In this document: in pieces, positions 1 through 64,000 of the stretch | Layout of the letters: each line of letters starts with the position of its first letter | Numbering within the stretch: the first letter of the stretch is position 1 | Assembly: GCA_032128875.1 (NCBI GenBank) | Contig: JAVLKG010000004.1 | Coordinates: 192,001-256,000 of the forward strand | Direction of reading: 5' to 3' | Source: Candidatus Melainabacteria bacterium 17Bon1m | GTDB taxonomy: Bacteria; Cyanobacteriota; Vampirovibrionia; Obscuribacterales; Obscuribacteraceae | DNA: 64,000 nucleotides | The notes under the pieces: generated by a model | Databases searched by the model: none | What the model saw: only the letters and a program-made list of their open reading frames with translations | What the model was told of the DNA's origin: nothing | Position numbers and translations under genes: made by a program

Positions 1-990
1 TTCACCAACTACCGCGAAAATAAAGTCTGTATGCCTTTCAGGGATAAACGCACCCTGGCTTTGATTGCCCTTCCCAAGCCCAGCGCCTTCCGGTCCCCCG
101 GAGCCAATGGCGATAAGACTCTGCAGGATGTGATATCCAGAACCGCGCGGGTCGTCGTAAGGATTGACGAAACTGGTGAGGCGCTTCTGTTGATACTCTT
201 TCAAAAGTCCCCACATATGAGGGCGCATCTCGCCGGCTGCATAGTTGCCGCCGCAGATGATCAACACCATGAGCAAGCGAATCCAGAAATTCCAATTGGA
301 TGTTCGCCAGAAAAGTAAAAGAACGACTCCGAGGACGCCTATGAAATAAAGCCACCACTGCGGGTTGACGGCGTTGAGAATCAAACTGATGAGAGGGGAC
401 GTCAGCGCCAATACATCACATATGGTGGCACCAGCCCAGAAGGTCATTCCGAAGAAAACCGCGCCGAATGTGAGTGAAGTACCAAGGTCAGGCTGTTTGA
501 AAACCAGCACGGCCGGCGGAAGAATGATGGCGAGAACTTTGAAGATGTCGAAGAAAGAACGTATAGGGCGAGTGCTCATCCAGGCGGAGAGCGTGAAAAT
601 GACGACAAGTTTGGCGATTTCTGACGGCTGCAAGGTAATAGGGCCTAAAGCCAACCAGCGTTGCGCACCTTGTGCGGAGTGACCTTTGATCATAACCGCG
701 ACAAGAAGGACCAAATTGACGACGTACATGATAGGTACGGTCCATTTGTTGGTCAGCAGCTTGTACGGCATGCGGCTGAAGGTAATGAGCAGGGCCAGAC
801 CCACCCAGGCGAATTCGAGTTGCTTCTGGTAATAACCGGCCGTGTGCACTGAATACTTGAGTGTGCTCAGTCCGATGAAAATCAAAAAGAACGTGCACGC
901 CAGAATAATCCAGTCGATTCCAGTCACGAAGCCGAAAATCTGCTTGAGCGCTACATTTATTGGTAGAGGTCTGGACAGAGGTGAATTCAC
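1..990 (-). CDS. rodA: Rod shape-determining protein RodA (SEDS family), 3' end beyond the window edge
   Basis: Not in the ORF track because it runs off the window. Manual translation from GTG at 990 (GAAGGA RBS) gives GAQRW..LQPSEIAKL and FIPERHTDFIFAVVGE SEDS motifs and many TM segments; lies downstream of minE. Confidence 0.9.
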   Translation of the reverse strand, partial: MNSPLSRPLPINVALKQIFGFVTGIDWIILACTFFLIFIGLSTLKYSVHTAGYYQKQLEFAWVGLALLITFSRMPYKLLTNKWTVPIMYVVNLVLLVAVMIKGHSAQGAQRWLALGPITLQPSEIAKLVVIFTLSAWMSTRPIRSFFDIFKVLAIILPPAVLVFKQPDLGTSLTFGAVFFGMTFWAGATICDVLALTSPLISLILNAVNPQWWLYFIGVLGVVLLLFWRTSNWNFWIRLLMVLIICGGNYAAGEMRPHMWGLLKEYQQKRLTSFVNPYDDPRGSGYHILQSLIAIGSGGPEGAGLGKGNQSQGAFIPERHTDFIFAVVGE

Positions 991-1071
991 TGGCTTCCTT
1001 CAAATTGGACCGTAGATAGGAATGGGCAATTGGTGCCGCGCCTATAATTATGGCAGCCGGAGCCGAAAATT

Positions 1072-1110
1072 AGAAAAAGAGACGGAGAAACTGCTGCTTC
1101 TCCGCCTCTT
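1072..1110 (-). terminator. Intrinsic terminator downstream of minE
   Basis: 13-bp stem 1077-1089/1098-1110 (one G-U on the minus strand) ending in a U-run on the minus strand. Confidence 0.65.
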
Positions 1111-1250
1111 GAATTTGAATTGACGATTTCTGACTGTCTTGCTTGACATCGCTCGATTGTGAAATTCGATGATGTTCAGCGCTCGCAGACCGGGTAATGA
1201 GGGCATTACCCCTTTTAGTCGAACGTCGGGTATCCGTTCTTTTCAGACTC

Positions 1251-1511
1251 TTAGCACTTCGAGCGGACCAGGCGGAAATTGGCAATCAATGCCGCCTTGC
1301 GATCCATTTGCTGAAGATCGAATCTGGTAGTGTCCGGTTCTAAATCGAAATACCGGGCGACTACAGCCGTCAATTCTTCTTCCAGAACTTCCAATTTGCC
1401 TGCAGGCAGCTCCAGACGGTCATGCACGAGCATATTGCGCATGCGATCTTTTGCGGTCACTGCGGCTGTTCCGTTTGGAACCTTAAATAGCCAATCTATA
1501 AGTTGTTGCAT
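1251..1511 (-). CDS. minE: Cell division topological specificity factor MinE
   Basis: AKDRMRNMLVHDR motif, amphipathic N-terminus, ALIANF C-terminus; follows minD. Confidence 0.95.
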   Translation of the reverse strand: MQQLIDWLFKVPNGTAAVTAKDRMRNMLVHDRLELPAGKLEVLEEELTAVVARYFDLEPDTTRFDLQQMDRKAALIANFRLVRSKC

Positions 1512-1528
1512 TTAATGGGTTCCTCCAA

Positions 1529-2338
1529 CTACACGCGAACCGGATTGAAGAAGTTGACGATCTTGGTGACCCAAGTATCGTTCTTCGCGTCCAGGTCCAT
1601 GAAGGGAACCTCTTCACCGCGCAAGCGGCGAGCAATATTGCGGAATGCCAGACCTGAGCGGGTGTTGTCCGTTCCGGAGACCGGTTCGCCCTTATTGGTG
1701 GAGATGATGATGTCCTCGTCTTCTGGCACTACTCCCAAAAGCTTGATCGAAAGGATTTCGAGTACATCGTCAACGCCCATCATGTCGGCATTTGCGACCA
1801 TCTTCGGTCTGAGGCGGTTGAGCACCAGACGATATTGTGTGATTTCGTCTTTGCGAGCTTCCAGAAGACCGATGATGCGATCAGCGTCGCGAACGGCGGA
1901 CATTTCAGGAGTCGTGATGACGATTGCTTCCTCGGCGCCGGCGATGGCGTTTTGGAATCCGCTTTCGATACCTGCAGGACTATCGATGAGGACGAAGTCA
2001 AACATGGACTTCAACTCTTCGCAGAGCTTCTTCATCTGGTCTGCATCGACTGCGGTTTTGTCGCGTGTTTGAGCAGCGGGCAAGAGGTTCAAATTAGGCA
2101 TGCGTTTGTCTTTGACGAGCGCTTGCCGTAACTTGCAGCGTTCTTCGACAACGTCTACCAAATTGTAGACAACGCGATTTTCCAACCCCATCAAAATGTC
2201 GAGGTTGCGCAATCCGATGTCCATATCGACTAGGCAGACACTCGCGCCTGTATTTGCGAGTGCGACGCCTATGTTTGCCGACGCGGTTGTTTTACCGACG
2301 CCGCCTTTTCCTGACGTTATTACTATTACTCGACCCAT
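1529..2338 (-). CDS. minD: Septum site-determining ATPase MinD
   Basis: Deviant Walker A SGKGGVGKTT, DIGLRNLD, IDSPAGIE, SAVRDADRIIGLL, and a C-terminal amphipathic helix. Confidence 0.98.
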   Translation of the reverse strand: MGRVIVITSGKGGVGKTTASANIGVALANTGASVCLVDMDIGLRNLDILMGLENRVVYNLVDVVEERCKLRQALVKDKRMPNLNLLPAAQTRDKTAVDADQMKKLCEELKSMFDFVLIDSPAGIESGFQNAIAGAEEAIVITTPEMSAVRDADRIIGLLEARKDEITQYRLVLNRLRPKMVANADMMGVDDVLEILSIKLLGVVPEDEDIIISTNKGEPVSGTDNTRSGLAFRNIARRLRGEEVPFMDLDAKNDTWVTKIVNFFNPVRV

Positions 2339-2404
2339 TATGTTTACCCGTTTCGCTTGCAGTTACTCAGTTAATTAGTTGAGGGATTACCTGGAAAAAA
2401 CTTT

Positions 2405-3397
2405 TCAAAATTGGGGATTGAATTTGAATACTTTGATCTTTCCGTCAACCACACGAGCCGTTTCCGGCCCGTGGTGATTGTCGTAGTGCAGCCGATTCTT
2501 GTCGGGTGAGCGAGCAAAGGACTCGCCGATGCGAATTTGAATCGGTTGCAATCGCAGTGCACGAATTTCGGCATCGTTGTTGCCACTACATCCGGCACGT
2601 GCAATACCTCTGAGTGCACCCCATACGGTGATGTCACCTTCCGCCACCACTTCGGCGCCGGGGTTGACGTCTCCGATAATCACCAGGTGTCCTGTGTGAC
2701 TAACACTCTGTCCTGAACGCAGCGTCTGTCTCAAGTACATAACGCCGGCGTGGACGGGGCCTTCAACTTTCTCTTTGGCTTTGGCAGCCTTCGAGGGTTT
2801 TTCAGTTTTTTCAGTCTTCTCAGTTTCGGAATTCGGCGTGAAGTCTACTTGCGCTTCAGGACCATCAGCTCGAGCTTGGTCTTGAGCGACCTGATCGCCT
2901 TGCTCCATTTGCTCGACTTCTTCAGTGATCAACTGATTTTCGCTGGGCTCGTAGAAAACGGTGACTGTCGAGTTCTCATCAATTGAATCAATGTTCACAG
3001 ACTCGTCAACCCAATCTTCGTCGGTCGGATTTTCCGGAACCTTGATTGTCATCGCGGGCAGTGTCATTGGTTTGCCATCGCCCAAAACGACTCCATGCTC
3101 CAAAAGCGCACCACGAGTGAGTGGTTGTTGCGCAAAAACTTGGTACGGATATACGCCGACACCCTTAGCGAGCGCGAGTATATGCGCAACTTGAGTGGAC
3201 GTAAGCTCTAGCTCTCCAAGATTAAGCGCCACATTGACGCCCTTCCAGAATTGACTGGATACCTGCAGAGTAGACGAAAGATGGCTTACTGCTTCTTGCA
3301 TGGAAGCGCAGCCGCCCACATCTATGAGTACGCCTTGGTCCGGTTGACTGATGATAGCTATTTTAGACATGGGAGGTCTCACCGCGTCCTGAATCAT
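2405..3397 (-). CDS. minC: Septum site-determining protein MinC
   Basis: C-terminal beta-helix motifs LRSGQSV, IGDVNPGAEVVAEGDITVWGALRG; upstream of minD; long acidic linker. Confidence 0.95.
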   Translation of the reverse strand: MIQDAVRPPMSKIAIISQPDQGVLIDVGGCASMQEAVSHLSSTLQVSSQFWKGVNVALNLGELELTSTQVAHILALAKGVGVYPYQVFAQQPLTRGALLEHGVVLGDGKPMTLPAMTIKVPENPTDEDWVDESVNIDSIDENSTVTVFYEPSENQLITEEVEQMEQGDQVAQDQARADGPEAQVDFTPNSETEKTEKTEKPSKAAKAKEKVEGPVHAGVMYLRQTLRSGQSVSHTGHLVIIGDVNPGAEVVAEGDITVWGALRGIARAGCSGNNDAEIRALRLQPIQIRIGESFARSPDKNRLHYDNHHGPETARVVDGKIKVFKFNPQF

Positions 3398-3616
3398 TGT
3401 TATAGTCGGCGAATCGGTATTGATTTGATTCGTTTACAAATCGTATGAGCTGGAAACCCGCACGTCAAGCCAGTTGAGATACTGAGTGGATATACATTAG
3501 TCGATTTATTCGATGACAGAAGAGTAAGGAATTGGCTATATCCGCGGCCATCGCGTATTTCGTAAAAGATAAGAGAGTTTTGATAAACACAATATTTTCC
3601 GAGGATCCTGATCGAT

Positions 3617-5092
3617 ATGTCTCAAATGTCCTCTGAGCAAAACCCTCAGCCTGTGCACTTTACGAGGGCAATGGGTCTTCTTGACTCAACTGCGGTTGTA
3701 GTTGGCTCAATGATCGGATCCGGCATATTCATCGTATCTGCGGAAGCATCCCGTCACCTGGGGTCACCCGGTTGGGTGCTTCTCGCCTGGCTTTTGGCGG
3801 GCGTTCTCACTGTTGTAGGTGCAGTGTGCTACTCGGAGCTATCTGCTATGCATCCACAAGCAGGTGGACAGTATGTCTTCTTGCGCGAGTCGTTTGGTAA
3901 AGCAGCCGCATTCTTATATGGATGGACACTTTTCATGGTCATCCAGACCGGCACCATCGCAGCAGTCGGTGTCGCCTTTGCTAAATTCCTCGGCGTCTTT
4001 GTGCCTGTTGTATCCAAGCAAACCGTGTTTTTCTCAATTGGCGACTATTCGTTTACCGCACTACAACTGGTATCAATTCTGGTGGTCGCTCTCTTGACTG
4101 CAATCAATTGTCGAGGGATTACTGCGGCAAAGTTTATCCAGACAACCTTCACCGTCACTAAAGTGGCCGCGATTGGCTTGCTGATAATTCTTGGGCTTTC
4201 CAGTTTTGGCAAGTTCAATGGTCTCCAGGCGAATTTTTCTTCTTTCTCGGCTTTCTTCTCTCCTTGCGATTTGAAGGGAGACGCTATTGAAGGATTACAA
4301 CTATTGGCGGTTCTTTCACTCGCCATGGTCGGTCCTCTGTTTTCCAGTGACGCGTGGAACAACCTCACTTTCGCTGGCGAGGAAGTGAAGGAACCCACAA
4401 AAACTCTGCCGCGCAGTTTGATGTTGGGCACGGCTCTTGTATCGCTGCTCTATTTGATGACAAACGTTGTCTACATGCTATTGATTCCCTTAAAAGGAAC
4501 AGAAGGAGGCGCGGATGTCATTGCACGCGGTATTCAATTTGCCGCAGAAGATCGTGTCGGTACTGCCGCTGCGGAAATTATCTTCGGTTCGGCCGGTGTC
4601 TACATCATGGCTGCCGCCATCATGGTTTCGACCTTTGGTGCATTGAACGGAATCATTCTGGCTGGTCCGCGTGCATATTACGCCATGGCTCGCGATGGAT
4701 TGTTCTTCAAGAAATGTGGCGAACTGAATGCAACGACGCATGTCCCTACGTTTGGTTTGATCATGCAGGGCGTCTGGTCTTGTTTGCTTTGCCTTTCTGG
4801 TCAGTACAGTAGATTGCTCGAATACGTCATCTTCGCAGCGCTGCTCTTTTACGTTTTGACCGTAGCAGGGCTTTTTGTGATGCGAAAGAAATACCCTAAT
4901 GCTGAGCGTCCCTATAAGGTACCGCTCTACCCGTTTCTTCCAGCACTATATGTGGTGCTGGCCTCCGGCGTTATGATCGGGCAAATTTATCTTTCGCCGC
5001 AGTACAGCGGAGCCGGTCTGCTTATCATTCTTTCCGGTCTACCTGCTTACTTCATTTGGAACCGCAATGCGGCTAAAAATAGCGCAGAGTGA
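3617..5092 (+). CDS. APC-family amino acid permease
   Basis: GSMIGSGIF, YSELSAMHPQAGGQY, GPRAYYAMARDG, RPYKVPLYP; about 12 TM segments. Confidence 0.93.
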   Translation: MSQMSSEQNPQPVHFTRAMGLLDSTAVVVGSMIGSGIFIVSAEASRHLGSPGWVLLAWLLAGVLTVVGAVCYSELSAMHPQAGGQYVFLRESFGKAAAFLYGWTLFMVIQTGTIAAVGVAFAKFLGVFVPVVSKQTVFFSIGDYSFTALQLVSILVVALLTAINCRGITAAKFIQTTFTVTKVAAIGLLIILGLSSFGKFNGLQANFSSFSAFFSPCDLKGDAIEGLQLLAVLSLAMVGPLFSSDAWNNLTFAGEEVKEPTKTLPRSLMLGTALVSLLYLMTNVVYMLLIPLKGTEGGADVIARGIQFAAEDRVGTAAAEIIFGSAGVYIMAAAIMVSTFGALNGIILAGPRAYYAMARDGLFFKKCGELNATTHVPTFGLIMQGVWSCLLCLSGQYSRLLEYVIFAALLFYVLTVAGLFVMRKKYPNAERPYKVPLYPFLPALYVVLASGVMIGQIYLSPQYSGAGLLIILSGLPAYFIWNRNAAKNSAE

Positions 5093-5153
5093 GTTTAGGG
5101 AAAAATCCGTACTTTACAGATATGAAAGGCGCGGAAGCCCTTCTTGTTTTGCA

Positions 5154-5732
5154 TTAGCTGCGGCGTTGCTTTTCAAATGCAGCAAATTGGTCGACAAACC
5201 CCAATTGAAACTTTGCCAGTGGCGATAGACTCTCGGACGAAGTTCCGGCACCCAGGGCAAACATTCTAAGTCCATCGCGTTGGTCGTTCGTAAATCGATC
5301 CCAGACGTTTTGAACCATCTCAAGCTCTTCTTTGACGAATGGCCTGGATTGGTCGAGAAAAGTCGGATGGAAATTGGGAGGCTTGACCTCACGTTCTCTG
5401 TAGTTGTTGAACATCACATAGGACACAATGCTGGATACTTCTTTGTTGACTGCATCGCCGACTTCTTTTCCGTATGTTTTGACAGCGTACTCAAAAAAGC
5501 TGTTGAGGCATGATTTTGATTCCTTGTCCTCTCGTGGTTTGTTCGCTGGTTGTGATTCATACTGGAAAGTGAAGGATTGCCCATCGAATGTGTAGTCGGG
5601 TACGCCACCAGCAATGCGGTGCTCATTGCGAACTCCTTCTGGGTATCTCCAGTCGGAGCGCGGGTTAATCAGCCATTCTGCATACGATGGTGCATTGTTA
5701 TTCTGTTTTTCACAAGATTCAAAACGTTCCAT
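5154..5732 (-). CDS. Hypothetical protein
   Basis: Fills the gap; ATG at 5732 has a GGAG RBS (ORF track starts at TTG 5747); no motif recognised. Confidence 0.65.
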   Translation of the reverse strand: MERFESCEKQNNNAPSYAEWLINPRSDWRYPEGVRNEHRIAGGVPDYTFDGQSFTFQYESQPANKPREDKESKSCLNSFFEYAVKTYGKEVGDAVNKEVSSIVSYVMFNNYREREVKPPNFHPTFLDQSRPFVKEELEMVQNVWDRFTNDQRDGLRMFALGAGTSSESLSPLAKFQLGFVDQFAAFEKQRRS

Positions 5733-5970
5733 ATACGCTCCATCCAAATGTCGTTACTTGTATTCCGTCGTGCACATGTAGAGATAGAGAGAACGTGTGT
5801 CAAGCGCGGATTTATACAAAGAGCCATGTCTGTCGAAACCCATTAGGTGGTCCTCCGACTGAGAAATTGAAATATAGGGTGTGCGGGGCTTTGTGTAGAC
5901 TATAGGTGCGCAGACGTGAAAAACACATGAGAGTGCTCTTCGGGCTTTTGTATCAAGGGTTTGCGGAGTT

Positions 5971-6048
5971 GATCGAATTGCCAGATTGAACTAGTTGTTC
6001 AATATAGAAGTTTGAACTACTAATGCGATCTACGAGTTCGATGTGCCA
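5971..6048. repeat. Degenerate tandem repeat with 13-bp period (6 units), related to the array at 23488
   Basis: GATCGAATTGCCA/GATTGAACTAGTT/GTTCAATATAGAA/GTTTGAACTACTA/ATGCGATCTACGA/GTTCGATGTGCCA. Confidence 0.6.
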
Positions 6049-6998
6049 CCAAACAAGTGCTTCGCCAGAGTCTCCGCTGCTGAGTGCGGATCTACTTCGT
6101 GTTCGACTACTTGGCTGAGCATCTTTTGGTTTTCACCGGGAGTTTCAAGCGCCGCTTTCAAGCTGTCGCGCGCCATGCCAGCGACCAGCTCTGCGAGTTC
6201 CGCTTGTACTTTTGATTTGCGGCGTTCTTTTAACTCGCCCGATGATTGCAAAAATTCTCTGTGTTGTTTTGCAGCTTCCCAAACCTTTTCCACACCTTCG
6301 TTTGTTTCTGCAACACAGGTGATAACCGGCGGGCGCCAGTCGTTGGAAAACGACGCCAATTCCAAACTTGCCGTTATATCTGTTGCTGTTTTGTTTGCGC
6401 CAGGCAAATCGCCTTTGTTTACAACAAAAATATCACCGATTTCCATGATGCCCGATTTGATCGCTTGGACATCATCACCTGAGCCGGGCATGAGCACCAG
6501 GATTGTGGTGTCCGCTGCTTGCGCGATGGCCAGCTCGCTTTGACCAACACCGACTGTTTCGATAATCACAACGTCGTAACCAGAAGCTTCCAGCATGCGC
6601 ACGGCATCATAAGTGCCCATAGCAATACCACCGGAGTGTCCGCGGTTTGCCATAGATCTGATGAATACCGAGCGATCGAGCGTGTGAGCTTGCATGCGGA
6701 TCCGGTCGCCGAGGATGGCACCGCCCGTAAATGGGCTCGATGGATCGACGGCAAGTACGCCGACTTTGAGATTTGCTTTGCGCATTTGAGTAATCAGCGC
6801 ATCGACCAGCGTCGACTTGCCAACGCCCGGAGAGCCGGTTACACCGATTAAGTGCGCGCGCCCCGACTGAGGATAGAGTTGTTTCACAAGCTGGGTCGCT
6901 TGCGGACCGCCGTTTTCCACGAGGCTGATTGCTCGTGCCAGCGCGCGTCTGTCTCCGGAAAGCAGGTCTTTAGTTAATGTATCCAAATCTATCGTCAC
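6030..6998 (-). CDS. meaB: Methylmalonyl-CoA mutase-associated GTPase MeaB (ArgK/LAO family)
   Basis: LARAISLVE, GSPGVGKST, AVDPSSPFTGGAILGDRIRM, ETVGVGQSE, NKGD. Start probably GTG 6998; the ORF is open to 7061. Confidence 0.95.
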   Translation of the reverse strand: MTIDLDTLTKDLLSGDRRALARAISLVENGGPQATQLVKQLYPQSGRAHLIGVTGSPGVGKSTLVDALITQMRKANLKVGVLAVDPSSPFTGGAILGDRIRMQAHTLDRSVFIRSMANRGHSGGIAMGTYDAVRMLEASGYDVVIIETVGVGQSELAIAQAADTTILVLMPGSGDDVQAIKSGIMEIGDIFVVNKGDLPGANKTATDITASLELASFSNDWRPPVITCVAETNEGVEKVWEAAKQHREFLQSSGELKERRKSKVQAELAELVAGMARDSLKAALETPGENQKMLSQVVEHEVDPHSAAETLAKHLFGGTSNS

Positions 6999-7266
6999 AC
7001 CGAATGTATTGCGTTTTTCTATTGCCTGGTTTGCTTTACTCTCCGCTTGTCTTGATATCACCTTGAGAGCAGCGCAGATGATTGTATCTCAGTTGGGCGC
7101 CCTTCTTCATTTGCGCAGCTTTTCTTCAGGAATGGGGAACAAAAATTTTCGCGACCGTGTCAGTAGGCATATTGATGTCGGTATTTCGATGCGAAGCGCC
7201 AAATCGGTGTTTTTCAAGTACCGCTTAATCTGGTTTGACATTGCTAACAATGGCAGGGGTGGCGCA

Positions 7267-7893
7267 GTGAAACAGGTCTCTAAATCGATTGCTTTCTTAG
7301 TTTTGCTCAACATTTCTGCAGCGGGTGCAACTCAAGCAGCTTTTGCGGATCGAGGCAACGTTACTATCAAATCCGGCAGCGGCACTGAAATGGTTCTGAA
7401 GAAAGGCTATTTCGGTGGGCAAGAGCAGTCAATAACCGACAAGCGCGGCAACAAAATCGGGCGCAAGAAGAGTGGTTTGTTCGGCACAACCCAAGAAACT
7501 GAAGTCTCGTTCTTCGGCACCGGTATCAAGAAGAAGAAAGGCTTGTTTGGCGGAACCCAGTACGAAGGAAAGACAATACTTGGCGATTCGATAACATCGA
7601 AGAAGGGCTTGTTTGGCTTTGGCAGGCGCAATACAACTGTCGACATAAGCGGGACAACTGGGCTCGTGAAGCAGTTTATAGGCTCCAAGAAGCTGCCACC
7701 GCTGTTTGATCCAGCTGGTTCTGGTTCTACTGCAGCGCAAAAGAGTTCTGCCGGTGCAATCAGCGGCATTAGTCAGCAAGACGCTGCAGACCTGCTAAAC
7801 AACACACAAATGCCCGGAAGTGCTCAGCCGCCTGTATTGAGCAACCCGCCGCAAGATACTTCGCCACAGGACAATTCCTCGTCTACCTACTGA
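7267..7893 (+). CDS. Secreted hypothetical protein with four KKGLFG-type repeats
   Basis: GTG 7267 gives a Sec signal (KQVSKSIAFLVLLNISAAGATQAAFA-D); 22-23 aa repeats; Ser/Pro/Gln-rich tail. Confidence 0.75.
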   Translation: MKQVSKSIAFLVLLNISAAGATQAAFADRGNVTIKSGSGTEMVLKKGYFGGQEQSITDKRGNKIGRKKSGLFGTTQETEVSFFGTGIKKKKGLFGGTQYEGKTILGDSITSKKGLFGFGRRNTTVDISGTTGLVKQFIGSKKLPPLFDPAGSGSTAAQKSSAGAISGISQQDAADLLNNTQMPGSAQPPVLSNPPQDTSPQDNSSSTY

Positions 7894-7954
7894 GCGTTCA
7901 AGCATTCGAAAAATTTTGAATGCGCCCAATGCCCAACGTCTCAAATGCCGCTGG

Positions 7955-8485
7955 CTATTGCTTCTTGAAGCGGCCCAGCCAGCCTTCTTTCTCTTTGGCG
8001 TTCATGTGGGCTGTAATTTCACCAATGACGGCTTCCAGCCTGCGCTGGTTGTTTTCCGCCTCGTTGAGCATAACCGCCAGCAAATCTCTTTCTTGTTCGC
8101 GCGTTTTTAACTGATGCTGAAGGTCTTGTACAGCGGCTTTCAGCTCTTCTGTCTCGTTTAATTTTGTATCTAGTAATGCGGTGACTTTGGTCAATTCCTG
8201 GTGCAGCTGCTTGTTCTCTCTGGTCTTGTCAGCCAGCAAAATGCCCTGCGACGCCAACTCTCCCTTGACGTCATCAATGTCTCGGGCTGTCCGGTCCAAT
8301 TCTCTTGCTTGAGCCGAAAGGACCAAAGCCTTTTCCTGCTGTGCCAAAAGCTGCTCTTGCAGTTCGACAACCTTCGCCATCAACGCACGAACATCCACTT
8401 GTTGTCCGGTCTGCGGGTTAACCGCCAAATTTCCGTCAGGAACCATTCTTGTTTCCAGGCCTTGTAATACCGACGTGCCAACCAT
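7955..8485 (-). CDS. Coiled-coil hypothetical protein with amphipathic C-terminus
   Basis: Heptad-rich; ends KEKEGWLGRFKKQ. True start probably ATG 8485 or 8446, because the longer ORF overlaps nagA antisense. Confidence 0.75.
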   Translation of the reverse strand: MVGTSVLQGLETRMVPDGNLAVNPQTGQQVDVRALMAKVVELQEQLLAQQEKALVLSAQARELDRTARDIDDVKGELASQGILLADKTRENKQLHQELTKVTALLDTKLNETEELKAAVQDLQHQLKTREQERDLLAVMLNEAENNQRRLEAVIGEITAHMNAKEKEGWLGRFKKQ

Positions 8486-8563
8486 TACTATTCCCAGAGT
8501 TTCTGGGAGCCAATCAAGGCGGCGAACCGCCTCCTTTAGTCTAGCGAGTCCTTCAATAAAAGT

Positions 8564-9703
8564 ATGAAAAAGCTTCGATTGGCAGGTGGGCAGGTCATTA
8601 CCCCTCTTGAGGTGCGCTTTGCGGACATTCTCATTGAGGGCGGTCTGATAACTGCCATTGTGCCGCAAGAGCAAATAACGCCGGCATATGAAAACCTCGA
8701 TGTTTCGGGCCGGCTTGTCACTCCCGGGCTCATAGACTTGCAGTTGAACGGTGGGCCCGCTCTCGATTTTTGGGGCAAACCGACAGAGAAGGAACTGGAA
8801 GAGTTCACGAGAGAACAGGCTGTGGCTGGCGTCACAACATTTTTGCCCACGCTCATCACAGCGGCAATCGATCACCTGGTGGAAAACATCGATTGGCTCA
8901 ATAAACACGGGCTGAATAGCGACCTTTCGCTCGCCAAGGGACTTTCCGCTCGTATGCCGGGCATACACCTGGAAGGGCCATGTCTCTCGCCAAAGCGGCC
9001 AGGAGTTCATCCGCCGGAGCACCTGCAGCCTTTTTCAGTTGATGTTTTAAAGAGGCTGATAATGCCCGGCGTACTGCTAATGACAATGGCGCCAGAGCTA
9101 GATCCGAATGCAGAAGCGCTGCAATATTTGCAGAGCAAAGGTGTCGTCGCGTCTTTGGGACACTCGAATGCGACCCTTCAAGATGCCAGAAAAGCTTTTG
9201 ACGCTGGTGTTGGTATGATGACGCACACTTTCAACGCAATGGCTCCTCTGCACCATCGTGATCCGGGAGCCGCGGGAGCTGCGCTGATGGACGATAGAGT
9301 CAGTTGTTGCCTGATTGCTGACGGCTTGCATTTGGCACCGGAGACGGTGTCATTGATATTGCGTTTAAAAGGTCCCCGTAAATCTATTCTTGTCACCGAC
9401 GCTGCAAAGATAGGCACCACTGGTGGTGGGTTAGTCGGATCATCCATACACCTTGCTGACGCTGTACGCAATTGTGTGCAATGGCAGAGCGCTTCCTTTC
9501 AGAATGCGGTTCGTATGGCCAGTTACAATCCTGCTCGCGCTATGGGGCTGGACGAAAAGGTCGGGCATATCGAAGTGGGCAAATTTGCTGATCTGGTGGT
9601 TTGGAATCCTTGCGACTTTTCAGTTGAGCAAGTGATCGTCGATGGACAAATCCTGGCAACTGACCACAAAACCGTGGGGACCGCCGCAAAGACGGGTAAA
9701 TAA
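8564..9703 (+). CDS. nagA: N-acetylglucosamine-6-phosphate deacetylase
   Basis: PGLIDLQLNG, GIHLEGP, GHSNA, THTFNAM, IADGLH, VTDA, NPARAMG, GKFADLV. Confidence 0.95.
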   Translation: MKKLRLAGGQVITPLEVRFADILIEGGLITAIVPQEQITPAYENLDVSGRLVTPGLIDLQLNGGPALDFWGKPTEKELEEFTREQAVAGVTTFLPTLITAAIDHLVENIDWLNKHGLNSDLSLAKGLSARMPGIHLEGPCLSPKRPGVHPPEHLQPFSVDVLKRLIMPGVLLMTMAPELDPNAEALQYLQSKGVVASLGHSNATLQDARKAFDAGVGMMTHTFNAMAPLHHRDPGAAGAALMDDRVSCCLIADGLHLAPETVSLILRLKGPRKSILVTDAAKIGTTGGGLVGSSIHLADAVRNCVQWQSASFQNAVRMASYNPARAMGLDEKVGHIEVGKFADLVVWNPCDFSVEQVIVDGQILATDHKTVGTAAKTGK

Positions 9704-9724
9704 CCTTCAACCGAGGGTGGTCGA

Positions 9725-11197
9725 GTGAATTTGCTAACCATGAAAGTAACTGCAGGAAAAACTGCGCGGATTGCTTGTCTTTCTTTGACGCTTTTTTTTA
9801 TAAGTCACACGTCAGAAACTGCCGCGTTTGCGCAGTCGAAAGAAATGGATGCGTCGGTGACATCTCTCAACCATGCGAGCCTGAGTCAACCAAAAGAGCA
9901 AGAACAGAAAAAAGCTCCAGTCCATATAAAAGTAGATCCCAATGAGAGTGAATTGATCTTTCACATGCCGGTCCTAAATCCCGGCGATGTTTTCAAACAA
10001 AAGCCAGAACGCTTGGAGGTTTTTCAGCAAGATCACTCGCCTCTCAAAGGTCGAGAAGTGCTGCTGCTTATTCACGGTGGCGGTGGCGAATATCAGAGTA
10101 TGTTCCGCTGGGATAAGGCGCTGGCATACTTTGACGCAGATCAGCAGTTCAAAAAGAAATTCAAAGTCTTTCTTTTGCGTTATGACACGACTGATTCATT
10201 AAACGATGAAATCGATCAGGCTAAAAAACTGATACCTGAACTGGCGAAAGGTGCAGGCAAGCCAATCACGATAATGGCTCTCAGTATGGGTGGTAATGTC
10301 GTTCAGGGTGCAGTTGCTGATCCGGAAGTGGCCGACTGTATTGACCGGGCCATTTGCATGGGCACACCGTTTCACGGTTCTCCTCTATTTTCTGCAGACT
10401 GGTATCAATACAGTTTGCTTCAACATAAATTTGGACCATTTACGCGCATGATGGATGCTGTCGATTACCGGCTCTATTTCAGCAGGCACAAAAACTATCA
10501 AGCTGATTTGAAGTGGGACAACCTGGACGGTGGCATTCCATCGATCGGCTCATTCAAAGGACTGACTCCGATTGGTCCAAAGGGCAATTTGAACCCGGAA
10601 AATGACGCCGGCAATGTGCTTCGCAAAATAAATGAAGGCAATGTCGATAAGGCGAAGATTATTGCTTATGCCGGATATTTAGTCACTCCCGAAGTGCTTT
10701 GCATGACCAAGAAAAGACGTCTGGAATCATATATTCTGGCGCCATATAGATTTTTTACGGTGCGAATGCCCGCGCAATTAGGGAGAGAGCAGCCTGCCCT
10801 GAAGGTCTTGAGCACCAAGATTGGCAAAGTGAAAGCAGCAGATGAAACCGGCTTGAGTACGAGAAAGTTTGCACTCAATGACGGAATTACTCCGATTGCC
10901 AGCGCGCTATTTTTGCCACCGCAAGTAGTGCGAGACTACCCTATTCTTAAAGAGGACGATCTTTCAGGTCTTAGATCGCATCTCGATATTCGTCTTGGTC
11001 GTGTGTTCAGAAACATCGATCACGTAACCTTTGTAGACGGTGTGCCACCACATCGAGGTACTAAGTTCATGAAGGATGAGCTGCATCCCGAAGACGGTAC
11101 ACATACGATTTTCGACTGGATGCTTGACGAGCTTCTTGAGCGCGAACAAGGGTACCGCGACGACGACGAACTGGTTATTACTAGATCTTCGGGATAG
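9725..11197 (+). CDS. Secreted alpha/beta hydrolase (lipase/PGAP1-like)
   Basis: Signal peptide, LLIHG, nucleophile elbow ALSMGG, GTPFHGS, NDG, IDH. Confidence 0.75.
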   Translation: MNLLTMKVTAGKTARIACLSLTLFFISHTSETAAFAQSKEMDASVTSLNHASLSQPKEQEQKKAPVHIKVDPNESELIFHMPVLNPGDVFKQKPERLEVFQQDHSPLKGREVLLLIHGGGGEYQSMFRWDKALAYFDADQQFKKKFKVFLLRYDTTDSLNDEIDQAKKLIPELAKGAGKPITIMALSMGGNVVQGAVADPEVADCIDRAICMGTPFHGSPLFSADWYQYSLLQHKFGPFTRMMDAVDYRLYFSRHKNYQADLKWDNLDGGIPSIGSFKGLTPIGPKGNLNPENDAGNVLRKINEGNVDKAKIIAYAGYLVTPEVLCMTKKRRLESYILAPYRFFTVRMPAQLGREQPALKVLSTKIGKVKAADETGLSTRKFALNDGITPIASALFLPPQVVRDYPILKEDDLSGLRSHLDIRLGRVFRNIDHVTFVDGVPPHRGTKFMKDELHPEDGTHTIFDWMLDELLEREQGYRDDDELVITRSSG

Positions 11198-12110
11198 CGA
11201 TGCTTCGGCGTAATTGCTGCGCTTTTTTCTCTTCTTGAATTGCCAGGTCGTTTTTTCCTGTCTTGCGAAAGACCTTCGCCCGCTTTTCGTGAATGTGAGG
11301 AGACTCGTCGATTTCCATCGTCATGGCTGCGTCATAATCTCTAAGAGCATTCTTGTTGTCGCCCTTGTTGAAATAAATGTCTCCACGTTTGATTAATGCA
11401 TCCGGATCATCCGGATGCACTTTGAGCAAGTTTGTGTAGTCTACAACTGCAAGATCCGGTTTTCCCAAATACACGTACATTTGAGCACGACCGTGGATTG
11501 CTTCATAACTGCCCGGCTTTATCTTAAGCGCCTGGTCGTAGTCTTTTTCGGCTCTGTCGTATTGCTTCAAATTCTCATAGCATTTGGCACGGTGATTGTA
11601 GTACCAATCGCGAATCGGTCGAGCGTACTTAATTGCGTTGGTGAAATCATCGATTGCTTTTGGATATTGCTTCAAGATCTCATAGACGCGACCGCGGTCT
11701 GCATAAGCGCTCTTCGCATCAGGGATGATCTCAATTGCTTTCGAATAGTCCTGTACAGCCTTTTCAAACTGTTTTGTTGAAACATACAAATCGCCGCGGG
11801 CTCGGTACGCCTCAAAATTTCGCGCAGAGAGTTGAAGTGTTTTTCCATAAAATGCTAGCGCGTCTTGTTCTTTGCCCATATCATCATAAATGCGCGCTTT
11901 CTCCAAATAGAGAGCTCCATTTTGGGGATCCTTGGCAATCGCCTTTTCGATCATTTGCAAAGCCGGCTCAAGACGCTCATACTGGCGCATTTTTCGTGCT
12001 CCTTCCAGCAATTCTGTTGCGTTCGAATCCGCCCTTGCCGATATTGCATAGGTAAGCGCCAAAATTATCAAAAGCATTGAAAGGTTTGCACAGCGTTTTT
12101 TGCACAACAT
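11181..12110 (-). CDS. Secreted tetratricopeptide repeat protein
   Basis: About 8 TPR units (AYRARGDLY..AVQDYSKAI); signal peptide; start probably ATG 12110. Confidence 0.9.
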   Translation of the reverse strand: MLCKKRCANLSMLLIILALTYAISARADSNATELLEGARKMRQYERLEPALQMIEKAIAKDPQNGALYLEKARIYDDMGKEQDALAFYGKTLQLSARNFEAYRARGDLYVSTKQFEKAVQDYSKAIEIIPDAKSAYADRGRVYEILKQYPKAIDDFTNAIKYARPIRDWYYNHRAKCYENLKQYDRAEKDYDQALKIKPGSYEAIHGRAQMYVYLGKPDLAVVDYTNLLKVHPDDPDALIKRGDIYFNKGDNKNALRDYDAAMTMEIDESPHIHEKRAKVFRKTGKNDLAIQEEKKAQQLRRSIAIPKI

Positions 12111-12205
12111 TTGAATACTCTTGCTGATAACTGAAAGAAGGGGCAAAGGTATTACACCACGTTTTACAGCTATACTTCTTAGAAAATTGGAGCGGGGCTC
12201 GAGAG

Positions 12206-12739
12206 ATGTTTTCCAGATTGCAGATAAGTTCAATTCAGGCGCTCGATTCTGCTCAGTCAGTCAAAGGTCTTCAGAAGTTTGCCGCCGGTTTTGCAGCTGT
12301 GTTGTTGCTTACTTCCTGCCAGCAAATATCGGTTCCGAGAGTCAGTTCGAGCGTCGGTAATGTCGAAGAGGTCTGCACGGATTTCGTCACTCACTACTTA
12401 GATAACGACGCAAAAACGTATGAGACATCTCAAAAGGTTCTGAGACAAGTTGCATCGCCTGGTTGCATTCAAAGTATGCAAAAGGATGGCGTTTTAGCTA
12501 AAAACCTAAAAGAGCTGAAGGCTAGAGTCATCAAATTTTCCAAGAACAAGACACCGGATACTGTTGATGTAAAACAAGTGATGCAGGCAGATGTGACGGC
12601 AAACGGATTGATTCCTGTCACTGTTAGAGGCGAAGTGCGGAAGGCGGCAGGCAAAACGGTGTCTTTCGCTTACAAATTGCTATTAGGCGTGCGAAAAGAC
12701 AATGGCAAGCTGGCTGTTGTGACCATCACAAAACAGTAG
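12206..12739 (+). CDS. Hypothetical lipoprotein
   Basis: Hydrophobic stretch ending in lipobox LLLTSC; followed by a terminator; start uncertain. Confidence 0.7.
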   Translation: MFSRLQISSIQALDSAQSVKGLQKFAAGFAAVLLLTSCQQISVPRVSSSVGNVEEVCTDFVTHYLDNDAKTYETSQKVLRQVASPGCIQSMQKDGVLAKNLKELKARVIKFSKNKTPDTVDVKQVMQADVTANGLIPVTVRGEVRKAAGKTVSFAYKLLLGVRKDNGKLAVVTITKQ

Positions 12740-12747
12740 GTACTTAT

Positions 12748-12768
12748 ACCGCTTACTGGCGGTTTTTT
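12748..12768 (+). terminator. Intrinsic terminator
   Basis: ACCGC-TTACTG-GCGGT followed by a T-run. Confidence 0.6.
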
Positions 12769-13789
12769 ACAGCTTCTTTCCCATCACGGTACCCTCACCG
12801 TGCAAGTTGTTTTCCGCTGTTTTCAAACCGGTCATATCGGTAAGCCAACTGGTCACATCGTTCATCACATCGTCTTTGATGTAGGGTGTCTCGAAATGAA
12901 TGTGTCCGCGATTTTTGAGGACTATCAAACGTGCACTCGGAGAGGGAATGCGCTTCATCAACTCTTTGGCTGCCGATGCTTTGTAGAGCTTGTCGTTCTC
13001 TCCAACGATGCACAAGATGTGCATGTCGGATGGAATCTGGTCGACATACATCAAACTGGATTTGTTGACGTGCATGCTCTGCATCGACTCCCAGAAAGTC
13101 ATCGTTTTGCGATTGCCTGGATCTTTGATGTAGCCTTCAGTTACCTTAGGGTCTTCAGACAAGAAACGCTTCGCATAAGGCTCGAGCGGAATATTGCGTT
13201 TCATATTGACCCAGAATTTTGCGAAATCGGCGACGAGCGTTGGACTCAAACCCGATCTTCTACTGCTGCAAGGGCTGGCAATGACAATTCCGTCGATCAG
13301 ATTCGGATGGACGCTGGCAATCCAAAGAGAAAGATTGGCGCCCAGGCTCTCTCCCATCATATAGATTGGAACATTTGGTCTTTGCTCGCGCAAGGCGAGA
13401 ATCAGCCCGACAATGTCTTCGCGACTGCGGTAGAAGGCAATTTCTCCATCCGGAACAGTCTTGCCCTGGTCGGCAACCCATCTGCCAAAACCTCGCAAAT
13501 CAGGCGCATAGGTCTCGTATCCTTGAGCGGCCAGTTTGCGCGCCATCGGATCAAAGGCGCCTCCATGGAGAGTTGCTCCGTGGATAGCAACGATTAGCCC
13601 ATGAAGTGGCTTGTCTTTGTCGACCCAATGGTAGACAGGTTGCTTGATGTCTTTGGCGATTTTAGGTTCGTCTTCACGAATAACCTCAGCCGATGCGCCT
13701 AAGAAGCAAGTTGGCAAGAACACCATGGTCTGACAGACCAGAAAGCATGCCGTTTTAATTGGTAATGGTTTTTTCCGCACAGACGCCAT
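12767..13789 (-). CDS. Alpha/beta hydrolase (lysophospholipase / Hydrolase_4 family), signal peptide
   Basis: AIHG, DLRGFG, GESLG nucleophile, GEND, RGH; start probably ATG 13789. Confidence 0.88.
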   Translation of the reverse strand: MASVRKKPLPIKTACFLVCQTMVFLPTCFLGASAEVIREDEPKIAKDIKQPVYHWVDKDKPLHGLIVAIHGATLHGGAFDPMARKLAAQGYETYAPDLRGFGRWVADQGKTVPDGEIAFYRSREDIVGLILALREQRPNVPIYMMGESLGANLSLWIASVHPNLIDGIVIASPCSSRRSGLSPTLVADFAKFWVNMKRNIPLEPYAKRFLSEDPKVTEGYIKDPGNRKTMTFWESMQSMHVNKSSLMYVDQIPSDMHILCIVGENDKLYKASAAKELMKRIPSPSARLIVLKNRGHIHFETPYIKDDVMNDVTSWLTDMTGLKTAENNLHGEGTVMGKKL

Positions 13790-13967
13790 CTCTCGATTAC
13801 ACCAGATTCCATAGGAGCATTGTGCCCAAAACAACTTCCTTTAAGATGAGAATAGTAGATGGCTGCGAAGATGCCGCCACCTGGCTATTTGTTCCCGCTT
13901 TAGGCGCGTTACACTAGTAGTAGAAGAACCCCTTACAACCTCCCAAGCCGATAAATTCGGACCAGAA

Positions 13968-15038
13968 ATGGCGGTGATTGAGATGCAAAGAGACGATTTG
14001 CGGACGTATTGGAAGCCCTTACTAGAAAAGATGACTCTGGTTGCTCTGTCTATTACCTTACTCAGTCCTCCGGCTTTGGCTCAGGGGATAAGCGAGTATG
14101 GCGGTTTGATGGGGATGCCGAGAAACGTACCTTCCGGGCACCAAGGCGCCCTGACCAACCTTTACGGGGCCGGCAGCCTGACGAATATCACGGGCGGTCA
14201 AGCAGCTGGAGCCGGTGGATTGCCGGTTGTGGGTGACAGTCGAGTGATAGCGAAAAACATTGCCGACAAGGCAAACCACTATTTTGCCGAAGCTCAGAAA
14301 AGAGAGAAAGCTGGCAAACTGGCTGAAGCTGAGGCTTGGTACCGCGGCTCTGCTCAACTGCGTGAGCAGGTTTGGGGCACCAAAGATCCGGCGGTTTTTG
14401 TCATCTATGGAAAGATAGGAGCGCTCTGCACGAAACAAAACAAACTGCCCGAAGCGGAAGCCGCTTACAGAAGGCAGATTGCTTGCGCCGTTCGCCTCTA
14501 CGGCGCAGGTGCATACGAGATGTGCCCAAGCCTTGCCCATGTGGCGGAAGCCTGCGTTGCACAGAACAAAATGCCTGATGCCATCAATGCTTATCGGCAG
14601 ATCTATCAGCTCAAGAAGAGAAAATTGGGAGATACCAATTCAGAAACGCTGGGCGCAATGCTGAAGTTGGCTTCGACTCTGAAGCAGAACGGTAACAATG
14701 CGGAAGCCGATGCGATGGCCGCAGAAGGTGCAAAATTGGCTCAAGCATCACCAGAAAACGCGCTTCTCGTGCAGGCTTTCAATGAAGTGGTTAATCCTCC
14801 TAAGCCTGGTGCCGCTGCACCGGCTACAGATGCGGGACTATCTGCCGGAGCTGGTGCTGGAGTTGGACCCGCCCCCGCCCCTGCGACCACTGCTGGGTCG
14901 CCTTCGCCGAGTAGTAATTCTGCTCCTGGCGCCAGTCCGAATGGTTCTTCGGGAACGGCTCCGGCCGCTGGATCTGCAGCAGACAAAGGAATTGAAAAAC
15001 CATCAGAGGCCAAGACGGAAGCAAAGCCGACTAGGTAG
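13968..15038 (+). CDS. Secreted TPR protein with Ala/Pro/Ser-rich tail
   Basis: Kinesin-light-chain-type TPRs (AEAEAWYR, PEAEAAYRR); signal peptide PPALA-Q; start uncertain. Confidence 0.82.
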   Translation: MAVIEMQRDDLRTYWKPLLEKMTLVALSITLLSPPALAQGISEYGGLMGMPRNVPSGHQGALTNLYGAGSLTNITGGQAAGAGGLPVVGDSRVIAKNIADKANHYFAEAQKREKAGKLAEAEAWYRGSAQLREQVWGTKDPAVFVIYGKIGALCTKQNKLPEAEAAYRRQIACAVRLYGAGAYEMCPSLAHVAEACVAQNKMPDAINAYRQIYQLKKRKLGDTNSETLGAMLKLASTLKQNGNNAEADAMAAEGAKLAQASPENALLVQAFNEVVNPPKPGAAAPATDAGLSAGAGAGVGPAPAPATTAGSPSPSSNSAPGASPNGSSGTAPAAGSAADKGIEKPSEAKTEAKPTR

Positions 15039-15319
15039 CGAAAAACCGCATGGTTGAGCGCATTTGCAGGTGCGTGCAGTGAGGCAAAGAGTCTGTTAAA
15101 AACGGACCCTTTGTTGCTTTCCTCTTGTAAACGCTTTTCGACTCAAACGTATATCGAATCGGATCCAATCACCCGCAAACCGCATGGTCTCCCATTTGTG
15201 TCTGAGGAAACAAAATTGCACCGCGGGATGTCAGTAGTGTTATTCAACCTTTCATTTGGGTACATTAAAAACAAGAGGGCGATTGGTTCTAGCACCGTTA
15301 GGTGCTTTGGGCGGTAGTT

Positions 15320-15880
15320 ATGCGTACAAAAAATTCTTTCCCGACAAAGGTTTCCCTGATAGCCCTCACCGCAACCTTGTTGGTATCACCAGCGATGGCG
15401 GCCGGTAATGTGCTGGAAGACAGTGTCTTTTCGACAGTCATGGTTGAAGCTTCTCCGCAGCAAGTCTATGAAGCGATTAAGATGCAACGGCAGGTAGATC
15501 CAGCGCGCAAGCAGGTTTCCTACATTGGCGCCGAGGCAGTTATTGACGAAAATTTCTCTGGGCTGCCTGTGATTGGCAGTGCCAAATGCATGTACAAAGA
15601 AATAGAAAGTTCTCCACGTAGCATCGAATATCGTCTGATGAGCTCAGACAAGTTCAAGCGTTTTGAAGGCTGCTGGACTCTCACTCCAGTCGAAGGTGGA
15701 AAGAAGACGGAGCTGAAGCTTTCCACTTATTTGGAGACCGGCGTTCATGTTCCCTTCGCCAGGCAGATAACAAACAATTCTGTGAAAAAGGACGTCTTGC
15801 GCCGCCTTGGACGTGTCAAAGTTCTAGCCGAAGCAACAACTGTCGGAATGAATCTCACTCACCTCAAAGCCACTAATTAA
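15320..15880 (+). CDS. SRPBCC (polyketide cyclase/START-like) protein with signal peptide
   Basis: VEASPQQVYEAI, DKFKRFEGCWTLTPV; signal SPAMA-A. Confidence 0.8.
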   Translation: MRTKNSFPTKVSLIALTATLLVSPAMAAGNVLEDSVFSTVMVEASPQQVYEAIKMQRQVDPARKQVSYIGAEAVIDENFSGLPVIGSAKCMYKEIESSPRSIEYRLMSSDKFKRFEGCWTLTPVEGGKKTELKLSTYLETGVHVPFARQITNNSVKKDVLRRLGRVKVLAEATTVGMNLTHLKATN

Positions 15881-15903
15881 GTGGTTTAGGCAAAGCTTTC
15901 AGA

Positions 15904-16380
15904 CTAGCCCCAGACAAACCAGGATCTGATCGTTCCCCAAATGGTTGGCTTTTGTTGGCGCAGTCCATCGACTTTGATGTTGCCTTCCGATATCCGGCGT
16001 TTTCCGCCAATCACAATCTCGTAGTAGAGAGGTTTATTGTTTTTTTGCGGATCGACTTCGGTGCGCAGCAAAATGTAATTGATGATGTTGTCGCGCTTCC
16101 AATAAGACAATTTCAGCGTCTTTGCTTCGCCGCCATCCTTGGGATTGCCGACTGACCATGAGGGTGCAACTGCCTTTGGATTGTCCGGGTCGTCAAAAGT
16201 GCTGTTAAAGATTGGATGCCCCCACTCTTTTCCGATTTCGCTAACCAGTGACTCGAATTTGCCTTCAAAGGTCTGTTTGACGTTGGAAACATGGGGAGAG
16301 GCACTCTCGACCACGTGCTCACGAACGCTAACGGAAGGATCCTTCAACAAAGCTTCCATTAGAGTGACGGTCTTAGACAT
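15904..16380 (-). CDS. Hypothetical protein
   Basis: GAGGA RBS; 158-aa ORF; amphipathic C-terminus TIWGTIRSWF. Confidence 0.75.
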   Translation of the reverse strand: MSKTVTLMEALLKDPSVSVREHVVESASPHVSNVKQTFEGKFESLVSEIGKEWGHPIFNSTFDDPDNPKAVAPSWSVGNPKDGGEAKTLKLSYWKRDNIINYILLRTEVDPQKNNKPLYYEIVIGGKRRISEGNIKVDGLRQQKPTIWGTIRSWFVWG

Positions 16381-16547
16381 AGATCCTCACGCCGCAGTGT
16401 AATTAGGCGGCAGTTAGTGCTGTGTAGTAAGTCTGACCGGGATGCCAGGATTTTATATTCCCATTTTAGCAGCGCAACCAACCGAATTAGAGTCGGGGTG
16501 CCCCCAAAATTTCCTGGCGGACAAAACCCGACCAGAAGGTAACTGCA

Positions 16548-18008
16548 TTAGCCTTGATGCATTTTTTTCTGGCTGGCTGTAACAGCGGCTGATTTTTCTT
16601 TTGAGCGGCTTACCAACCAGTTTGAGATCGATGACACTACCTGTGGTTTTACAAACGACGTTCCGAGCAGAACGTGTCCACACTCTGGAAGGTAGACGAT
16701 AGTTTTGTTTTTCACATGCAGGTTTTTGTAAATCGTCTTGATTGTTTTAGGAGAAACAATTCGATCTTCTTCGCCTTGGATTATGAGAACAGAGATGTGG
16801 TCGGCGAGTTTGCCTGCAAATTTTGGAGTCGTGCTGATGAAATATCCAGTTTGCAGAACTTCTTTGCCGGTAAGTTCAGTTCTGGAGAGCGGGTCGTCGA
16901 CCATCTCTTTGCTCACACGATTGTCGTCGGAGGAGTAGCGCTTGATGTAGCGAGTAACATCCATCAGCCGGTCCAAGTGAGTGATGCCTTTGGCAAAATC
17001 TTTAGCGACCATGACCGGGTTGAAAGTGCATGGCTTGCTGCCCGGGCTTACCAAAACCAGTCCGTCGACCAATCCGGGATTGGCGCTGCCGGCGCGAACA
17101 GATACAGCTCCTCCGATACTCTCGCCGATGCAGAAGAGCGGCAAGGTCGGGTATTTGACACGAATATGAGTGAGAAGCACAATCAAATCATTGGTGCTGC
17201 GACTGTAATTGACATGATCGCCTTCATCGAAATTTGTCTGATTGTGATACCACCGGCCGTGCCCACGCATATCGTAGGCAATTACTTTGAAGCCGAGGCT
17301 GGAAAGATGGTTTGCGAAAAGCTCGAAGCTGCCTGAATGTTGAGTGGTGCCGTGGACCATGACCACTACACCTCGTGCAGGCATCATTGGATTTACCCAC
17401 TCGCGAACCGGCAATTTTAGTGCATCGAACTGCGGTCCAATCTTTCCAAAAGACGTATCTAAAAGTCCGCCGACTCTAGTTGTTTTCTGACCAACTGCCG
17501 GTCTTACAAAAAGCGATTCGTGCCCGGTTTGAGTCTCTTTGTTTTGATCTCTGGAGACGACTTCACCGGTCGAAGGTGAAATTGATTCGAGCATCTGCCA
17601 ACGAGGAGCGTCGACGGGATCTTTGTCGGCTTCGTTTGCAAAAGGCAGGGTGCCTGTAATTTTCAGCCGTGCCACCGGGTTTTCAGAATCGACCGGTTGC
17701 AGGCGAAGAACAGCAGCCGCGAGCTTTACGCTGTCTTGATTCTTGCCGTCATGTTTGCCTTGCAATTTGCCGTCAATAACCGAGATCGGTTCCTTATTCA
17801 CGACTGCCAATTTCGGGCTGATGTCGGAAAGCATTCTGTCTGCAACAAGGCTTGTATTTTGTTTTTTCTGTTTTTGCTTTTGCTTCGGCTTATGACCTTG
17901 CTTAGCATTTTGCTTCTGCTTTGCGTCTGCAGGCAGAGTGCTGAACGAGGCACCGCATAACACGCAGAGACTCAACATTATTGAAATAGCTGATGTTGCC
18001 GCTTTCAC
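16548..18008 (-). CDS. Alpha/beta hydrolase (lysophospholipase family) with long N-terminal extension
   Basis: MVHG, DMRGHG, GESIG, GEED, CGH; signal peptide and K/Q-rich region; paralog of 12767-13789. Confidence 0.88.
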   Translation of the reverse strand: MKAATSAISIMLSLCVLCGASFSTLPADAKQKQNAKQGHKPKQKQKQKKQNTSLVADRMLSDISPKLAVVNKEPISVIDGKLQGKHDGKNQDSVKLAAAVLRLQPVDSENPVARLKITGTLPFANEADKDPVDAPRWQMLESISPSTGEVVSRDQNKETQTGHESLFVRPAVGQKTTRVGGLLDTSFGKIGPQFDALKLPVREWVNPMMPARGVVVMVHGTTQHSGSFELFANHLSSLGFKVIAYDMRGHGRWYHNQTNFDEGDHVNYSRSTNDLIVLLTHIRVKYPTLPLFCIGESIGGAVSVRAGSANPGLVDGLVLVSPGSKPCTFNPVMVAKDFAKGITHLDRLMDVTRYIKRYSSDDNRVSKEMVDDPLSRTELTGKEVLQTGYFISTTPKFAGKLADHISVLIIQGEEDRIVSPKTIKTIYKNLHVKNKTIVYLPECGHVLLGTSFVKPQVVSSISNWLVSRSKEKSAAVTASQKKMHQG

Positions 18009-18370
18009 TGGCGCCCCAAAAGATCATTTCCTTCCAGACTCATTTACTTGTTTGGTGTACAAACCGTTTTAAGTGAGTGTGGAGCTGATTTGAAATCATC
18101 ACTTGACTTGCTGTTGTCGCATAGCCGGTCAATATCATTGCACAAAAGGAAGCCGTTCCCAGTGTCATTAAAGATCTTGAAAACTGCCGCTGCGATAGCC
18201 ACGGCGCCGTTTTTCATGCCGGGCGCAGGGATGAGACAAAATCCCCATATATAAGATAGATAGATTAAATCTAATGTTCTATAAGTCTAGCGTTACAGGT
18301 TTATAGGCTACCCGTCGCGACTGTAGTTCGATTCCCCGCCATACTGGCTTAAATCCCGGAGGTGTGGCGT

Positions 18371-18691
18371 ATGTATGCAGTAGGCGGCGAAAAACCGAAG
18401 GCGGGCTCGACAGCCTTTACGAAGGCGAGCGTTCAGTCCAGTACTTTAGGCAATGAACATACAGCCATCTGGCTTAAATCCTGCGACAGCCCAGCCCGTT
18501 TCTATTTAGACCGTCTCGAAGGCAAGCCTCTGAACCATAATGTTGAACTTCCCGCCGTGAGAAGCAAGGGCAAACACACTCCCTCTCGCCTTCGCCGCAT
18601 GCAAAAGCCGCGCGGGATTCGCTCCGGATTTACCGATTGCATACGCTGGCTGCTTGCTTGGCGCTTGCTGGGACCGATTTTCGCCTTTTAG
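18371..18691 (+). CDS. Small basic hypothetical protein
   Basis: GGAGG at 18358-18362, 8 nt before ATG 18371; sits in an otherwise empty 870-bp gap; hydrophobic C-terminus. Confidence 0.5.
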   Translation: MYAVGGEKPKAGSTAFTKASVQSSTLGNEHTAIWLKSCDSPARFYLDRLEGKPLNHNVELPAVRSKGKHTPSRLRRMQKPRGIRSGFTDCIRWLLAWRLLGPIFAF

Positions 18692-18874
18692 TTCTTTTTT
18701 GACAGTACTTTCCGAATGTAAACAATAGGGCATCTCATCGAGGTTCCTGGGGAAAATTCTGCGTTTGCGGGTATGGGATAAGCGGCATCTGCTGCAGCTT
18801 GTGTCTCATAAACATGAACGCGTTGCAATTCTCTGCAAGCTAAGACGCCTGATAGAAGGCGCGCTATAGGAAGT

Positions 18875-19624
18875 TTGCCTTTGGAATTCGATCCCCGCTA
18901 TTTGGCGCCGCTGGCTACCTGCATAGGTATCTGCGTTACGGTTTACCTGTTTCTTTTGCAGCGCAGAAAGCAACTTTCTTACGATGTGCTTTGGCGGCAG
19001 CAATTGGTCGAGATGAAGGGCAAGACCCGCCATCGTATTGATTTGCGCTTCGATGGAAACCCCGCACGCGATGCAAGTTTTGTGGTTGTTCGGCTGATTA
19101 ATACCGGGCACGTCAACATAATGCCGGGCGATTTTCAGGTTCGCTTGAGCCTGAACTGCGGCTCTGCTGCCGACATTCTTATGGCCGAGGTCGTCGAAAC
19201 CGAGCCGATGGGTCTGAACGATGACCCCACGACCGGACCTATTATTGAGCGAATTGAGAAGACTAAAGTGCATTTACGTCCCATGATGCTTAACCGCCAC
19301 GATTCGGTGACGCTTCAGTTGCTCGTCAATCAGCCCGACGAAAAAATTGTCTTGAATGGACATATTCAAGGAATTAAGAGGATTGAGGAGAGAAAGGGAC
19401 GCCCGCTGACTCCGGTGATCATGATTTTTGTCGGACAGAGTATTGCCTGGATGACGATGTTTTTTCTTACTCCGCAGATGTTTTTTCCCTTTCAATTCAC
19501 TGAGGTTGTCCCTCTTCTTTTCACATTTTTGACCGGACAGGTGCTTTTTGTATGCGGCTTGCATTTAGAACGGCAGCAGTCGCATGTGCGGCAGGGGCAG
19601 TCATGGAGCGGTGCTTTTGACTGA
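18875..19624 (+). CDS. Hypothetical membrane protein
   Basis: N-terminal TM followed by RKQLSYDV, a beta-rich domain and two C-terminal TMs; TTG start with AGGAAG upstream. Confidence 0.75.
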   Translation: MPLEFDPRYLAPLATCIGICVTVYLFLLQRRKQLSYDVLWRQQLVEMKGKTRHRIDLRFDGNPARDASFVVVRLINTGHVNIMPGDFQVRLSLNCGSAADILMAEVVETEPMGLNDDPTTGPIIERIEKTKVHLRPMMLNRHDSVTLQLLVNQPDEKIVLNGHIQGIKRIEERKGRPLTPVIMIFVGQSIAWMTMFFLTPQMFFPFQFTEVVPLLFTFLTGQVLFVCGLHLERQQSHVRQGQSWSGAFD

Positions 19625-19673
19625 TTCGAGCGTAATTAGCCGTAATTCGATTTTGAAGTGATCGAGGAAGTGT

Positions 19674-21314
19674 ATGAAGATTGGACCAAAAATTAGCAGT
19701 ATCGCGGGCGGTGTATTTTTTATTTTGCTGCTGACTGGATATTCGAGTTTTGTTTGCGTACAAAATTTAATCGACAGCAATAAAACCGCTCTCAAGACTG
19801 TCAAAACCCTTCGCGAACTGGAAAACCTGCTTGGGCGGGTCGCTGATTTCGAAAGCAACGGTCGGGGCTATGTTTTGTCCGGTGACAGAGACTTTATTCA
19901 ATTAAACGAGGCTTCGCTAAAGGAAGTCGAAGATTCAATCAACACGCTAAATGAGTTGACCAAGGACGAACCGGAGCGCGCTAAGAATTTAGCCGAGCTA
20001 TTGCCACTGGTTCAAAGCAAGGTTGAATTTAGCAAATCATTGATGAACACTATGCGTTTAAAGGGAAGTGCAGAAGCCATTGCGCTTTTTAAGACTGAGC
20101 GTGGAAGGATGCTCATGGATGAAATACGGCATAAAGTCAGCGATCGCGTGGCTTTCGAAGAAGAGGTCCTTCAAAAGCAGCTGGCAAATTCTAAGTCCAC
20201 GGCAAACAGCACATTCTTTTCCACCATATCTGGTGGCATCTTGGCTCTAGTTTTTGTGTCACTCTGGAGTTTCATTATCGTTCAGGGACTGCTCAATCCA
20301 ATACAAAGGCTTGGCCGCGCAATGGAAAAGGTTGGTGCCGGACGTTTTGAGCCTGTTACCGGCATTGACGCAAGAGATGAACTGGGCGATCTTTCTTCCA
20401 CCTTCAATAATATGGTTAACGGGTTGAGAAGAATTGAAGAAACTTACATTGGCAATAACGGCAACTCACCAGCACACGCAATCTCTCTGGTGCGGCAACA
20501 CGTTCACGCATTCAGTTTCGTCATCAATGATTTGCTTGAAGCTTCCAATCAGCTTTCTAACGGCTTTGAGGGGCAACCGGAAGAGCTTCAAACATCGCTT
20601 GAGCAAATCAGAATCTTAAGCAGGCAGTCGAAAGAGACTTGCGATTTGATCGATGAAATTGCCCAACGCTTGACTCGCTCTGATGAGTTGCGTCGCACTG
20701 GACATCGTACTCTCGACGAGATAGATGAGCAAGTCAATCGAGTTTTGACCGAAGCCGATTCTTCAGTGCAACGTGTAAAAGGGCTTGCAGAGCGCATTCA
20801 CGATTTAGATGGATTGTCCGTAATTATGGACGATATGGCAAACCGAGTCGGCATTCTTTCCATGAGTTCTCAAATCGAAGCCAAAAAGAATGGCGGTGGA
20901 TTTGAAGCTTTCGCTGATGAAATGAAGGACTTGGCAGAGCGTATGCGTCAAGAAAGCGTCAAGGTGAAGCATCTTCTATTTACAATGGAGCGAACCATTT
21001 ATAGGGCTGCCGACGACAACGAGCAAGCGCAAGAAGTAATGCGAAAGGCGATTACAGTGATCGGCCAGTTGCACACAAAGCTCGACACTTTATTGGAGCC
21101 AATTACCGAGGCGGGCACACGAGCGCATACGCTCGAGGAGCGATTGGAAAGACAGAGACATCAAATTATGGAATTCGAGCACATACTAGAGCGAGCAAAC
21201 CTGACTTCCGAACAGAAGCAGTTTTTCATCAAGCAGGTCAATTCGACCGCGCAGGAAGTGAACAACTTTGGCACTGAGCTGGGCGTCTTGCTTGAAAAGC
21301 CCTCTTCTTCGTAG
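19674..21314 (+). CDS. CHASE3-HAMP methyl-accepting chemotaxis-like protein, degenerate signalling domain
   Basis: TM-CHASE3 (ESNGRGYVLSGD, GRMLMDEIR)-TM-HAMP (DELGDLSSTFN)-MCP-like coil (IEAKKNGGGFEAFADEMKDLAE). Confidence 0.85.
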   Translation: MKIGPKISSIAGGVFFILLLTGYSSFVCVQNLIDSNKTALKTVKTLRELENLLGRVADFESNGRGYVLSGDRDFIQLNEASLKEVEDSINTLNELTKDEPERAKNLAELLPLVQSKVEFSKSLMNTMRLKGSAEAIALFKTERGRMLMDEIRHKVSDRVAFEEEVLQKQLANSKSTANSTFFSTISGGILALVFVSLWSFIIVQGLLNPIQRLGRAMEKVGAGRFEPVTGIDARDELGDLSSTFNNMVNGLRRIEETYIGNNGNSPAHAISLVRQHVHAFSFVINDLLEASNQLSNGFEGQPEELQTSLEQIRILSRQSKETCDLIDEIAQRLTRSDELRRTGHRTLDEIDEQVNRVLTEADSSVQRVKGLAERIHDLDGLSVIMDDMANRVGILSMSSQIEAKKNGGGFEAFADEMKDLAERMRQESVKVKHLLFTMERTIYRAADDNEQAQEVMRKAITVIGQLHTKLDTLLEPITEAGTRAHTLEERLERQRHQIMEFEHILERANLTSEQKQFFIKQVNSTAQEVNNFGTELGVLLEKPSSS

Positions 21315-21341
21315 TATTCTTCGAGCGCTTCGAGGTGCACT

Positions 21342-21635
21342 ATGAAAGACTGGCATTGGATTTTGGTTTTCGCGTCAATTTTGATTACGCCTTTCTTACC
21401 TGCTTTGATGAAGGCGAAATGCCCTGAGTGCAAGAAGCGCAAGCTCAATTCGTTAGACACTCTGCGCGATTACAATGTAGAAGGCGAGCAGCGCGTCTAC
21501 AACACCTTCCATCGGTGTGATGCTTGCCTGACCTATTTCAAGGCCGTGAATAGTAAGCCGATGACGGTGAGTTCGCACGAAGAGTACGAAGATGCTGTGC
21601 GCGAGACTCAAGCACGCCAGCCGGTTGCACCATAA
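21342..21635 (+). CDS. Small membrane-anchored zinc-ribbon protein
   Basis: GAGG RBS; N-terminal TM; CPEC and CDAC pairs. Confidence 0.75.
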   Translation: MKDWHWILVFASILITPFLPALMKAKCPECKKRKLNSLDTLRDYNVEGEQRVYNTFHRCDACLTYFKAVNSKPMTVSSHEEYEDAVRETQARQPVAP

Positions 21636-21638
21636 AAG

Positions 21639-21665
21639 GAAGAGGAGGTCTTTCGCCTCCTCTTC
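21639..21665. terminator. Terminator hairpin between convergent genes
   Basis: GAAGAGGAGG-TCTTTCG-CCTCCTCTTC, a perfect 10-bp stem. Confidence 0.75.
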
Positions 21666-21708
21666 AAAAGCTATTCGGTTTTTTTGGCTAAAAACTATGA
21701 GTTAGCGA

Positions 21709-21936
21709 TCATGCTGTCTCTGCCAGCAGTTTTGCCAGCTCATCTTGCAGTTGAGCAAGCACATTATCGAATCGCTTATGGCAATCCGTGTGCAAGGGAT
21801 TTTCGGCGAATTTAGTGTCATGTACCGCTTTCTCTGACTCCAAATTGCGAATCAAACCTTTGATATGAGCGGCGTTAGCACCTTCGCCAAAGTCGACGCC
21901 GGATTGGACTTTTCTTGTGTCTGTATCGTTTGTCAT
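21709..21936 (-). CDS. Small hypothetical helical protein
   Basis: Protein-like composition from ATG 21936; converges on the terminator. Confidence 0.6.
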   Translation of the reverse strand: MTNDTDTRKVQSGVDFGEGANAAHIKGLIRNLESEKAVHDTKFAENPLHTDCHKRFDNVLAQLQDELAKLLAETA

Positions 21937-22294
21937 AGTGAATCTACCCGGGATACCGAGGAACAGGCAAGAACTATACAACCTCATCGTCGTTTAAGAC
22001 CGTCCAATGGTGGTTTCTGAGATATATTTCGATTTGTTGCTGTATTCGATTAGTCGCTGCTTATGCTGAACCAAACTTAAAGCTGGCGTTTTTCCCACCG
22101 TCATGGCGCGCAGATAAGGGATCTGTCTTATTGGATACGCAGGTCGTTTTTCGAGAGCTGGAAAAACGCTCAAAAGCTACTATTGGTGAGCAAATTTCCT
22201 GTTGACTGCCTGCTGCCAAACTAATAGGATTGAGGCAAATCTGCGCATCAAAGCGCATTTCCTCAAGCCCGATGAGAAGCCTGTAAGAAACCTA

Positions 22295-23485
22295 ATGGAA
22301 CCATCCGTGATACCAACAATTTCCTCCAGCCCTGCTCCGTCAGCAAGCAATTCGTCTTCCAAATCGCAGTCTCTGCCAAATGATGGCATTGAAGAAATCG
22401 CTGAAGGTTCGGCAGAAAATACTACTCTTGAAAGACCTGCCCTGGTGGGAACCAGCTGGGTCAAAAACATCTGGTATTTCGCTTTGCCCAGCGACCACGT
22501 GAAGAAGGGCAAGACGGTATCCATGCAACTTTTGGGCGACCTGATATTGATAGGACGCAAGTCTGACGGCACAGTGTTTGCAATGCGCGACATTTGCCCC
22601 CACCAAGGAGCGCCGCTCAGCTTTGGTGATTTTGACGGCAAAGACGTCTCATGCCCGTTCCATGGCTGGAAATTTGATTCTGAAGGCGTTTGCACTGATA
22701 TTCCGGCGCTCTGTAGCGATCAGAAGATCAATATCTGCAAAATCAAAACACGGTCGTATCCGTGCCGCGAAGCCGACGGCAACATCTGGTTGTATTACGG
22801 AGAGTCTCGCGCAGAGTTGCCTGAGATTCCGCGTGCAAATGGTCTTGACGGTCTCAAATACGATCAGACCGTGTCTAGAGTGATCGTGCCTACTCACATG
22901 GATTACGCTGTAGTGGCGCTTATTGACCCTGCTCACGTACCCTACGTCCACAAATCCTGGTGGTGGCGCAACAGCAAAGCCCTCAAGGAGAAAAAGAAGC
23001 ATTACGTTCCATCCGGCACCGGTTGGACAATGGTGAAGCACAGTCCGTCCAAGGGCTCTTTCATCTTCAAGCTTTTGGGTGATTTTATGGAGACTGAAAT
23101 CGCATTTCGTCTGCCTGGATGCCGCACAGAATACATCACGCTTTTCGGGCGCACGCTGGTGGCTAGTATGACCACTGTCACACCGATTGATGACACTAAC
23201 TGCGAGCTTAATCACACCTCTTACTGGACTATTCCCGGTATCAAATGGTTCTTAAAACCAATCGTCAATGCAATTGCGGACGAATTCCTGGGCCAAGACC
23301 TCCAAATAGCCCAACGTCAGCAGATTGGACTTAAGTTCAAGCCGAAATTGACCATGATCGTCAAAGATTCAGGGCTACCGGGCAGCTGGTACTTCCAGGG
23401 CAAGCGCGAATGGAATAATGCGACCGAAGAAGGGCGCCCGTTCGTCAATCCCGTCAAAGAGAAAGTCTTGCGCTGGATGACCTAA
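22295..23485 (+). CDS. Rieske non-heme iron oxygenase alpha subunit (VanA/PaO/CAO-like)
   Basis: CPHQGAP..CPFHGW Rieske motif; DPAHVPYVH mononuclear Fe motif; distal QD ligand. Confidence 0.92.
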   Translation: MEPSVIPTISSSPAPSASNSSSKSQSLPNDGIEEIAEGSAENTTLERPALVGTSWVKNIWYFALPSDHVKKGKTVSMQLLGDLILIGRKSDGTVFAMRDICPHQGAPLSFGDFDGKDVSCPFHGWKFDSEGVCTDIPALCSDQKINICKIKTRSYPCREADGNIWLYYGESRAELPEIPRANGLDGLKYDQTVSRVIVPTHMDYAVVALIDPAHVPYVHKSWWWRNSKALKEKKKHYVPSGTGWTMVKHSPSKGSFIFKLLGDFMETEIAFRLPGCRTEYITLFGRTLVASMTTVTPIDDTNCELNHTSYWTIPGIKWFLKPIVNAIADEFLGQDLQIAQRQQIGLKFKPKLTMIVKDSGLPGSWYFQGKREWNNATEEGRPFVNPVKEKVLRWMT

Positions 23486-23487
23486 AG

Positions 23488-23539
23488 GATCTACCGAAGA
23501 GATCGAACTAAAAGATTGAACTAGTAGATCGCCAAAAAT
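23488..23539. repeat. Degenerate tandem repeat with 13-bp period (4 units)
   Basis: GATCTACCGAAGA/GATCGAACTAAAA/GATTGAACTAGTA/GATCGCCAAAAAT. Confidence 0.65.
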
Positions 23540-23552
23540 TCAGCCCAAAAGC

Positions 23553-23581
23553 AAACGGCGAAGCTTCTTGCCTCGCCGTTT
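23553..23581. terminator. Bidirectional terminator
   Basis: AAACGGCGA...TCGCCGTTT stem between convergent genes. Confidence 0.7.
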
Positions 23582-23623
23582 AATACATCTAGTTGGTCTG
23601 GGCATCGGATGTCCCAGGAAACT

Positions 23624-24445
23624 CTAGCCCTCGTCCTTTTTTCCTTTCAGACTGAAGACCTCGTTCGTGAGTCCGATGTTGACTTTGACGTCTTTCCAAT
23701 CGGTCGATGAGAAGAGTTGGTCTTGTCTATATAGATTCCATTGCTCAGGCAGACCAGTCTTCTGATCGATGAAGACGCGCTGTGTGAGGTCTTTTTGTTT
23801 GTCGTTGTCTACTTGCTGGTACACTTCGAGAACATATACTTTCTCGCCTGTGTGCGCCACCGTAACTGGTGCCGGTGTGACCAAGCAGGTCGCACCCTGG
23901 CTGATTTGTTTTTGCAGGTCTTTGAGCAAGGTCTCGTAGTCTGAATTCATCATTGAAAAACCGTTTGCTGACTTAAGCAAGCCGGAATCCTTTCCGATGG
24001 TTCCGCTGAACATCTTGAGCATTCCGCCCAAATGTCCTCTCACTTTACCGTCAGTACCAAGAACAGCAACTGCGCCTTTCTTCGCGCCTTCTGTCACTTC
24101 CATTTTCATCAAGCTCGGGCGCTTGTAATAGAACTGGCCCTCTTCTTTGATGACCTTGCCGTCGCGGAAAGTGTTGATTACGCATTTGAAAGTATAGTCA
24201 TTGGCATTTGTAGCGGTTTTGCTCATCGATTGAACAAAATCGCGTCCGTCCTTCATTTGGCCGAATTCCATCTTCTTCGGAAGATCGTGCATCAGGTTAG
24301 CCTGCACTTTCACATCCTTATCATCTTTGGCCGTGGCGCCAATGCTGCCGGAAACCGAGCTGAGAACCACCATGCTCAAAAGCACGTTCATACAGCGGCG
24401 GGTTTTGGAGTTCTTTGAGATGCTTGGGAATGAAACAAAGCTCAT
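23624..24445 (-). CDS. LolA-like / outer-membrane lipoprotein-sorting fold protein
   Basis: Signal peptide; YYKRPSLMKMEV, VYVLEV, VFIDQKTGLP, VKVNIGLTNEVF pattern of the LolA superfamily. Confidence 0.75.
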   Translation of the reverse strand: MSFVSFPSISKNSKTRRCMNVLLSMVVLSSVSGSIGATAKDDKDVKVQANLMHDLPKKMEFGQMKDGRDFVQSMSKTATNANDYTFKCVINTFRDGKVIKEEGQFYYKRPSLMKMEVTEGAKKGAVAVLGTDGKVRGHLGGMLKMFSGTIGKDSGLLKSANGFSMMNSDYETLLKDLQKQISQGATCLVTPAPVTVAHTGEKVYVLEVYQQVDNDKQKDLTQRVFIDQKTGLPEQWNLYRQDQLFSSTDWKDVKVNIGLTNEVFSLKGKKDEG

Positions 24446-24706
24446 GAATTAAAAAACCTCGAGTAGCCAAATTAACCAATATCGTTTTTACCAGACTGTC
24501 CGGAAGTTTTCCAGGGTAATCAAGTCCACCCAAATCCTGCAGAAATTAGGGGCAATCGCCGAAAGAGTGCTAATACTTGCCATCTTCAGGCTTTTTATGC
24601 TGATTAAGGGCTTTATTGTCTTCTTAAAGATGAGCTATATATCTCAATCGAAGTAACAATTCTGCCGGCTTGGCGTCTGCCGCCACCTATCTTTTGGATA
24701 TCGGAT

Positions 24707-26389
24707 ATGACTGGAGAATCTGACGAGGCTCAAAGGTCCCAGTTCCTTGAAGAAGGAAAAACTGACGAGACCTTACTGCAGAACCCTGAAACCCTCACTG
24801 GGACAGGGGACACGTCATTCGGCTCTCGGGCTGAACAGCCCGCAGACGGCTCGCTGCCCACGCTTTGTCAGGTTGAGAACATCGCAAGGAAAGCCGAATC
24901 CTATGTCCTATGTAGGTTTATGGTTGTGCGCGGAGTGGCTCTGGTCTACCTGATAGCTTTCTTCTCTCTCTTTCTGCAAATAGATGGTCTCTTCGCTCAG
25001 CAAGGCATTCTACCTATTGCTCAGTTTGTGGACCAAACGGTTAGAAGTTACCCGCCTGCAGGTCTCCAGCTCAATGACCTGCCCACCGTTTTTTGGATCT
25101 CGTCCAGCGACTCTTTTCTAAAAGGGGTTTGTATTGCTGGCATGGTTTCAGCGCTGGCTGCAGCTATGGGTCTTTTGCCTGGATTGATGCTGATTGTTTG
25201 CTGGATACTGTACATATCATTTTTATCGACAGGTGCGGACTTCATGTCTTTTCAGTGGGATATTCTCTTGCTGGAAGCTGGAATACTTGCTGCACTGTGG
25301 GCACCGTGGGCGATGGCATCACCGCCGTTGCAAAACACAAAGGGTGCGGACGGACCACCTTCTTTAATTTTGCTCTGGCTCTTGCGGTGGCTGCTTTTTC
25401 GATTGATGTTTATGTCCGGCATGTGCAAACTGTTGAGTGGTGATGAAGCCTGGTCGAGCTTAACTGCCCTTGCTTATCATTACGAAACGCAACCGCTTCC
25501 GACCCCTTTAGCTTGGTTCTGCAACCTGCTTCCCCTGTGGTTTCATCAGCTCTCATGCTTATTGATGTTTGGAATTGAGATATTCTGCCCTTTTCTGATT
25601 TTTGGCAACAAACTATCCAGACGCATCGCATTTGGTGCGCTGGCGGGTTTGCAAGTTTTGATTTTGCTTTCCGGAAACTACACGTTTTTCAATTTGCTCA
25701 GCATTATTCTGTGTTTCACTCTCATAGAAGATTCTCTCTGGAAGCGCATTTTTCCTGTCAGCTTAGGCGCTTCTCTCGAGAATGCCGCCACAATTACCAA
25801 TACAAAATGGCAATTAGTGCAAAAAATAATGGTGCTGCCTATGGTGGCAATTTTGGGACTTGCCAATCTTTGCGTGTTAGTTGCGCATACAGCAGGTGGA
25901 GAAGCTCTCCCTGCCAACTTTCGTGAGTTTGCAAAAAACGTGCGTCAGTTGCATTTAGTCAATAGTTATGGATTGTTTGCTGTGATGACTCAGAAGAGAA
26001 TCGAAATAATTCTCGAAGGTAGCAATGATGGCAAAGAATGGCTTGCATATGAGTTTCCATTCAAGCCTGGTGACCTGCATCGTCCCCCTCCCATTGTCGC
26101 GCCCCTGCAACCTCGACTCGACTGGCAGATGTGGTTTGCCGCGTTAGGCACTGTGGAGCAAAATCCCTGGTTCATTTCCTTTGTGCAAAAGATTTTGGAG
26201 GGTGACAAGGCTGTGACTGCCTTACTTTCAAAAAATCCCTTTCCTGATAGACCGCCAAGATTCTTGCGCGCCCAAAGCTACGAGTATCACTTCACCGATG
26301 TGAAGGAGCTGATGTCTAAAGGCACCTGGTGGAAACGTACCTACGTTGGCGAGTACATGCCGGTGGCCACTCTCGACAATCGGCTGTAA
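24707..26389 (+). CDS. Lipase maturation factor family membrane protein
   Basis: FQWDILLLEAG, RWLLFRLMF, YHYETQPLP, GNYTFFNLL, NSYGLFAVMT, PRLDWQMWFAA. Confidence 0.93.
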   Translation: MTGESDEAQRSQFLEEGKTDETLLQNPETLTGTGDTSFGSRAEQPADGSLPTLCQVENIARKAESYVLCRFMVVRGVALVYLIAFFSLFLQIDGLFAQQGILPIAQFVDQTVRSYPPAGLQLNDLPTVFWISSSDSFLKGVCIAGMVSALAAAMGLLPGLMLIVCWILYISFLSTGADFMSFQWDILLLEAGILAALWAPWAMASPPLQNTKGADGPPSLILLWLLRWLLFRLMFMSGMCKLLSGDEAWSSLTALAYHYETQPLPTPLAWFCNLLPLWFHQLSCLLMFGIEIFCPFLIFGNKLSRRIAFGALAGLQVLILLSGNYTFFNLLSIILCFTLIEDSLWKRIFPVSLGASLENAATITNTKWQLVQKIMVLPMVAILGLANLCVLVAHTAGGEALPANFREFAKNVRQLHLVNSYGLFAVMTQKRIEIILEGSNDGKEWLAYEFPFKPGDLHRPPPIVAPLQPRLDWQMWFAALGTVEQNPWFISFVQKILEGDKAVTALLSKNPFPDRPPRFLRAQSYEYHFTDVKELMSKGTWWKRTYVGEYMPVATLDNRL

Positions 26390-26471
26390 TCTGTCCCTTA
26401 ATCTGATTGCCTGTATTTATAAGACGCAACCTCTAGTTATAAGCTCATGAATACGTGGAACTTCTCTATCT

Positions 26472-27743
26472 ATGATGGAGTTCTTGAGAAGATTATGGGT
26501 TGTCTTCCGAAAGGAGATGATTCATTGCTACAGAGACCCGCACGTGGTCATTTACGGCGTGTTGTTTCCGCTTTTGTTTTATCCGGCAGCGGCGATAGCT
26601 ATGCTGGAAATTGGCATCTTCCAGGAAGGTAAGCGTGAGCAGGAGACTTACCGCATTGTCTTTCCTGAGAGTAAAGAGCCTAATATAGCGGCGATTCGAG
26701 ATGTGCTCGCCAACAGCAAACGGGGCAAGCTGGTCACTTCCTCAGATCCGATGAAGGACCTGAAGGACGGAAATATCGAGGCTTTTGTCGAAGAGGCGAA
26801 TGGAAAGTTGGTTGTGAAAGTGGCGAGCAGTTTGCCTCTTTCAGAGTCTGCCAACAATTACATCAACAAGGTTATCGAGTCCAGGCGAATGAAAAATATT
26901 CGCAAGGAGCTGGCAGATAAAAATGCACCGGTCGAAGTCATGCGCGTCTTTACCTTCGAACTTAATGATGCAAAACGCACCAAAGCGAAGGAAGAGAATA
27001 AGGGCGGCGACGCGGCTGGCGTAATCTTTCGTTATTTGCTCGCGTCTGTAATTTGTGTGCTTGTCCTTTGTATTCCGGCGGGCGCTGTCTATCCAGCCAT
27101 TTGCGCCTTCACCGAAGAGCGCGAAAAGAAGACTCTCGAGAGCACCCTTGTTGCCGCAGTGAGCACTGAGTGCTTGATGGCAGGCAAGTTTCTCTCTGTT
27201 TTCGTTGTGGCGTTGATGTCTGGGATTCTCAATTTGATCGGTATGAGTCTTGTTATCTGGTTGATGCTAAGTCAGGCAAAAGAACTCAGCGGTTTGTCCC
27301 GACTTTCCGGCAGTAGTTTCCAGGTGTCTTTTGAAACAGGTGCTTGCTTGTTTGCAGCTACCGTTCTCTTTTCGCTTTTGGTTTCTGCCATGTTTTCGCT
27401 GCTCGGGGCAACGACAAAGTCTTTTAAAGAAGCGCAAAACATGCTAACAGTGCCGCTGCTAATTTTTACGCCAATGCCAATCGCCGGGATGCTACCTGGT
27501 GTTCTTCTCTCGAAGACTTTGGCATTTGTGCCTGTACTCAATTTGATTTTGTGGGTCAAGTCGGCTGTCAGAGGAGACGCCGATTTGGCGCTTGTTGGAA
27601 TTGCCGTTGGTGAAACTTTGTTTTTGACCTGTGCAATGCTTTTCTTATTGAATCGCCTGATAAGAACAGAAAAGTTTGTTCTGGGCGATCACATTGATAT
27701 CTGGGCGCCTTTATTCGCAAGAGGAAGAGCAAATGGCCGTTGA
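26472..27743 (+). CDS. ABC-2 transporter permease (NatB-like)
   Basis: VFRKEM..RD start, EEREKKTLESTL, GKFL, KSFKEAQ. Confidence 0.9.
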   Translation: MMEFLRRLWVVFRKEMIHCYRDPHVVIYGVLFPLLFYPAAAIAMLEIGIFQEGKREQETYRIVFPESKEPNIAAIRDVLANSKRGKLVTSSDPMKDLKDGNIEAFVEEANGKLVVKVASSLPLSESANNYINKVIESRRMKNIRKELADKNAPVEVMRVFTFELNDAKRTKAKEENKGGDAAGVIFRYLLASVICVLVLCIPAGAVYPAICAFTEEREKKTLESTLVAAVSTECLMAGKFLSVFVVALMSGILNLIGMSLVIWLMLSQAKELSGLSRLSGSSFQVSFETGACLFAATVLFSLLVSAMFSLLGATTKSFKEAQNMLTVPLLIFTPMPIAGMLPGVLLSKTLAFVPVLNLILWVKSAVRGDADLALVGIAVGETLFLTCAMLFLLNRLIRTEKFVLGDHIDIWAPLFARGRANGR

Positions 27744-28479
27744 AGTCAAAGACCTGAGGAAAACGTTCTTTGACGCGAAGCGGGGTGAATTTCTTGCCGT
27801 GGACGGTATTTCATTTAATTGCTCACAAGGCGAGATTGTTGGATTGCTCGGACCGAATGGTGCCGGCAAAACAACTACGTTGCGCATGATTGCCACCATT
27901 TTGCGCCCAGATGAGGGAACAGCGAAGATCAATGGGTTTGACATAAATACCGATCCTCAGGGTGTTCGCAAGAATCTTGGATTTCTTTCCTCGGAAACTG
28001 GACTGTATGAAAGGCTAACGCCCAGAGAGATTCTCAACTACTTCGGGCAACTTAGCGATTATCCTCCGGATAAACTCAATCAGAGAATTGAAGATCTGAT
28101 CAAGCTCTTTGAGATGGGAGAATTCGCAGACACTCGTTGTGAGCGCCTGTCTACTGGGATGAAGCAGAAGGTTTCCATCGCTCGTGCAATTGTTCACGAT
28201 CCGCCTGTTATGGCGCTGGACGAGCCAACTAGTGGATTGGACATTATCACCAGCCAAAACACCTATCAATTTATTCGCGACAGCAAGGCCCAAGGTAAGT
28301 GCATTATCTTTTCGACGCACATCATGAGCGAAGCAGAAAAGCTTTGTGATCGAATTGGAATCATTCACCGCGGCAAGCTCTTCGCTATGGGCACTCTGGA
28401 AGAGTTGCGTGAACTGACAGGCGCGCATTATTTAGAAGATATTTTTCTGGCGATCGTCAAGGAACAGGTGGATGTCTAG
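27733..28479 (+). CDS. ABC transporter ATP-binding protein (NatA-like)
   Basis: GPNGAGKTT, LSTGMKQK, LDEPTSGLD, STH. Confidence 0.95.
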   Translation: MAVEVKDLRKTFFDAKRGEFLAVDGISFNCSQGEIVGLLGPNGAGKTTTLRMIATILRPDEGTAKINGFDINTDPQGVRKNLGFLSSETGLYERLTPREILNYFGQLSDYPPDKLNQRIEDLIKLFEMGEFADTRCERLSTGMKQKVSIARAIVHDPPVMALDEPTSGLDIITSQNTYQFIRDSKAQGKCIIFSTHIMSEAEKLCDRIGIIHRGKLFAMGTLEELRELTGAHYLEDIFLAIVKEQVDV

Positions 28480-30502
28480 TTCGACCACACCTATGGCAAA
28501 TGGCAAGCCGATGTCTAAAACATCGATTGTTTTTTTCAAGGAGCTCAAAGAAGTGCTCCGAGATTATCGCACGCTGATTATGATGATTATCATCCCAACG
28601 CTGTTTTATCCGGCGATGTTGGTTTTTCCTGCGACGTTTGCAAAGCAGAGTATTGCAAAATTAGGTCAAAACACAGTCAAGGTTGGAATCGTTGGAGATT
28701 GTAAGCCGCTTGAGCAACATCTCGAGGCGGCAGAGCATTTGAAAGTTATACAACTAAGCGAGTCGGACTATCGAGAAAAACTCAAGTCAAACGAAGTCGA
28801 TGTCGCCGTCATGGTGCCCCCGGAATTCACCGAAGCAATCTCGAGAGATTACACCACTCAGCAGGATTTCTCCGATTTGAAGAAGGGTCCTGTGCCTGCT
28901 CTGAAGTTGGTATTGGACACTAACCGTGAAAAGGTTTTGTTCAGCATGTCCAATGTTTACGCAGCAATTGCCGAGTTTCAAGAAGAGTATATAAAAAATC
29001 GTTTGCGGGTGTTGGACATAGGAAATGCCTGGGAGCGTGAAACAAAAGTCAAATTCGATGATGTCTTGCCGAAGCAGTCAGAAACCGACAACATGCTGCC
29101 TCAGTTTGCGCCGTATCTGATGATACTCATGGTGTTGCTGGCGACAAGTTATCCGGCTATCGATTTGATTACTGGAGAGCGGCAGAGAGGCACTCTTGCT
29201 TTGCTTCTGGTGGCACCGGTTGAAAGACGTTCAATTATGTACGGCAAGATTATTGTCGTTGTACTTGTCGGCTTGCTGACCACAGTTCTTGGCGTCATCA
29301 GTATTGCCGCTACGTTGCAGTTTGGTCCGGTCAAAAGCACCGTTGTCGATGCGCATCCACAATTCGATTTTGGTTTGACTGCGTGGCTATTGGTGTTGTT
29401 TGTCATGATGCCTCTTGTAGTATTCATCAGTTCTCTTTCGGTATTTGTTGCAGCTCTCACGCGCACCTTTCAACAAGCTCAGGGATACTTGTTTCCGTTG
29501 CTTTTAGTGACGCTCTTTCTTGCTTCGGCGGCGCAAATTCCAGAGTTGGCTGACAATGCTTTTTTGAAGGTTGTTCCGATTGCTAATACGACTCTCTGTA
29601 TCAAACAGATTATTACGCGCCATCAGACCTGGCAGGGCATCCTCATAACATTCGTCAGCTCTACAATTGCAGCAATTCTCTTGGCTAGATCCGCCGCTGG
29701 TTTGTTGCAGCGTGAAGATTTGCTGCTTGGCGTTCAACTTTCACCTAAGAAAAAGATGGAGACTGGGTCTTACAGCAGAGAGCTGGTTATTTTTGGTGGT
29801 ATCGTCTTCTTCATGCTCTTCTATTTCGGGCAGCTTCTCTCTCTCTGGAATGTGATGGCTAGTTTGGTCATTACGCAGATTTTCCTGATTCTTTGTCCTG
29901 CACTCGCGTTTTTGCACTACACACGATCTCCGGTTTTGGAAACATTGAGTTTCAAAAAGCCATCACCACGCTACGTCATCGCAGCATTGGCGCTCGGCTT
30001 TGCGACCGTTGTAATTTCGATGCTAATACTGACCGTTCAAACAAAATTCTTGCCATATAGTGAAGCTTACGGTCGTCAGATGCAACTCATGTTGATGCCG
30101 CCGGGGCGTGAGCTCTGGCAAATAATTTTGGTGGCTGCTTTGATGCCTGCCATCTGCGAAGAGATTTTCTTTAGAGGTGTTTTGCAAGGTATCTTGCGCA
30201 AGAATCTGCCAAAGAAAAAACTGATTCTTGTAATCGGGCTGCTCTTCGGCGTTTTTCACTTAAGTATGTTCAGAATTCTTCCCACTGGCCTTCTGGGAGT
30301 TCTGCTGGCTTATCTCACTTTGGCTTCAGGTTCGATCTTTCCTTCGATGTGCTTGCACTTCATGCACAATGCATACTATTTGTGGTCGAGTTTTTACAAA
30401 GTAGATCTAGATTCGACTCTCTGTATTTCGCTAGCATTTGGAGGTTTAGTTGTGGCGGCTGTGGCACTTGGTTGGAAACCCGCACAAACAGAGGAGAAAT
30501 AA
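28472..30502 (+). CDS. NatB-like ABC permease fused to CPBP (Abi/CAAX) intramembrane metalloprotease
   Basis: FFKELKEVLRD, GERQRGTL permease motifs; C-terminal EEIFFRG, FGVFH, HFMHN CPBP motifs. Confidence 0.9.
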   Translation: MSSSTTPMANGKPMSKTSIVFFKELKEVLRDYRTLIMMIIIPTLFYPAMLVFPATFAKQSIAKLGQNTVKVGIVGDCKPLEQHLEAAEHLKVIQLSESDYREKLKSNEVDVAVMVPPEFTEAISRDYTTQQDFSDLKKGPVPALKLVLDTNREKVLFSMSNVYAAIAEFQEEYIKNRLRVLDIGNAWERETKVKFDDVLPKQSETDNMLPQFAPYLMILMVLLATSYPAIDLITGERQRGTLALLLVAPVERRSIMYGKIIVVVLVGLLTTVLGVISIAATLQFGPVKSTVVDAHPQFDFGLTAWLLVLFVMMPLVVFISSLSVFVAALTRTFQQAQGYLFPLLLVTLFLASAAQIPELADNAFLKVVPIANTTLCIKQIITRHQTWQGILITFVSSTIAAILLARSAAGLLQREDLLLGVQLSPKKKMETGSYSRELVIFGGIVFFMLFYFGQLLSLWNVMASLVITQIFLILCPALAFLHYTRSPVLETLSFKKPSPRYVIAALALGFATVVISMLILTVQTKFLPYSEAYGRQMQLMLMPPGRELWQIILVAALMPAICEEIFFRGVLQGILRKNLPKKKLILVIGLLFGVFHLSMFRILPTGLLGVLLAYLTLASGSIFPSMCLHFMHNAYYLWSSFYKVDLDSTLCISLAFGGLVVAAVALGWKPAQTEEK

Positions 30503-30503
30503 G

Positions 30504-31442
30504 ATGCGGTTTTCATTGATTGCGACTTTGCTTTCTCTATTTTTATTTTTGAAACCGAGTTACGCGGCAGACCCCGGTGCGCGGCCTCTTATTTTGAATT
30601 TCCCTGATAGCTATTCTCTAGGCGAACTTTACCTTGTAAAGCCTGACGCCGAGTCCCAAGACTCCGAACCTGGGACTACATCACACTCTCCTGCTCGTGG
30701 GAAGTTGCGATTTCCACCTGGAACACGCACGATTTTGAAGGTTAGTTATGACGGTGCCAAGCATATGTCTGATTTGGCTAAGCTTGATCCAGACGGACTG
30801 TTTGGAATCAACATGAAACGCCTGGAAGTCACAGATGATGATATGAAGTACGTTGCAAAGCTAACAGGACTAAAACACATTGAATTGGAAGGAACTGACA
30901 TTACATCAAAGGGCATCTTCAATCTCGAGCCTTTGAAAAATTTGCAATTCCTTGGCGCCGATAAGACGATGATTCGCGGCGATGCAATGAAGTCGATTGC
31001 GAAGCATCCAATCATGGAAAATCTAGTTATTGGCCATAATGATTTGGATGATGACAATTTGAAATATTTGGTCGCTTTGAAGAAGGTAACCAATTTACAA
31101 GTCGACAATATTCACTTGAGCAATAAGGGGCTTGCACATGTGCTCAAGCTTCCGGAGCTTACTGTTCTCAAAATTTCCGGCAATAATCGAATATCTGATG
31201 CATCGATTCAAATGATGCAAAAATGCAAAATCAAATCTCTCAACGTGCAGAGCACCGGCGTTGGGCCTGGCAGTTTGCCCTACTTTCAAAAGTTGACCAG
31301 GCTTAGGCATTTGAAAGTCGAGGGCAGAAATTTTTCACCCGAGCAACAGCGTGAGTTTAGGAAAAAACTACAGCACGTAAAAGTTCAATTTGATGGAAAA
31401 GCCAAAGACATCCCGCGAGAAATCTTCGATCCATTGCACTAA
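30504..31442 (+). CDS. Secreted leucine-rich repeat protein
   Basis: GAGGAG RBS; signal peptide; 24-aa LRRs (LKHIELEGTDIT, LTVLKISGNNRIS). Confidence 0.85.
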   Translation: MRFSLIATLLSLFLFLKPSYAADPGARPLILNFPDSYSLGELYLVKPDAESQDSEPGTTSHSPARGKLRFPPGTRTILKVSYDGAKHMSDLAKLDPDGLFGINMKRLEVTDDDMKYVAKLTGLKHIELEGTDITSKGIFNLEPLKNLQFLGADKTMIRGDAMKSIAKHPIMENLVIGHNDLDDDNLKYLVALKKVTNLQVDNIHLSNKGLAHVLKLPELTVLKISGNNRISDASIQMMQKCKIKSLNVQSTGVGPGSLPYFQKLTRLRHLKVEGRNFSPEQQREFRKKLQHVKVQFDGKAKDIPREIFDPLH

Positions 31443-32926
31443 GGTTCTTTACTGCTGAAATTCAAAACTTGAGGCGGCGTCGCGTCCGGCGGGTAGAAGA
31501 GCGAAATTCGAATTGTCCTTCTGCCTTTGGGTTTCATGACAATATTTAAGAGTTCGCGGGATTTGGTGCCGCGAGTTTGAACCAGGTGGACGTAATCTTT
31601 TGCATTCTCGCCTTTGTCGGAAAGATATTGAGCAAGAATAGTTCCTCTGAAAAATGTGTTTTTTGCAGGCGGGTCAAAGTAAGTCAAATTTTCTTTTGGA
31701 TCTTCGGTCTTAAGCGGAGTATCCAGAGAGACGGAAACTTTCACCTTGGATTTCGATGAGTTGTACAGTGGAAATTGAAGTCTGTATTCGACTGCATAGT
31801 TGCCGTGAGCCGCGTATGCGGTGTCTGCATATCGCACGGCAAGTGGAGCGCTCTGAACCTGACCGGTGCCGAAAGTACCGCGCTCTAAAGAACAGAGTGG
31901 AAAGGCAATGGACTTTCCAATTTCGGGAATGGTGAGACGAGTGATATTTCTCTCGCCATCAGTGGCGGTGCCAGTCCATTTGCACCCGATTTGCACTCCG
32001 GCCACTCGACCATAAATTAGTGGTCCTTTGGCACCAGGAACGCTTGGTGTTTTGTCTCGCTCGTCGGATACGGTATGTGTTTCTGCAATCTCTACAAAAC
32101 GCTCTAAAGATGGAGGCTCCACGCTGCGGCTATTTTCTGTTTGTATAAATTCTGCAACTTCTGCCAGGTAAATCTTTCTGCTCGATGTAAGTTCCAGAAG
32201 AGTACTTCGTCCATTGCTTTGAGACACTATTCCACGCACTTGCAAAGGCAGTGCATAGATGACCGCATATCCTTTTGAAGGAACGGTGATCTTGGAGGGC
32301 CAGCCGGTTTGGTGGTCCCCACGCAGAAAGTCGTTGGTGATTCTGTCTCCCGGACCGGCGTAGACATTCCCATCGTTATTGTCAGAGATTGCAGGCAGTT
32401 TTATAAATGGTGCGTCTGGTTGGCTCACATAACTCGCTGCATTCAAAATACGCACAGTTGCATCGTTATCTTCGGGATTGTAGGCAATCAAGCCGAGGTA
32501 TAAAACGCGATCTTGTTTTGGATTGTTGTTGATGTGATGAGTGAAAATTCGAAAACGTCCTTTGAGCGGATAATCAAGATGCGCGTCAGGATATCTCTTG
32601 CCTTCTTTTGGCAGAAGGGACAGCAGAACTCCGCTGGTTCTTACAACTTCTGGACTGTTGCTGTTAAACATGGGCACCGTCCCGAGTGAGCCAGGCAGCG
32701 CGCGCACTTCAGTGTCCATAAGTACTTTGTTTTCTTTAACTTCTACTGCGCCGGCCATGTTAGCTCCTGAGCCGATACCGAGCACGGATGTGATTGCGAT
32801 GAGTGAATACGATAGTAATGCTTTGAATATGCGCTTGCGCGTTGTCCCTCGCACAGCGGCGAGTAAGTTGGCTTCTCGCGTGCGAATTGATGAGACTTCT
32901 TGCTTGATTGGCGTGACTTTTAGCAT
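31439..32926 (-). CDS. DUF3370-family secreted protein
   Basis: VRALPGSL..PMFNSNSPEVV, SQPDAPF, GPGDR, GTFGTGQVQSA, AHGNYAVEY, YPPDATPPQVL. The start may lie downstream of 32926. Confidence 0.85.
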   Translation of the reverse strand: MLKVTPIKQEVSSIRTREANLLAAVRGTTRKRIFKALLSYSLIAITSVLGIGSGANMAGAVEVKENKVLMDTEVRALPGSLGTVPMFNSNSPEVVRTSGVLLSLLPKEGKRYPDAHLDYPLKGRFRIFTHHINNNPKQDRVLYLGLIAYNPEDNDATVRILNAASYVSQPDAPFIKLPAISDNNDGNVYAGPGDRITNDFLRGDHQTGWPSKITVPSKGYAVIYALPLQVRGIVSQSNGRSTLLELTSSRKIYLAEVAEFIQTENSRSVEPPSLERFVEIAETHTVSDERDKTPSVPGAKGPLIYGRVAGVQIGCKWTGTATDGERNITRLTIPEIGKSIAFPLCSLERGTFGTGQVQSAPLAVRYADTAYAAHGNYAVEYRLQFPLYNSSKSKVKVSVSLDTPLKTEDPKENLTYFDPPAKNTFFRGTILAQYLSDKGENAKDYVHLVQTRGTKSRELLNIVMKPKGRRTIRISLFYPPDATPPQVLNFSSKEP

Positions 32927-32950
32927 CTACCTTATGTTATCTTGGCTCTT

Positions 32951-33703
32951 ATGTCTGATCTAGTACTAGAAGTAAAAAATCTACGCAAAGAATACGGCAA
33001 GAAAGTTGCTGTAGAAGATGTCTCCTTTGTTGCAAACCGCGCAGAAGTTGTCGGCCTATTAGGACCGAACGGCGCGGGTAAAACCACGGCAATCCAAATT
33101 CTGCTCGGGTTGGTTACGCCTACATCCGGCACAGTCAATATCTTCGGCATGGCCATACAGAAAGAGCGCGTGAAAATTTTGCAGCGCTGCAATTTTTCGT
33201 CTGCCTACATTTGGCTGCCGGATAATTTGAAAGTTCGTGAGAATCTCAATGTATTTGCGTCTCTTTATCAGGTAAAAAACCCTAAGAAGAAAATTGACGA
33301 ATTGCTGCAGATGTTCGAAATCTCGCATTTAGCTAATACTCTTACAGGCAAGCTCTCATCGGGTGAATCTACAAGGCTCAATCTGTGCAAGTCTTTGCTC
33401 AACGATCCTGAGATGCTCATGCTGGACGAGCCGACTGCAAGTCTTGATCCTGACATTGCCGACAAGGTTCGCAAGCTTATTGTCAAAATTCAAAAAGAGA
33501 AGAACATGACCGTTCTCTACACTTCGCACAACATGAAAGACGTGCAGGAAATGTGCAATCGAGTTGTTTTTATGCAGCTTGGCAAAGTGCGAGCAGAGGG
33601 TACACCGAATCAAATTTTGGAGCAGTTTAATCAGAAGTCTTTGGAGGATGTTTTCATCAGCATTGCGCGTGGCGGCGATATAGTGGAGAAAGAGGAAGAA
33701 TGA
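32951..33703 (+). CDS. ABC transporter ATP-binding protein
   Basis: GPNGAGKTT, LSSGE, LDEPTASLDP, TSH. Confidence 0.95.
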   Translation: MSDLVLEVKNLRKEYGKKVAVEDVSFVANRAEVVGLLGPNGAGKTTAIQILLGLVTPTSGTVNIFGMAIQKERVKILQRCNFSSAYIWLPDNLKVRENLNVFASLYQVKNPKKKIDELLQMFEISHLANTLTGKLSSGESTRLNLCKSLLNDPEMLMLDEPTASLDPDIADKVRKLIVKIQKEKNMTVLYTSHNMKDVQEMCNRVVFMQLGKVRAEGTPNQILEQFNQKSLEDVFISIARGGDIVEKEEE

Positions 33704-34491
33704 GCATCGCCAGAATCAAAGGACTTCTCCTTCGCTATTACTATTGTTATTCCAGAAGCACATTTAGAATTCTGGACATTGTATTTTGGCCCGTGATGGA
33801 TCTGCTTGTCTGGGGCTTCCTGACGATGTACATGCTCAAGGTGAATGGCTCGGTGCCGGGCGTTTTTACGTTCCTTATCGGTTCGGTGATCATGTGGAAT
33901 GTACTCTATCGCGCGCAACAAGCTGTTAGCGTGTCTTTCCTTGAAGATGTTTGGTCACGCAACTTTATCAATATCTTTGTTGCACCGGTCAGAACATTCG
34001 AGTTTGTCGCCGCAACTTGCATATCTGGGCTTTTGCAGTCTGTCTGCGTTTCGCTGATCATGATCCCGCTGGCATACTGGTTTTATCAATACAATTTCGG
34101 CATGCTCGGATATTGCATGATTCCATTTTTTATCAATCTGCTATTGATGGGCTGGACCATCGGGTTAGTAACAACGGCTGTGATCATTCGATGGGGACAT
34201 CAGGCAGAAGCGCTTGCTTGGGCAATTCCCTTTCTCATCCAGCCGATTTGTTGCGTTTTTTACCCAGTTGATGTGCTTCCGGCATGGCTGCGTGCGATTT
34301 CACTGTGTGTGCCTGCCACATACGTGTTTGAAGGAATGCGAACAGTTCTCAAAGGCGGCAGCTTTGCCGCCAAAGACCTGGCGATGAGTGTTGTCCTTAA
34401 TATCGTCTATGCCTTGCTCGCCGCGTTTCTCTTTGAATATTTATTCAATGAAGCAAGGAAGAACGGCAAGCTCACCAAGATGAATACTTAG
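33700..34491 (+). CDS. ABC-2 transporter permease
   Basis: Six TMs; FLEDVWSRNFINIF, VFYPVDVLP, VFEGMR; 4-bp overlap with the ATPase. Confidence 0.92.
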   Translation: MSIARIKGLLLRYYYCYSRSTFRILDIVFWPVMDLLVWGFLTMYMLKVNGSVPGVFTFLIGSVIMWNVLYRAQQAVSVSFLEDVWSRNFINIFVAPVRTFEFVAATCISGLLQSVCVSLIMIPLAYWFYQYNFGMLGYCMIPFFINLLLMGWTIGLVTTAVIIRWGHQAEALAWAIPFLIQPICCVFYPVDVLPAWLRAISLCVPATYVFEGMRTVLKGGSFAAKDLAMSVVLNIVYALLAAFLFEYLFNEARKNGKLTKMNT

Positions 34492-34496
34492 CAAAC

Positions 34497-35792
34497 CTAC
34501 TTCTTGAGTATGTCGTTGAGCTCTTTGGTGAAGCTCTCCTTCAAATCAGGTGAAAAGCCGATGTGTACTTCCGCTACGTTGCCATCTTTTCCGACGATAA
34601 CTGTTTGCGGAATGCCGCGCACTTGATACATCTCAGCGACCTTTCCTTCGCTGTCGAGTCCGACGGAAACCTTCAAATTCTTCTTTTCGAGGAATTCTTT
34701 GATTTGAGCTGGTGTCTCTTGAATGTTGACTGCGAGGAAAACAACATCTTTGTCCTTGAGTGAGCTGGTCACTTCAGTAATGATCGGCAATGCCATTGTG
34801 CATGGACCGCACCATGTCGCCCAGAAATCTAGTACCACCACCTTGCCTTTCTGTGCAGCAAGATTGAACTTAGCGCCGTCTACTGTTTCTAGGTCAAAGG
34901 AAGGAGCCGGTTTGTTGACCAGTGGGTGGACAGCCGGCTGCGCCGATTTCTCTTCCAAGAAGCTTTTCACTTCCTGTGCGCCTTCTGGTTTTGCAAACGT
35001 CAGAAGCTGCGCAGTTGGTTCTACATTTGCTTGTGAATCGGTGTAGCTGCAAGTGAGAACGGCAGTTACGCCCTCAGGAGCGCCAGGCTTGTTAGCCAAA
35101 ATTTTGGACATGTCGGCAGTGACTTTTTGAATCCAAGGCTCTTTGCCCTGGCGAACCCACATGTCCCAGGTGAAATCTTTTTGCGTAAAACGCATGTGGT
35201 CGCAATCGTTGTCGCCGACCTTCTCTACGCCGATATGTTCGACCTTGAGCACATCAGCCATGATCTGTTTGTAGGGATCGGGAGTACACATAGACTCGAT
35301 CAAAGACATGCTGCTGAAGCCGCCTCCCACGATTTGATAATCAATCGTGTCGAATATTTGGCTGAGATTCTCCGGCGCCGGCATGCTCATGTATTTGTTG
35401 AGCACGGGGGTGTAGAGATAAGCGGTTTTGCCGTCGCAGATCATTTGACCGCCCATTTTGCCGCTTTCAAGTTTGAGGTAAAACTTGTTGGGGCGGCCGA
35501 AGGACACCTTGAATACCGAAGTCATCGCGGTTTGCTTATCTGCTGCGGATATTTTCATCTCTGTTGACATGGTTTGGGTGAAACCCTTCATGTCTTTGTA
35601 AAACGTGCCAACGCCTTTCATTATCTGGCTCGACTTTGCATCTATCTGTGTCGCTGGAGCTGCCGAAGGTGCAGAATCCTTGGCTGGAGCCGCAGCATAA
35701 GCTGGGCTTGTCAGGACGCCTGCTGGCGCTGAGGCGGCTAGAAGGCAGACCAGAGCACCGTTAAGGAGATTTTTGGATTTGGCAGTATTCAT
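34497..35792 (-). CDS. Secreted DUF2092/LolA-like domain fused to TlpA-family thiol-disulfide oxidoreductase
   Basis: Signal peptide; RPNKF, WDMWV LolA-like region; VVVLDFWATWCGPC and YQVRGIP thioredoxin motifs. Confidence 0.88.
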   Translation of the reverse strand: MNTAKSKNLLNGALVCLLAASAPAGVLTSPAYAAAPAKDSAPSAAPATQIDAKSSQIMKGVGTFYKDMKGFTQTMSTEMKISAADKQTAMTSVFKVSFGRPNKFYLKLESGKMGGQMICDGKTAYLYTPVLNKYMSMPAPENLSQIFDTIDYQIVGGGFSSMSLIESMCTPDPYKQIMADVLKVEHIGVEKVGDNDCDHMRFTQKDFTWDMWVRQGKEPWIQKVTADMSKILANKPGAPEGVTAVLTCSYTDSQANVEPTAQLLTFAKPEGAQEVKSFLEEKSAQPAVHPLVNKPAPSFDLETVDGAKFNLAAQKGKVVVLDFWATWCGPCTMALPIITEVTSSLKDKDVVFLAVNIQETPAQIKEFLEKKNLKVSVGLDSEGKVAEMYQVRGIPQTVIVGKDGNVAEVHIGFSPDLKESFTKELNDILKK

Positions 35793-35871
35793 TTAAAAGA
35801 CCGGGTCAGGGAAGGCAAAGGCCACATAGAATGGCAATTGTAATAGATCCTTCGCGCCTCGTCCTGTTTTG

Positions 35872-38800
35872 CTATTTACCGCGTGACTCTTTATCAGTAC
35901 TGAGTTTTTGTATTGCTTCCGTCTCTAGCTTCTGGTCTGACTTCTCTACTGGAGCGGCTTTCTGGGTTTCTTTCTTGAGCGGATCTAACGCCTCGATTTC
36001 ACCTCTCATGCGAGCGAAATTGGTGCGTTTCTTGTCCTCTTCGGTAATCCAATAAATGATGCGCTTCGCCACGTCATTAGGGTTCTTTTCCAGCGAGCTA
36101 CGCGCCCATGAATATGCGGCAGTCAAATCGCCAAACTTCGTTGCTTCAATAGCGACTCTTGCCATGATTGCTGCGATCTTGTCCTTGGGCAAGTTTCCCC
36201 AGTCCGTATAGCCGGACGGTGTCCCCATGTTTTCCGACAACATGACGCCATTTGAATGTGCAAATGTCATCGATTCATAAGTGCGTCCGATTCTATATTC
36301 CAGAATGTTCAAATCATCGGTATTTGGCTTCGCTTCCTTTGCACAGTAGGTGATGCCGCTGGGTGTCATGGCCATGCGTGAAAGTACCGCTTCCGGTGAG
36401 GTTATCTGTGCTTTGTCGAGCGCGCGAACTATGTAGGGGTTTTCGAATACTTCTTGCAACGCCTTATAGTCTGCGCGAATTGGAGTTTGACTGGCCAAAA
36501 CAACAAGATTGGTCGAATCGGAACATAAGGCCAAGCAGTAGTCAAAATTTCGATCGAGCGCAGCCAGGACAGACTTCACCGAATCCGGTGAAACTTCTGC
36601 TAATTGAAGCCAGAGGCTGAGCACCCCATCTGGTGTCAGTCTGTCTTTGACAGTTTTGAAGTACTCCTGTGTGAAAAGGTTGCAGACACCGACTTGCCAT
36701 GGATTTGACGGTTCGGATACGATGATGTCGTATTTCTGAGTGGTCGCAAGCAAGAAGTTGCGGCCATCGTTGATTTCCACTTTTACGCGGGGATTTTTTT
36801 CCGGCTCATTTGTATATTTATTGAAGACTTTTGCCGCCTCAATTACCGCAGGTTCTAACTCAACGGCGGTCACGCTGGTGATTGGGAAGTTCAAAAGCTC
36901 GCTAATAGTAACGCCCGAGCCCCAGCCAATTACACAAGCTCTGCGCGCATTCGGGCGGAATAGCATAGGATAGCTAGCAAGCAAGACTTGTTGCGACATA
37001 TCTGCTCCGTCGCTGGCATCCACACAACCATTGGTCAAAAGAGAGTAATTACCAATCTTGTCACCGTCTGCAAACCTGAGAACTGCAACGTTAGAACAAG
37101 GACCATCTTTGTAGAAGACGAGTTTTGTCCGATCTATGGAAGATCTCCAAGGACTGTCTTTTTTGAAAACGTCATAGCCGTCTCTCATCGCTCTGCGCGC
37201 GGATTGTGCAACGAGGAGCTGTTTTCTATCCTCAGCCGAATTTGGATTGGCTATGAAACCAATAAAGACCAATGCGCCGAAGATAACATAGGTCATCTTA
37301 TGAGAAAGTTTTGCATCGCTCTGGGCGAAAACCATGATGGTCCCCACAACCATGTTTACGCCGGTGGCGATTAGCAGCGTCTTTTCTACCCCAAATTGTG
37401 GTATCAGAACAAAACCCGCGACAACCGAGCCAATGATCGCGCCCATAGTGTTGGCACTGTATACGGTGCCTACCGAGCTGGCAATGTGCTTAATATCGGA
37501 TGTGGTGCATTTGATTACGATTGGAAACAGCGCACCGAGAAAGAGCGTGAGAGGCAGCAAAATTGCCTCTGCCAGGAGAAAACGAATCCACACTGAAAAT
37601 GCGGCATTGGGGAAAAGCGCATTGAGTTGCAGGTTCCACATTGGCAATTGTCTACATAAAAAAATAGATACGATGCAGCCAATGCCTACATATATTTGAA
37701 TCGCACCGAAAGCCAGAAATGGTTGCTTGAATTTGTCGACAACTTTCGCGCAGAAAATACTGCCCAAGAAGATTCCTGAAAGGAAGGTCGAGAGCATGAC
37801 TGTGAATGCATATGTGCTGCCACCAATAACCAGTGACAGCGTGCGTGTCCAGCAGACTTCGTAGATCATGGCGGCGGCGCCGGAGATGGCTATTGCAGCC
37901 AGGGCTAAATACACCTGACTTGGCACCTTGGCAGCAACTGCAACGGGTGGAGTTTCTACTTTCTGTTCACTTTGCTCGGCAACGCTAGCTGCTACTGTCT
38001 GCGTTTTTTCTGTTGCTTCATCTCGAATCGTTTCGGGCTGCAATTCTGCCGCAGAGGATGCAGTAGAAGCTGCCGCTGCTATCTTGTGTTTCCCTTTCTT
38101 CTTTTTCTTCTTTGATTTTGATGTTTCGGCACTAGAAGCTTCTGAGTCAGTTTTTCGTTCTTCAAAAGCTTCGGAGCTCCGGGAATTGTCAGCGGCTTTG
38201 GCTTGCTCCTTTTTTGCCTTCTCTTTTGCATTTTCGAGTGCTGTTTTTTGCAGTTTGTTTCTCTCTCGGCGCTCGATGTTCAATGAGACAAATAAAACTA
38301 TGAGGCATAAAACAAAGTTGACGCCTGCGGCAATTAGTGTCGTGTTGGATAGACCAATTCCGGGAAGAAGTATCAGACCTGATTGGGCTGCACCACATAC
38401 GGCGCCTAAAGTATTTACGGCATAGACTGTGCCCACTCTGTCACCAACTGTCGCTAGACTGTCGGTTACGAACTTGGATAGCAGCGGCAAAGTGGCGCCC
38501 ATCAAGGTCGTTGGCAGGAGTAGGATAACCGCTGCCAGAGCCAATCTTAACAAGCTGAAGGAAAAGAAGTCGAAATGGGTTAATTCCCAGATGACTCTAT
38601 AACTTGATATTGATATGTCTAGAAGAAATGGAACGGCAAGTGCCCAGGCACCGATGATTCCTTCTAATATGCCGTACCAGAGAAACGGGCGCTCAACCTT
38701 GTCGGCGACACGTCCGGCAAAATAGCTGCCCAGCGCCAGCCCGCCCATGAAAACAGCAAGCACCGTCGACGTTGCCAGTGTTGTAGAGCCGAAAATGAGC

Positions 38801-38922
38801 ACCAAGTGTCTGGTCCAAACAACCTGATAAATGAGGCTGCTGAACCCAGATGCAAAGAAGAGCGCAAGGACGAGCAAGAACATTTCTCTATGAAATGACT
38901 TGGACTCGCTCAGTGCGCTCAT
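35872..38922 (-). CDS. Fused membrane (MFS-like) / spermidine synthase domain protein
   Basis: Two duplicated TM halves (SLIYQVVWTR / AMIYEVCWTR); VIGWGSG, VELEP, DGR, DIIVSEPSNPW. Confidence 0.9.
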   Translation of the reverse strand: MSALSESKSFHREMFLLVLALFFASGFSSLIYQVVWTRHLVLIFGSTTLATSTVLAVFMGGLALGSYFAGRVADKVERPFLWYGILEGIIGAWALAVPFLLDISISSYRVIWELTHFDFFSFSLLRLALAAVILLLPTTLMGATLPLLSKFVTDSLATVGDRVGTVYAVNTLGAVCGAAQSGLILLPGIGLSNTTLIAAGVNFVLCLIVLFVSLNIERRERNKLQKTALENAKEKAKKEQAKAADNSRSSEAFEERKTDSEASSAETSKSKKKKKKGKHKIAAAASTASSAAELQPETIRDEATEKTQTVAASVAEQSEQKVETPPVAVAAKVPSQVYLALAAIAISGAAAMIYEVCWTRTLSLVIGGSTYAFTVMLSTFLSGIFLGSIFCAKVVDKFKQPFLAFGAIQIYVGIGCIVSIFLCRQLPMWNLQLNALFPNAAFSVWIRFLLAEAILLPLTLFLGALFPIVIKCTTSDIKHIASSVGTVYSANTMGAIIGSVVAGFVLIPQFGVEKTLLIATGVNMVVGTIMVFAQSDAKLSHKMTYVIFGALVFIGFIANPNSAEDRKQLLVAQSARRAMRDGYDVFKKDSPWRSSIDRTKLVFYKDGPCSNVAVLRFADGDKIGNYSLLTNGCVDASDGADMSQQVLLASYPMLFRPNARRACVIGWGSGVTISELLNFPITSVTAVELEPAVIEAAKVFNKYTNEPEKNPRVKVEINDGRNFLLATTQKYDIIVSEPSNPWQVGVCNLFTQEYFKTVKDRLTPDGVLSLWLQLAEVSPDSVKSVLAALDRNFDYCLALCSDSTNLVVLASQTPIRADYKALQEVFENPYIVRALDKAQITSPEAVLSRMAMTPSGITYCAKEAKPNTDDLNILEYRIGRTYESMTFAHSNGVMLSENMGTPSGYTDWGNLPKDKIAAIMARVAIEATKFGDLTAAYSWARSSLEKNPNDVAKRIIYWITEEDKKRTNFARMRGEIEALDPLKKETQKAAPVEKSDQKLETEAIQKLSTDKESRGK

Positions 38923-38940
38923 CCCGTAATTGTAACTTGA

Positions 38941-40878
38941 TTAGTTGGCGATATCCGCATCGATAATGTCGTCGTCGCCTTTGCCGCCAGCTTTGCTGGA
39001 GGACGATGACGAGCTGCTGGCATCTCCCGATGCAGCTTCCGACTCGGTTCCGCCGCCGCCTGCTCTGGCGCCTGCGGGCTGTCTTTGTGCGTCTTGTGAA
39101 ATCAAGACGAGCACGCCGCGCAGCTCTTCTAGCAACGGCTTAAGCGTGTCCGCATCGGCGCGTTGTTCGATCTTCAGGCGAATGTCGGCAATCAAGCTTT
39201 CTGCCTTGTTACGGTTGCCGCTGGTGAGAGCGTCACCGGCTTCAGTCATCTGGCGCTCCACCGTGTAGCAGAGATTGTCTGCTTCGTTTCTAGCATCAGC
39301 ACTTGCTTTTGCTTTCAAGTCTTCGGCGGCGTGACCTTCTGCATCTTTGACGAGTTTTTCGATGTCATCTTTGCTCAGGTTGGTTGAAGCCGTAATTGTG
39401 ATCTTCTGCTCTTTGCCAGTGTCTTGGTCTTTTGCTGTTACCGAAACGATGCCGTTGGCGTCGATGTCGAAAGATACTTCGATTTTCGGCATTGCGCGAG
39501 GGGCTGGTCTGATGCCATCCAGGCGGAATGTGCCGAGCATTTTGTTGTCTTTGGCCATCGGACGCTCGCCCTGGAAGATTTGAATATCCACGGCGGGCTG
39601 ATTGTCTTCTGCTGTCGAGAATACTTGCGACTTGTGGGTGGGGATGGTCGTGTTGCGCTCAACCAATTTGGTCAAGACACCGCCCATGGTTTCAATACCA
39701 AGGGAGAGTGGGGTGACGTCGAGCAGCACTACGTCACGAACTTCGCCGCCCAGTACTCCTGCTTGAATAGCGGCGCCGATTGCGACGACTTCGTCAGGGT
39801 TAACCGTTTGGTTTGGCTCTTTGCCGCCGGTCAAGCTCTTCACCAGATCTTGAACTGCAGGAATACGAGTCGAACCACCTACGAGGACAACTTCTTTCAA
39901 GTCTGAAGCTTTGAGACCGGCATCTTCCAGTGCTTGCTCAACCGGCTTGCGGCACTTCTCTACGAGGTGTCTGGTCAATTCATTGAACTTGGAGCGGGTC
40001 AAACGCATATCCAAGTGTTTGGGACCTGTCTCGTTTGCGGTGACGAAAGGCAAGGAGATTGAGCCTTCGGTTACCGAAGACAATTCGATTTTTGCTTTTT
40101 CGGCTGCTTCAGTAAGACGCTGCAAAGCTTGAGGATCTTTTCTCAAGTCGATGCCTTCGGTGCGCTGAAATTCTTCTGCCAACCAGTTAACGAGCACATG
40201 GTCGAAGTCGTCGCCGCCCAGGTGTGTGTCGCCTGCTGTGGATTGCACTTCGAAAACGCCGTCACCTACTTCGAGAATCGAGACGTCGAAAGTACCGCCG
40301 CCCAAGTCGAATACAAGGATGGTTTCGTTTTGCTTCTTATCAATACCGTATGCAAGGGCTGCAGCCGTAGGCTCGTTGATAATGCGCTGAACGTCCAGAC
40401 CGGCAATCAGACCAGCGTTCTTTGTTGACTGTCTTTGTGAGTCATTGAAGTATGCCGGAACAGTGATAACCGCTGACGTTACCTTTTCGCCCAGATATTT
40501 TTCTGCGTCTTCTTTGAGTTTGCGCAGGATTATTGAAGAGATTTCTTCAGGGGTGTAGTCCTTGTCGCCCATGACTACCTTGCAGCCACCGTCCGGGCCT
40601 TCCTTAACTTTGTAAGAGACCATTTTGCGCTCTTGTTCAACTTCGTTGAAACGGCGACCAACAAAGCGCTTGATGGAATAAACGGTGTTTTGCGGATTGA
40701 CAACTGCCTGTCTGCGAGCAAGTTGACCAACCAGGCGCTCACCTGTTTTTGACTGGGCGACCACCGATGGGGTCGTTCTCAGACCTTCCGTATTGGCAAT
40801 CACAGTAGGCTTACCGCCTTCCATCACCGCGACGACCGAGTTTGTTGTGCCGAGATCGATTCCTACAGCCTTACCCAT
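38941..40878 (-). CDS. dnaK: Chaperone DnaK (Hsp70)
   Basis: [41 protein letters not shown]; ends [11 protein letters not shown] 40878 with GGGAG RBS. Confidence 0.98.
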
Positions 40879-41086
40879 AGTTGACTCCCTTGGACGAGAC
40901 GTTACTTCCACTGTGATACACCAGTCGCAAGCTCATTATCAGTAATGCAAGCTTTTATTTAGTAAGCTGGAAATCATAGATAAAGGTGATCCTTAAATAA
41001 GCAGTTTTAAAGCGCACGGCTGCGTCATTGAAATTGCAGGTCGAACCGGCTCTGGTCCGGATTTAAGAACCTCTGCGATATAAAAG

Positions 41087-42073
41087 CTACATTTCGACGG
41101 GCGCTTGGCCTTTCATAACTTCAAGAGTAGTTGACAGCCCATAGCCGAAAAGCACTTTGTCGGTTGTCATTTCTGATGGCAGTATGGAAATTTCTACAGT
41201 ACTGTCCGGTTCCTTATCCATGACTTCGTCAAAAATGGCACCTTTGTCCGAAAATTTCTGTTCGTCCACATGGAAAGTGCCAAAGACTTCGCCCTCATGA
41301 AGGAAAGCCAGGCACATCTCCTTTGTCGATGTTGCTGTGAGTATTGCCGTGTCGTTCTTAAGAGATTTAACCAGCGCATCGAGGTTCTTACTGTCCGCGT
41401 AGTCCTTCTCTAAGACAGGCACGCCAAGGAACATTGCCGACATAGACAAAATGATTTCGTCCGGAAGGTCATAGACTGTCAGCTTTGTCTCGGGCAGAAA
41501 GCTGTCAAGTAAAAGCATTTGAATGGCAGACTCGATCGGATATGGCTCAACCATCGGCTTTTTACCGTAGATGCATCCGACTGCTCTGCCACGGTAAAGT
41601 AAAAGAGCTCCCCGCGAAAGGCGTTCGTCGCAAATCATTTTGACGCAACCGGTTAGTTGTCCTTCCTCTAGGTCGGTAATTAATTTGCCGATATCGTAGT
41701 CGCCGGAGCGCAAGGGAGAAACCGACGAAGAGCTGAGCGGCGGCATGACAATGTCGATTGCTCTTCGCAACTTGTAAGTGCGAGGGTGTGAATCCGCCCA
41801 AACAGCAAAGGCAGTCTCCGGCTCGCTCGGCAGCCCCATCTGGACTCGCTCGGTCGTGCCGATGCGGAATGCAAACGTCATCAACGCTTGGTCTTTACTC
41901 ATACAAACAAAAGTAGCCGGCACGACTTGCCCTTCATTTAATTCTTCTTGGCATGGAAGAAACCCATCGATGCCGCTTGGAACGAGTTTGACCGTGTATC
42001 CGCCTGGCTCGGGTGTGCAGACACGACATTTGACGCTGCTACCTGCTCTCAGTACTGGGTTTTCTTCTTCCAT
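41087..42073 (-). CDS. Hypothetical protein: S1-like N-terminus plus DUF4388/PatA-N-like domains
   Basis: GSSVKCRV..GYTVKL..IDGFLP S1 pattern; LTGCVKM..GALLLYRGRAVGC; start probably ATG 42073. Confidence 0.7.
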   Translation of the reverse strand: MEEENPVLRAGSSVKCRVCTPEPGGYTVKLVPSGIDGFLPCQEELNEGQVVPATFVCMSKDQALMTFAFRIGTTERVQMGLPSEPETAFAVWADSHPRTYKLRRAIDIVMPPLSSSSVSPLRSGDYDIGKLITDLEEGQLTGCVKMICDERLSRGALLLYRGRAVGCIYGKKPMVEPYPIESAIQMLLLDSFLPETKLTVYDLPDEIILSMSAMFLGVPVLEKDYADSKNLDALVKSLKNDTAILTATSTKEMCLAFLHEGEVFGTFHVDEQKFSDKGAIFDEVMDKEPDSTVEISILPSEMTTDKVLFGYGLSTTLEVMKGQAPVEM

Positions 42074-42114
42074 TTTTGCCGGCCGTCCTTGTATCTCTCT
42101 TGATCTTTGCAAGC

Positions 42115-43158
42115 TTATTCGTGATGGCAACAATCGCCGTTTTGTCGCCCATTCCAATGTTTAACCGCGTCATCCACCAGAGCTAGATATTTTGCTCGTT
42201 CACTGTCTGTCAAAAACGAAGCGTGGAATGAATTACGTGCAAGAGTTTCCAACTCATCCTGATTCAGCTCCAGTGCGCTTTGCGCCGCTCTAAAGTTGTC
42301 CGAGACATAGCCACCGAAATAGGCAGGATCGTCCGAGTTGATTGTTGCCCTGATGCCCAACTCAAGCATCTTCTTCAAATTGTGTTGTTTTAAATGCTCA
42401 AAAACTTTCAAGCGCACATTGGAAAGCGGGCAGACAGTCAACGGCATTTGATGTTCAACCAAATGATTCGTCAAATTGGAATCTTCGAGACTTCTTACAC
42501 CGTGATCAATGCGGCTAACTTTGAGAATCTTAAGCGCTTCCCAGACATATTCCGGCGGACCTTCTTCGCCGGCATGAGCGACTGTGAGCCAGCCGTTGGC
42601 GCGCGCTTTATCGAAAACTTCCTTGAACTTTTGCGGCGGGTTGCCGACTTCTGCGGAGTCCAGTCCTACAGCGACAATACGATCGCCGTACTTGAGCGCG
42701 CTGTTGAGCGTTTGCATCGCAGACTCTGCACTTTGATCGCGCAAAAAGCACATAATCAGCTTGCTTGAAATACCGTACTTTTCTTTGCTTTCATGAGCGG
42801 CTTTGGACAAACCTTCGATAACAACCTCAAATGGAATGCCGCGTGCTGTGTGCGCTTGAGGATCGAAAAATATTTCGGCATGGACAACATTCTGTGCGTG
42901 TGCTTTTTCGAAATACGCAGCGGCAAGATCATGAAAATCCTGCTGTGTGCGTAAAACATTCATGCCCGCGTAATAAAGATCGAGAAAGGACTGCAAGTCC
43001 TGAAACTCATAAGCGGCTCTGAGTGCTTCTACGGACTGGAAAGGGACTTTGATTTTGTTGCGTTCGGCAATTGAAAAGATGAGTTCGGGCTCGAAGGTGC
43101 CTTCAATGTGAAGGTGTAGCTCTGCTTTGGGCAAAGAACCAGCCAGTTTTTCTACCAT
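42115..43158 (-). CDS. add: Adenosine/adenine deaminase
   Basis: LPKAELHLHIEG, HAGEEG, RIDHGVR, VCPLSN, NSDDPAYF; GAGGAG RBS before ATG 43158. Confidence 0.95.
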   Translation of the reverse strand: MVEKLAGSLPKAELHLHIEGTFEPELIFSIAERNKIKVPFQSVEALRAAYEFQDLQSFLDLYYAGMNVLRTQQDFHDLAAAYFEKAHAQNVVHAEIFFDPQAHTARGIPFEVVIEGLSKAAHESKEKYGISSKLIMCFLRDQSAESAMQTLNSALKYGDRIVAVGLDSAEVGNPPQKFKEVFDKARANGWLTVAHAGEEGPPEYVWEALKILKVSRIDHGVRSLEDSNLTNHLVEHQMPLTVCPLSNVRLKVFEHLKQHNLKKMLELGIRATINSDDPAYFGGYVSDNFRAAQSALELNQDELETLARNSFHASFLTDSERAKYLALVDDAVKHWNGRQNGDCCHHE

Positions 43159-43333
43159 CAAGTGCTCCTCGAAGACATGAAGTCCAAAAACTGCGCCCCA
43201 GTCAGCGTTGTCCGAGCCGAATGCAGTAGCTTTTAAATATACCGGATTCATCTTATGTTGTCTCATATCACGGCTGATATGATGGACAGGTCCGAGCGTT
43301 TGCAAGTAGAAAAGAAAACAGGTCTGGCTTTCG

Positions 43334-43822
43334 ATGAAAGTTTTGGTAGCCGTTGAAGACGAGCAGTTTTTGGGAGAGTTGAGTTCTTTTATGGCGGCGT
43401 ATCCGTGGCCGTCTGAGAGCGAGTTTCACATTTTGCATGTAGTTATGCCTGTGAAAATCGGCAGCTTTATGAGTGTTTTGCCGTCTCCTCTTTTGGAAAA
43501 CATAACAAAGGAAAGGCAAAAGGCCGGTGAGCTGATTGTCGATCAGGTAAAAAACGCTATTGATAGTGTGCAAAACAGTTCTAAGATCACTGTTGAAGTC
43601 ACAGAAGGTTTGCCGAAAGAAGAAATTTTGGATCGCGCTGTCAAACTCAAAGCATCACTGATTGTGATGGGCTCGCATAAGCGCAGCGTGAGCGATTTGA
43701 TGGTTGGAAACGTCACACAGGCGGTCGTGTCCAACGCGCCTTGCTGCGTCCTTGTTATTCCATTGCCCCACAAGAAGGGCAATGAAAAGAGCGGCGGAAA
43801 AGAGCCGCACAAGGTAATCTAA
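43334..43822 (+). CDS. Universal stress protein
   Basis: MKVLVAV, GLPKEEIL, LIVMGSH, GNVTQAVVSNAPCCVLVI. Confidence 0.92.
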   Translation: MKVLVAVEDEQFLGELSSFMAAYPWPSESEFHILHVVMPVKIGSFMSVLPSPLLENITKERQKAGELIVDQVKNAIDSVQNSSKITVEVTEGLPKEEILDRAVKLKASLIVMGSHKRSVSDLMVGNVTQAVVSNAPCCVLVIPLPHKKGNEKSGGKEPHKVI

Positions 43823-43824
43823 AA

Positions 43825-44280
43825 CTATTTGCAGACAGTTTCGCGAATAATTTCAACCGAGCACGGAGCAGTCGCTGCCACCACCCGCGATACTTCACCA
43901 AGCATATTGTGCGCACAAGTACCATGCCCCTGCGCTCCAATCAATATTCTGTCTGCACCAAATTCGATGGCACTCTCAACGATTTCCTTTTTCGGAGAGC
44001 CATCTTTTACCGTGAATTCAACGGCTAAATTCTTCGATGCGAGTTGTTTTTTCAATTTATCGCTGATTTTTTCTACGAGAGTTTTAGCAGTTTGGCGTCT
44101 TTTCTGAGTGCCTTCTTCCACGAGGGCACGCATGTCTGTGCGAGATTCACAATCAAATGGAATAGGCTCGAGCACAGTCAAAATCAAGACTTCCGTATTC
44201 TGAGGCCAATCACGTTTGACCGCGCTGTCTATTACAGCTTCGGAATAAGGTGAATCATCAACTGCAATAAGTACTTTCAC
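43825..44280 (-). CDS. Universal stress protein
   Basis: KVLIAVDDS, GSPKKEIV, ILIGAQG, LGEVSRVVAATAPCSVEII. Confidence 0.92.
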   Translation of the reverse strand: MKVLIAVDDSPYSEAVIDSAVKRDWPQNTEVLILTVLEPIPFDCESRTDMRALVEEGTQKRRQTAKTLVEKISDKLKKQLASKNLAVEFTVKDGSPKKEIVESAIEFGADRILIGAQGHGTCAHNMLGEVSRVVAATAPCSVEIIRETVCK

Positions 44281-44424
44281 ACCGGGGTCTCCAAGAAAGG
44301 CTTCAATTTATTTGTATCGCACGCAGAGTCGAAATGGCGTCATTTTGACGGATCTTTACGATGATCGACGCCAATCCGTATCAAACCAAGTCAATGCGCG
44401 CCTACCCGTGACTAAAAGCACCAT

Positions 44425-45168
44425 CTATACTAGGCCGCGGCGCATGGCTTGCACTGCTGCCTGCGTGCGATCGTCGACAGCCAGTTTATTCAGTATGTTT
44501 CGAACGTGAGTCTTTGCGGTCGCCAACGAAATCACCAACCGGTTGGCGATTTCCTGATTGCTGCAACCTTCTACCAGCAATTTGAGTACTTCCAGCTCAC
44601 GGTTGGACAAAGGCTCCGGAAGTGAAGGCAGTTCTTCGCCCTGCGAATGCCCATTCGACTCAGCGGGGGGCTCTGGTGGTTTTCTTATGGTGATATTTTT
44701 CTGGGCCGCGTAATGTGCTACGACCTTGTGTGCGATTGCAGAGTCTAGCCAGAAGTCCCCATTATGAATACTTCGAACCGCTATGTAGAGTCGGTCGGGA
44801 GCCACGTCTTTAAGACAATATCCACCCGCTCCTGCCGAAATTGCAGCAAAAATATCTTCTTCACTGTCATGAGAGGTCAGCATAATTATGCGCTGCATAG
44901 GATTTTCCGAGCAAATTTGACGCGCTGCTTCTATTCCGTCAAGCAGAGGCATACCTACGTCCATCAAGACTACATCAGGCTTTAGCTGGCGAACAAGCTC
45001 GACGGCAATGGCGCCGTTTTCTGCCTCGCCAATCACCTTAATGTCGGGTGTTCTCTCCAGCACTGTACGAAGGCCAATTCTTGTCAGAAGGTGATCTTCG
45101 ACAAGCACCACTCTTATTTCGTTCGTATTTGAGTGACCGTTTTCCATTCGCAATGTATTTAAGAACAC
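44425..45168 (-). CDS. NarL/LuxR-family response regulator
   Basis: VVLVEDH, PDVVLMDVGMP, MLTS, YCLKD; HTH LSNRELEVL..KTHVRNILNKL; alternative start ATG 45147. Confidence 0.95.
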   Translation of the reverse strand: MFLNTLRMENGHSNTNEIRVVLVEDHLLTRIGLRTVLERTPDIKVIGEAENGAIAVELVRQLKPDVVLMDVGMPLLDGIEAARQICSENPMQRIIMLTSHDSEEDIFAAISAGAGGYCLKDVAPDRLYIAVRSIHNGDFWLDSAIAHKVVAHYAAQKNITIRKPPEPPAESNGHSQGEELPSLPEPLSNRELEVLKLLVEGCSNQEIANRLVISLATAKTHVRNILNKLAVDDRTQAAVQAMRRGLV

Positions 45169-45255
45169 AGCTCTACTGGCCTTTAAGTATTATTTTGTAA
45201 CCAGGGATTGAAATTGATTTTAGTAACCGGAATGCAAGTACTTGTCTTCTAAGAA

Positions 45256-45271
45256 TCATCCTAAAGGATGA
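45256..45271. promoter_or_regulatory. Putative NarL-family 7-2-7 binding site
   Basis: Perfect inverted repeat TCATCCT-AA-AGGATGA between the NarL regulator and the sigma factor. Confidence 0.6.
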
Positions 45272-45609
45272 GCGCTATTTTGTCCTCTTGGAAGGGAAAA
45301 ATTTACCCCTGCTTGATCCATAGAGAATAGGAATTTGCGTGTACTAATCCCTATTATCCGTAAGAGTGATGGCATAGGCGTCACTCGAAAGGGTGGGTTC
45401 TACCTATACCTACGCATAAATCTTTTGATTTAGGCGGTCTTCTGACAACCGTTACGATTTAATTAAGACAGGAACGTATGTATGGTGCCATACGTCATGC
45501 TGGGTATATTGCAAATAGGAAAGAGAGAAATCGCGCTCTGGAATCGGCAAAATCCTGTCGCAGCCAGGCTCGTAGGTTACCCAAAAAGCTTACTCGATAA
45601 GTAATTTAT

Positions 45610-46629
45610 ATGAACAAAACAGGCCTTCAACCAAGACCAAAACTGAATACAACTAAAGGCAAAGGCAAGCGCGCCAACGGATCTGGGGAATATGCATTCC
45701 CGCTAGAAGCCGACTCATCCGCCTTTGAAGATCTTGGCTGGGATCCAGAAAACGATTCCACTCAAGAATCTGAGTCAGGCGAAGGCACATATATTGAAAA
45801 AGGCGATCCTAACGCCCTGTCTTTCTACTTGAAAGAAATCGGAAAACACAAGCTGCTCAAAGGGTCTGAGGAGATAGACCTGGCTCGCCGGTTAAAATCC
45901 GGTGATATGGATGCCAAAAATGCGCTTGTTAGAGCCAATCTTCGTTTGGTGGTGAGTATTGCGAAGCGGTACCGCAACCGCGGTATGTGTTTTGAGGATC
46001 TCATTCAAGAGGGAAGCGTCGGTCTCATTCGGGCCGCCGAAAAGTTTGATGCCGAGAAGGGTTTCAAGTTTTCGACCTATGCCACCTGGTGGATTCGTCA
46101 AGCCATAACTCGCGCGCTGGCAGACAAGTCGCGCACGATTAGAGTGCCAGTGCACATGATCGAAACGCGCAGCCTGGTGCGCAAAACAACCAAGATCTTC
46201 TTTGACCAACACGGAAGATTGCCCTCAATTGACGAGATAGCGGAGCTTTCCGGGCTCGAGAAAGAGAAGGTCCAAACTGCGCTTACAGCGGACAAGACCC
46301 TTGTCTCCCTTGACCTCAAGGTGGGCGAGGACCAAGATACTTCACTTTCCGAAATGATTCCGGATGAAGATAGCTCTTCACCTGACCAAAAGGTAAGCGC
46401 GCAGCTGGTTTCAAGGCAGGTAGCCAGCTTGCTCGAGCATCTCAACACCAATGAGAAAGCTCTTGTAGAGCTTCGTTACGGGCTTAAGGACGGCACGCCG
46501 CTCAGCTTGGAGCAGTGCGGACAGCGCATGGGAATGAGCCGGGAGCGTGTAAGACAGATTGAGAGCAAGGCTTTTAAGAAGTTGAGAAACAGTAAGGATC
46601 TTTTTGAGCTAAGGGACCTGTTAAATTAG
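45610..46629 (+). CDS. RNA polymerase sigma70 factor, RpoD-like (group 2-type, no clear region 1.1)
   Basis: [49 protein letters not shown]. Confidence 0.95.
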
Positions 46630-46725
46630 TTTCGACAAGCTTCTAAAGATCAGGCCATCGGGCGAGGCAAACCGTTTTCCAAAGTGGTGTAATAGAAACC
46701 GTTTTTGGTATCCACGGAAATCCTA

Positions 46726-47055
46726 ATGACCGGTACTTCACTTAAGCCCCAGGACGCACAGCTAGTTGAGAGTGGCCTCAACTCACTCAGTCCACGTTGG
46801 ACAACTGCCATATTGATTCAGCTTTCGGGCGGCACAAGACGCACGACTCATTTGATGCGTTCTCTGCCCGGATTGTCTGCCAAGACTCTCACCGAGCGGC
46901 TGCGCAAACTGCAGAAGCTCGGTCTTGTCACACGCGAAACTTTCAGAGAAGTTCCGCCTAGAGTCGAGTACACACTTACTACCGAAGGTGAGGAAGTAGT
47001 TACTCTGCTCGGCAAGATCAAAGAAGTTTGTCCGAAGTGGGCCGACCTCGGTTAG
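46726..47055 (+). CDS. HxlR-family winged-helix regulator
   Basis: RWTTAIL, GLSAKTLTERLRKL, EVPPRVEYTLT. Confidence 0.9.
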   Translation: MTGTSLKPQDAQLVESGLNSLSPRWTTAILIQLSGGTRRTTHLMRSLPGLSAKTLTERLRKLQKLGLVTRETFREVPPRVEYTLTTEGEEVVTLLGKIKEVCPKWADLG

Positions 47056-47102
47056 AACGATTTGCCGCGTAACGGCATTTGTTCGCACTGAGAAAAGGTT
47101 GA

Positions 47103-47510
47103 CTAAGCGGATTTGCTTGAATTCTCTTCGTAAATCGAAGGGTAGATTTTGAACGTCGGCTTTATCACGGGTAGCAAGGCGAGTGCCTTGTGTACCGGTC
47201 CTTTGCTGACTATTCTTCCTTGCAGTAGTGCCACCGCAGGTGGTTCTTTTCCCAGCCAGAAATTATGTGCAACGTCTGACTTCATCGTCATCTCGACGTC
47301 TGGCACAATTCCGCATTCACCGAAATGAAAGCGCAACTCTTGCCCGTCACTTCCGTCGATTGTGAGTACACCATCCGGGTCTTTGTATTTGAATCGGACC
47401 ACAAGCTTTGAATGTAGTAATTTTCCGCTGATCTCTTCTTCTGATTTGATATACGACCACAGCCGCTCCATCACTGTATAGAGCTCGTCTGTGTTGGTGA
47501 AATATGGCAT
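47103..47510 (-). CDS. SCP2 sterol/lipid-binding domain protein
   Basis: PDVEMTMKSDVAHNFWLG..ALLQGRIVSKGP..ALAL pattern. Confidence 0.8.
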   Translation of the reverse strand: MPYFTNTDELYTVMERLWSYIKSEEEISGKLLHSKLVVRFKYKDPDGVLTIDGSDGQELRFHFGECGIVPDVEMTMKSDVAHNFWLGKEPPAVALLQGRIVSKGPVHKALALLPVIKPTFKIYPSIYEENSSKSA

Positions 47511-47567
47511 CCTAGACCCCCCTGAATATCCTAAAAAACGTGACCTCCTAAAACTACTTTACAACGC

Positions 47568-48092
47568 TTAATCCAATTCGACTATAGTTCCTGATATAGA
47601 GCCGCTCGCGATATCCAAGGTTCCCATGGTGTGTTTGGGTTGACGTCGTCTGTCCGTTGCGGATCCAGGATTGAAGAGAAGAATCCCTTCCTCCAGTGAA
47701 TTCATTGGAATATGCGAGTGTCCAAAAATGACTGCATCGGCTTGCGGGAAGAGCCTTTTCATTCTGCCTGCTCGGCCTTTACTGTCTCCAGAGTCGTGAA
47801 TAATCGCCAGCTTTACGCCATCTACCTCAATTTCCAGCTTCTCGGGCAAGTCGAGTCCGATATCGTTGTTGCCCAAAACTGCAAAGAGTGGAAGCATTTT
47901 GCTCAGATAGTCGAGAAAATCCCCGGTCAAAATGTCGCCGGCATGTATGAGCATGTCCGACTTTTCGATGATATCCAGCGCTTTTGCTGGTAGTCCTCGG
48001 GCTCTTTTAGGTATGTGAGTGTCGGCAAGGACAGCTATCTTCAAGCTCCGGTTTCCTGTTGCACTAAGTAGTGCCATTCTACCGATGGTCAC
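47568..48092 (-). CDS. YfcE/MJ0936-family metallophosphoesterase
   Basis: ADTH, HAGD, GNND, IIH, FGHSH, NPGS. Confidence 0.93.
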   Translation of the reverse strand: MTIGRMALLSATGNRSLKIAVLADTHIPKRARGLPAKALDIIEKSDMLIHAGDILTGDFLDYLSKMLPLFAVLGNNDIGLDLPEKLEIEVDGVKLAIIHDSGDSKGRAGRMKRLFPQADAVIFGHSHIPMNSLEEGILLFNPGSATDRRRQPKHTMGTLDIASGSISGTIVELD

Positions 48093-48165
48093 AAGGATTT
48101 AGGCGGAAGCGCGAAAGTCCCTGCCGCATGCCTGCAGCCAGAATGCGGCAGCCAACATATTGAGT

Positions 48166-48915
48166 CTAGCGATTAGTGACCATTTGCAGTCTGCTATTTC
48201 TGCCAGCACGATATCCGTGGCTGTCTGATAGCGGCAAATAACCTTGATTGTTGTGAGCAGGCATGGCTGCAAATGTAGTGGCGGTGATGGCGTGCGGTGG
48301 ATCAGCTATAGGCTGCATGACCGGCAATTGAGCATTCGCCATCGGGACAGCGGCTCCGGCTGCGCCTGGTGCGTATGGATTTGAGGGAGGTGTTGCAGGG
48401 ACAAAATGTTGTGTCGGTGCAAATTGTTGATGAGGGTGTTGTGGAACTTGATTGACGAGCGGTGCCGGAACATTGGTATTCAATGGCGCCGGGACGCTAT
48501 TACTGAGTGGTGCAGGAACGCTAGTGCTGATCGGAGCATGAGACGCAGGTGCGAAATCGACAGCTCTGGGTGTTCCGAAAGTAGGATGATGTCCGGGTTT
48601 GCGGTTGTGAATCGGGACGACTTTCTTGAGTCCTGAAATCAACATTTGATCCGTTTCTACTGAAGGCGTTCCTTCCAGGCCCTGAGCCGAATATTCAGAG
48701 TGGTCGGGATTGAACATCAAATAGATTCCAAATCCGAGGCTAATTCCTAGAGCACTCATGAGCATTCCGCTCACGACGTAAGTGCGCATAGGAGTCTTGG
48801 GTCTTTGAGAAAAAGAAATCGCCATCAGGTTTTCCTTACTGCCACGCGCCATTTGTGCAATGGTCGGTATCTCCGGCTTCGGGGATTCGCTGTGCGTGCT
48901 GTCGGTGTCAACCAT
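48166..48915 (-). CDS. Hypothetical single-pass membrane protein with Pro-rich repeats
   Basis: One TM; four 8-aa AP(I/L)xxxVP repeats; low-complexity tail. Confidence 0.7.
   Translation of the reverse strand: MVDTDSTHSESPKPEIPTIAQMARGSKENLMAISFSQRPKTPMRTYVVSGMLMSALGISLGFGIYLMFNPDHSEYSAQGLEGTPSVETDQMLISGLKKVVPIHNRKPGHHPTFGTPRAVDFAPASHAPISTSVPAPLSNSVPAPLNTNVPAPLVNQVPQHPHQQFAPTQHFVPATPPSNPYAPGAAGAAVPMANAQLPVMQPIADPPHAITATTFAAMPAHNNQGYLPLSDSHGYRAGRNSRLQMVTNR
48442..48537 (-). repeat. Coding tandem repeat, 4 x 24 bp
   Basis: APISTSVP/APLSNSVP/APLNTNVP/APLVNQVP. Confidence 0.75.
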
Positions 48916-49252
48916 GAATGTAACTTCTAGAACCTGGTTATCAACAGATCTTATTAAACATTTAGTTCAATCGTTGCGATAGGGGAAGAATACGAGCTTT
49001 CAGATAAAACAAAATACCTCGGTACGCAGGCTTTGCCGAACCTGAAAAACCATACGGCTGCTAGGTTTTGGGATGTGTGCTTAGGACAGCGTTTTGAAAG
49101 CTCGATTTTTGAAATGTTAAGCAAGTTAGGTGGCTCTAACGTTTGAAACACTGATGGTTGCTGAGTTTTAGCTCATTCTCGGGAGTCTCCTTCTGAGACG
49201 CAAGCTATTATGGAAGTGAAACCGACGGTGGTGGCAAATAGAGTGTTGGCGA

Positions 49253-49504
49253 ATGTTTAGAGATTCAGCTCAATCAAAGGCTGCTTTGCGTTTTCTACGG
49301 CTGCTTTTCTATGCGCGGCAAGATGATCGCAATGGTGGAGGGCTCAAACCGCAAGATTTGTTCGAGCGCTCTGGAATGAGTAATGTGCGTGAAATGGAAG
49401 AAGTGGTGAAGATTTTGCGCGCAAATAAGATGATGGGTGCTTCCAATCGTGCCTTTGTCATTACTCAAGAAGGTATCGATTACCTCCTAAGAAACGAGCA
49501 TTGA
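49253..49504 (+). CDS. Small hypothetical protein, winged-helix-like
   Basis: Helix-helix-helix-hairpin pattern ending FVITQEGIDYL. Confidence 0.65.
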   Translation: MFRDSAQSKAALRFLRLLFYARQDDRNGGGLKPQDLFERSGMSNVREMEEVVKILRANKMMGASNRAFVITQEGIDYLLRNEH

Positions 49505-49551
49505 TTACTGGAGTGACCTTGATTGCTTAGGAGAAACGAGCAATTGCTTAG

Positions 49552-49581
49552 AAAAAGAAGGTCGCCGGAGTGCCGGCGACC
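49552..49581 (-). terminator. Intrinsic terminator for the copper-storage gene
   Basis: GGTCGCCGG-(4)-CCGGCGACC 9-bp stem followed on the minus strand by TTCTTTTT. Confidence 0.75.
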
Positions 49582-49644
49582 CTCGCTCTATCTGTGGTTT
49601 CGAACTTTGGTTTGTGCCTCAGTTTGAAACGTTTTTTTGATTGC

Positions 49645-50091
49645 TTACTTGCAGCAGTCCTTGCCGCCACCGGCTTTCACCGTGTTGGTGCAAGCGTCTG
49701 CGCAAACATTGCACTGATCGATGCAGTCCTTGAGGGCTTCATCTTTCTGATCTGCACACACCTTGGCGCACTTCTTGCAGGCTTCTGCGCAAGCAGAGGC
49801 GAGTTTGGTTGCCAGTGAAGATCCACGAGTTTTTAGATCTGCGCTGGCTTTGCACAAAGTGATGCAATCTTTGACTGTGTTTATTGTGGCTTCGCTCGCA
49901 CCCTTGCTTTTCAAATGTTCTAATGCCTTTTCGCAGGCTTCGGCGCATTTGTTGCATTCAGTTGCGCAGGTTGCGTGTTTTGCAGCATCTGCAATCTTGA
50001 TGCCGTTGCTGTTGCCGCTGTTGGCAAACGCTACGGATGTTGTGAAAAACGCCATGGCCAAAGCCAATACGGTCAAATAAAAGCCTTTCAT
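49645..50091 (-). CDS. Four-helix-bundle copper-binding/storage protein (Csp/DUF326 family), Sec signal
   Basis: Three CxxxCxxCxxxC motifs plus CxxxC and a terminal CC (16 Cys); AAGGAG RBS; signal ending AFA. Confidence 0.9.
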   Translation of the reverse strand: MKGFYLTVLALAMAFFTTSVAFANSGNSNGIKIADAAKHATCATECNKCAEACEKALEHLKSKGASEATINTVKDCITLCKASADLKTRGSSLATKLASACAEACKKCAKVCADQKDEALKDCIDQCNVCADACTNTVKAGGGKDCCK

Positions 50092-50099
50092 TGCTTTTC

Positions 50100-50165
50100 T
50101 CCTTTTGAATGAATATTTAGAGAGTGACTGTCTGTGGAGGTTTTCAGCTCTCTAAATCAAAAGGA
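50100..50165 (-). promoter_or_regulatory. RBS-sequestering stem-loop formed by the end of the upstream ORF
   Basis: mRNA UCCUUUUGAUUUAGAGAG (50165-50148) pairs with CUCUCUAAA(uauucau)UCAAAAGGA (50124-50100), covering the csp SD. Confidence 0.75.
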
Positions 50166-50553
50166 CCCTCAGCTCGAGGTACCGCTTGTTTTTCGAATGC
50201 ACCTGTTTTACTGGTTTTCTAAAGATTGGTTGAACCGCAGCAAGGCGAACCATGTGCGCGGTAGGCGTCCAAACGGGCGCGTTATATGGTACTTGCGCGT
50301 TTTTAGCTTGTTTGACTGTGACATCAGTGCGATCGACTGCCAGATTTGTCGGGCTGGACTCCTGACAGCAGTCCGCCATTTGCGAGCACATGCAGCTATC
50401 GGATTCTGAAGCAGACTGTGCCGCTGTCGCAGACTCAACTGCCGGCTTTATGCAGCAAGAATTCTGACTTGCCACAGCAGGCAGTATCGTCAAACTGAGA
50501 AAACTCAGTAACGCTAGTAAGAAGTTGATGCTCGGTCTTGTGATGTTGTTCAT
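50152..50553 (-). CDS. Cys-rich exported leader-type protein upstream of the copper-storage gene
   Basis: Signal peptide (LPAVA-S); CC and CxC-x5-CC clusters; Pro-containing linker; basic/hydrophobic C-terminus RYLELRVLLI. Confidence 0.75.
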   Translation of the reverse strand: MNNITRPSINFLLALLSFLSLTILPAVASQNSCCIKPAVESATAAQSASESDSCMCSQMADCCQESSPTNLAVDRTDVTVKQAKNAQVPYNAPVWTPTAHMVRLAAVQPIFRKPVKQVHSKNKRYLELRVLLI

Positions 50554-50775
50554 GAAATCCGAACGGACGTAATCCGAGTGACGAGATTCCTGTCTTCATG
50601 ATACCCGCCGAAAGCCCAATTTTTGTAGCTTTCTGGCGATTGGTTGTCTTGGCATCATGGGGCTGAGCTGACGACCACCTGAGCATATGTAGATGCAGGG
50701 TTTTTCGAACATGTTCCCGCCCTGTAAACTAGCGAGATCGAATAATGGAATTCCTTAGACCGAGGGAGTCGCCGT

Positions 50776-52323
50776 ATGGGATTTTTGTGCTTGCGTCCGA
50801 TAAAGTCCGTTTTGCCGGTATTGCTGGCTGTCGGCGCAGTCACTGTCACGCTGCCTGCCGCCTCAGGGCAGCCGATTACTCCTTCTGATATTGAAGCTGG
50901 CGCTTCCTCTCTCGACCAGCAAGCCGTATTTCAACGGCAGACTACAAGCTCTAACCCCGGAACCACCGGCGGAGGCAGCGCTACGGATAGCGACAATGCT
51001 ATTGAAGTTGGGGATTATGCTCGTGCTGAGTCAGTCGCCTCGGAGCGATTAAAAACGGTGAAAGGCGGTGTTGCTGAAATAGCTTTGCGTTTGTCCCTTA
51101 TCGAAGCAAGAATGTGGCAAGGCAAATTTCAGACTCTGCCGAAAGAATTGAAGATTGTCAGTTCTATGCTCAGCAAGACTGAAAATGTTTCTCCAAATTT
51201 GATAGCGCGTTACCTGGATGATCAATCGTGGATAACGCAGATTGGCGGAGATCCTGTGAAGGCAGAAGCGCAGGCTCGAGAGGCTATCGACAATTGGAAG
51301 AAGGCGCAGCAAACCGACGTCTCTTTTCTTTGTGGTGGCATCGATCACCTAGCTCAGTTGCTTGAAGACAGAGGTGCATTTGCTGAAGCGGCAAAGTGGT
51401 ATCAAGAATCCTTAGCACTGCATTCGAAAGTGCAAGGACCACGTTCTGTCGCTGCAGCCAATCAAATGGAAAAACTTGGAGCACTTGCTTTTAGAAACGG
51501 CAATCAGGCTTTAGCGCAAAAGATGTATGGCGATGCGCTATCAATCAAGGAAGGCACGAGAGCAGTTTTTCAACAGTTTGCTCCGCAAAGAGCAGAAGAT
51601 GCCGTCTTCTATAGATTTCTGCCGGGCGCCCCCAACGCCTCTCGCGAGACAGCAGACGGTGTTACACGCGAGAAAATAACTGCCAATGGAGTCACTGTCG
51701 AAGCTGCGCTTCTGACTAAAGGGGCTGATGTGCTGAAGAACTGCAAAGCAATGGTGCGTATTACTAATAATGGTGACTCGCCAATTAGCGTTCTTCCTCA
51801 AGGACCGGATTTGATCATTTTGAAGCCGAAGATTCAGCTGGCAAGGCAAGTACAAGGTGAGTCGCTTGCACAATCTATCGAGAAGAAAGGTGAGGGAAAA
51901 GCGAAATGGATTCGCTTTTGGGGCTCGCAAGCGACCACGACATCAACAACCAATATTCTCGCAAACGGCGGAGGATTCTACCCCTACGGCGGATTTATGT
52001 CGCCGAATTTTGGCTATGGCGGTCCAATGGGCTACGGAGGCAACTCCTGGTACAACAACAGCGGCGGCATGACGACAATGGTTACGAGCGTTCCGGACTT
52101 TCAAGCTCGTGAGCGTGCTTATCAACGCGCGCAGGCAGTATCGGAGCAAACGCAGCGTCAGGCCGCAGATGTTCGGGACAGCCAGTTGGGACCTACAACA
52201 TTGAATCCGATGGGGCGCATTGTCGGTTGTCTGTACTATGACCAGAACAATTTCGATGAGGCGACTCTGCGTATTCCCGTTGGAAAAGCAGTGTTCGAGT
52301 TCAGGTTCTACCATTTGCGATAA
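50776..52323 (+). CDS. Secreted TPR protein with C-terminal beta-rich and Gly/Tyr-rich region
   Basis: GAGGGAG RBS; signal peptide; TPRs (AEAAKWYQESLAL, AQKMYGDALSI). Confidence 0.82.
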   Translation: MGFLCLRPIKSVLPVLLAVGAVTVTLPAASGQPITPSDIEAGASSLDQQAVFQRQTTSSNPGTTGGGSATDSDNAIEVGDYARAESVASERLKTVKGGVAEIALRLSLIEARMWQGKFQTLPKELKIVSSMLSKTENVSPNLIARYLDDQSWITQIGGDPVKAEAQAREAIDNWKKAQQTDVSFLCGGIDHLAQLLEDRGAFAEAAKWYQESLALHSKVQGPRSVAAANQMEKLGALAFRNGNQALAQKMYGDALSIKEGTRAVFQQFAPQRAEDAVFYRFLPGAPNASRETADGVTREKITANGVTVEAALLTKGADVLKNCKAMVRITNNGDSPISVLPQGPDLIILKPKIQLARQVQGESLAQSIEKKGEGKAKWIRFWGSQATTTSTTNILANGGGFYPYGGFMSPNFGYGGPMGYGGNSWYNNSGGMTTMVTSVPDFQARERAYQRAQAVSEQTQRQAADVRDSQLGPTTLNPMGRIVGCLYYDQNNFDEATLRIPVGKAVFEFRFYHLR

Positions 52324-52514
52324 ACGCCGAAAACGCTGCAGCCATAACCGTTTTACATAGGTAACGTTGATAGTTATGTGGCAAGTGAGTTGCTGGTAAG
52401 TAACGTTATCGCTTGAGAGCGTATGCAACCGCACATTAATCTGCCAAACTAAAGACGGCCTGAATGTGGGTCGTTTGAGCGTCCTCTCTGTCCCCCGGCT
52501 CAAAGCCCCGCTCA

Positions 52515-53219
52515 ATGGAGATGGAAATGAATCCGTTATTCCTGCTTGGCGCAGCCACCGTCGGTGTTGTCGGCTATACGCTGAAGACGTTGGGACGCAA
52601 TGATGTCCTGGAAAACCCTTTTCCAATTCGGGTTTGCGGTGATAGAGACGCCGTATTCAAGGCTGTCGAAGAAGCCCTGAAGAATTTCGGCGGTAACGCC
52701 TGGGTGTGGACAATCGTAGAGAAAAGCGCGCCGGCTGGCATTCTGAAAGCCGAATGTCTTTGCACACAAAGGGATGAGCGCCCAATCAAGCTCGCTGTTA
52801 ATTTCGACAAAACAACGTCTTCCATTTTATTGAAGTTCGAAGTGCAAGCATTGTTCAATCGAAACAATGCCAATAAAGTTCTAGAGCGCACGCAAAAGGC
52901 GATTATGTTTTCGCTCGATTCTATGTTCGACGAACACATCAATGATCCTATGCTTTCGATAGAAAAGCTTTTGCTCCTTTTGCAAGAGAATATTGGCGGC
53001 AAGCGTCTCTTGTCTGATCGCCAGTATGCAGACGTGAAGCTGGAGATCGAGCATCGAGCACAAGCGACTCTTTCGCCGGGTGCTGAAATTACAGTCGGTA
53101 ACTATTGCGTCAAAGTGCTCTCCAATAGAAGAGTGCGCGTAGGTAAAGTGCGACCGATAAAGGTTGAAGAGCCTGTGAAAGAAGCTGATGAGTCAGCTAT
53201 TCCTTCGTCAAAACACTAA
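52515..53219 (+). CDS. Hypothetical protein with N-terminal membrane anchor
   Basis: 234-aa ORF with hydrophobic N-terminus; start may be 52527 (GGAG upstream). Confidence 0.7.
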   Translation: MEMEMNPLFLLGAATVGVVGYTLKTLGRNDVLENPFPIRVCGDRDAVFKAVEEALKNFGGNAWVWTIVEKSAPAGILKAECLCTQRDERPIKLAVNFDKTTSSILLKFEVQALFNRNNANKVLERTQKAIMFSLDSMFDEHINDPMLSIEKLLLLLQENIGGKRLLSDRQYADVKLEIEHRAQATLSPGAEITVGNYCVKVLSNRRVRVGKVRPIKVEEPVKEADESAIPSSKH

Positions 53220-53227
53220 GAGTCTGC

Positions 53228-53923
53228 TTAGCGTTCAATGTAATTGAAGGAAGAGTCTTCGCTTTGGCTGCGGAAGCTCATTATCTTCACGAGTATGAGT
53301 CCGGCAATAAAGCCGCCAACGTGTGCCCACCATGCCACGCCACCCTCTTCCCCTGGCTCTTTTGCGATACTCGCAAAGCCGGTGAAAAACTGCGAAATGA
53401 ACCAAAAGCCCAGATAGACTGAGGCGGGAATTTCGACCAGTCGAATAACGATGAAAATGGGAATCGCTGTGAGAACTCTGGCGGTTGGATAACTGATGAT
53501 ATAACCGCCCAGCACTCCGGCGATCGCGCCTGAGGCACCAATCGTCGGAACTGCGCTCCCTTGCGACATAAATACCTGTGTCAGACCAGCACAAACGCCG
53601 CACAGCAGGTAGAAAATGAAATATCCGAAGTGTCCGAGCTTGTCTTCTATGTTGTCGCCAAAAATAAATAGCGCCCACATGTTGCTAATCAGGTGCATCC
53701 AGCCACCATGCAGGAACATACAACTGAAGAGCGTGAAGACTTGATAGGGACCGAATTGTTGGAGAAAATCTTCCGGCACGAGCCCGAAATTTTTGAGAAA
53801 AGCGCTCAAGTCCTGGTCGCCAAGCGAAACCTCAAAGAGGAACAAGAGCACATTGATCGCGATGATCAAGTAGGTGACGAAAGGAATTGTGCCCGAGGGC
53901 TGTGAGTCTCTGAGCGGAAACAT
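53228..53923 (-). CDS. Rhomboid-family intramembrane serine protease
   Basis: MFLHGGWMHLISNM, GASGA, AWWAHVGG; start ATG 53923 (MFPLRD). Confidence 0.95.
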   Translation of the reverse strand: MFPLRDSQPSGTIPFVTYLIIAINVLLFLFEVSLGDQDLSAFLKNFGLVPEDFLQQFGPYQVFTLFSCMFLHGGWMHLISNMWALFIFGDNIEDKLGHFGYFIFYLLCGVCAGLTQVFMSQGSAVPTIGASGAIAGVLGGYIISYPTARVLTAIPIFIVIRLVEIPASVYLGFWFISQFFTGFASIAKEPGEEGGVAWWAHVGGFIAGLILVKIMSFRSQSEDSSFNYIER

Positions 53924-54059
53924 TGCAGGTGATAATTGGGCCAAACTGTTTATTCAAAGACTACAGCATTAGGATGCTTTGGAGTAGAATTGGCGACCTG
54001 TCTAACTGTTTAACTGTTACCTGCCTATCTGACTATTTGCCTAAAGAGGACCACGCGCT

Positions 54060-55715
54060 ATGGTTGCCAGTGAAAAGCTTGTGCACACGAGTGACACGCA
54101 TACCGTCACCAATCAACCACCGGCTTTGCAAGATTACAATCTTTATTCGAGAGACAAGGCGCTCGTCGAGTGTATGACGAAAGAAGGCGCCGGGTGGGCG
54201 GACGAACGACTAAAAGCTTTCGGACAGCTGATTGGAAGAGAAGAGACAATCAAACTGGGTTATCTGGCAAACGAGCATACGCCAGTTTTGAAAACTCACG
54301 ATCGTTTTGGGCATCGCATCGATGAAGTCGAGTTTCATCCAGCGTGGCATCAATTGCTTTCGATGTCGCTAGAGAATCGTCTGACTAATTTGCCTTGGGT
54401 TGAGCCGAAATCTGGTGCGCATGTGGCACGCGCTGCGATGATGTATTTGATGGTGCAAGTGGAAGCCGGGCACATGTGTCCTGTTTCTATGACCTTTTCG
54501 TGTGTACCGGCTTTGAAGAAGCAGCCGGATGTTTTGGCTGCTTTTGAGTCGGCTCTTATGTCCAACCAATACGATTCGCGATTCATTCCTGCCGGTCAGA
54601 AGCGCGGACTGCTTGTTGGCATGTCGATGACTGAGAAGCAGGGTGGCTCTGACGTTCGCGCCAATACTACTGAAGCCAAGCCGGTCAACTCCAGAGGTCC
54701 AGGGCAGTTGTATGAACTGAAAGGACACAAGTGGTTTTGCTCGCATCCAATGTCGGATGCCTTCGTTATGCTGGCGCAGACTGAAGGCGGGCTTTCTTGC
54801 TTTCTTGTCCCCAGATTTTCTCCTTCAGGGGAGCGCAACCAAATACGGTTGCAGCGCTTGAAGAGCAAATTAGGAAATAGATCCAACGCCAGTGCGGAAA
54901 TAGAGCTCGAGAATGCTCAAGGTTGGCTTATAAACGAAGAAGGCAGAGGTGTTGCCACCATTATTGAAATGGTCAGTCACACCCGCCTGGATTGCGCCCT
55001 GTCATCAGCCGGTTTGATGCGCCAGGCTTTGACTCAGGCGTTGCACCATGTTCAATACCGCTCGGCGTTTAAAAAACGCTTGATAGAGCATGAATTGATG
55101 CGCAATGTTTTGTGTGATCTTGCTTTGGAATCCGAGGCGGCGACAGTTCTTACGATGCGCTTGGCTCGTGCTTATGATGCCGGTCAATCTGATAAGAAAG
55201 AAGGTCTCTTTCGCAGAATTGCAACCGCTGTTGCGAAGTATTGGATTTGCAAGCGTGCTCCTTCACATGTCTATGAATGTTTGGAAACACTTGGTGGCAA
55301 TGGATATGTCGAGGAATCTCTGATGCCACGACTTTATCGCGAAGCGCCGGTCAATTCTGTTTGGGAAGGTTCGGGCAATGTTATTTGTCTGGACGTTCTG
55401 CGCGCGCTGACGAATGAGCCTGAAACTGCTGTAGTCCTTCTGGACGAGATAAAGCAAGTTGCCGGACAAAACAAAGAGCTTGATGCACAAATCACAAAGG
55501 CCGAATTACTAATAGCCCGCAAATCTGAACGAGAAGCCCGTCAGATGGTTGAGCAATTGGCGGTTTTACTCCAAGCTAAGCTTTTAATCGAGTCGGCTCC
55601 CAGTCCTGTTGCTGACGCTTTCATCGAAAGTCGAATAAAGGGTGGTTGGGGCAGAACATTTGGCACGCTTTCGTCCCATACAGAAACTGCAGCCATACTT
55701 GAGCGCGCGTTTTGA
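54060..55715 (+). CDS. aidB: Acyl-CoA dehydrogenase family protein AidB
   Basis: THTVTNQPP, EAGHMCPVSMT, MTEKQGGSDV, GHKWFCS, LGNRSNAS, REAPVNSVWEGSGNV. Confidence 0.92.
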   Translation: MVASEKLVHTSDTHTVTNQPPALQDYNLYSRDKALVECMTKEGAGWADERLKAFGQLIGREETIKLGYLANEHTPVLKTHDRFGHRIDEVEFHPAWHQLLSMSLENRLTNLPWVEPKSGAHVARAAMMYLMVQVEAGHMCPVSMTFSCVPALKKQPDVLAAFESALMSNQYDSRFIPAGQKRGLLVGMSMTEKQGGSDVRANTTEAKPVNSRGPGQLYELKGHKWFCSHPMSDAFVMLAQTEGGLSCFLVPRFSPSGERNQIRLQRLKSKLGNRSNASAEIELENAQGWLINEEGRGVATIIEMVSHTRLDCALSSAGLMRQALTQALHHVQYRSAFKKRLIEHELMRNVLCDLALESEAATVLTMRLARAYDAGQSDKKEGLFRRIATAVAKYWICKRAPSHVYECLETLGGNGYVEESLMPRLYREAPVNSVWEGSGNVICLDVLRALTNEPETAVVLLDEIKQVAGQNKELDAQITKAELLIARKSEREARQMVEQLAVLLQAKLLIESAPSPVADAFIESRIKGGWGRTFGTLSSHTETAAILERAF

Positions 55716-55761
55716 TGCTCGTCCTAATCTAGTCTAATCAAACTACCCTAACTAAAACTAG

Positions 55762-57180
55762 CTAATCTAAACCGAACTTTTGGCGCGACTGCACGCACGC
55801 TTTGATCAAGTTTGCTAAATCTTGTGCCTCATGGGGGCAACCAGCAACGCCGATTGAAAAACCCACAGTCTCTAAAGATGGTCCGCTCACCAAGACTTCA
55901 ATCAGTCGGCTGGCAAATCGTCTTGCCAAAATGCTATCTGTTTCGGGCAAGATCAAAGCAAAACAATTTGTTTGATAGTGCCCGAGAATATCAGGCTTGC
56001 GTTTTAGTTTTGAAATCAGATTGACCAACTCACGGGCGGCTTGCTGCGGCAGTGGTGAGAGTTTTCCCGAACCATCTTGTGCTTTTGTGCCGATTTGCAA
56101 AAGTAAAAAGCTAAAGGGCTTTCCATACCGCGAACTGCGGTTATATTCCATTTCCAGAAAATACAACAATGCCGGATAACCATAAGCGCCAGTGTCGGCA
56201 CGGATAAGCGAGCGATCGACAGCTTGAGTCATTGTCCAATCGGCTGTTGCTAGCGCCGTGTCCTCACTATTGAGTGGTATTTCTGGTGGTGCAACTAGTT
56301 TTTTCTTGATCAGATTATGCAGAGCAGGCATCCACTCCGCTTTAGTCACATTGAGAGCGACAATGATGTTTTGAACTTGATTGCTTCCATCAATCAACTC
56401 GAAAATATTCTTCTGCAAAGTCCTGCTTATGCCTTGTTCGTTCTGCACCAGCGCCATAAAGTCTTCTTGGCTGATCTCAGCTACCGCGCGCTTCAGCACA
56501 GTCTCGGGAGTCAAGCCCATTTTCGTCAGTTCTACAACGTGGTCATTGAGATATGTGCCTTCCATGATGAGAAGGTCGATGTTCTTCGTCACTGTAATTT
56601 CGGACGAGCCAGGTCCCAGTGCAAATTTGAAATTGCCATTTTGCCAGCCGACCAGTTCGAGAAATGCGTAATCCCCTGTCGTTGAGCCAATTACGCAATG
56701 TGACGGCATGCCTTCGTTGAAGTATAAAACCGCATTTTCTTCTTGCTGTCCTACAATTCGCGAAAGTTCGAGGCAACCGGATGCGTGGTCCGTTGCGATC
56801 AGTCTAACCAAATTGGCGAACTGAAGGCGGCGCAAATCACCGTTGGTGTAGAGCTTAGTCGTGGGCAAAGGCAGGTTGTGACCGGAAGTCGTCTGTTGCC
56901 TTTCTTGTGAAATTTCGTTCCAGTTTTTGAAATCACTGGAGAGCTGCTGCAAGATAACGCGTTGATCGCTGGAGGAGATATTCCAGATGAGAATGGCAGA
57001 ATCGCCATCCAATTTGCGCAGTGTCCATGTGCAAATCGAACCGTTGGGGTCTTTGAAGGAGACGAGCGAATAGGCTTTTGTAGAATTACCAAAGCAAATT
57101 TCACTCGCCGTCCCAGGCGCACGCATTGCATCACGCACCATGTCTGCTAATTGTTCGGCATTGGGCGGGAAGTTCTGCAT
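55762..57180 (-). CDS. DUF4388 domain plus degenerate GGDEF domain protein
   Basis: GDL..FANLVRLI..SGCL..LYFNEG..G.F.F (DUF4388); DTGAYG..LEMEYNRSSRY..RKPD..QTNCFALILPET..FSIGVA (GGDEF fold). Confidence 0.85.
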   Translation of the reverse strand: MQNFPPNAEQLADMVRDAMRAPGTASEICFGNSTKAYSLVSFKDPNGSICTWTLRKLDGDSAILIWNISSSDQRVILQQLSSDFKNWNEISQERQQTTSGHNLPLPTTKLYTNGDLRRLQFANLVRLIATDHASGCLELSRIVGQQEENAVLYFNEGMPSHCVIGSTTGDYAFLELVGWQNGNFKFALGPGSSEITVTKNIDLLIMEGTYLNDHVVELTKMGLTPETVLKRAVAEISQEDFMALVQNEQGISRTLQKNIFELIDGSNQVQNIIVALNVTKAEWMPALHNLIKKKLVAPPEIPLNSEDTALATADWTMTQAVDRSLIRADTGAYGYPALLYFLEMEYNRSSRYGKPFSFLLLQIGTKAQDGSGKLSPLPQQAARELVNLISKLKRKPDILGHYQTNCFALILPETDSILARRFASRLIEVLVSGPSLETVGFSIGVAGCPHEAQDLANLIKACVQSRQKFGLD

Positions 57181-57460
57181 TTTGTTCTGTTGGTGCGCTT
57201 AAGCGCTTGGCAACGCGATTTGTGTTGGGAAAGGCGGGAAATCCTAATCCGGGCGACTGTTTAGCAGTAAGCTTGTGAATCCAGTTTAGCTCAAATTTGA
57301 AAGGAAGGGCGGAAAACTCGCGGCAGTGCGCCACTGGCGCTCTTGACTAGTGGGTGGATGAAAACCTTATCCAGGGTGCTTTTTCAGGTCGCATCTTCAC
57401 AGCCTGTCCTGATTCAGACTACAATGATGCTGTTAAATTCTGGAATCTGGTTACCGAAAT

Positions 57461-58039
57461 ATGAGTCGCGAAATTCTCCCCTGGAGAAAAATTGAGTCCC
57501 ACAAGATAGCCGACTGCAAGGTATTCTCACTCGAACGCAATCGGGCGCTGATGCCGACCGGCGAAGCTAACAGGGCATTTGACTTTTATGTTCTGCACCC
57601 GTCGCATTGGTGCAATGTAATTCCGATAACCGACGATGGACGCGTTGTTTTCATCGAACAGTACCGGCACGGTATCGAAAAAATCACTCTGGAAATTCCT
57701 GGCGGCGCCGTAGATCCCGAAGATCCAAGCTCACAACACGCGGCAGCGCGTGAGCTTTTCGAAGAAACCGGTTATGTCGCAGACGAATTGACATTCATCG
57801 GTCGCAATCATCCCAACCCGGCTTTGCAAAGCAATTTTTGCGACACCTATATTGCACGTGGTGCACAACAGATATGCGAACCGACTTTTAAGGGTGCGGA
57901 AGACATCAAAATTAGGCTCGTCGAGATGGACGAGGTTCCGCATCTGATCGCTTCTGGAACCATCACGCACGCCCTGGTGCTGGTCGCGTTTTATTTCAAA
58001 CAGATTCACGATTTGAAAATTGGCACGCCAAAGATTTAG
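57461..58039 (+). CDS. NUDIX hydrolase (ADP-ribose pyrophosphatase-like)
   Basis: QYRH, LEIPGG..AARELFEETG Nudix box. Confidence 0.93.
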   Translation: MSREILPWRKIESHKIADCKVFSLERNRALMPTGEANRAFDFYVLHPSHWCNVIPITDDGRVVFIEQYRHGIEKITLEIPGGAVDPEDPSSQHAAARELFEETGYVADELTFIGRNHPNPALQSNFCDTYIARGAQQICEPTFKGAEDIKIRLVEMDEVPHLIASGTITHALVLVAFYFKQIHDLKIGTPKI

Positions 58040-58806
58040 TCGTTACGCTCAGCTGAATATACTGCCACTGTATATTTGAGAGATACTTCGCCGCCCTTTT
58101 GGAAGCGTGCGAAAGCGGTATTGAGCATTTCCTTTAAACGGTTGGCAATGCCGGTTTCTTTTGGTGCATATGATGCGGAGAACGCTCTCAATATCAGAGC
58201 CTCTCGATCCAATATCTGTTCGTTTTCAAAGTGGGTGAGCTCGCCCTTGCAAAAATATTCTGAAGTGAGCAGTGGTACTCCTGATGCGCCGTGCCTGCCT
58301 TCAATTCGGTCGATTTCGGTGAGTTTTCTAAATGCGTCACCATAGGCGCGTGTGAATGGGTCGCTTTCGTCGCGTTCGTTCCAGATAAGTACCGTCCAGC
58401 CTTGTGGTTTCAAGATTCTGTAAAACTCTCTCAACGCCAGATCCGGTTTGAACCAATGAAAAGCTTGAGCGCATAGCACTGCGTCGACGGAGCAATTCTC
58501 CAGGGTGGTGTCTTCTGCTGTTCCATCCACCAATTTGAGAGTACCGGATTTTAATGAATCGACCAGTTCGGCTGCTTTTTGGCGCATATCGAAATTCGGC
58601 TCAACACCGATGACGTTAAGACCGCGCTCTGCAAACAATTGACTCGAAATACCTGTGCCGCAGCCTACATCGGCTAATGAAGAACCTCTGCTCAATTTGC
58701 AGATATCCACAATATAGTTAATCGCATCATCTGGATATGTCGGTCGCGCTTTTGCATAAACGTCGGCCAATCCGGTAAAGCGTTTGGTATTGTCGATTCC
58801 CATCAT
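58036..58806 (-). CDS. Class I SAM-dependent methyltransferase
   Basis: YAKARPTYP, DVGCGTG, AQAFHWF. Confidence 0.93.
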   Translation of the reverse strand: MMGIDNTKRFTGLADVYAKARPTYPDDAINYIVDICKLSRGSSLADVGCGTGISSQLFAERGLNVIGVEPNFDMRQKAAELVDSLKSGTLKLVDGTAEDTTLENCSVDAVLCAQAFHWFKPDLALREFYRILKPQGWTVLIWNERDESDPFTRAYGDAFRKLTEIDRIEGRHGASGVPLLTSEYFCKGELTHFENEQILDREALILRAFSASYAPKETGIANRLKEMLNTAFARFQKGGEVSLKYTVAVYSAERND

Positions 58807-58997
58807 CAGTGCGTCCCCCGGTATACCCTGGGTAATAAAATCGGTTGCGTATTGGCATCATACAGAATCTTGTCTCCAATGAAAACAAGCGAAACTCGCT
58901 TAATTCGTCGCCCACAATCTTTAATGGAAAATACAAGACACCAGCTTTTGGATTTCTCCAGAAGCTGGCTCCTGTTTGGCTGTTCAACTCAACCCGG

Positions 58998-59759
58998 TTA
59001 AATTCCCCGTTTAAATATCCTCAGCATTTGAGTGGCGCCTCTTATGTCCTTCATCATTACTGATTCAAATTGCATGTCGTACGGGAAGAACGATTCGTCA
59101 TTCAACAATTGCTCAATAAACGGATGAGTTTTCTTGTTTGGTCCGACGACCGGATAAATGCGGACTTCCTGGCGAGCGATTCGAAGCATCTCGTGCAGCG
59201 CACGATGATGAAAGAGATAATCAAAATTCGAATTTTCGAGTATGCCTCCTGTTTCAACATTGCTATAGAGAAATAGCAAGTTACCGCAAAGAACCATGTC
59301 GAAACTGTCATCATAGAATGGAAGATGAGGGAAGGAAGCGGCTACGTAGCGTCTGCATGCGTCCATCCTTCTGTAGTCATTGGCGAATGTCGTGAGCGCT
59401 TTTAGCTTCTCATTCAGAAAGGTGATGTCATCGTCGTTGGTCTGGCGCATGAAGAGCGACCTGTGTCGCTGTGTTTCGCGTATGCAAGCAGGTATGTCGC
59501 GTTGTGCACTTTCCATAATGTCGTCAATTTGCTTGGAATAAATCGGATCGCAGGCAACAACTTTTAAGTCTAATTTCTGTGCTTCCGCAGCGAACGATGC
59601 AGGCCCCGACGCGCAATCCAGAATGCTTTTGCCTTTTAAATTTTCCAGATCGAGGTTGAACATTTCGACGTATTCATTCATTGTTCTGCCGAAACATGCA
59701 ACACGATCGAGTTGAAATGGGTCATCCATTCGATTCTGGTTTGGATTGAACGTCATCAT
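58998..59759 (-). CDS. SAM-dependent methyltransferase-like protein
   Basis: GRTMNEYVEMF, ILDCASGPASF, LPFYDDSFDMVLC, EMLRIARQEVRIYP; strong RBS. Confidence 0.85.
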   Translation of the reverse strand: MMTFNPNQNRMDDPFQLDRVACFGRTMNEYVEMFNLDLENLKGKSILDCASGPASFAAEAQKLDLKVVACDPIYSKQIDDIMESAQRDIPACIRETQRHRSLFMRQTNDDDITFLNEKLKALTTFANDYRRMDACRRYVAASFPHLPFYDDSFDMVLCGNLLFLYSNVETGGILENSNFDYLFHHRALHEMLRIARQEVRIYPVVGPNKKTHPFIEQLLNDESFFPYDMQFESVMMKDIRGATQMLRIFKRGI

Positions 59760-59867
59760 TTCGCTTCCTCCTTGTGTGCTTGTTTATTGGATTGGCGTCG
59801 TTCTAACTTAGTATTTTGATTGGCGACAGCAGTTTGTTCGGCGCTCACATTACAAGACTAAGGAGAT

Positions 59868-59886
59868 TGTGTGAGAGGTGTGTGAG
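59868..59886 (-). promoter_or_regulatory. Putative OmpR/PhoB-type direct-repeat site
   Basis: TGTGTGAG at 59868 and 59879 (11-bp period), upstream of a minus-strand TGTAAT at 59854-59849. Confidence 0.45.
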
Positions 59887-59958
59887 GACTGGAATCGCCC
59901 GTTTATTCGGACGTTTGAGAATTACCCCTGCCGGCTTCGATAGGGTAAAATTGGACAA

Positions 59959-61797
59959 ATGCGACTGAACCTTACACTCTCGCGCAAGGCCATAATTTTG
60001 GTTTCCGTGCCTTTGGTCATTGAACTGGCACTGGTTTGTTTTCTTATGACGCTATTGCAACAGGCTGAGAAAGAGCGAGAGATGGAAGCGCATTCTCGTG
60101 AAATTTCCAACGAGATAAACGGCGCAATGCGCTGCCTAATCAATGCTGGCACGAATACTGTTATTTATCATGTAAGCGGATCTAGAGATTCGCTCAAGTT
60201 ATACAAGCAATCTGTTCGCGAGTTTCCCCAGGTTGTTGAGCGCCTTTCTCGGATGGTAAAGGGACGAGAGGAAGAAGAGGACAATCTGCTTAGAATGGTC
60301 TCTTTGTACAACAGGGCCAATCAAAATCTTGTGGAAGGGCACCGTAAGCTTGAGGCCGGTGATCGTATCGGTTCGATGAAACCGTACGCAAATCTCAACA
60401 AGTCCATGGCAGAACTCTACGTTGTTGCGGACAAAATTCAGAGCCGACAAAATGAGATTCAAGAAAAGCAAAAAGCTGCGCAAGCTGCCACAAGAGAGCA
60501 GATTAAGTGGCTTGTCGTTGCCGGTGCTTTGTTGAATGTTTTAGCAGCGGTTGGGCTCGTGCTTTATTTCAATCGCGGCACCGCCAATCGTTTTAATGTG
60601 CTTCTCGACAATACCATGCGCCTTGCATCGGGAGAGCCTCTTAACGCGCCACTTTCCGGCGCAGATGAAATTGCTCGATTGGACAGGGTTTTTCGAAAAA
60701 TGGCCAATTCTTTGGCTGCGGCGACTCAAAAGGAGCGTGCGGTACTTCAAAACGCAGCAGACGTCATTTGTTCAATTGACGATGATTTTAAGTTTGCCGC
60801 TATGAATCCTGCTGTTGAAAAGGTTCTTGGTTACACGCCAGACGAGATGATTGGTGCGCGCCTTGTTCAATACCTTTATGCGGACGATGTTGAAAAAACG
60901 CTTGATGCTTTGAAGAAAAACATTCAAGAAAAGGGCGAGCTCGCATTGGAAAATCGAATGGTTCGCAAAGATGGTACGACCGTGGACATGCTGTGGTCAT
61001 TGCACTGGACAGAAGCGGAGAAATCGACGATTTGCGTTCTGCACGATATCACCTACAGGAAAGAGTTAGAACGATTGAAGCGTGACTTTGTCGCGATGGT
61101 GAGCCACGATCTGCGCACTCCTCTTACATCAATATCCGGCTTCCTGAGCCTACTTCGGACCGGCAAGTACAATCAGCTTTCGCCTGATGGGCTCGAGAGT
61201 CTTAAGAGTGCAGATGCAAGTGTTGGCAGATTGATGAGCATGGTCAATGATTTGTTGGACATCGAGCGTGTTGAGTCGGGAAGATTAGATCTCAATCTTG
61301 GCCCGCTTACCATTGAAGGGCTTCTCGAGAGCGTTTTCGGCATGCTTGAGCCGATTGCCAAAGAGAAAAAAATAGAGCTCGTATCTCCCAAGCACAAGGA
61401 AATAGAATTCGTCGGTGATGCCGATCGTTTGAACCAAGTACTTGTAAATCTGGTGTCGAATGCAATCAAATTTTCAGAGCCGAATTCAAAGATTGTGGTT
61501 GAAGCGATTGAAAACCCGACCAGCGTTCGCGTCGAAGTTCGAGATACGGGAAGAGGCGTACCCGATCACTTAAAACAAGCGGTATTCGAACGTTTTAAAC
61601 AAGTCGATCCGGCTGATGCCGCAAAGCGTAAAGGCACGGGCCTTGGGCTTGCGATTTCTAAGGCGATAGTAGAGCGTCACGGTGGTTGCATCGGGGTAGA
61701 AGATAATAAATCGGAGTCTGCAGATGGAAATATAGGGTCAGTTTTCTGGTTCACTGTGCCTACCACCGATGCCCAATCTCATTTTGATCAAACTTGA
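59959..61797 (+). CDS. Membrane sensor histidine kinase (4HB-HAMP-PAS-HisKA-HATPase)
   Basis: Two TMs, HAMP DEIARL, PAS NPAVEKVLGY, SHDLRTPL, NLVSNAIKF, DTGRG, GTGLGL. Confidence 0.96.
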   Translation: MRLNLTLSRKAIILVSVPLVIELALVCFLMTLLQQAEKEREMEAHSREISNEINGAMRCLINAGTNTVIYHVSGSRDSLKLYKQSVREFPQVVERLSRMVKGREEEEDNLLRMVSLYNRANQNLVEGHRKLEAGDRIGSMKPYANLNKSMAELYVVADKIQSRQNEIQEKQKAAQAATREQIKWLVVAGALLNVLAAVGLVLYFNRGTANRFNVLLDNTMRLASGEPLNAPLSGADEIARLDRVFRKMANSLAAATQKERAVLQNAADVICSIDDDFKFAAMNPAVEKVLGYTPDEMIGARLVQYLYADDVEKTLDALKKNIQEKGELALENRMVRKDGTTVDMLWSLHWTEAEKSTICVLHDITYRKELERLKRDFVAMVSHDLRTPLTSISGFLSLLRTGKYNQLSPDGLESLKSADASVGRLMSMVNDLLDIERVESGRLDLNLGPLTIEGLLESVFGMLEPIAKEKKIELVSPKHKEIEFVGDADRLNQVLVNLVSNAIKFSEPNSKIVVEAIENPTSVRVEVRDTGRGVPDHLKQAVFERFKQVDPADAAKRKGTGLGLAISKAIVERHGGCIGVEDNKSESADGNIGSVFWFTVPTTDAQSHFDQT

Positions 61798-62815
61798 GCC
61801 TCCACGGCGAATCAGTGCGCTTTCTCACTCGCTTCTCTTCTCGGCTGTGCTCGTTTGTCTAGTATCGTTTTCCACACCAGCATTTTCTGCAGACTTTACG
61901 CCGTTTCAAATTCAGAATTTTGTTGCTCGTGCCCGCGCCCTTGGTTCTGGTTCCAGCTCGAACTCGCAAGAAGCAGCGCAGCTAACAAGCGCTGCCAGTC
62001 TGATGTACAAGCAAGGAAACGTGCGCGAATCGCGTGAAATACTCTCAATAATATGTAATTCAAAGTACGTTGATTGCGTCTCTTTGTGCTCGCTGGCAGA
62101 TCATTACATCGATCAAGTTGGCGAAACAGACAAAGTACATTCAGGAGAAAAACTGCTACAGCGCGCTGCAAAATTGGACCCTAATTGTGGTCGAGCCTGG
62201 ACTACCCTGGCTGATTTGGCATTCAAGGACAGCAATCTAAGTTTGGCGCTCAAGTATTCGGATAAGTCGTTGAGCGTTATGCCGAAATCGAGGATGAATA
62301 GGCTTTCTTATATGGTGAGGGCGTCCATCCTGGCACAAATGAAGCGATACGACGAAGCTCTCGAGTGCGTGCGAAAGGCAGAGAGACCGGCTGGTTATAG
62401 AGCAGAACTTTGGCGTATAAAGGCGAGTATTCTTGAAAATTTGAATCGATACGCCGAGGCTGCAGCAGCCTATCGCACTGCTCTGTCAAAGAGTAAGCAA
62501 AACAAAGATTGGATGGTCTTTCAAATCGTCAGGTGCCTGGAGAAGCAAAACCTGAACAAAGAAGCTATCGGGGAGCTTGGGCAGCTCATTAAGACTAATC
62601 CTTCAGATGCCGAAGCTTACCGAATTCGTTCTGCCATCAAAACCAAAATCAATGATTTGAATGGTGCCATTGCAGATCTTTCCAAGGTTCTGGAATTGGA
62701 GCCGACGACAAAGAGTTTTACCGAGAGGGCAAAACTCTATAAGCGATTAGGCAAAAACGACCTGGCGAGAAAGGATGAGCGAGCGGCAGAAAAGCTCAAG
62801 GCAAGCCCGTTTTAA
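61769..62815 (+). CDS. Secreted TPR protein
   Basis: Signal peptide; multiple TPRs (YDEALEC, AIADLSKVLEL). Confidence 0.85.
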   Translation: MPNLILIKLEPPRRISALSHSLLFSAVLVCLVSFSTPAFSADFTPFQIQNFVARARALGSGSSSNSQEAAQLTSAASLMYKQGNVRESREILSIICNSKYVDCVSLCSLADHYIDQVGETDKVHSGEKLLQRAAKLDPNCGRAWTTLADLAFKDSNLSLALKYSDKSLSVMPKSRMNRLSYMVRASILAQMKRYDEALECVRKAERPAGYRAELWRIKASILENLNRYAEAAAAYRTALSKSKQNKDWMVFQIVRCLEKQNLNKEAIGELGQLIKTNPSDAEAYRIRSAIKTKINDLNGAIADLSKVLELEPTTKSFTERAKLYKRLGKNDLARKDERAAEKLKASPF

Positions 62816-63561
62816 TAACCAAGCAAGAGCTTTAGGCCTAAGACACTGCCGATGGTGATAAAGAGACCTTTGACGAAGCGAGTGCCCTTCTTTGCACCAA
62901 TGTGTGAGCCGATATAGGCACCACATACAGCGCCAATTACTGAGGGAATAATCAACGATAATTTCCAATTGCCGCGTGAGCCATACATTACTGATGCGAA
63001 TAAACACCAGAAAAATGACATAACATATGAGTAGCCGAGCGCTTCCAGCAGTTTGAATCCGCGTGTTTTTGTCAATATCGCGCTTGTAATGAGACTGTTT
63101 CCCGAGCCAAAAAACGATTCATAAAATCCTAAAGGAAATCCTGCCAGGCTCGTCAGCCAGCGGCTGGTGGTTGGTTCTTTCTTTTCGAGGCCGAACTCTT
63201 TTTTGAAAAAGGTGTAAGCAACTAGAGAAAGAATAATCACACCAATAACTCTCTGCATGTCTTTCGGATTGCTGTGCATCACGACTTGCGCCCCGAAAAA
63301 TGCGCCAATCAGACCGCACACTACCATGCAGCCTACCAGGCGCCAATCGACTTCGTGTCCGCGTAAGTAATTACGCGCAGCCACTAGCGTCCACATGGCG
63401 CCGGCAAGGGTGTTGGTCGCCATCGCAACGGGAAGAGGAAACCCCATCATCAGCCAAAAAGGAGTCGAAATCATATTGGAGCCGCCTCCGCACATCGAAC
63501 TTATCAGTGTCGACCCAAATGCGACTGCTGCAATTGCTGCGAATTGTGCGACGTCAACCAA
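62812..63561 (-). CDS. TauE/SafE (TSUP) family sulfite exporter
   Basis: GGGS..P, AMATN, GFYESFFGSG, GAYIGSH; about 8 TMs. Confidence 0.9.
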   Translation of the reverse strand: MVDVAQFAAIAAVAFGSTLISSMCGGGSNMISTPFWLMMGFPLPVAMATNTLAGAMWTLVAARNYLRGHEVDWRLVGCMVVCGLIGAFFGAQVVMHSNPKDMQRVIGVIILSLVAYTFFKKEFGLEKKEPTTSRWLTSLAGFPLGFYESFFGSGNSLITSAILTKTRGFKLLEALGYSYVMSFFWCLFASVMYGSRGNWKLSLIIPSVIGAVCGAYIGSHIGAKKGTRFVKGLFITIGSVLGLKLLLGY

Positions 63562-63648
63562 TGACTATTCACCGGATTTCAAGACATTAAAGCGTATCAG
63601 ATGCTGTAAATTATTCTATGGACGTTTTCGGGTAGTTGAAGTTCGGCT

Positions 63649-64000
63649 ATGGCCAAGATTCTTGTCGTTGAAGATGATGAAAGCCTCTCGCGGATGGTAT
63701 CCGAGTGGTTGTCTGGCGAGCACCACAATGTAGAGTGCAGCTTTGATGGTGCCGATGCCAGTGAGCGCTTGAGATTCTATGAGTTCGACCTGGTTATTCT
63801 CGATCTCAATTTGCCGAGCATGGGTGGCATCAAGATCTTGCGTGAGTTTCGCGCGGCCGGCAGAACGACACCGGTGCTGATACTTACTGGACAAGACCGT
63901 ATTGAAGATAAGGAAATTGGTTTAGACAGCGGCGCTGATGATTATTTGACCAAGCCTTTCAATATGAAAGAGCTTTCCGCGCGCGTTAGAGCAATATTGC
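63649..64000 (+). CDS. OmpR-family response regulator, 3' end beyond the window edge
   Basis: Not in the ORF track; manual translation MAKILVVEDD..DLVILDLNLP..PVLILT..GADDYLTKPF..LSARVRAIL. Confidence 0.92.
   Translation, partial: MAKILVVEDDESLSRMVSEWLSGEHHNVECSFDGADASERLRFYEFDLVILDLNLPSMGGIKILREFRAAGRTTPVLILTGQDRIEDKEIGLDSGADDYLTKPFNMKELSARVRAIL

Follow-up and report, generated by a model that had tools for sequence, protein, structure and literature searches.

Sensing of a metal by an exported protein that is still being translated has been demonstrated for just two leaders, both of them proline based, as far as the accessible parts of the literature go. CutF, encoded ahead of cutO in Rhodobacter capsulatus, carries a CxxxC motif, with a PPP motif at a distance of 45 residues, and is EF-P dependent, according to the available text of PMC9973294, PMC8456105 and bioRxiv 2025.02.05.636593. 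CruR (Bp2923, DUF2946/PF11162) of Bordetella pertussis carries CxxC and RAPP, with Rho termination over a 162-nt gap, turned off by Cu, as described in the accessible part of PMC9426467; its arrest is shown in the accessible part of PMC12992588. Arrest peptides that depend on the stop codon also exist (PMC10987492, accessible in part). In its available text, the survey of PMC9973294 required PP within 15 residues of the C terminus, and surveys with PP or RAPP filters of this kind cannot detect the leader described here.

We analyzed a window of 64,000 nucleotides from Candidatus Melainabacteria bacterium 17Bon1m, in which an initial annotation had pointed to a Cys-rich leader in front of a copper-storage gene (csp). 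The two-gene unit itself is confirmed. We consider that it may be an ON switch acting on translation in the manner of CutF, in which the ribosome makes a proline-free pause at the stop codon or immediately before it, and we give this reading about an even chance (roughly 0.5). That the end of the leader gates csp translation in cis, in one way or another, is quite likely.

The leader and the csp gene

The leader ORF (positions 50152..50553, minus strand) encodes a 133-aa, Cys-rich, predicted exported protein of no known family and ends in KNKRYLELRVLLI followed by TAG. Residues 1-28 (50470..50553, minus strand) have the pattern of a Sec-type signal peptide, with a basic, hydrophobic N terminus closing with AVA at 26-28, and AlphaFold predicted a helix at residues 7-27 and no folded domain (pTM 0.27). 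The six Cys (33, 34, 54, 56, 62 and 63) form the clusters CC (33-34), CMC (54-56) and CC (62-63) at 50365..50457 on the minus strand, and the final cluster is 70 residues from the C terminus. This agrees with the annotated arrangement (CC; CMC-x5-CC; no PP or RAPP), and a motif check of the 133-aa protein found no PP, RAPP, CxxC or CxxxC. The protein had no match in Pfam or NCBIfam.

The csp gene (49645..50091, minus strand) starts 60 nt after the leader stop, as annotated, and by sequence homology encodes a Csp-like four-helix copper-storage protein of 148 aa with 16 Cys. The protein scored above the cut-off for DUF326 and below that for TIGR04401 Csp1 (32.7 vs 100 bits), and it matched RkCsp3 (6zif) with an E value of 1.7e-6; at the sequence level, this supports homology to a Cys-lined four-helix bundle. 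No twin arginines are present in its signal peptide or in those of the family's Csp-like proteins (L002-L024). Csp1, a described exported Csp, uses Tat according to the available part of PMC7558416; the Csp-like protein of this family is possibly exported by Sec, judging from its signal peptide. The genome encodes another Csp-like protein, more divergent in sequence, whose gene (G000:C15:48160-48579, minus strand) has no such leader. A literature search, with most subscription papers outside its reach, found no description of a leader controlling csp.

An intrinsic terminator with 12 pairs and a U tail (49557..49584, minus strand) closes the two-gene unit. In an RNA library of a relative, one contig covers precisely 49586-50667; another, from a different study, ends at 49585. 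This is a weak hint that leader and csp are on one transcript ending at the terminator. The RNA runs X1 and X3 cover the whole stretch as one 24-kb contig at flat depth, may be DNA or the source, and so carry no information on transcription. A promoter of csp's own in the gap would refute the proposed switch, and a sigma-70 scan of 49450-50850, the leader-csp gap included, found no promoter; this result is weak because the scan misses the leader's own promoter too. A candidate -10 element, TATCAT (50598..50603, minus strand), with a putative function in transcription, lies within a genus-conserved GGCGGGTATyATGAAG box. Between the leader and a divergent TPR gene, a GGGAACATGTTCG dyad at 50706-50718, whose GGGAACA is invariant in 10 same-genus genomes, is a candidate operator or promoter part. 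The TPR gene (50776-52323, plus strand) encodes an exported protein of 515 aa, and a similar gene adjoins the leader in locus L052.

The dN/dS ratio was 0.16 for the leader (10 same-genus copies) and 0.08 for csp, which indicates that the leader is a real conserved gene under purifying selection. Matches to csp were found in 32 of 61 related genomes, and a leader with the same tail was present at 24 of the 30 csp loci retrieved. A leader profile built from 19 sequences returned 85 representatives among 1.84 billion proteins. One built from 74 sequences matched 92 of 104 genomes of the Melainabacteria family and gave three weak matches in 200 other genomes of the phylum, while a word-indexed homolog search with the leader P0082 returned P0082 alone. 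The leader set used below comprises 111 members (112 distinct matches in 150 loci, minus one without the tail). A hydrophobic N-terminal stretch followed by a Cys cluster was found in 106 of the 111, CC in 108 and CxxC in 19, and most columns are unconserved (mean column identity 15%, alignment A3).

The stem over the csp ribosome-binding site

The Shine-Dalgarno sequence (SD) of csp, AAGGAG (50099..50104, minus strand), stands 7 nt before the ATG. In the predicted fold, the last four codons of the leader, its stop and the next 4 nt (50148..50165, minus strand; containing an anti-SD) form the 5' arm of a stem whose 3' arm (50100..50124, minus strand) consists of 50124-50116 and 50108-50100 around a 7-nt bulge. 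These 18 pairs fold exactly as annotated and hide five of the six nucleotides of AAGGAG, so the SD is indeed mostly buried. The annotated second anti-SD in the loop, CCUCC (50136..50140, minus strand), is also present and can pair with GGAG when the 5' arm is blocked.

The significance of the stem at the focal locus alone depends on the interval folded: the z score was -1.87 for 50175-50080, where 10 of 200 shuffles fold equally well, and -3.58 for a narrower interval. In all 12 same-genus loci, minimum-energy folding returns this long stem, and z was below -2 in 35 of 46 loci. This comparative evidence places the stem beyond chance, and the annotated stem is kept in same-genus homologs. Formal covariation, which the annotation had called for, is not claimed, because the alignment-based approach failed: RNAalifold on a MAFFT alignment gave a consensus of only -0.7 kcal/mol, with double changes in 2 of 11 pairs, since A-rich bulges misalign. 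The variation in pair type among stems is partly due to register shifts. The stem was also considered as an intrinsic terminator and rejected, as it has no U tail.

We then computed the ensemble cost of opening the ribosome-binding site (RBS; -16 to +4), both for free RNA and for RNA carrying a 29-nt ribosome footprint. The model was applied to 89 of the 111 loci (ATG, SD, gap of 40-160 nt); the other 22 were excluded as orphans or for lack of an SD or a wrong automatic start. A ribosome at the leader stop lowered the opening cost by a mean of 3.3 kcal/mol, and by more than 2 kcal/mol in 57 of the 89 loci. Among control gene pairs of the focal genome (254 of 320 pairs), the mean was -0.1 kcal/mol and 12 of 254 exceeded 2 kcal/mol. 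The mean cost over the 89 loci was 9.3 kcal/mol for free RNA and 9.5, 9.0, 8.8 and 8.8 with the P site at codons -20, -14, -11 and -8, falling to 6.8, 6.8 and 6.0 at -5, -3 and -1. In the model, only a ribosome within about the last five codons opens the RBS, and one 8-20 codons upstream has little effect. The PPP of CutF likewise lies within its last five codons, as stated in the accessible part of PMC8456105. On this geometry, a stall at RAPP or PP (-14 to -11) was rejected as the opener of the RBS.

With one value per genus and partner, the gain exceeded 2 kcal/mol in 28 of 37 groups, among which kin are still not independent. Cognate leader and RBS halves gave 3.86 vs 0.69 for 528 cross-genus chimeras, with the cognate pair higher in 32 of 37 cases, and the model thus indicates that the RBS-hiding stem co-evolves with its own leader. 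In 27 hand-picked loci outside Melainabacteria, some of them near-identical and compared with controls that come from the focal genome and are not matched to theirs, the mean gain was 4.0, with 17 loci above 2 and nothing at -14.

The annotation had also stated that a ribosome paused at the last codons would melt the stem. This holds for most modelled loci and less well for the focal one, where the gain was only 1.3 kcal/mol with the ribosome at the stop (genus median 1.3) to 2.8 with the P site at -5, and SD unpairing was unchanged (0.34 vs 0.34). The focal gate is among the weaker ones, as the SD can be hidden again by the loop CCUCC and by a hairpin at the AUG. The mean SD unpairing probability under the ribosome constraint rose from 0.29 to 0.45 over 24 loci; it is a weak measure, and opening energy with controls was therefore used.

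Any terminating ribosome would briefly melt the stem, so the RNA results cannot separate stalling from plain translational coupling, in which each termination event opens the stem for a moment and the leader's tail serves as a signal for degradation, retention or partner binding. The gate does sit exactly where any terminating ribosome stands, and all three stop codons occur among the leaders. We regard this explanation as unlikely in view of the tail, which is described below.

The gap could instead be the site of CruR-like Rho-dependent termination, with the stem incidental. CruR acts in this way with its gap of 162 nt (PMC9426467, accessible in part), and paralogues of the leader in the focal genome, with gaps of 114-182 nt, have no RBS gate (0 of 5 over 2 kcal/mol). 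At the focal locus, however, the gap is 60 nt, purine rich and paired, the stem lacks a U tail, and the co-evolution targets the RBS; transcriptional control of this type is very improbable here.

The C-terminal tail, Cys spacing and partner genes

The leader ends in a conserved tail, KRYLELRVLLI plus stop (50152..50187, minus strand), which is a candidate stop-proximal arrest motif; the family consensus is [YF]-[LI]-x-x-R-x-[LF]-L-I-stop. Among the 85 library proteins, 83 have Tyr or Phe at -9, 66 have Arg at -5, 84 have Leu at -2 and 73 have Ile at -1; these counts are partly circular in that the search profile includes the tail. In 37 genus-by-partner representatives, the Tyr codon is TAT in 20 and TAC in 15, Arg is encoded by both CGN and AGR, Leu at -2 is present in all 37 and uses all six codons, and the stop is TAA in 22, TGA in 13 and TAG in 2. 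The tail is therefore conserved at the peptide level, and the idea that it is kept purely for RNA pairing was rejected, since codons vary while residues stay. Synonymous divergence in the tail is about half of that elsewhere in same-genus copies (0.32 vs 0.62-0.73), and a synonymous swap between GTC CTT TTG and GTT CTC CTG within the genus preserves the anti-SD.

In the focal genome, 2 of 4472 long frames end in [LF]LI, and a loose tail regex gave 9 matches there vs 2-9 in trimmed controls, which is not significant alone. An independent test used a DNA pattern of the tail alone, scanned over 185,579 genomes. It gave 103 matches. Of these, 57 fall in frames of less than 70 aa and are attributed to chance, and 39 fall in frames that are Cys-rich and leader-like. 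The 39 span Bacteroidota, Ignavibacteria, Zixibacteria, Eisenbacteria, BRC1, Acidobacteriota, Rokubacteria, Desulfobulbaceae, Proteobacteria and Melainabacteria. The Cys clusters and the YLxxRxLLI-stop end are thus conserved far beyond the Melainabacteria lineage. The 32 downstream proteins scanned included 11 outer-membrane efflux proteins, 2 AhpC/TSA matches, single matches to HMBD, DUF3347, TonB plug, FtrD, AraC, DUF2279, DUF4154 and DabA, and 11 without a match, two of which resemble MerP/CopZ below the cut-off. Seven of 19 tail-scan leaders tested scored above the cut-off for HYC_CC_PP, and the other 12 had no family. PP within 15 residues of the C terminus was found in 20 of the 39 tail-scan leaders and 24 of the 111 family leaders.

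The distance from the final Cys cluster to the end is 58-77 residues in the family (sd 3.1, n = 106), whereas that from signal to Cys is looser (sd 9.1); in 26 tail-scan leaders, the median Cys-to-end distance was 69 and the two distances were equally tight (sd 7.0 vs 6.1). A stretch of about 70 residues would be somewhat more than is needed to cross the exit tunnel and SecY, going by the figures in the accessible part of PMC9973294 (about 30 plus 17). RAPP stands just before the tail in 8 of the 111 relatives and AAPPP in 3. In all 8 RAPP and all 3 AAPPP leaders, Arg(-5) and the last Ile are both lost, whereas none of the 92 other linked leaders has lost the two together. This suggests, on the basis of about three lineages, that the tail and RAPP/AAPPP do the same job. 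In the RAPP carriers, the stem is still beyond the reach of a ribosome stalled at RAPP, which the idea of a motif swap leaves unexplained.

These data bear on the explanation by plain coupling. Known protease tags are non-polar and located at the free C terminus, and the tail resembles them in both respects; it is also kept in orphan leaders, which have no partner. A degron, however, requires no fixed distance of 58-77 residues to a Cys cluster, and decay of the tail, in some cases to an end in Glu or Lys, goes together with RAPP/AAPPP. Moreover, the last Ile is lost in 5 of 8 orphans vs 4 of 92 linked leaders without RAPP/AAPPP.

The orphans are eight leaders without a same-strand downstream gene (L094, L096, L098, L099, L100, L136, L141 and L148), seven of which belong to one genus. 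They are followed by a convergent gene, by a hairpin resembling a terminator, or by no clear gene. They keep open frames, their Cys and most of the tail, and in six of the eight the ends drift to LLN, ILD or WLI. In the seven compared, tail pN was 0.25 vs 0.54 elsewhere, with synonymous sites saturated.

The genes after the 111 leaders were grouped from 19 Pfam-scanned examples plus motifs: 66 encode csp, 15 small Cys-rich exported proteins, 11 exported Cys/His (GYLxDxxC) proteins, 7 CusB/CzcB-like proteins, 3 outer-membrane efflux proteins and 1 another exported protein, and 8 leaders have none. The 15 small proteins (after L060, L067, L077, L081, L091, L114, L134 and others) are unannotated, 78-101 aa long, with repeated CC pairs, and are possibly periplasmic and metallothionein-like; in L114 an outer-membrane efflux gene is next. 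The 11 Cys/His proteins (including those in L093, L101, L104, L107, L108, L116, L119, L127 and L128) are also unannotated and combine GYLxDxxC with HTxxCxLMxxC. In the loci inspected, a CusB-like HMBD gene is next after the Cys/His partner (L093, L101 and L108, with HMBD confirmed for L093).

Five further tail-bearing leaders, several of them His-richer or Cys-poorer, occur in the focal genome (G000:C7:185639-186103, minus; C5:520312-520713, plus; C7:308326-308676, plus; C1:1044068-1044529, plus; C17 about 19820-20190, minus). Their neighbours are a CzcB/CzcA-like pair, a CzcA-like gene, a cation/proton antiporter-like gene, a gene for a small membrane protein and an unrelated gene, and one paralogue carries RAPP ahead of a degenerate tail. 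Elsewhere in the genome, a 77-aa exported protein with two CC pairs is encoded directly after a rhodanese-like gene (G000:C3:611083-611316, minus strand), and the pair recurs in L059.

The leader could be an exported, metallothionein-like metal binder with a function of its own that is co-expressed with csp and merely coupled. The eight stand-alone copies are intact, with 6-11 Cys and 23-54% mutual identity in the seven compared, and dN/dS is low over the entire protein. On the other hand, the leader has no predicted fold, column identity is low, 103 of the 111 copies directly precede a gene for a metal-related or exported protein, and the RBS stem has co-evolved. CutF, for its part, does not complement in trans and its mature protein is undetectable, in the available text of PMC8456105. 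We consider an independent metal binder quite unlikely.

From the Cys/Met ligands and the Csp partner, the metal would be Cu(I). The switch could also be real and respond to periplasmic redox state or export capacity (disulfides, Sec pulling force) rather than to metal. The CutF model itself works through disulfides (bioRxiv 2025.02.05.636593, accessible in part), csp has many Cys and no Tat motif, and the two AhpC/TSA matches lie downstream of leaders in other phyla. Proteins of metal storage and efflux and HMA/HMBD proteins, however, predominate among the partners, and the chance that the signal is not a metal seems slim.

In the CutF-type mechanism that we favor, leader and csp would form one small operon. 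The last codons and stop of the leader would pair with the csp RBS region, in the predicted and co-evolving stem, keeping csp off. The leader would be exported via Sec during translation, and once the tail reaches the peptidyl-transferase centre, the spacer of about 70 residues would set the Cys clusters just outside the membrane, given the presumed topology. The tail Y-L-x-x-R-x-L-L-I would slow termination or the final elongation steps, and Cu(I) or a similar thiophilic metal on the Cys clusters would prolong the pause, a step suggested by the partner genes and by analogy with CutF, for which it has been demonstrated. The paused ribosome would keep the stem open, and the storage protein would be made.

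We further propose, tentatively and at somewhat less than even odds, that the tail [YF]-[LI]-x-x-[RH/N-type]-x-[LF]-L-I-stop acts as a termination-arrest motif that needs no proline and is so far undescribed. This motif would be the working part shared by a cross-phylum superfamily of exported leaders that sense metals (Melainabacteria, Bacteroidota HYC_CC_PP, Ignavibacteria, Zixibacteria, Acidobacteriota and others), with a periplasmic Cys cluster about 70 residues away setting the dwell of the ribosome at the stop. If so, PP, the assumed stall site in many CutF-like proteins, would not open the RBS. A literature search, with most subscription papers outside its reach, did not find a description of this tail.

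Comparison with known systems

The initial annotation had proposed an analogue of CutF with a different motif in a distant lineage. The proline-free tail supports the different motif. The locus is not a lone analogue, since the tail is common to HYC_CC_PP and many PP/RAPP leaders, and it is better seen as a branch of a wide CutF-like group. The annotated interpretation is partly supported, and stalling and metal dependence would hold by analogy.

HYC_CC_PP (NCBIfam NF047658; Pfam DUF8199/PF26622) resembles the focal leader in size, signal, CC clusters and a hydrophobic tail flush with the stop. All seven Bacteroidota-type tail-scan leaders scored above its cut-off, with five reaching the last profile position, and the nearest named ESM Atlas cluster to the focal leader is DUF8199 (0.94; family on 38% of members). 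Unlike HYC_CC_PP, the focal leader contains neither HYC nor PP and had no match to NF047658 at its cut-off of 28 bits; 3 of the 74 alignment members match, P0082 at 48.6 bits. The tail thus links the focal leader to a named, unstudied family without membership in it. A literature search that could not reach most subscription papers found none naming HYC_CC_PP or DUF8199, and tails of this type may already figure in the survey of PMC9973294, which is accessible in part.

The stop-dependent arrest peptides that precede secA/secDF are likewise exported leaders with conserved residues flush with the stop, and their arrest occurs while the stop codon occupies the A site, which we propose here too. 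In the focal leader as well, conserved residues keep a constant distance from the stop, an observation that is profile derived and partly circular. Those peptides differ from it in their unrelated motifs, their downstream genes and their lack of a Cys sensor, and the arrest motifs listed in the accessible part of PMC10987492 do not include this tail.

Like CruR, as described in the available text of PMC9426467, the focal protein is a predicted exported leader heading a putative copper operon, with a fixed spacing from Cys motif to C-terminal motif. Neither the focal protein nor the alignments of 19 and 74 members gave a DUF2946 (PF11162) match.

If the tail acts as proposed, a proline-free, cross-phylum motif would widen the mechanism, give HYC_CC_PP a function and add a candidate arrest motif, and it would imply post-transcriptional control of a copper-storage protein.

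The closest likeness is to CutF-cutO. At 133 aa, with a same-strand neighbour 60 nt away and a Sec signal as read from the sequence and the predicted helix, the leader falls within the limits of the CutF-like filter in the accessible part of PMC9973294 (at most 150 aa, neighbour within 1000 nt); it lacks the PP within 15 residues of the C terminus. As far as the available texts on CutF describe, both are small Sec-exported Cys leaders with a short gap, a stem-loop hiding the downstream SD, a motif in the last few codons and a downstream gene for excess copper. At the focal locus, the opening of that stem-loop by a ribosome at the leader's end is computational and weak. Unlike CutF, the focal leader has CC/CxC/CC clusters, no PP and, 70 residues from the clusters, a hydrophobic Tyr/Arg tail that ends exactly at the stop; it precedes a gene for a storage protein. 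By analogy, the leader would work like CutF, and by score it belongs to neither DUF2946 nor HYC_CC_PP.
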